A stretch of 25,737 nucleotides of DNA from a virus (taxonomy: Duplodnaviria > Caudoviricetes), in the IMG/VR virus record IMGVR_UViG_3300032247_000468, positions 1-25,737 of that record; one strand, 5' to 3'. Positions 1-25,737 of this stretch are shown here, in pieces (positions within the stretch are counted from its first letter, which is position 1; every line of letters starts with the position of its first letter). The notes under the pieces are model-generated. The model saw nothing but the letters and a program-made list of their open reading frames with translations, searched no databases and was not told the origin of the DNA. Both the position numbers and the translations under genes were made by a program.

Positions 1-83
1 ATCTCGAGCTGGTGCATGGCCGGCGAAAGCATCCGCAAACCCTGCGACCATCCACCTGGTCCTGCGAACAGATCAACAATCAC
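1..83 (-). CDS. C5 DNA cytosine methyltransferase, 5' end only (truncated by window edge)
   Basis: Not in the ORF track. GAAGGAG RBS, then GTG at 83, reading MIVDLFAGPGGWSQGLRMLSPAMHQLE. DLFAGxGG is motif I (SAM binding) at the N-terminus of C5 MTases. Confidence 0.8.
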   Translation of the reverse strand, partial: MIVDLFAGPGGWSQGLRMLSPAMHQLE

Positions 84-98
84 CCGTGTCTCCTTCGA

Positions 99-278
99 TC
101 AGTTCTGTTCAACAACCGGAATGAGGCTCGCACGATACAACAACTGTGCTTGCTGCATTACCTGTTGATGGTTTGTGTGTGATCCTGGAATTCGAATGCG
201 GTCTGCACCGTGTACCAGTTCGATCACCCAATAGTTGTTGCGATGGTCAAACCTGACTACCCAACTGATGTTCTCCAT
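99..278 (-). CDS. hypothetical protein (59 aa, MENISWVVRF...)
   Basis: ORF 99..353 trimmed to ATG 278, downstream of the 303-352 hairpin; fits operon packing. Confidence 0.6.
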   Translation of the reverse strand: MENISWVVRFDHRNNYWVIELVHGADRIRIPGSHTNHQQVMQQAQLLYRASLIPVVEQN

Positions 279-302
279 TGATGTGCTTTCTTTGATGTTG
301 AG

Positions 303-352
303 TGACCGGTGGTGACGTTGCACCCTCCCAAGCGCATTGTCACCACCGGTCA
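303..352. terminator. 14-bp perfect inverted repeat (hairpin; terminator or RNA-processing element)
   Basis: TGACCGGTGGTGAC (303-316) pairs with GTCACCACCGGTCA (339-352); intergenic; no U tract on the coding (minus) strand. Confidence 0.55.
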
Positions 353-359
353 AAACCGG

Positions 360-536
360 TCACTTTTGCGCGTAACCGCTGTGAATCAGATGGTTCAGAA
401 TCACCAATGATTGTGCAATGGAAATCAACGCCCATTGTGATGGTGAGTCTGTTGGTTCTGTGTACTCAGCGAGACGCACAGCGATTGCAACTGACGCTTC
501 AGCGTCCTGGATGTCTGTTTCGAATTGAAGACTCAT
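360..536 (-). CDS. hypothetical protein (58 aa, MSLQFETDIQDAEASV...)
   Basis: Translated by hand (below ORF-track cutoff). ATG lies 1 nt after the stop of the upstream gene and the ORF fills the gap exactly. Confidence 0.65.
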   Translation of the reverse strand: MSLQFETDIQDAEASVAIAVRLAEYTEPTDSPSQWALISIAQSLVILNHLIHSGYAQK

Positions 537-537
537 G

Positions 538-972
538 TCAGATCAGATCTTCGATGGTCGCAGAAGGCTTACCAGGCTCGAACTTCGCTTTGAACTGGTG
601 CGCACCGTTGTAACCCTTCGTTGTCGGTTCAGCATCCTCACCGCGTTGCACAATGAGAACACCACCAATCACATCATCAACCTTCGTGATTCCTGCATCA
701 GCAATCGCAGCCTTGATAGCAAAAATCATTGAGTACTTCGATGCGTACAGTTTCACATCCTCACCGGTTGATGTGTCAGTTGCGGTGATCACCAGCTGCT
801 TCAGTACCTGACCGGCCTTGTCCAGTTTCGGAACATCGGTACCGAATTCGTACTGGACTGCTGTGTCGATTTTCTGCACCTTCAACCGCACCTTGTCACC
901 GACAGTCTCGAACTTGACTGCTGGGAGTGTCGGTCCGGTTCCGGAGAACAGGAAATCTTCAATGTCACTCAT
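538..972 (-). CDS. putative ssDNA-binding protein (actinophage type)
   Basis: MSDIEDFLFSG..AVKFETVGD..Q.EFGT..P......KQLVIT pattern, acidic C-terminus (IEDLI), directly downstream of the exonuclease; start overlaps the upstream stop. Confidence 0.55.
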   Translation of the reverse strand: MSDIEDFLFSGTGPTLPAVKFETVGDKVRLKVQKIDTAVQYEFGTDVPKLDKAGQVLKQLVITATDTSTGEDVKLYASKYSMIFAIKAAIADAGITKVDDVIGGVLIVQRGEDAEPTTKGYNGAHQFKAKFEPGKPSATIEDLI

Positions 973-2491
973 GGGTTTCACCCGTTTCTGTTGATGGTTG
1001 CGACCTGATGAATTCGCAACCGGTTTCTGTGTAAAGCAAATGGTAGCCATTTGCGTTCAGTTCATCAGCAACTGAAATCATGTTGTGTGCTTCAACGAAT
1101 GAGAGTGAACCGATAACGTCACCTGGTCTGATTTCGGTTCTGACCGGTTCGTTTCGCACCAGCCACGCTGCTGCAACAGCAACTTGGTCATCCATGTGCG
1201 GTGCAAGTTTGATGAGTGCTGTGCAGATGGCATGCCGGCGTGCTGATGGGACACCACCGAACCCACCAAGTTTGATGGGATAGTTAGCGTCACCGCATTC
1301 TTTGATGATCTGTGAAAGCCATATGTACTCCGCATCAGTCAACTGTTTTGCAACCAGGTTCAGTTCGGTCACAGTTTGTTCTGACACTTCACCAACTTCG
1401 TCCGGTGTGGGTCGACGCTTGTACGGTTCCGGTTCGGATTCCACATCAGCATTTTGTGGTTCGAGCAGATCCGGTTGGATGGGGAACGCTGCTTCTGCTT
1501 GACGTTCAACCCTGCCAACAACATGTTCAATCGTAGATTTTTGGTCTGCTGTGTACTCGAGCTGTGTTGACAGTTTAGGTATCTCCACCGGCCACATGTC
1601 AGCGACCAGTTGCCCGTAACCGTCTGCCATCAACTGTTTGATTCGATCGACCATCCAGGTACGCCAGGGGTCACCGGCTGCTGCGACACGTTCCGCTTTC
1701 ACAGCCAGTTCTGATGCACGATTCACCACAACCGGTTCCAGTTTCGTCAACGGTTTCTGCTTCCGCATCGACCGGACCCCTAACGCCAACTGGAGCGCAC
1801 CCAACCCAACTGTTAGATCCAGTTTGTAGATGGTGCAGGTTTCATCATCCGGTTGGATGTGAATGATTACACCTTCAGTTTGGGACACATCCCACATGGG
1901 TGTGTGCTGTTCGCCGTCATAGAACGTTTCTGACAGCGCATAGCAGCACAGTTGGATTGCGAAACCCAACGCACCGTAATCCATTGATGCACCTGTCTTC
2001 AGGTCTGCAATGAACCTGGTTGTTCCATCTGTGACGCACAGATCAAACGAACCAGCTGTTTTGAACTGTTTGTTGACAACGAACCGTTCGAACGAGTCCG
2101 GTACCACAGACAGACCACATTTGCGTAGTTGTTCGTTGACTGCTCGAACGTGACCGGCAAACTGGGCTGGTGGCTGATAGTCAGGGTCAGACCAGGAACA
2201 TTCCATGACTTTGTGGATGGCTGTTCCCAGTTCGCGTCTCAATGTTGCACCACCAGCTTCACCGGCACGTTCACACAAATCGTTGACTGCTTTGCGGTCT
2301 GTGCGGTCGATGGTTTGCATCATTGCGAGAAGATCAGGTCTGTCTGCGAGTCCGAATGCAACTGTGCGCTGACCCCATTTCATCAACCCACCTTGATCAT
2401 CAAGGGTTTTCCCAAGTGTCGATGGCCGCGTATACGGTTCACCATCCACAATCGGACGTTTGAACCGGTCCCGTTTGATCTTGTCTGTCAT
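965..2491 (-). CDS. PD-(D/E)XK (RecB/Cas4-like) exonuclease with C-terminal extension
   Basis: GTAIH, AGSFD, IADLKTG and QLCCY motifs in the N-terminal half; GGGAG RBS before ATG 2491. Confidence 0.75.
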   Translation of the reverse strand: MTDKIKRDRFKRPIVDGEPYTRPSTLGKTLDDQGGLMKWGQRTVAFGLADRPDLLAMMQTIDRTDRKAVNDLCERAGEAGGATLRRELGTAIHKVMECSWSDPDYQPPAQFAGHVRAVNEQLRKCGLSVVPDSFERFVVNKQFKTAGSFDLCVTDGTTRFIADLKTGASMDYGALGFAIQLCCYALSETFYDGEQHTPMWDVSQTEGVIIHIQPDDETCTIYKLDLTVGLGALQLALGVRSMRKQKPLTKLEPVVVNRASELAVKAERVAAAGDPWRTWMVDRIKQLMADGYGQLVADMWPVEIPKLSTQLEYTADQKSTIEHVVGRVERQAEAAFPIQPDLLEPQNADVESEPEPYKRRPTPDEVGEVSEQTVTELNLVAKQLTDAEYIWLSQIIKECGDANYPIKLGGFGGVPSARRHAICTALIKLAPHMDDQVAVAAAWLVRNEPVRTEIRPGDVIGSLSFVEAHNMISVADELNANGYHLLYTETGCEFIRSQPSTETGETHE

Positions 2492-2901
2492 TGTGTCTCC
2501 CATTCTTCGAAGGTCACATCAGTATCTTCACCAGGTGTGACAGTCTGTTCCCGTAGTGTTCGCCGGCGGTCAAGTTCACGCTGATAGGTGGTGAAAGCAG
2601 TTCTGCAATCATCACATCGACACCCGTAGTTGTAGCGTTTCGCAGTCCCACATTGCGTCCATTGCGCTTTGCTATTTGGGTTTCGCATGATTCTGCGACG
2701 CACAGCATTCGTCCCAGCCCAAATACCAAAACGTTCATCATTTTCCATGATGTGCTGTGTGCAAGGTTCACGAACCGGACAGGTCGAACAGATAGCGACC
2801 GCTTCACGAAACGATTTCGAGTCACCTTGTTCAGGAAAAAACAAATCCGTTTTTCCTTTGCACGCTGCTTCTTCGGTCCATGCACCCATAATGATTTTCA
2901 T
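2488..2901 (-). CDS. whiB: WhiB family Fe-S transcription factor
   Basis: W...AAC...DLFFP...C..CPV...C...ERFGIWAG with four conserved Cys; CACGGGAG RBS before ATG 2901. Confidence 0.92.
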   Translation of the reverse strand: MKIIMGAWTEEAACKGKTDLFFPEQGDSKSFREAVAICSTCPVREPCTQHIMENDERFGIWAGTNAVRRRIMRNPNSKAQWTQCGTAKRYNYGCRCDDCRTAFTTYQRELDRRRTLREQTVTPGEDTDVTFEEWETQ

Positions 2902-3071
2902 TGAATCTCCCGTGTGAGTCGTGTTGCGAGACGCGCAGAAACTCTGATCCACAATTTTGTGCGCCGGTTTGATTCCAACAGTTGTTGTTCCAACCAGTTG
3001 ATCTGTTTGTTTTGTGTTTCGATCAGTTCGAGCAGTCGCACCAGTTCATGGTGTTTGCGTCGCAGGATCAT
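2898..3071 (-). CDS. hypothetical coiled-coil protein (57 aa, MILRRKHHELVRLLEL...)
   Basis: Translated by hand; ATGA overlaps with both neighbours. Confidence 0.65.
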   Translation of the reverse strand: MILRRKHHELVRLLELIETQNKQINWLEQQLLESNRRTKLWIRVSARLATRLTREIQ

Positions 3072-3277
3072 GGTGAATGCAGGAGCCGTTGAACCTGAAT
3101 GTTCAACAGGTCAACCTGCGAATCGAGCTGTCCGATTCGAGTATGAATCGTGTCGATCAGGTCTGCTGCGTCCAACATGGTTTCTGCTTGTTCTGCTTCA
3201 GCGTTTACTGCTGCGAGTCGCAACCGAACAACCATGACCGCAGCAGCATTCGTGAGGATGTCTGTTTCATTGACCAT
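3068..3277 (-). CDS. hypothetical helical protein (69 aa, MVNETDILT...)
   Basis: GGAAGGA RBS upstream of ATG 3277; overlaps the resolvase stop. Confidence 0.65.
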   Translation of the reverse strand: MVNETDILTNAAAVMVVRLRLAAVNAEAEQAETMLDAADLIDTIHTRIGQLDSQVDLLNIQVQRLLHSP

Positions 3278-3614
3278 TTTTGGTTCCTTCCATGAGTCGC
3301 ATGAACGCGTAACCATCCATGACCACATAGCTGTGTCCTGGATCTGTGGTTCCACGTTTCTTGATCCACACCACACCGGTGGTGCGTGACGCATTCACAG
3401 CTTGTGTGTTTACGTCACGCACCCAACCGGCCAGTTCGATGCGCTGACAGTTCTTCGCTTGAATCGCCGGCCAAACAGGGTCACCAACGAAGATGTCACC
3501 TTGGTCATCTTCCGCACCGGCTGGGATTCTTTGCGCACGTTTCCCATGTTTGCGTAGGAACGTGACTATCGCAGTTTCCCATGATGACCCTTTGCGTTTG
3601 GCTGGGTTGGTCAT
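3267..3614 (-). CDS. Holliday junction resolvase (Hjc-like, PD-(D/E)XK)
   Basis: MTNPAKRKGSSWE...DQGDI...IQAKN...WVRD..TQA.NA...VWIKKRG pattern typical of actinophage resolvases. Confidence 0.85.
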   Translation of the reverse strand: MTNPAKRKGSSWETAIVTFLRKHGKRAQRIPAGAEDDQGDIFVGDPVWPAIQAKNCQRIELAGWVRDVNTQAVNASRTTGVVWIKKRGTTDPGHSYVVMDGYAFMRLMEGTKNGQ

Positions 3615-3838
3615 CAGTCTCGAACTTTGATCTGCCACCACAAGGTGACGATTCCGGTGATGATCATGTACCCACCAACCCACATTGCGGTTTGGATCAC
3701 ATTGAACGTGCAGATAGATTCAACCAACGCACCTGCAAAGAAGATTGCGGTGATGATGATTGGCAGAATCAGCCAACTGAACACACTTTCGTGCTGTTCT
3801 TTGGTCATCCACGGTCGGTGGCAGGTTTCGCAGCGCAT
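3614..3838 (-). CDS. small two-TM membrane protein
   Basis: Two hydrophobic segments (WLILPIIITAIFFAGALV; MWVGGYMIITGIVTLWW); N-terminal CxxC. Confidence 0.65.
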   Translation of the reverse strand: MRCETCHRPWMTKEQHESVFSWLILPIIITAIFFAGALVESICTFNVIQTAMWVGGYMIITGIVTLWWQIKVRD

Positions 3839-3846
3839 CTTGGTTC

Positions 3847-4287
3847 CTAGCGCTGTTCGTCGGATGCCATCACACGCGTTTCGCGACGTGTCACATCCAG
3901 TCCGGCCAGTTCTGCACGGTTGATCCGGAAACCCTTACCAGGTCCGTCGGTGGCTGCTACGAGTCGACCTGCACGCACCCAATTGCGGATGGTCTGTCCG
4001 GTGACACCCATGATTTCTGCTGCTTCAGTCACCGTGCAGGTTTCAGACTCGAATTCGTCTGTCACGCCGGTCTGCTCGATGTTCGTGTTGTCTTCCATGA
4101 TGCTGGTGTTTCCTTCCGTGTTGGTTTTGCTGCTGGTTTGCAGCTGTTGGAGTGCAACCAAATCGTTGGTTGCGTTATGGAGCGTCTGTCGCAAAGGATG
4201 CTGTGGGAATGATCCCACCAAACGTTCCAGTTCTGTGGTGTAGAAACGCAGTTCTTGGATCTGCGTTTCAAGATCTTGTGGGTCCAT
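3847..4287 (-). CDS. excisionase/MerR-like helix-turn-helix DNA-binding protein (alternative start 4098)
   Basis: TVTEAAEIMGVTGQTIRNWVRAGRL...FRI is a classic HTH_17-type motif; in-frame ATG 4098 has its own GGAAGGA RBS. Confidence 0.85.
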   Translation of the reverse strand: MDPQDLETQIQELRFYTTELERLVGSFPQHPLRQTLHNATNDLVALQQLQTSSKTNTEGNTSIMEDNTNIEQTGVTDEFESETCTVTEAAEIMGVTGQTIRNWVRAGRLVAATDGPGKGFRINRAELAGLDVTRRETRVMASDEQR

Positions 4288-4493
4288 CAGTTCACTCGTG
4301 CATGTTCGATGGCTCCGTTGAACGCTGCACGGTCAGTTGGGTACGGACCAACTGTTGTGATGTGGTTTCCTGCGTCATCTGCAAGGTCAGCGTAGTAACC
4401 AGGTGAAATCCAACCATATGGGACCGGTTTCAGATACACGCAGATGGTGTGACCGGTCCAAATGGTTGTGGTGTCTTTCAAGTCGACGTACAT
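4287..4493 (-). CDS. hypothetical protein (68 aa)
   Basis: Preceded by the start-associated repeat AACACGGGAGAACACATC-ATG. Confidence 0.75.
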   Translation of the reverse strand: MYVDLKDTTTIWTGHTICVYLKPVPYGWISPGYYADLADDAGNHITTVGPYPTDRAAFNGAIEHARVN

Positions 4494-4522
4494 GATGTGT
4501 TCTCCCGTGTTGTGTGTGTCGG

Positions 4523-4750
4523 TCAGTCGTTCTTCAGATGCTGATACAGAACATCCATCGCAGCATCAATGTCATCTTCACCGTTGATGCCCAAATCCTC
4601 ATCAACACCCATGTGGAATTCGTACAGTTCTTCCCACACCGAGTCACCATCATCATGGATGCATTCAAGCAGTTCATCCAACCCACCGTGTGACTCGTAG
4701 TCAGCAACGAACAGTTCGACCAGCCGAACGATTCCATCAAAGTTGTCCAT
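4523..4750 (-). CDS. highly acidic hypothetical protein (75 aa)
   Basis: GGGAGAAGAAGTC-ATG start at 4750; 23 D/E versus 2 K/R. Confidence 0.75.
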   Translation of the reverse strand: MDNFDGIVRLVELFVADYESHGGLDELLECIHDDGDSVWEELYEFHMGVDEDLGINGEDDIDAAMDVLYQHLKND

Positions 4751-4776
4751 GACTTCTTCTCCCATTGTCCGATTCG

Positions 4777-5004
4777 TCACCACAGACGAACACGCTTGCC
4801 AGTACCAGCGAACTTGTCCGGCCACACCTGATCACGCAGTTGATCCCATGTCAGATCCTGCGCAGCTTCAGTCACGCTCACACCCAAACCGTCACGCTGC
4901 TCATCAGCAACAAACCGGTCACATGACTTCTTCGAACCAATCCAAATTCGAACTGGTTGACCATCAGGGTCATATGAGACTGCTTGGAATCTTGGTTCAC
5001 CCAT
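4777..5004 (-). CDS. hypothetical protein (75 aa, MGEPRFQAVS...)
   Basis: Preceded by AACACGGGAGAACAAGTC-ATG. Confidence 0.75.
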   Translation of the reverse strand: MGEPRFQAVSYDPDGQPVRIWIGSKKSCDRFVADEQRDGLGVSVTEAAQDLTWDQLRDQVWPDKFAGTGKRVRLW

Positions 5005-5030
5005 GACTTGTTCTCCCGTGTTCGTTTTCG

Positions 5031-5234
5031 TCAGTCGACTTTGACTGTGATGGTGAACGCACGAACGTTCAAAGGATGACCTGCACCAAGATAGGTGGAC
5101 CACCCAACCACAGTTTGTTGGTTTCTGTTGATGCTGATGTGTTCCATGGATTGCCCAACTGGTGATTCAGCAAGACCATTTGCGACGTACACAGCAAGGT
5201 TGGTGTTGGTCAGGTTAATTGTGTCTGTGTTCAT
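5031..5234 (-). CDS. hypothetical protein (67 aa, MNTDTINLT...)
   Basis: Preceded by AACACGGGAGAACACATA-ATG. Confidence 0.75.
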   Translation of the reverse strand: MNTDTINLTNTNLAVYVANGLAESPVGQSMEHISINRNQQTVVGWSTYLGAGHPLNVRAFTITVKVD

Positions 5235-5263
5235 TATGTGTTCTCCCGTGTTCGTGTTGATGA

Positions 5264-5470
5264 TCAAAGTGTGTGCGCTTCAGCAACCATGGCTGCGTGT
5301 GCGACGGTCGCAAATGAGTACCAGCGGACAAACTGTCCGGTGGTGCTGTTGTAAAGACGGTAACCAGAACCGGCTGCGCTGAAGCAACCGTTGGTTCCTA
5401 CGATTGGTGTGACCTTGAAACCAAAATCAAAGATGTTGCTGAAGTCATTGGTGATGGTGGTAGTTCCCAT
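5264..5470 (-). CDS. hypothetical protein (68 aa, MGTTTITNDF...)
   Basis: Preceded by AACACAGGAGAACACATC-ATG; first gene after the late terminator. Confidence 0.75.
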   Translation of the reverse strand: MGTTTITNDFSNIFDFGFKVTPIVGTNGCFSAAGSGYRLYNSTTGQFVRWYSFATVAHAAMVAEAHTL

Positions 5471-5514
5471 GATGTGTTCTCCTGTGTTGTGGTGACCCTT
5501 TTGGCCACACACAA

Positions 5515-5543
5515 ATTCAACCACACCTTTGCAAAGAATGCAA
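5515..5543 (-). promoter_or_regulatory. possible early promoter with palindromic operator in the spacer
   Basis: TTGCAT-17 nt-TTGAAT with an extended TGn; the spacer holds the palindrome CTTTGCAAAG (5527-5536). The -10 match is imperfect. Confidence 0.35.
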
Positions 5544-5576
5544 GAACCAGTTTTGAAGGCTCGAGCTGTAGACATG

Positions 5577-5617
5577 AAAAAGACCGGAAACCGTAGGCGT
5601 CCCTAGGGTTTCCGGTC
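5577..5617 (-). terminator. intrinsic terminator ending the late/structural operon
   Basis: GACCGGAAACC (5582-5592) / GGTTTCCGGTC (5607-5617) stem plus 4 inner bp, followed on the minus strand by TTTTT; lies ~100 nt after the tail fibre stop. Confidence 0.8.
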
Positions 5618-5714
5618 CAATTCCGGTCCATCAACTATGGGTTTGTGAGTCGACCTACCCAGGTCAACTGGTGCCAATCAGCGTCACAGGAAAACGCTGT
5701 GATGAACCGGTGAG

Positions 5715-7934
5715 CTACGAACCACGAATCCACAACTGGGCTGCAACAGCCGTGATGGACGAAGTAGACGTTGGAAGAGTCGAACCAGTAGCGGTCGCAG
5801 ACAACCTAGGCGCCAACGGTGTAGCCAAAATACCAATGTTCGAGCCGTTGATAGCGACAGTACCGCTGTGATTCGAAAGGACCGCAATCGCATACCTGGT
5901 TCCAGCAGTCATCGTGTAACTGGAAGACAGATTGATCGAACGCAAACCTGTGGAACCCAACCATGTGGTGTTCGTCGGACTCGAAGGAGTCGACGCAGCC
6001 AAGGTCAACGTGGTCCCATCCCAAGTGTAAATCCCAGCGAAACAAGATGAGATTGTTCCGGCTGTGGTCACAACCACATTGATGGACGAAACAGTCACAT
6101 CCCACATAGGAGAAACAAAAGTGAACCAAACTGTTCCGGTTGGGACTGTGATTGCGTTCGCAACAACGAACCTTGGGATGGTTTCGACGTTTGATGTTGT
6201 GGTCCCCAACCATCCTGCAAGCAACGTGTTCGTCACAGCAGTCCCACTAATTTTGGAGGCTGCAATGGCTGCGCTCGAAGACACGTTTGCGTCTGTGATC
6301 TGTGACCATTTCAAACCGGTGGTTTGTGTGGAGTCAGCAACCAGGACTGTTGCGTCGGAACCAACAGCACGTCTAGTCAAACCCAAACTGGTGCGTGCCA
6401 GTAGGTCACCTTTCGTTGTCAATGTTGACTTTGGGACCAATAATGCATCTTGGGTTTCAACATAGGCACGCAGATCTTCGACTGCGGTGAGCGCTGAAAC
6501 AGTTTCTGTTGCTTTGAACGCAGCGAAGTCACCAACCGCAACATGGCCGGCGTTGGTCGGATGCAGTTGGTCATTAGTCCAACCGAACGGATCTGTTTTG
6601 ACTGAACCGGTCAGTTCAGCCCAATCCCAAATAGCCCAGTTGTTAGTGGATGCTGCGCTGTACAGCTCAGTCAACCTGGTAGCCCAGTCGCTATCGGTCT
6701 GCTGTGTGTTTGATGGTGGCACCAGCAACGCAAATGATGGTGCAGGGTTCCCACCTGCAACCACAGCGTTGATGATGTTCGTGATCATGGTTGAAACAGT
6801 CGATGTGAAATCTGTTGCAACGATTTGGTTCGAACCGAGTGCAACAACCACCAATGAGACTTCTAGACCATTCGCAACAGAATCACCTTCCTGAACGTTC
6901 GTGCGCAGAATTTGCCATGCATCTGTACCAAGACTGCTCGAACCCTGCGAAACCCAATCATCAAAATTTGTTCCATAAAGTGAACTGTTGAAAACACGGA
7001 CACCTTGGTTTTCGTCACCGTCATAGACGTACGCACCGTCAAGAACGATTGCGCCACCGGACGCTGTGACAGTCAACGTGTAGGTTCCACGCGTCAACGA
7101 AGACGCACCGGTTTGTGCGACGTTTTCAGCGTTGGTGCCAATTGCAGTTGTGACGGTCCCAAGGGTTCCGGATGCGACCACGGTGCTGTTCGAGTCGGTA
7201 ATGGTGAAAACCATTGACCCACCAGGAACATTGCGTCGACGATAGAAAATCTGCACACCGGTTCCGGTGAAGGTAAGTGTTGCTGTTGCACCGGACAGCA
7301 TTGTCACAGCCTGCAAACCCAAACCTTTCGATTTGGTACCAACCGTGTTTGGTGATGTGGTGCCGGTGAAACTGAACCGTGGTGACCTTGCAGACCCACG
7401 ATATGCAACAACGTATTCACCAACGCGACCTTGCACATTCGCAGCTTGGGCAAGGTTCGCAGCAAATCGTTTCACCATGATCTGCTCGTATGTACCAGCG
7501 TCACCAGGTGACCCGTTGAAACCTTCACCAATCGAATCCCCAACCCACAAAACATTTGTTGTGGATTGGGTGCTGGTGTTCTTCATCCCATAACGAACCA
7601 ATGCAAAATTCTTGTTCCACCGTCGCAAAGGTGCAACACCTTCGCGTTGGATTACCGCATCGACTGCTGGTGTGGAAAGCGCAACAGTTTTCGTGATTGC
7701 GTTGTAAGTGACCGGTGTGGTGGCTGTGATGACACCTGTGTCACCTGTGTCACCTTTGGCTCCAGTCGGACCGGTGACACCTGTGGCACCGGTTGAACCC
7801 TGTGGTCCTTGTGGACCGGTTGGACCTGCAACGCCCACAGCCACAACATCAGCATCCGCAAATGTCAGCTCAAGCGTCCGGTCATCGGAACGCAACGTCA
7901 CATCATGTTGTGTGACAGTCACATCACGGTTCAC
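5715..7934 (-). CDS. tail fibre/spike with collagen-like repeat and SGNH/GDSL hydrolase domain
   Basis: Gly-X-Y run GPTGPQGPQGSTGATGVTGPTGAKGDTGDTG; SGNH blocks WVGDS, LGSN and DQLHP; TTKGDLLA fibre motif; beta-rich C-terminus. Confidence 0.8.
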   Translation of the reverse strand: MNRDVTVTQHDVTLRSDDRTLELTFADADVVAVGVAGPTGPQGPQGSTGATGVTGPTGAKGDTGDTGVITATTPVTYNAITKTVALSTPAVDAVIQREGVAPLRRWNKNFALVRYGMKNTSTQSTTNVLWVGDSIGEGFNGSPGDAGTYEQIMVKRFAANLAQAANVQGRVGEYVVAYRGSARSPRFSFTGTTSPNTVGTKSKGLGLQAVTMLSGATATLTFTGTGVQIFYRRRNVPGGSMVFTITDSNSTVVASGTLGTVTTAIGTNAENVAQTGASSLTRGTYTLTVTASGGAIVLDGAYVYDGDENQGVRVFNSSLYGTNFDDWVSQGSSSLGTDAWQILRTNVQEGDSVANGLEVSLVVVALGSNQIVATDFTSTVSTMITNIINAVVAGGNPAPSFALLVPPSNTQQTDSDWATRLTELYSAASTNNWAIWDWAELTGSVKTDPFGWTNDQLHPTNAGHVAVGDFAAFKATETVSALTAVEDLRAYVETQDALLVPKSTLTTKGDLLARTSLGLTRRAVGSDATVLVADSTQTTGLKWSQITDANVSSSAAIAASKISGTAVTNTLLAGWLGTTTSNVETIPRFVVANAITVPTGTVWFTFVSPMWDVTVSSINVVVTTAGTISSCFAGIYTWDGTTLTLAASTPSSPTNTTWLGSTGLRSINLSSSYTMTAGTRYAIAVLSNHSGTVAINGSNIGILATPLAPRLSATATGSTLPTSTSSITAVAAQLWIRGS

Positions 7935-8269
7935 CTGGTCACATCCTGAACAATGAACACCGGACCAGCCAACAGGGTGGTCACAACACCGGACGCGTTC
8001 TCCTGAATGTCATATACCGCTTGGCCGGCAGACAACGCACCAGTCACAGCAGTCCCCAAAGTACACACAAAGGTTCCTGCGGTCCCATTAGTCACCGTGC
8101 AAGTAAAAGTTGCCAACACAGCCGTCGACGCAGCGCTCGAACGAATCTGTGAACTGTAGGTGCGTCCTGTGATGTTCACAGCTGAACCGGCTGCGTCACG
8201 AACACGAACAGTCACCTGTTCTGTGTCGCCAGTGCGAATCGTCAATGGGTACTCAGCCGGACTAGCCAT
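7931..8269 (-). CDS. virion structural adaptor (BppU-N-like Ig fold, tail-fibre associated)
   Basis: PAEYPLTIRTGDT...AVNITG.T...QIR...YDIQ...TLL.G...V..DVTR pattern seen ahead of phage fibre genes. Confidence 0.6.
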   Translation of the reverse strand: MASPAEYPLTIRTGDTEQVTVRVRDAAGSAVNITGRTYSSQIRSSAASTAVLATFTCTVTNGTAGTFVCTLGTAVTGALSAGQAVYDIQENASGVVTTLLAGPVFIVQDVTR

Positions 8270-8528
8270 GATCCACCGGTCCATTCGCAGTCACAGAAGT
8301 CCACTCAGACCCCACCAGCGAAGGTGTACCGGAATCACCGAACGGTGCAGACCCAATCGAACTGATCACCGACAGAACAAACCCACCAGCAGCAGCACCA
8401 CCAAGAGTCTTCCAATCAGCGGTGAACAGATCAAACCCTTGTGCTGCACCAACAGCCAAAATCAAAGTTTGAGCAGCAGTTTTGACTGCACGTTCAAACA
8501 ACTGCTTCCAAAACAAACGAGTAAACAT
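8262..8528 (-). CDS. holin (r1t-like)
   Basis: MFT..FWK...ERAVKTAAQ...DW...G.A....VLSV..SI.S.P.G..GTPSLV signature; two TM segments. Confidence 0.88.
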   Translation of the reverse strand: MFTRLFWKQLFERAVKTAAQTLILAVGAAQGFDLFTADWKTLGGAAAGGFVLSVISSIGSAPFGDSGTPSLVGSEWTSVTANGPVDHG

Positions 8529-8656
8529 CAAACATTCCAATCCGGTTCAGGATGTTCCTGGACATCAGGAAATTCATCTGTATCAGGGTCATACGGTTCC
8601 AGTTCTTCACCATCAGGAACCACAATCGTTTCCGGCTCGATTTCAATGACAGTCAT
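8528..8656 (-). CDS. acidic Pro-rich peptide (42 aa)
   Basis: Translated by hand: MTVIEIEPETIVVPDGEELEPYDPDTDEFPDVQEHPEPDWNV; ATGA/TGATG overlaps with both neighbours. Confidence 0.65.
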   Translation of the reverse strand: MTVIEIEPETIVVPDGEELEPYDPDTDEFPDVQEHPEPDWNV

Positions 8657-9018
8657 TCGTCATCCTCAGCTTCATCTGTGTCTTCAGGTTCCGGCTGATG
8701 CAACATCGCACCAAACGCACAGTCCAAATAACCGATTGCGTCGACAAAATGGTCACGCAACAGTTCAACCGGAAAATCTTGGGTCATCCCATAGGACAAC
8801 CTGGACAACTTTACCGCGACCATGAACAAGATTCCTTCAACAGGACTCAGTTCTATACCAGTCATTCGAGCGTACAGATCTGTCGTCAACGCATAATCTT
8901 CCCATGGTGGTCCGTACAGTCCACCACGCGTATCTGCACCTTGACCGTGGACAAGCATGAACGCATCAGCAGCCGGTGAATCCCATTGTGGTTTTGTTTC
9001 ACGCATCTTCTTTGACAT
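8653..9018 (-). CDS. DUF6378-like all-alpha protein (possible nucleotide pyrophosphohydrolase fold)
   Basis: A..LV.G...R...YG.P.E.....LY...G.......LFMVAVKLSR......DHFVDAIGY pattern. Confidence 0.7.
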   Translation of the reverse strand: MSKKMRETKPQWDSPAADAFMLVHGQGADTRGGLYGPPWEDYALTTDLYARMTGIELSPVEGILFMVAVKLSRLSYGMTQDFPVELLRDHFVDAIGYLDCAFGAMLHQPEPEDTDEAEDDE

Positions 9019-9863
9019 CAGAACACCTTTTGCATGAATTTGGAGAGTCTCACACCCTCGTAGCGTCTGCACAGATAATCCAACGAAACAAACATGGGGT
9101 CTCCTGAACCGTCACCATCACATTCATGCAACACAATCAGCCCACGCCAATGATGGTTTCCTTGAAACGATTTGTAGTCTTCGTCATGCAGGTACATGGC
9201 TCCACATATCAAACCGAACTGTTGCTGTCCGGTTCCTGGTAGGAACCTGACCGCATAATCCAATGTTTGCTGGTGTCCTTGCACAAACGTGTGACCAATC
9301 GTTTTGAGTCGACCAGCAGCGTTACCACCATACGGACGCCCATTCATAGGATTCGCCCAATAGTGGCAGTACCAAATTCCGTCCACACAGATTGGTTTCA
9401 GGAAATCGTGGACATTCCAACCACGAAAGTCCATGTCTTCGAGTGTCACCAACCCAACCAGTTTGGGATCATCATTCGCAGCTCGCGACACCCTATGTTC
9501 ATGGTTTCCCAGCGTGACATGCAGTTCAGGTTTCCATTGTTTGCATTTCTGTTCACGCTGATGCTGGTTGTGGGATTCCATCGCATCACACAACACTTTG
9601 AACGCGTGGTTTCCAGCTTCAATGTCTTCGATGTATCTGCGACCCTCAAACGCAGCTGTTCCTTTGTCCCAACTGGATAAGGATGGCATATCGAAATGGT
9701 CGCCCAAATGCACAACCACATCAGGTTTCAACGCGGTCATGTACTCCCCAGCCCAATACAGATGATCCACAGGAACACCTGGTTTGGCTTGGGTGTCAGG
9801 AATGATCAGATGGGTGCGCGGATTCGCGTTGGTGCAGTTGTTCATGCTGGTCAAGTCGTGCAT
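9018..9863 (-). CDS. calcineurin-like metallophosphoesterase (start uncertain)
   Basis: IPDTQ, HLGDHFD, GNHE, YCHY and QGHQQ metal-binding motifs. Confidence 0.88.
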   Translation of the reverse strand: MHDLTSMNNCTNANPRTHLIIPDTQAKPGVPVDHLYWAGEYMTALKPDVVVHLGDHFDMPSLSSWDKGTAAFEGRRYIEDIEAGNHAFKVLCDAMESHNQHQREQKCKQWKPELHVTLGNHEHRVSRAANDDPKLVGLVTLEDMDFRGWNVHDFLKPICVDGIWYCHYWANPMNGRPYGGNAAGRLKTIGHTFVQGHQQTLDYAVRFLPGTGQQQFGLICGAMYLHDEDYKSFQGNHHWRGLIVLHECDGDGSGDPMFVSLDYLCRRYEGVRLSKFMQKVF

Positions 9864-10113
9864 CAAGTCGTTCCACCTTCTGATCCACCCGTCCAACTGA
9901 TGTGTGCAAATCGAGCAGCCGGTCGCGAACATCTGTGACAATCGCGCGACCTTCAGCGTGCTGTTCCGTGTTCTCCCTACGCAACCTGACCAGTTGAACA
10001 ATCGCACCAATCACGGTTCCAACAATCAGACATGCAACAGTTGCAAGTCCAACCCATTCAGCTGTTCCAAACCCGTTCGTATCAACGATCTGTGTGGAAA
10101 CCTGTGCGAACAC
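9796..10113 (-). CDS. single-TM plus coiled-coil protein (lysis-associated)
   Basis: TM segment WVGLATVACLIVGTVIGAIV followed by a heptad region ending ...RLDQH; directly after the endolysin. Confidence 0.7.
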   Translation of the reverse strand: MFAQVSTQIVDTNGFGTAEWVGLATVACLIVGTVIGAIVQLVRLRRENTEQHAEGRAIVTDVRDRLLDLHTSVGRVDQKVERLDARLDQHEQLHQRESAHPSDHS

Positions 10114-10119
10114 GTTGCA

Positions 10120-10947
10120 TCACACAACCCACGCACGCCATGTGCCATTGAAATTCTGTGTGCGATATGCAACCTGGCTGGTTTCGCTGTTCCACACACA
10201 CACTTCAAACCGGCCATCCTTGTTCTGTGCTGCGGTGACACCATCAGCCGGAAAAGGTTGACCATCATTCAAAGGAACCCAACTGTTCCAGTTTCCGTTG
10301 GGTCGCTGTTGCCACCGGTGCAACAGTTGTCCTGCGAAGAAACCGAATTGGACAATGCCACCATCCTGCTTGGTCACCATGTGCATAAGGTGCTTCTTTC
10401 TGTTCGAGTCGACGCCGGTCAGCCGGCGCATAAATTCATCAACCGGCCATGACGGACCAGGATCTGTGTGATCCGTTCCGATACCAGCAGCCGTACACAA
10501 TCCGTGTGTGGAAATACCTGCGAACCCTGCACGCAACCCGTCAACATCAACCCACACACGCGGAATGCTGTACCGGTCACACAACGCACCAACCAGCGCA
10601 ACCACATTGTCCAACTGGTCAGATGCAGCACCAGTAGCAGACCAATCAGTTTGGTATGCGTACCCTGACTGCTCGATTCCAATTGATGCAGCACCCGCAT
10701 ACCAGTTCGCTGTACCAACATGCCACGCTTGGTTGGGTGGTTGTACTCCACACCACACGTTCTGTGGGTCAACTGTGTAATGGGCTGATGCACGCGGCGA
10801 ACTGTCAGACGCAAACCAGCGTGCTACTTGTTCCGCGCGTCCAATTTCCAACGGACATTCCATGCTGTGCAACACAACCAGTTTTGGTGTGTTCGACGCA
10901 GCAGACCAATACTTTGATTGGATGAAAGGAATGTCATCCAGGTTCAT
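10120..10947 (-). CDS. endolysin, N-acetylmuramoyl-L-alanine amidase (Amidase_2) with Trp-rich C-terminal repeats
   Basis: VVLHSME, SAHY, AWHVG, SIGIE, STH and HTDPG amidase motifs. Confidence 0.9.
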   Translation of the reverse strand: MNLDDIPFIQSKYWSAASNTPKLVVLHSMECPLEIGRAEQVARWFASDSSPRASAHYTVDPQNVWCGVQPPNQAWHVGTANWYAGAASIGIEQSGYAYQTDWSATGAASDQLDNVVALVGALCDRYSIPRVWVDVDGLRAGFAGISTHGLCTAAGIGTDHTDPGPSWPVDEFMRRLTGVDSNRKKHLMHMVTKQDGGIVQFGFFAGQLLHRWQQRPNGNWNSWVPLNDGQPFPADGVTAAQNKDGRFEVCVWNSETSQVAYRTQNFNGTWRAWVV

Positions 10948-11585
10948 CAGACCGGCACTCCACTAGGCCCAATGTCTTCAACGAAGAACCGTGTGGTTCC
11001 AACAGTTGAACCCAACACATTTACGGAATGTGAGATTCCTTGCATTCGAACCGTGTACACAGCACCAGCAGCTGACTGGGCAACTATCGAATTCGAAATT
11101 TGATATCCAGCATCGATTGTTGAATACACCTGTGCGATTCGACCCACAGTCACCGAGTCCGTGACGTTGTAAATCTCAGCAACAAAACCACCATTAGCAG
11201 AAGTTTCAGAAACGTTCGCGACAAACGTAAACCGCAACCAACGATTCGCAACGAACGCTGCACCCGTGCGCAAACCGGTTGTCAGTTCACCCATAGTTGT
11301 AGTGCGCACACGGTCAGTTGTATCTGACGTGGAAGAACGCAAACCAAACGGTGAATTCCAACCTGAACCCTTAGTCCAACTGGAACCGTTCCAGGAATAC
11401 AAACCTTCATTCGAGTCACCGGAATTGATGTACACCGTCATTCCAGCAATCCGGTCACCGGACGCAATCGCAGCATCACGCGCACTAGTCGACGCAAACA
11501 CCATGATCGACTGCCATGAACAATAGTTGTTCAAATCAGATGCGGTCAGAACATCGCTAGTTGACCATTTCTTATATCCACCCAC
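10947..11585 (-). CDS. minor tail protein
   Basis: K.W...DVLTASDLN.Y....IMVFAS..ARDAAI...GM..Y N-terminus typical of actinophage minor tail proteins; position in the tail module. Confidence 0.75.
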   Translation of the reverse strand: MGGYKKWSTSDVLTASDLNNYCSWQSIMVFASTSARDAAIASGDRIAGMTVYINSGDSNEGLYSWNGSSWTKGSGWNSPFGLRSSTSDTTDRVRTTTMGELTTGLRTGAAFVANRWLRFTFVANVSETSANGGFVAEIYNVTDSVTVGRIAQVYSTIDAGYQISNSIVAQSAAGAVYTVRMQGISHSVNVLGSTVGTTRFFVEDIGPSGVPV

Positions 11586-11595
11586 AACGAACCTT

Positions 11596-13533
11596 TCAGA
11601 ACCCTAGTTTGCTGGTGTTCAACACACCCTTAGTTGACGAATCCAACACAAAGAACAGTTCCGGTGCCGGCCCCAAATCGTACGCAAATCGGACATCATC
11701 AACTGATATTTCACACTTGACTGACTGCACCTGCAATGTTTGAGTAATCGCAGAACCAACATTTTGTGGTCTGCGGTTCACAACAACACGGTCACCAATC
11801 TGCAAACCCAACAGGGTTTCAATGTCACTCGAACTGTGACCACGCACAGTTGTTCCAATCGACTTGATACGCACCTGTGGCTGCTTGTATCTGGACAACA
11901 GATATGCAGCCAAATCTGATGAGAACGAATCGTTGTCTGTGATCAGATCTGACAACTCGAGTGTGCGCGGCCAATATGAATCCTGTGAGGCTGTATCCAA
12001 CGCAACCGACGCAGCACCATTTTTGCGTGACACTTTCACCTGGTTCGCAATGTCTTGGTCGCTGTATTCAATCGTGATGTCCTGATAACCAATTTCACCG
12101 GTGCTGTCACCGAACGTTGCAACACTCGAAGACAACAGATTTGACATGTCTGTTCGAGTGATGAACCTGACACCACCGTTGCTATCTGCGAACAACAAAC
12201 CTTGTTCAGCTGCTTCACATTCCTGCAACGCAGCCAACACAGTTTTTCCTTCAGTATCAACACCCTGCACGTTCGAGACACCAACACCAAGATCAACACC
12301 ATCTGCCGGCCAATCAATGATGTTCAAAACACGTTGCACGCGTTCATCAGTTCGTTCACCTGACGCAAACTGTGTGGTCCCCAACGCAAAATGGTCAGCA
12401 ACGTCTGTGGCTGTGAAACATCGTGCGTAATCTGCGTACTCATCGATCACACCAACGAACTGTGCGGAAGACTGGAAATCAACTGTGTAATACGGTGTTC
12501 CACCCAACCGGTTTGCATCCGGCCACACAGATTCACAAGGAGAAGTTGTGGTTGGAGTCGTCGCACGTTCACCATCCACATACAGCGCTGTGGTCGAACC
12601 GAACACCAACACAACGTGATGTGGTTTCCCATCATTCACAATCACGTTTGATACAAGGTTCTTGAACGTGTTTGTTCCTGGTTGACCAATGCACGCGCTG
12701 ATCAACCCAATCCCATACGCAGACGCCATCCATGCGTATACACCGGAATCACCAGCGTTTACACCAAGCAACCCGTAGGTGTTCGCCTCATTCGAACTGG
12801 TCTGCATCCAAAATTCAATGGTTCTGTCTGCTGTCAAACCTGAAGATTCAACAGGTCCAACCGCGTAGAACACAGACGAGAAATCACCTGCACCGTTCGA
12901 GTCGTTTTGAATCAAACCTGCAACTGTTGTGTTCGACCCATAAGGCTGGGTGTTGTTCGACAGTTTCACCCTACGCCAAGGTGTAGCAGTAGAACCCTGA
13001 TTGGTGATCTTCGAACTAGTCCCATCATCAAACCGCAACCAAGTTGTAGGTGTCTCAGATTCGATCTGTGTTCCGTAGTAACCGGACAGTTTGATGTTAT
13101 TGAGAACCTTGAAAAGATCAGACACGTTCAATGACACAGTTGCATCCGCAACCAGTTCGTACGATTGCGGCCAACCATCTGCGTAACCAAAGAACTGGGT
13201 GAAAATGTTGGTCATCCCATACTGGTCACGGTGTGACAAGCTGATTTGCACAGGTCGCATTGGGGTCAATGACCCGTAGTACGAACCGGACGAGTATGCA
13301 GGATCGAACCGGCGATCTGCGTTCGATAGCAAAATCTGTGCTGACCCTGTTTGGAACGAATCCAGTTCTGTTGATCGACCGCGACTGAACGAGACGCCGC
13401 GCACATAGGCGGTCACATCAGTCCACACAATGTCAGAAATCAGCGCACCTAGTGGGACTGTGTTTGTCCCAGCGCTAGTGGAGAACCCAATTTGAACTGT
13501 GACACTTATGTCATCAAACAACTGTTGGGTCAT
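11596..13533 (-). CDS. minor tail/baseplate hub protein with LamG (concanavalin A-like) insert
   Basis: WTDVTAYVR...RGRS.ELD...G...L.N.DRRFDP N-terminus; TIEFW...DGKPHHVV...LYVDG...IDE LamG motifs; follows the tape measure; ATGA overlap at 13530-13533. Confidence 0.8.
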   Translation of the reverse strand: MTQQLFDDISVTVQIGFSTSAGTNTVPLGALISDIVWTDVTAYVRGVSFSRGRSTELDSFQTGSAQILLSNADRRFDPAYSSGSYYGSLTPMRPVQISLSHRDQYGMTNIFTQFFGYADGWPQSYELVADATVSLNVSDLFKVLNNIKLSGYYGTQIESETPTTWLRFDDGTSSKITNQGSTATPWRRVKLSNNTQPYGSNTTVAGLIQNDSNGAGDFSSVFYAVGPVESSGLTADRTIEFWMQTSSNEANTYGLLGVNAGDSGVYAWMASAYGIGLISACIGQPGTNTFKNLVSNVIVNDGKPHHVVLVFGSTTALYVDGERATTPTTTSPCESVWPDANRLGGTPYYTVDFQSSAQFVGVIDEYADYARCFTATDVADHFALGTTQFASGERTDERVQRVLNIIDWPADGVDLGVGVSNVQGVDTEGKTVLAALQECEAAEQGLLFADSNGGVRFITRTDMSNLLSSSVATFGDSTGEIGYQDITIEYSDQDIANQVKVSRKNGAASVALDTASQDSYWPRTLELSDLITDNDSFSSDLAAYLLSRYKQPQVRIKSIGTTVRGHSSSDIETLLGLQIGDRVVVNRRPQNVGSAITQTLQVQSVKCEISVDDVRFAYDLGPAPELFFVLDSSTKGVLNTSKLGF

Positions 13534-15371
13534 GCTGCACGCCAACCGGCACCGGATCTGCGCTCATACGCTGACAACGCTTCCGCGATTGCTTGACCAA
13601 CAGCAGCCTTATCAGCCGTAGGCGCAACAGTCACGTTGATAGTGACGTTCGAGCCACCACCCATCCCATTGGCGCGACCAAGCAGCATTGCTTGCTGATC
13701 CTGCGACAAAACCATTTCACCGGTCTGCAACATCATCGGAACAGACGCACCAGGTGCGCCGGTCACAATGCCACCGGTGTGCGCCCAACGTGTCAGTTTC
13801 GGAATCGTGATCGACTTACCTGCAATCGATCCACCACCAGGAATGTATTTCACCCAGTCAGGAACCGTGAACCCAAGTCCACCAACAGTTGCGTTCCAAA
13901 TGTCAACAATGAGATTGAACGCAGCTTTGAACGGTGCGACGATTGCTGAACCAACAGCAATGAAGATGTCCCCAATGGTGTCCTTCAACCAGTTGAACTT
14001 CTCCCAAACCCATTGAACTGCATCCCAAATTTTTTGGAACACCATTTTGATGAAGTCCCATGCTGCGCTGAACCCTTCCTTTATCAGCTCCCAAGCAGTC
14101 AGAATCCCATTACGGAACCAATCAAAGTTGTTCCACGCATAGATGAATCCTGCGACCAGTAGCGCAATGATTCCAATGATGAGGATGATGGGCCATGTGG
14201 CTGCAAGGACATTGATAGCCATGAGAACCAACTGGACGTTCACAGCAATCAACGCAATAACAAGCGCACCACCAATGATTCCTGCAACTACCTTTGCAAC
14301 ACCCTGATGTTCCTGGAAGTACTTGGTGACCTGATCAACCTTCGGACCGAGCCAGTCCATAATCTCACCAATTTTATCGAACACCTTTGAAGCAAAAGGT
14401 TCGATGGCAAGCATGATCCGGTTCTTCAGTTTGCTGAACTTCTCACTAAAATCTTCTGTGTCCGACGCAGCCTGATTGATCGAATCACCCTGACCAATCG
14501 AATTCTTCAGTTCATCAAACGAGACTGCACCGGAACGCACCAGTTCAGCCATCTTCGCACCCTTAGCACCAAATTGTTCCATTGCAATCTGCGACGCAGC
14601 AACATCATTCGGTGCGTTCTTGATTCGATCAAACGCACCACCCAAATAGGTTCCTGCGTCCTGACCGTTCTTCGCAGCCAAAGCAAGAGACTTCGAGAGT
14701 GTTGGCATCACATCACCAACATCCAAACCAGCCTTAGCAAGTTGTGCAGTAAACGCAGCAGAAGACTGAAAATCAAACCCAGCAGACCGCAGCACCGGAC
14801 CAGCAGTAGCCATCTGTGTAGCCAAATCGCTAATTGAAATACCGGTCTGCTGGGATGCGCGGAACATCACATCAAGCGCTGGACCCTGATACGCGGTGAT
14901 GACCCCAAAGTTCTTCATCACCTTTGATACAGCATCCACATTTGTGTTCAGATCTGTTCCGGTCAGACGCGACAAATTCAAGATCTGCACAGACAGATCT
15001 TCCAACGGTTTACCTGACAACCCAAGGTTCGATGCGAACCCTGCGAGAGCAACAGAAACCTGGTCGAACGAATCCGGCACCTGACTTGCAACAGCACGCA
15101 AATCGTTCTTCAGGACATCCAGTTCAGCACCAGTCTTGCCGGTGTTGACTCGAAGATTATCGTAGGCGTCATCAAAACTGCTGCCAATCTTGTACAGCGC
15201 ACCAACCGCAACACCAGCGCCGGCCAAGACACCACCACCAAGCGCAGCAGCTGAACGAACAGTTTTCGAAGTCGAAGATTCAACCTTCTTTGACAGTTTG
15301 TCCATTTCAGCGCGTGCACGTTTCAACCCTGCATCATTGAACGTGGAAAGAACTGTGATATTGACAGCCAT
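13530..15371 (-). CDS. tape measure protein
   Basis: 613 aa, Ala/Gly-rich and helical, with a hydrophobic segment, aromatic W/F repeats and an ..HTGGIV.G C-terminal motif. Confidence 0.9.
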   Translation of the reverse strand: MAVNITVLSTFNDAGLKRARAEMDKLSKKVESSTSKTVRSAAALGGGVLAGAGVAVGALYKIGSSFDDAYDNLRVNTGKTGAELDVLKNDLRAVASQVPDSFDQVSVALAGFASNLGLSGKPLEDLSVQILNLSRLTGTDLNTNVDAVSKVMKNFGVITAYQGPALDVMFRASQQTGISISDLATQMATAGPVLRSAGFDFQSSAAFTAQLAKAGLDVGDVMPTLSKSLALAAKNGQDAGTYLGGAFDRIKNAPNDVAASQIAMEQFGAKGAKMAELVRSGAVSFDELKNSIGQGDSINQAASDTEDFSEKFSKLKNRIMLAIEPFASKVFDKIGEIMDWLGPKVDQVTKYFQEHQGVAKVVAGIIGGALVIALIAVNVQLVLMAINVLAATWPIILIIGIIALLVAGFIYAWNNFDWFRNGILTAWELIKEGFSAAWDFIKMVFQKIWDAVQWVWEKFNWLKDTIGDIFIAVGSAIVAPFKAAFNLIVDIWNATVGGLGFTVPDWVKYIPGGGSIAGKSITIPKLTRWAHTGGIVTGAPGASVPMMLQTGEMVLSQDQQAMLLGRANGMGGGSNVTINVTVAPTADKAAVGQAIAEALSAYERRSGAGWRAA

Positions 15372-15373
15372 GA

Positions 15374-15970
15374 CTAACCTTTCGCTGCACGCAGGTTGCG
15401 TTCCAGGATTCCTTCATAGGTTCGCACCACAGCAGTCACATCGCGTGTGATCTTCTTCGAGCCTCCGGATTCATCCCATGCACGCCAAATCAAACGTGAC
15501 GTTTTACCGTGATAGAGGGTGAGAGCAGAAGTAAAGATGCGACCAGAAGGTTTCGTGCGTTGCTTTGCAGCAATTTCGAACACTTCACCAGCAGCAGACT
15601 TGTTCTGAAGTTTCCACGCAGACTGTGTAGAACTGCCACGCGACCGCTTCCCACCTTGGCGCAACACGATTCCTTTGCGCACAGTCGACTGGTCCCAGTC
15701 AGGAAGTCGCGCACCACCACGCTCACCGGTTCTACCATTCCCAATACGCCAACCGGACAAAGGTTGTGAAGGAACCAGGTTGCGTGCATTCGAAACCACA
15801 GGTTTCAACAGCGCTCGAATCTCACGATCCATCGCTTTACGCAAATCAGGATCAAAGTCCTTCAACTGTTTCTTGAAGTCATTGTAACCCTTGAGTGACC
15901 CACGAATTTCGAGCTGTTGGCGCACATCACCGGACAACTGTTTCAGGTCAGCAAGTTTCATTGCAGACAT
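15374..15970 (-). CDS. basic tail-completion-like (HK97 gp10-like) protein
   Basis: G...FKKQLK.FDPDLRK.M......KPVV..AR..VP..PLSGW pattern; very basic. Confidence 0.5.
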   Translation of the reverse strand: MSAMKLADLKQLSGDVRQQLEIRGSLKGYNDFKKQLKDFDPDLRKAMDREIRALLKPVVSNARNLVPSQPLSGWRIGNGRTGERGGARLPDWDQSTVRKGIVLRQGGKRSRGSSTQSAWKLQNKSAAGEVFEIAAKQRTKPSGRIFTSALTLYHGKTSRLIWRAWDESGGSKKITRDVTAVVRTYEGILERNLRAAKG

Positions 15971-15973
15971 CAG

Positions 15974-16389
15974 TCACCTGTGTTTCTCAACTTCACGCGC
16001 TTGTTCCTTCAACACAGCAACAATCGCATCAAAAATTTCCGGTGGACAGTCCAGCAGTTCATTCGGACTGATGCTGGTTGCAACAGCGACCTGTGCAACC
16101 AGCAACGTCACGGAGTCCCTAAAGGGTTTGGTTGATCCTCAGTTCCTTCAACGGAATCGATTTCACCAAGCCATTCATCAAACGGTTTGACCACACGGTT
16201 CGAGAGCTGACACGCACGCCACGCCAACCAACAAATGGATTCGTAAGACATCGAATCCTGGTTGAACAATTGCGCTAGCGGTTTGTTGAAGTGACGTTCT
16301 GCGTCAACGATTGCTTTAGCACCAGCAACCACGTTGAAGGACGAACCATCAACCAATGAGATTGTCAGCGGAATCCGTGCAGAAGCCAT
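15974..16389 (-). CDS. tail assembly chaperone, long form via -1 programmed frameshift
   Basis: Slippery C CCT TTA at 16120-16126 in the correct phase; the -1 frame reads FRDSVTLLVAQVAVATSISPNELLDCPPEIFDAIVAVLKEQAREVEKHR* to 15974. Confidence 0.75.
16108..16389 (-). CDS. tail assembly chaperone, short form
   Basis: Directly after the major tail gene; ER.F...WLAW...FDEWL pattern. Confidence 0.8.
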   Translation of the reverse strand: MASARIPLTISLVDGSSFNVVAGAKAIVDAERHFNKPLAQLFNQDSMSYESICWLAWRACQLSNRVVKPFDEWLGEIDSVEGTEDQPNPLGTP

Positions 16390-16391
16390 GT

Positions 16392-16796
16392 TTAGGCGGT
16401 CGCCTTGGTGACCAGACCATCAACCGGCCAAGTGATCGATGCGGTAGCCAGTTCCCCAACCTGCGCATCGAGCGGTACCCATTCCACGCACAGCGCGTTG
16501 AAGGTATAGCTGGGGTTCGTGGCTGACACAGCAGTACCATTTGGCTTCACCACAATCTGCGTGGTCGAACCAAGCAGCGGATACAGGGTGGCTTCACAGG
16601 TAGCGCTGGAAAAATCCTGGTTGAAATCGATCTTGACAGACGAGTCCTTCAGACCACCAACGCGACGCTTAGCGGTAGAACCAAACGTGGTCACCTCCAG
16701 TTCATTCACGCTGGTTGAAAGCGTGACCTTCGTGATGTGCGAACTGAGGTCCACACCACCGATGCTCACCACAGCGTTAGTCACCACAATTGCCAT
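16392..16796 (-). CDS. major tail (tube) protein
   Basis: MAIVVTNAVVSIGGVDLS.H...V.L......EVTTFG.......GLKD......QDF; GGAAGGA RBS before ATG 16796. Confidence 0.88.
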   Translation of the reverse strand: MAIVVTNAVVSIGGVDLSSHITKVTLSTSVNELEVTTFGSTAKRRVGGLKDSSVKIDFNQDFSSATCEATLYPLLGSTTQIVVKPNGTAVSATNPSYTFNALCVEWVPLDAQVGELATASITWPVDGLVTKATA

Positions 16797-16797
16797 T

Positions 16798-16977
16798 TCA
16801 GTTTCCTTCCAAAGTCTCAGACACAGCAGCGCTGCGCTTTCCAGTTGATTCGATGTGACCGGACACAATCAGATGGTCAACAGACACACCTGCAACGTCC
16901 AAATCTTTTTCTGACAGGGTTTCACCTGGCAGACGGTCGCAAACCCTATGGGGTCCAACGATTTTGTATGTGGTCAT
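16798..16977 (-). CDS. small hypothetical virion-module protein (59 aa, MTTYKIVGPHRVCDRLPGETL...)
   Basis: Translated by hand; AAGGAG RBS; fills the gap between tail terminator and major tail genes. Confidence 0.75.
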   Translation of the reverse strand: MTTYKIVGPHRVCDRLPGETLSEKDLDVAGVSVDHLIVSGHIESTGKRSAAVSETLEGN

Positions 16978-16986
16978 TCGGACTCC

Positions 16987-17397
16987 TTACGCGTGAACGA
17001 ACACATTGAATTCACAAGACAAGTATGACGCGTCACCAAGTGAAACAGGACGAACAGCAAGCATATCGTCCACCTTCAACGTGCTACAGACCCCACCAAG
17101 TGTTGGGTCAGATTCGAGCGCTGCACGCACAGAATACGCACCATCATAAGACATCCATTGATCCAAAACGCGTTGTGCAGCACGGTCACCCATTCGACCA
17201 GCCACAACTGAAACCACAAAATCCCATTGGGACAGTCCACCGTTCATAGCACGATGGTAAGTGACCGACTGGATCTGAATGACCGCAACCGGCGGATTGA
17301 TAGTTTCCGGAAGATGATCTGCAACACGCAAACCAGGAATGGTTGCAAGCGCATCACCCAACGCTGATTGGATTTCGAGTCCGGAACCGGCCATCAA
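16987..17397 (-). CDS. tail terminator / head-tail joining protein
   Basis: LATIPGLRV....P..INPP.A...SVRAALESDPTLGG pattern; position before the major tail gene. Confidence 0.75.
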   Translation of the reverse strand: MMAGSGLEIQSALGDALATIPGLRVADHLPETINPPVAVIQIQSVTYHRAMNGGLSQWDFVVSVVAGRMGDRAAQRVLDQWMSYDGAYSVRAALESDPTLGGVCSTLKVDDMLAVRPVSLGDASYLSCEFNVFVHA

Positions 17398-17990
17398 GCA
17401 ACCACCATGAACCGATACGGTGCAAGCATCCGCTGAACATCAGGGTCGATGTTGCGCACCGTGATTGCCCCAAGATCACCGAACCCTGCAACACCAAGCA
17501 GCGAATCACCACGCTTCACAAGTCGACCAGCGAGAATCACACAAGCAGACTGGATTGGTTTAGGGACAGCCGGCCATCCCCAACGTGCAGTTACCTGGAC
17601 TCCAGCCGGTGCAGTCGATGTTGGAAACGTCGATGTTGGAGTCGTGGAAATCTGATTGATGGGAACACCACGAACAATGGCGTTCAAAGGTTCGCATTGG
17701 AAATCGCCGGCACCAAGTGTGGTTGCATACGTTCCATCACCAGCACTATCAATTTTGACCACCAAATCTGTAGTGGAACTGATGTCATCAACGAACAGTT
17801 CATTGGTTTGCGTCGCAACATACAAACGTGCAGTTGCAACTGTGTCTGCGAAGAAACGTCGGTTGCAGTAGTCGTCAATGACCCGTGACGCTTCATCAAT
17901 CCTGGTTTCATACAGCACATCATCAACTGTGTCTGACACTCGCAGCACAGTTTTCAGTTGATCCAACGTGCAATAACCGTTTGTGATCAT
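17394..17990 (-). CDS. head-to-tail adaptor (gp6/gp15-like connector)
   Basis: NGYCTL..LK......DD......I..ASR.ID.YC.R.F...VQVTARWGW.AVP..I..AC...DPDV..ML.PYR. Confidence 0.85.
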   Translation of the reverse strand: MITNGYCTLDQLKTVLRVSDTVDDVLYETRIDEASRVIDDYCNRRFFADTVATARLYVATQTNELFVDDISSTTDLVVKIDSAGDGTYATTLGAGDFQCEPLNAIVRGVPINQISTTPTSTFPTSTAPAGVQVTARWGWPAVPKPIQSACVILAGRLVKRGDSLLGVAGFGDLGAITVRNIDPDVQRMLAPYRFMVVA

Positions 17991-17993
17991 GGG

Positions 17994-18551
17994 TCAAATT
18001 CTCCAAATTCGGACGTAACTATCGAGCAGTTCGACAGCGTTTCGTGATGACAGAAATTCTGCGACCTTCAAACCTTTACCTGCATCCGGTTGGTTGTCAT
18101 CAACAGCTACCAATGATCCTTTGCGTAACAGGTGCCATGCTGCGCTGATTTCTCGCAGATGATGGTTCTGTGCAGGTTCAGGGTCAGCAAAATTGATGTC
18201 GAAAGAGTCCAAATACAGGAAATCAACAGACCCCACCATGTTACGCAACGTGACAATCGAATCCGCGGTTATCGCAACAGTTCGAGTCAAACCAAGCACA
18301 TCCACCAGGTGCGCACCGGTTGGGTCGATATCAATGGTGACAACCTGACCGTTCAACCGTTCAGCTGCGTCATTCCACACAATCGTGGATTGACCGTCAC
18401 CAGCCCAGTTCCCAATTTTTCTGACAGTCCCAGTTTCAACAATTTTTGCGTTCTGTGGGAGTGATGTGGTGATCAGTTCGAACGCTTCCAATCGTTTCCC
18501 AAGTTGATCCCAAAGAACTGTTGATTGGATGTCTGTCACCGGTTCACACAT
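17994..18551 (-). CDS. class I SAM-dependent methyltransferase (small-molecule/sugar type; start uncertain)
   Basis: IVETGT, TIDID, ADSI, DFLYLDS and VAVDD motifs (Methyltransf_24-like). Confidence 0.85.
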   Translation of the reverse strand: MCEPVTDIQSTVLWDQLGKRLEAFELITTSLPQNAKIVETGTVRKIGNWAGDGQSTIVWNDAAERLNGQVVTIDIDPTGAHLVDVLGLTRTVAITADSIVTLRNMVGSVDFLYLDSFDINFADPEPAQNHHLREISAAWHLLRKGSLVAVDDNQPDAGKGLKVAEFLSSRNAVELLDSYVRIWRI

Positions 18552-19759
18552 TCATCAATCTTGCCCAAAATCGGTTCCCAGCGTTCCACGAACACCTTGG
18601 TATGTTCGTACTGTTCTGCGTGTCTGCGGGCCTTAGAACGCCTCTCAGCCATGTCTGAAGCGCTGTATGCGTTCTCGAGCTGTTCAACAACCGAATGCAC
18701 CAAAGGTGTACAGAACCACGCTGAAGATCCTGCATCCCAATATGGCTGCACCGTCGCAGTCCAACCTGACCCATCGACCAGTTCCGGTTGGGAACTGAAA
18801 TCAGACACCACAGATGGGATACCACAAGCAGCAGCCTCCAACACCGGCACCCCAAAACCTTCACCGCGGCTACAAAGAAGGTGAACATCGAACGCGCCCA
18901 TGATGGTTGCAAGAACATTCGAGTCCAAACCAGCGTAGTAAGACCATTGATCAACCCAAATGATTCGATCATCCGCAATACCACACGCAGTTGCAAGCGC
19001 TTTCAGATCAATCCCCATCGCAGCACCACGCGACTCAGTATGAAGATACGCAATGACATCATCATGGCGTGACATGAATTCTGCCAACGCTAAAAGGTTC
19101 TCTCCGAACGCTTTACGAACCGGTGCGGTTCCTTTGTTCGCAGCAACCATGCCAACAACAAACGCGTCATCAGGAATGCCCAGAAGATCCCTACCGGTCT
19201 GACCATCAACAGTCATACCAGGTTTGAAAACAGACGTATCGACACTATGCGGTGCGTACTCAGCATCCACACCGGCACGATTCAACTGTTCCAAACCAAA
19301 CTTTGACATTGCGATGGAAAGCACATTGTCACGCTGCGACCATGCAAGAACCTTCGGTGGAACTGGCAGATGATCCACCGGAACCCATGACGCAACCAAA
19401 TCAATTCCATCGATGTTCGCACCGTCATAAACCCATGTGTCGAACAAGGTGAGAAGTGCTGTTGAAACACCAGTCTGCTGTTTGGCGTGCTGTGTGTGAG
19501 CTGTGAGGATGTCAGCAGAATACGGGTGGTAGCCGTTTGGGAGAACCTCAACACCTTCCCAAGATGTGACCCCACCGTACAAACCGTAGTTTGTGGAGAA
19601 TGTGACCGGTCTACCGGACGCTCGAATTCTGCGTGTCAGATTCGCAGCCTGGACCCCATAACCGGTGCCGGCCCAAGGTGCGTTGGAATGCACCACGATT
19701 CCTGTTCGAGCATCCTGAACAGACTTATGACCGGTGTTGCGTTTGTGTTTGCTACCCAT
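18536..19759 (-). CDS. GT-B fold glycosyltransferase (GT4 / Glycos_transf_1)
   Basis: SNAPWAGTGYG.Q, RK, and SRGEGFGVPVLEAAACGIP (EX7E) motifs. Confidence 0.92.
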   Translation of the reverse strand: MGSKHKRNTGHKSVQDARTGIVVHSNAPWAGTGYGVQAANLTRRIRASGRPVTFSTNYGLYGGVTSWEGVEVLPNGYHPYSADILTAHTQHAKQQTGVSTALLTLFDTWVYDGANIDGIDLVASWVPVDHLPVPPKVLAWSQRDNVLSIAMSKFGLEQLNRAGVDAEYAPHSVDTSVFKPGMTVDGQTGRDLLGIPDDAFVVGMVAANKGTAPVRKAFGENLLALAEFMSRHDDVIAYLHTESRGAAMGIDLKALATACGIADDRIIWVDQWSYYAGLDSNVLATIMGAFDVHLLCSRGEGFGVPVLEAAACGIPSVVSDFSSQPELVDGSGWTATVQPYWDAGSSAWFCTPLVHSVVEQLENAYSASDMAERRSKARRHAEQYEHTKVFVERWEPILGKIDECVNR

Positions 19760-19796
19760 GTTGTTCCTTCACCCGTTGAAATTTTCAATGTTGGTG

Positions 19797-19849
19797 GTGT
19801 GCGTGGGCTGGATTCCCCACGGGCAAAGGACTCAACAGCCCACGCACAC
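19797..19849. terminator. 14-bp inverted repeat after the major capsid gene
   Basis: GTGTGCGTGGGCTG (19797-19810) / CAGCCCACGCACAC (19836-19849), starting 17 nt after the capsid stop; no U tract. Confidence 0.65.
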
Positions 19850-19866
19850 AACTAGTTCATTGGTGG

Positions 19867-21069
19867 TTACGAGGCTGCACCAATGAAATGCTTGACAGCA
19901 GCGGTGTCCGGAAGGTTTCCGTCACCACGCCATGTCACACGGAACGTGATCAGATCCGAAACGAACCCAACGCTGTCGTCGCGTGCAACTTCGATCCCAC
20001 GCACCTGACGGACGTAGTAGGACGAGAAGTCACCGAACACAACGGACTTGGCACCGGTGCCGGTTGCAGCCATGTCAGGGTTCTCGTAGACGGGGAACCC
20101 AAGCAGCATGTCCGGCTGACCAACCTGAAGGCTGGGCTGCCAAATGTAGTTGTTGGTGGTGTCCTTCAGCTTCCGCACGGTTGCGAGAGTCGAAGCCTTG
20201 AGCTGCCATGCGCCACCACGCCGGCGGTACGGACTGCCAACGCTGTACACCAGGTCGATAAGGTTGTCTGCGGTGGGAACACCGGCCACACCGGTTCCAC
20301 CGGTGACACCAAGCGTCGACGCAGAAACAATACCCTTCGGCTGGACGGTGCCAGTACCGGTGGTCAGACCAGCGTTGACCGCGGTTCCCATACCAACCGC
20401 AGCCTGACGTGCAACGAAGTCAAGAAGGTTGATGCCGGAATCCTCAACAACCTCACGGCTGAGCTGGAACGTGGCAGCGTACTTGAACGCACCAAGCGTG
20501 ATGAACGCCGAGAACGACGGATCAGACTCGCTGATCGAAGAACCCTCAGAAGTGATACCAGGAGCGGTGAAACCGGACTGGCGCGGAATCTGAAGGTTCG
20601 AACCGGAATCGGTGGTCAGGATGGTCACAACATTCCCATCCAGCATCGGACCCTGAAGCACCAGCTGCTCAACCAGTCGGTTGTAGAAGTTGGTGGGGAC
20701 CGGTGAACCGGTGCTGCTGGTCAGCACATCACGCTGCTCGAATGAGGCTGCGCGACGCTCACCAACAGCAATGCTGCGAATGATGTCAGCATCAGTCTCA
20801 ACCTGGACAGTCTCAGCCGGAGTGAAATCCTGCGGAAGACCAAGAGCAGACCGAGACTCGCTGATCGAACGCTCACGCGCCTCAGCGTCAAGAATCTGCT
20901 TACAACGTGCATCAATCGCATCAATGTCAGCGTTGATACGGTCAAACTGTGCAGACTCATCTGCACTCAGATCACGGTTCTCAAGAGTCGCAATGTCAAG
21001 CAGATTCTTAGCCTGCTCCCAAGCGCGTGCGCGATTCTCAGTCATCCGCTTCAGTAGATCATCAGTCAT
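19867..21069 (-). CDS. major capsid protein (HK97 fold, N-terminal delta/scaffold domain)
   Basis: N-terminal coiled coil; LKDT...YIWQP......PDMLLGFPV, FGDFS.Y and R.DG motifs; AAAGGAG RBS before ATG 21069. Confidence 0.95.
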   Translation of the reverse strand: MTDDLLKRMTENRARAWEQAKNLLDIATLENRDLSADESAQFDRINADIDAIDARCKQILDAEARERSISESRSALGLPQDFTPAETVQVETDADIIRSIAVGERRAASFEQRDVLTSSTGSPVPTNFYNRLVEQLVLQGPMLDGNVVTILTTDSGSNLQIPRQSGFTAPGITSEGSSISESDPSFSAFITLGAFKYAATFQLSREVVEDSGINLLDFVARQAAVGMGTAVNAGLTTGTGTVQPKGIVSASTLGVTGGTGVAGVPTADNLIDLVYSVGSPYRRRGGAWQLKASTLATVRKLKDTTNNYIWQPSLQVGQPDMLLGFPVYENPDMAATGTGAKSVVFGDFSSYYVRQVRGIEVARDDSVGFVSDLITFRVTWRGDGNLPDTAAVKHFIGAAS

Positions 21070-21178
21070 CTGATGACTCCTTTGCAATCAAATGGACGGG
21101 TGGATGCTGCAAAACGCTGGTGGTGTTTGCGGTAGTTCCAACAATGTGGTCTGAACGCAAATCCGGACAGCAGAAGAA

Positions 21179-22666
21179 TCAAACAACCTTCCGATTGTTC
21201 AATTCAAACTTTCGACGAACCAACGCAACTGGAACAGTTCCTGGTTCGTTTGACGAAATTGTATCATCAGTGTTGCGCACATTTGCACCAGTTGTCTCAG
21301 GGTACGCAGGAAAACCAGTCACAATCGAAACTTCATGCAACACAACTTCACGCAAAATCCGTGATGAACCATCAGCAGACCAACTGTCACCACCACTAGG
21401 AACGCTGAACCCAAAAGACATTGCGTGAACAGTCCCATCAGCGATCAAAGTTGCAAGATCACGCCCAACAGTTGTGTTTGGAAGTTGTGCGTCGACTCGA
21501 AGACCACGCGCATCCTCAGTCAACACCAACGAAGAATTACGCGTGGACGCCAAAACCTGATCCATGTTGTGGTTCGCAAACATACGGATTTCTCGTCCGG
21601 ACGAAAGTGAACGCTTGAACGCACCAGGTGCAATCTGCTCGATAAACGGGAGCGGTTCAGAATCCGAATTGAAAACAGCCGCGTAACCGCTGAACTGCAT
21701 CCCATCACCGGCAGCACGCAGTTCGAGTCCACCATCGGCGAATGATCGAACCTCAACATCACGCCCATTGACCTTCCGCATTTCAACATCAACCTTCACA
21801 TAACGCAAAGGTGCCATGTCCGGTGCAATGTCTTGCATCATTGGATCAGCAGCCGGTTCTTCAACCACCGCAGGATTCACCAGCGCACCAGGAATCACCC
21901 ATTTCTTACAAATCCCATTGGGATCGATGTCACCTGCGACCAGTTCGCATGCACGCGGACCCTCATAGTACGCACACGAACTACACACCAAACCATCAGT
22001 AACAAACGGTGACACAGCAACATAATGCGCACCATCCGGACCGGAACCTTGGTCATACTGACCGAACAGATCCACAATCTCAGACTCAGATTCCATCTGT
22101 GCAAGCTGATGTGGAGTCAATGGGTACATACCTTCAACTTCACCATCACGGGTTTCAACACTCATGTTGTTCGACCTTCCATCACTCGAAACTTGATCCA
22201 AAACTTTGCGTGTCCAACTGACCGCAGGGTCACCACCCCACGCAGCCCACGCCACCCTTCCAGCAGACGGGTAACCATCTTCACCAGGTGACCAACCGGA
22301 CCCATTCTTATCAACAGCATGGCGTGCAAGATAAGAAGCCATCCTTCGCACCACATCCAAAGACACAGGTTCACCGAATGCCAACATTGCTGCGCGACGC
22401 CGGCCAACAGCCGTGAACCCTGAACCGGCGAACCCATCCGCAATCCAACCCAACGCACGTTGCGCTTCATCCTGCACACCTTGTGGTGGCTCGAACGAAT
22501 CCGGAACAGCACGTTCATTCGCTGTCGCAATGTTCAACGCAGCCATGTGCGCATACGCATCAGCAGCGTCAAGATGACAACCACCTTCAACTGTGGTTGA
22601 TTCACCAACTTTGACAACCGCGAACCCTTCACAGTCCGGTGCGTTATCAACAACCTCGTATGGCAT
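21179..22666 (-). CDS. HK97-type prohead protease with long multidomain N-terminal extension
   Basis: C-terminal FSGYAAVFN...E.IAPGAF...ANH...GL...MSFGF...LHEVSIVT.FPAY; about 300 extra N-terminal residues. Confidence 0.92.
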   Translation of the reverse strand: MPYEVVDNAPDCEGFAVVKVGESTTVEGGCHLDAADAYAHMAALNIATANERAVPDSFEPPQGVQDEAQRALGWIADGFAGSGFTAVGRRRAAMLAFGEPVSLDVVRRMASYLARHAVDKNGSGWSPGEDGYPSAGRVAWAAWGGDPAVSWTRKVLDQVSSDGRSNNMSVETRDGEVEGMYPLTPHQLAQMESESEIVDLFGQYDQGSGPDGAHYVAVSPFVTDGLVCSSCAYYEGPRACELVAGDIDPNGICKKWVIPGALVNPAVVEEPAADPMMQDIAPDMAPLRYVKVDVEMRKVNGRDVEVRSFADGGLELRAAGDGMQFSGYAAVFNSDSEPLPFIEQIAPGAFKRSLSSGREIRMFANHNMDQVLASTRNSSLVLTEDARGLRVDAQLPNTTVGRDLATLIADGTVHAMSFGFSVPSGGDSWSADGSSRILREVVLHEVSIVTGFPAYPETTGANVRNTDDTISSNEPGTVPVALVRRKFELNNRKVV

Positions 22667-23832
22667 CAGATTGGTGCTTCCGCGTCGATACCAGCCGGTG
22701 GTGGATCAATACCAGGACCGGCCATAGGTGAACCAGGTAGAGCCATGACGAATTCGTCACCACCAACATACGGTTCGAGTCCTTCAACAGCTCGAGCCTC
22801 GTTAGGTGTCAGGAACCCGTATTGGATGCCAAGTCCGTGCGCTCGAAACCGGTTCATCTGGTCTGCACGCAAAAACCCAGCAGTATCAAACATCAGTTCA
22901 CGCGGGGCCGGCATCAACGAAGACAACGCAGTTTCGATCCTACGCAACCAAGGAAGCAACGTGTAGGTCACGAAATGCTGACCGGCACTCTCATTGTTCT
23001 GATAGGTCTGCGAGTCACCACGCGCACCAATCATGTACGCAGGAACACGGAAGATGCGTGCAATCTGTGCAATCTGCAATTCGCGTGACGCGTTCAGTTC
23101 CATCGACGCAGCATCAGCAGACACAGACCGCCATTTCATGCCATTGGTCAACACAGCCGGACGCCTGCGACGCCGGTTCTGCGACTCCCAAGTTGCTTGC
23201 AACACCTTCGCCTGGTCAGTTGTCAGGTCACCATCAACTTCCAGCACACTCGAAGGTGTCGCACCTTCCGCATAGAACTGGGACAAATGACGTTCCATCG
23301 CTAACGCCAAACCAACAGTTGTGCGTTGCATTTCAATAGGTGACAAACCGATTGCAGCCTGCGGTGGAGTCCACCATCGAATGTGCAACATCTGATCCGC
23401 AGGAACAGACCCACCATTCACCGTGTATGTGCGTTGACGATTGATCACATTGACCTGAACATTCAACGGATGCAAAGGAGTGAGTGCAACAGGAAGTGAC
23501 GAACTGTTCCGGTCAACAAACAAATACGCGTTTCCATGCAACGCCAAACTGGACACAATCATGTGCATCAGTTCGTACTGGGTCACCGTAGAAGAAGCAT
23601 TCAACCAACCAGGAACAGGTTTCGTCTCAACATGTTCCCCAACGTGACGAACCGAACGCACAGGAAGTGACGCAACCGAATCAGCCAACAACGAAATACA
23701 CGAAAGCACAGCAGACACTTCCAACGCAGAAGTCTCATTGACCCGTTCACCTGACCAGTTGTTCCCACCAACCCACGCAGTCACCTGCAAAGGATCAGGT
23801 TGCACCATCGCACGTTTCGTAAACAGACTCAT
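22666..23832 (-). CDS. portal protein (HK97 family)
   Basis: V..CI.L.AD.VASLP, L.LHGNAY, GLSPI, IARIFRVP..IG and TPNEAR..E.L.P..GGD motifs. Confidence 0.95.
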   Translation of the reverse strand: MSLFTKRAMVQPDPLQVTAWVGGNNWSGERVNETSALEVSAVLSCISLLADSVASLPVRSVRHVGEHVETKPVPGWLNASSTVTQYELMHMIVSSLALHGNAYLFVDRNSSSLPVALTPLHPLNVQVNVINRQRTYTVNGGSVPADQMLHIRWWTPPQAAIGLSPIEMQRTTVGLALAMERHLSQFYAEGATPSSVLEVDGDLTTDQAKVLQATWESQNRRRRRPAVLTNGMKWRSVSADAASMELNASRELQIAQIARIFRVPAYMIGARGDSQTYQNNESAGQHFVTYTLLPWLRRIETALSSLMPAPRELMFDTAGFLRADQMNRFRAHGLGIQYGFLTPNEARAVEGLEPYVGGDEFVMALPGSPMAGPGIDPPPAGIDAEAPI

Positions 23833-23972
23833 CGATCAGCCACCAAATAGGACACAAGGATCATCAACACACCAGCAACAACCACAGCCACAGGAACACA
23901 CCACAACGCAAAACCAACAACAATCAGAACACACCCAAGCAGTTCAAACATTGTTGTCAGCACATCACGCAT
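23829..23972 (-). CDS. small membrane protein (47 aa)
   Basis: MRDVLTTMFELLGCVLIVVGFALWCVPVAVVVAGVLMILVSYLVADR; between terL and portal, overlapping both. Confidence 0.7.
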   Translation of the reverse strand: MRDVLTTMFELLGCVLIVVGFALWCVPVAVVVAGVLMILVSYLVADR

Positions 23973-25452
23973 CTGCGACCATCCACGGATCAACAATCGC
24001 AGGAACACCAACAGGGTCAACCGGCGAAATGACACCTAACAACGCAATGGTACTAGAAACCAACGGTGAAACATCGGTTGATGTGTCTCGTCGATGCCAC
24101 GCCCACGCATCACCCAACTTTCTGCGTTTCGCACCGGCCACAGCAGCGTTCAACGGAACCTGGTTGATATGCACCAACGAACCATCAACCACCAAATCAA
24201 AAAATTTCCCGCACGCAGTAGCCATGTCACGCGAACTGATTTCCACTACCTGTAAACCAAGTCTGCGCAAATCACCGGCCATCGAACCAGCAGCAGACAC
24301 AGGATCAACAATCACGGACTTGTACTGACCAACACGGTCATTCTGTGCGAACCAATCGAGTACCCAACTAGTACCAGGACGATTCCCAATCAGTTCCACA
24401 TGAACCTTCCCATCAGCACGCAAACCAGCAGCTGAAAGTGAAGACATAGACCTTGAAGGTGTCACATCCAACGCAACAGACACCCCACCATCGATCTGCG
24501 AACCCTCATCAATACAACCAACCCACAGATCCTCAGAAATGACCTGCCACGGTTGCGACGCCATCCGGTCCTGACGTTGATTCAAATACGCACGTCGAAA
24601 TTCAGGTTCACGCATCGACGCAAAATCAGACCGAATTGCTTCAATTGGAACTGTGATCCCTAACGCCGGCATACATGCACGCCAAACATTTTCATCATCA
24701 ATCTTCGCATCATCCGGTGCGCTCCACTCAAAGTACGCAACCGAACTGGTCTGACCAGCAGCAGCACGCAACCGGCCATCATCAATCTTGTCATTCAAAT
24801 ACAAACTGTCATTTGTTCCAGCAGTAGACACAATCCACAACTGAGGCTGTGTCCTGGTCACCATCGCAGGTTTCATAGCCTGCTCCAACCGGTCATCCTG
24901 CAACGCAAACGCTTCATCTATCACACCCAAATCGAGCTGCGCACCATGACCAGCAGTCTCAGTCGTAGCCAACAAAGACCACAACGAACCGTTAGCCCAC
25001 CGAATCGCCTCAGACCCATTCGTTTTGCGTACCTTCATCAACTGTGCGAACGGTGAACGCTCCAACACAGGAATATGCTCATCCTCCCATTTGAGCCGTG
25101 CATCCTTCCCAGTCTGCGCAGAATACGAAACCCGTTGACGATCACCCATCGCAATACACCGGTGAGCCATCGCAGCCAACATCAAAGTTGTTTTTCCAGA
25201 CTGACGCGGAACAGTCAAACGAATTTCACGATACGCGAGACGCTCCACAACCTCACCGGTCTCCATGTCAACCGTCGATTCCAGTTCGAGCGCAACATCT
25301 GCCACATGGCGTTGCCATGGCATCAAAGGTGTCCCAAGCAGTTCAGCAATCCTCGCAACCTTCCCACCAAGCGTGCGACGGTCTGTGCGAGGAGTCGACC
25401 ACCTAGGCTGACAGTTCAGCGATAAGCGCTGCGAATCCATCTGTTGGTTCAT
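23965..25452 (-). CDS. terL: terminase large subunit (start uncertain)
   Basis: LMPWQ, Walker A PRQSGKT, Walker B VIDEA, coupling motif VSTAG, nuclease ALDV. Confidence 0.95.
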   Translation of the reverse strand: MNQQMDSQRLSLNCQPRWSTPRTDRRTLGGKVARIAELLGTPLMPWQRHVADVALELESTVDMETGEVVERLAYREIRLTVPRQSGKTTLMLAAMAHRCIAMGDRQRVSYSAQTGKDARLKWEDEHIPVLERSPFAQLMKVRKTNGSEAIRWANGSLWSLLATTETAGHGAQLDLGVIDEAFALQDDRLEQAMKPAMVTRTQPQLWIVSTAGTNDSLYLNDKIDDGRLRAAAGQTSSVAYFEWSAPDDAKIDDENVWRACMPALGITVPIEAIRSDFASMREPEFRRAYLNQRQDRMASQPWQVISEDLWVGCIDEGSQIDGGVSVALDVTPSRSMSSLSAAGLRADGKVHVELIGNRPGTSWVLDWFAQNDRVGQYKSVIVDPVSAAGSMAGDLRRLGLQVVEISSRDMATACGKFFDLVVDGSLVHINQVPLNAAVAGAKRRKLGDAWAWHRRDTSTDVSPLVSSTIALLGVISPVDPVGVPAIVDPWMVADA

Positions 25453-25642
25453 TATCCCGTGCTTCCAGTTCAGTCAGCGTCGCACGCAATTCACGCGAAA
25501 CAGCTGCGGTAGCCATACCAGCGTCATTGTCCAATGCAACTGCGAGTGTGATGCAAAGTCGACCGCGTGCGTTCTTCGCAGGGTCAACTTCAAGTTCTTT
25601 CAAAGTGACTCGAACAGCGCGTTCCATTGGTCCGGCAGCCAT
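25403..25642 (-). CDS. terS: terminase small subunit
   Basis: 79-aa helical protein, LA..LD.......AAVSRELRATL.EL, immediately upstream of terL; AAGGAAG RBS. Confidence 0.75.
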   Translation of the reverse strand: MAAGPMERAVRVTLKELEVDPAKNARGRLCITLAVALDNDAGMATAAVSRELRATLTELEARDNEPTDGFAALIAELSA

Positions 25643-25653
25643 CAGTCACTTCC

Positions 25654-25677
25654 TTTTCCACAACCAGGTTGTCCACA
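25654..25677 (+). promoter_or_regulatory. two tandem DnaA-box-like 9-mers
   Basis: TTTTCCACA (25654-25662) and TTGTCCACA (25669-25677), same orientation, 6 nt apart, abutting the terS RBS. Confidence 0.55.
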
Positions 25678-25737
25678 GCGCTTTGCGCTTGTGACTGTCG
25701 AATGTCCCCCAGTTTGTTGGTGTGGGGGAAGATTGAG

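Follow-up and report, generated by a model that had tools for sequence, protein, structure and literature searches.

A HiPIP-like four-cysteine cassette, a candidate head cargo, in prohead protease polyproteins of tailed phages

The viral DNA stretch analysed here (25,737 nucleotides, hereafter the window) encodes a prohead protease polyprotein with an embedded four-cysteine domain that resembles the high-potential iron-sulfur proteins (HiPIPs). This HiPIP-like cassette, designated type A, is real and strongly conserved, and it is an optional, mostly viral, swappable module. A reading of the cassette as packaged cargo is reasonably supported: the optional, signal-less domain would hold a [4Fe-4S] cluster, be packaged within the polyprotein, be cut free at an Arg and act in the head as a one-electron redox sink, a combination that we consider evenly balanced between right and wrong.

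On its minus strand the window has the layout of a siphophage-like late operon, with genes for terminase, portal, prohead protease, HK97 capsid, glycosyltransferase, methyltransferase, connectors, tail and endolysin, plus a WhiB gene; the polyprotein with all its parts, the portal gene and the capsid gene are encoded on that strand. The polyprotein ORF (21179-22666, 495 aa) comprises, in this order, a 52-aa two-Cys module, a phrog_2859-like cassette, the four-Cys domain, an acidic linker, the S78 protease domain and a basic-hydrophobic tail. The portal gene (22666..23832, PF04860) is located immediately upstream, and the protease gene lies between it and the HK97 capsid gene, as in members of the S78 family. 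The HK97-type (S78) prohead protease domain was found downstream of the four-Cys stretch, as initially annotated (aa 316-461, 21284..21721), with 133 bits for PF04586 and 107 bits for TIGR01543 (cut-off 59), both above cut-off. Its residues His366 and Ser417, which we take from HK97 to be the catalytic pair, were invariant (n = 17/17), and the protease profile found no match among solved structures at E<=0.01. The short N-terminal module (22511..22666; C12, C30 and H31) is optional and had no NCBIfam match; its two-Cys, one-His pattern is retained by 102 of the 111 distinct N-termini. The second optional cassette (aa 57-154, 22205..22498) was recognized by its likeness to phrog_2859 and from relatives. 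The C-terminal tail (21182..21241) is, from its sequence and the C-termini of relatives, a candidate capsid-binding (packaging) signal, a role that we assume by analogy with HK97.

The four-Cys stretch described in the first-pass annotation was present as quoted (aa 214-256, 21899..22027), with H214, Y215, C228, C231, C240, I252, C253 and W256, and was supported by the sequence, phmmer and conservation. The domain is nevertheless larger than first quoted, extending from aa 178 to 262 (21881..22135) according to the profile boundaries, the AlphaFold model and the fold matches, and comprising an N-terminal helix plus the four-Cys core. Acidic linkers had been proposed on both sides; the downstream one stood (aa ~263-290, acidic and Pro-rich), whereas the upstream one (aa ~185-201) turned out to be a conserved helix that was counted as part of the domain because conservation reaches about 35 residues upstream through it. 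This acidic helix (22064..22114) corresponds to residues 8-24 of the AlphaFold model and is outside the HiPIP-aligned part.

Conservation was surveyed in an alignment of 64 relatives drawn from IMG/VR loci (55-84% identity), and all four Cys were invariant (n = 64/64), as were G212, H214, Y215, P220, V243, G245, P249, K254 and W256. The codons of the invariant residues varied freely, C228 for example being TGT in 35 and TGC in 29 relatives; invariant residues with mixed codons therefore indicate purifying selection on the protein. The strict pattern C-x2-C-xn-C-xm-C was present in 142 of the 150 best representatives, with H-[YF] upstream of the Cys in all 150 and a final Trp in 141 of the 142. 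The residue before the fourth Cys was aliphatic in every one of the 142 (I 75, V 35, L 30, A 2), whereas the solved HiPIPs aligned there have Tyr or Trp, a substitution that may give a different cluster shielding and potential. The cassette is strongly acidic, with a median net charge of -7 and a negative charge in 146 of 150 representatives, which would argue against direct contact of its surface with DNA.

A phmmer search of the four-Cys stretch against the PDB returned three matches at E<=10, all of them HiPIPs (3h31 with E 0.0072, 1hlq and PioC), and the match is beyond chance. The 64-sequence profile gave 3h31 at E 3.5e-5, followed at E 0.12-0.54 by four further HiPIPs and a group of disintegrins. 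The disintegrin likeness consisted of weak matches over three Cys (E 0.16-0.54 with the A2 profile) and was dropped, being unsupported by any fold search. The NCBIfam model for Iro (NF041615) matched at E 1.4e-6, but with 28.5 bits against a cut-off of 100. Pfam and PHROGs yielded no HiPIP match for the window's own domain (PF01355, E<=0.1), which stayed below the PF01355 gathering cut-off of 22 bits; PF01355 matched 50 of the 64 relatives weakly (E<=5, best 0.0016), and two relatives exceeded the cut-off on whole-protein score (P0150 with 23.0 and P0292 with 26.6). The weakest matches of the short-protein search were cellular-type short HiPIPs, several with twin-Arg leaders; among those scanned, P0147 and P0148 combined such a leader with a score at or above the Pfam cut-off, and hhalign of the cassette against P0147, a Tat-exported Pfam HiPIP, gave 97.7% over 37 columns.

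The AlphaFold model of the cassette was of good quality (pLDDT 91.4, pTM 0.79). In the Foldseek comparison, the 17 best listed PDB rows were all HiPIPs, with probabilities up to 0.98 but E>=0.03, and no PDB row reached E<=0.001. An independent VIA structure search of 48,161 chains returned nine at Z>=2, namely seven HiPIPs followed by two copies of the benzylsuccinate synthase (BSS) beta subunit (Z 2.4). The best matches were PioC (rmsd 2.3, 54 aligned residues), whose Z of 6.1 is below the level that the tool sets for a clear match, and the Rhodothermus protein (Z 5.9). These matches span residues 22-85 of the model only, the acidic helix being outside.

Sequence, profile and predicted fold thus all pointed to the short HiPIPs (PioC 6xyv, Rhodothermus 3h31, 1isu and Acidithiobacillus Iro NF041615; PF01355), with which the cassette shares the Cys spacing, the upstream Tyr, the final Trp and the predicted core fold, although the score remained below the Pfam cut-off. 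Of the HiPIP layout first proposed, the four Cys, the upstream Tyr, the aromatic after CxxC (Y233/Y234 in the window copy) and the final Trp held, but not the aromatic before the fourth Cys, which is I252 here. The remark that no export signal is visible was borne out: a simple twin-Arg pattern was found in none of the 22 short representatives and none of the 60 short homologs scanned, as against 3 of 4 cellular-type controls. The domain is therefore HiPIP-like and not a member of the HiPIP family, from which it departs on three counts: the Tat signal is missing, the residue before the fourth Cys is not aromatic, and the score lies below the Pfam cut-off. The cassette also differs from the short HiPIPs in its extra N-terminal acidic helix and the invariant His before the Tyr, and in being embedded in phage head proteins. 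It is likely that as a cluster holder the cassette works like a HiPIP, and it probably binds a [4Fe-4S] cluster.

Two known systems offer partial parallels. The beta and gamma subunits of BSS (4pkf, 9pzj) are, like the cassette, non-exported and HiPIP-like, and the accessible text of PMC12590467 describes them as [4Fe-4S] accessory subunits, with a structural or regulatory role or, as has been proposed, that of a hole acceptor; identity to the cassette is 13%, and they are fixed partners of one enzyme, whereas the cassette is mobile and viral. Phage lambda gpL is, as the cassette is predicted to be, a virion protein with an iron-sulfur cluster ([4Fe-4S]), as reported in the accessible part of PMC10721106, but its site is at the outer tail tip, its Cys spacing is different and it is a core structural protein, while the cassette is a predicted optional head cargo.

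At 50% identity the profile search recovered 734 clusters, 337 of them at E<=1e-10, and about 1000 IMG/VR stretches contained a cassette match by the search tool's estimate. When 185,579 prokaryote genomes were scanned for the pattern, only 8 loci emerged, each on a MAG contig (1.8-32 kb); Atlas clusters of the cassette were 90-100% viral, and DSL-LC01 was the one phage among 50,697 in GenBank with a match to the window's domain. Fusion partners were surveyed in the best 150 representatives, of which 22 were no longer than 160 aa (some perhaps fragments) and 128 were longer. Proteases were the commonest named partner (n = 55/128: S78 39, XkdF 7, S49 5 and ClpP 4), the cassette being N- or C-terminal to these four families; the other Pfam partners were zeta-like kinases (n = 5), ADP-ribosyltransferases (n = 4) and a portal (n = 1), and many of the 128 had no family or only DUFs.

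Locus context was examined for 74 of 159 listed ORFs plus three genome-contig ORFs. The cassette occurred as a C-terminal fusion to portals of the SPP1 type (L205) and the HK97 type (L177), in protease-capsid fusions (L229, L235), on genes that encode no protease themselves and are located between those for portal and protease (L213, L269, L307), and in genes just before the protease at contig ends (L287, L296). In L205 the portal fusion is followed by scaffold and capsid genes, with no protease gene between. Six of 10 stand-alone or tandem cassette genes adjoined a capsid or protease gene or were a few genes away from one, while for the other four (L250, L286, L300, L303) no head gene was seen among the scanned neighbours. 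Two divergent copies were also observed as adjacent genes or tandem fusions (L246:3652-4273, L303:3586-4270, L300:3602-4261 and L286:3608-4255), hinting at a paired function. What the partners share is the head interior rather than one enzyme. On the module tree, a quick and poorly resolved one with 2 of 75 branches starred, the host labels required 25 changes, as compared with a possible minimum of 7 and a mean of 36.1 after shuffling of the labels; this agrees with shuffling of the module without proving it.

When the 80 best S78 relatives were collected by the protease domain alone, 29 carried type A, 24 carried a second four-Cys cassette in the same N-terminal region, designated type B, 27 carried neither and none carried both; nine of the 51 without type A are cut at the 5' end. 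The absence of co-occurrence among these 80 proteases may be a clade effect, and one protein outside that count, P0075, has both types. Type B, exemplified by L164:1974-2159, L130:2745-2939 and Pontimonas phage phiPsal1 (MG835450, L385:3501-3680), keeps the aromatic before the fourth Cys. Its likeness to HiPIPs is a lead: the PDB profile search gave E~7 and hhalign 46-48%; its own predicted model, which was poor (pLDDT 60), had no structural match at Z>=2, and the one supporting fold match, of an Atlas model to a bacterial PF01355 cluster, had TM 0.68 over 56 residues. Phage phiPsal1 was seen on the cultured host Pontimonas salivibrio but has itself been lost, according to the accessible text of PMC6106888.

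The boundaries of the cassettes were compared with the predicted processing sites of the capsids. The window capsid protein (19867..21069, HK97-type major capsid protein by profiles) has F-E-Q-R at aa 110-113, where the junction alignment places the predicted end of the delta (scaffold) domain; the motif F-[ED]-x-R was present there in 47 of 47 close capsids and we take it, from HK97, to be the cleavage site. In 12 distant capsids the junction had an Arg in five, and E-A-R three residues earlier in seven. The window cassette starts just after E-T-R173 (aa 171-173, 22148..22156), a predicted self-cleavage site suggested by motif enrichment: in S78 polyproteins clustered at 60%, 8 of 50 being left out for short N-termini, E-x-R occurred 4-16 residues before the cassette helix in 19 of 42 clusters, as compared with 7-12% in three backgrounds, and Arg peaked at -8 to -11. 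At 50% identity, E-x-R preceded the cassette in 11 of 35 S78 proteins and 0 of 17 proteins of the other three protease families, so that the motif is not universal.

The boundary residue differed between protease types. Counted over distinct but related sequences, which are not independent events or lineages, and with anchors from one XkdF protein, the phrog_2859-like cassette was preceded by Arg only in 78 of 80 S78 proteins and by Lys only in 10 of 14 XkdF proteins, the TUDOR cassette by Arg only in 14 of 17 and Lys only in 7 of 10, and type B had, at -1, Arg in 13 of 13 and Lys in 3 of 3. The residue tracks the protease type, as expected if each protease frees its own cargo. XkdF capsids, inspected by eye, start without a delta domain, leaving no capsid counterpart for the Lys rule. 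The Arg/Lys boundary rule would predict exact fragments, and in the window the protease probably cuts the cassette free at R173 and at a downstream Arg.

Put together, these data would fit the following course. The cluster would be loaded in the host cytoplasm, and the polyprotein would be drawn into the prohead by its C-terminal tail, for which the tail-driven entry of the HK97 protease is a precedent; packaging of the cassette with the protease is a step that we propose with good confidence. The protease would then cut at R173 and subsequently at R288, R297 or a later Arg, and a folded fragment of 9-13 kDa would stay inside the head. Retention in the mature head is uncertain, and could go either way, because in HK97 both the protease and the delta domain are degraded and the resulting peptides escape from the head. 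The freed cassette would serve as a one-electron sink or sacrificial reductant protecting the packed contents, an end function that is a guess and somewhat unlikely. It is proposed because a HiPIP-type cluster is suited to it, because type B and ferritin-like genes share the gene region, because the cassette fused to a portal, with no protease nearby, suggests that it acts in place, and because BSS beta is proposed to be a hole acceptor in the accessible text of PMC12590467.

Alternatively, the packaged cassette might be injected with the DNA and act in early takeover or counter-defence in the next host, as a redox decoy, or as a cluster source or competitor for host Fe-S sensors. Among the 128 longer representatives it shares polypeptides with the ADP-ribosyltransferases and zeta-like kinases counted above, the window also encodes WhiB, and polyvalent effectors have been described as head-packaged and injected (accessible text of PMC5512222). 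The SPP1-type portal fusion of L205, with no protease gene before scaffold and capsid, makes release less obvious. We regard injection as unlikely, and, given those enzyme partners, it would be nearly as likely as the redox sink.

A purely structural cluster, in which the cassette would be a compact protease-resistant bead serving as filler or assembly aid with no redox role, is distinctly unlikely. The accessible text of PMC12590467 gives no known catalytic role for the HiPIP-fold BSS gamma and describes clusterless BSS beta as prone to proteolysis, and the cassette swaps freely with metal-free modules, but this would not account for the strong purifying selection that maintains two different four-Cys cassettes as well as tandem copies and stand-alone genes. 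It is very unlikely that the fold derives from a HiPIP and now binds Zn or forms disulfides: the loss of the aromatic before the fourth Cys and the score below the Pfam cut-off would agree with this, but the cassette retains all four ligands together with the Tyr upstream, the aromatics that follow CxxC and the final Trp, and all significant structural neighbours bind [4Fe-4S]. Among the uses offered in the first-pass annotation, packaged cargo fits best, while a redox or iron sensor gating the prohead protease is most improbable, since 51 of 80 close protease relatives are without the cassette, which occurs at either end of four protease families and also on portals, on unrelated head proteins and alone, even though proteases are its commonest named partner and BSS beta is a HiPIP-fold subunit able to regulate an enzyme (accessible text of PMC12590467).

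It is possible, though tentative, that many tailed phages have recruited HiPIP-type [4Fe-4S] domains, in at least two cassette families, and load them into the head via a protease-processed polyprotein, internal redox chemistry then shielding the genome or priming the next host. If so, an exported electron-carrier fold would have been reused without export, and phage particles with such widespread head cargo would carry redox-active metal centres, which would bear on particle survival, early infection and the iron held in viruses; the known virion iron-sulfur clusters are on tail tips and have no known function.

Phage polyvalent proteins, thought to be packaged and processed, combine several shuffled domains and are linked to portal and head genes, an architecture that the cassette proteins share, and the main text of PMC5512222, in the part available, has no match for 'HiPIP' or 'iron-sulfur'. 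The statement that no characterised example is known agreed with our literature search, which, subscription papers and most supplements aside, found no published description of a HiPIP-like phage protease cassette; six terms had no match in the accessible text of PMC9503650. A literature search on HK97 encapsidation gave no match. Only automatic database labels of phage 'high potential iron-sulfur' proteins were found: UniProt A0A6J5M9J5 (TM 0.90 to the cassette model) and A0A879R316, and GenBank WJZ48512 of DSL-LC01. [quoted passage not shown] Newly described here are type B and the Arg/Lys boundary rule.

Several observations were made on neighbouring genes. WJZ48512 (L016:1038-1772 in OQ999401) is a third, more Cys-rich 'high potential iron-sulfur protein', encoded just before head-protease genes; its Cys pattern is different from that of the cassette, and it had no Pfam match at E<=0.001. 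Ferritin-like genes (PF00210) occur shortly after XkdF polyproteins (L308:5572-6039, L312:6473-6967, L316:5638-6150 and L324:7153-7608); a fixed ferritin-HiPIP pair was rejected, as these follow XkdF both with type A (L308, L324) and without it (L312, L316). The phrog_2859-like cassette is very common in S78 and XkdF polyproteins and is also encoded alone, between protease and capsid genes (L179:4001-4333 and L182:720-1052), where it has a basic-hydrophobic tail like that of the protease C-terminus, possibly a packaging signal. The WhiB-family factor of the window (2488-2952) would be a second Fe-S protein of this phage, and its gene points to an actinobacterial host. Directly after the window capsid gene lie a glycosyltransferase (18536-19759) and a methyltransferase (17994-18551), a pair for which virion glycosylation is a possible role, and in phiPsal1 a glycosyltransferase likewise follows the capsid gene.
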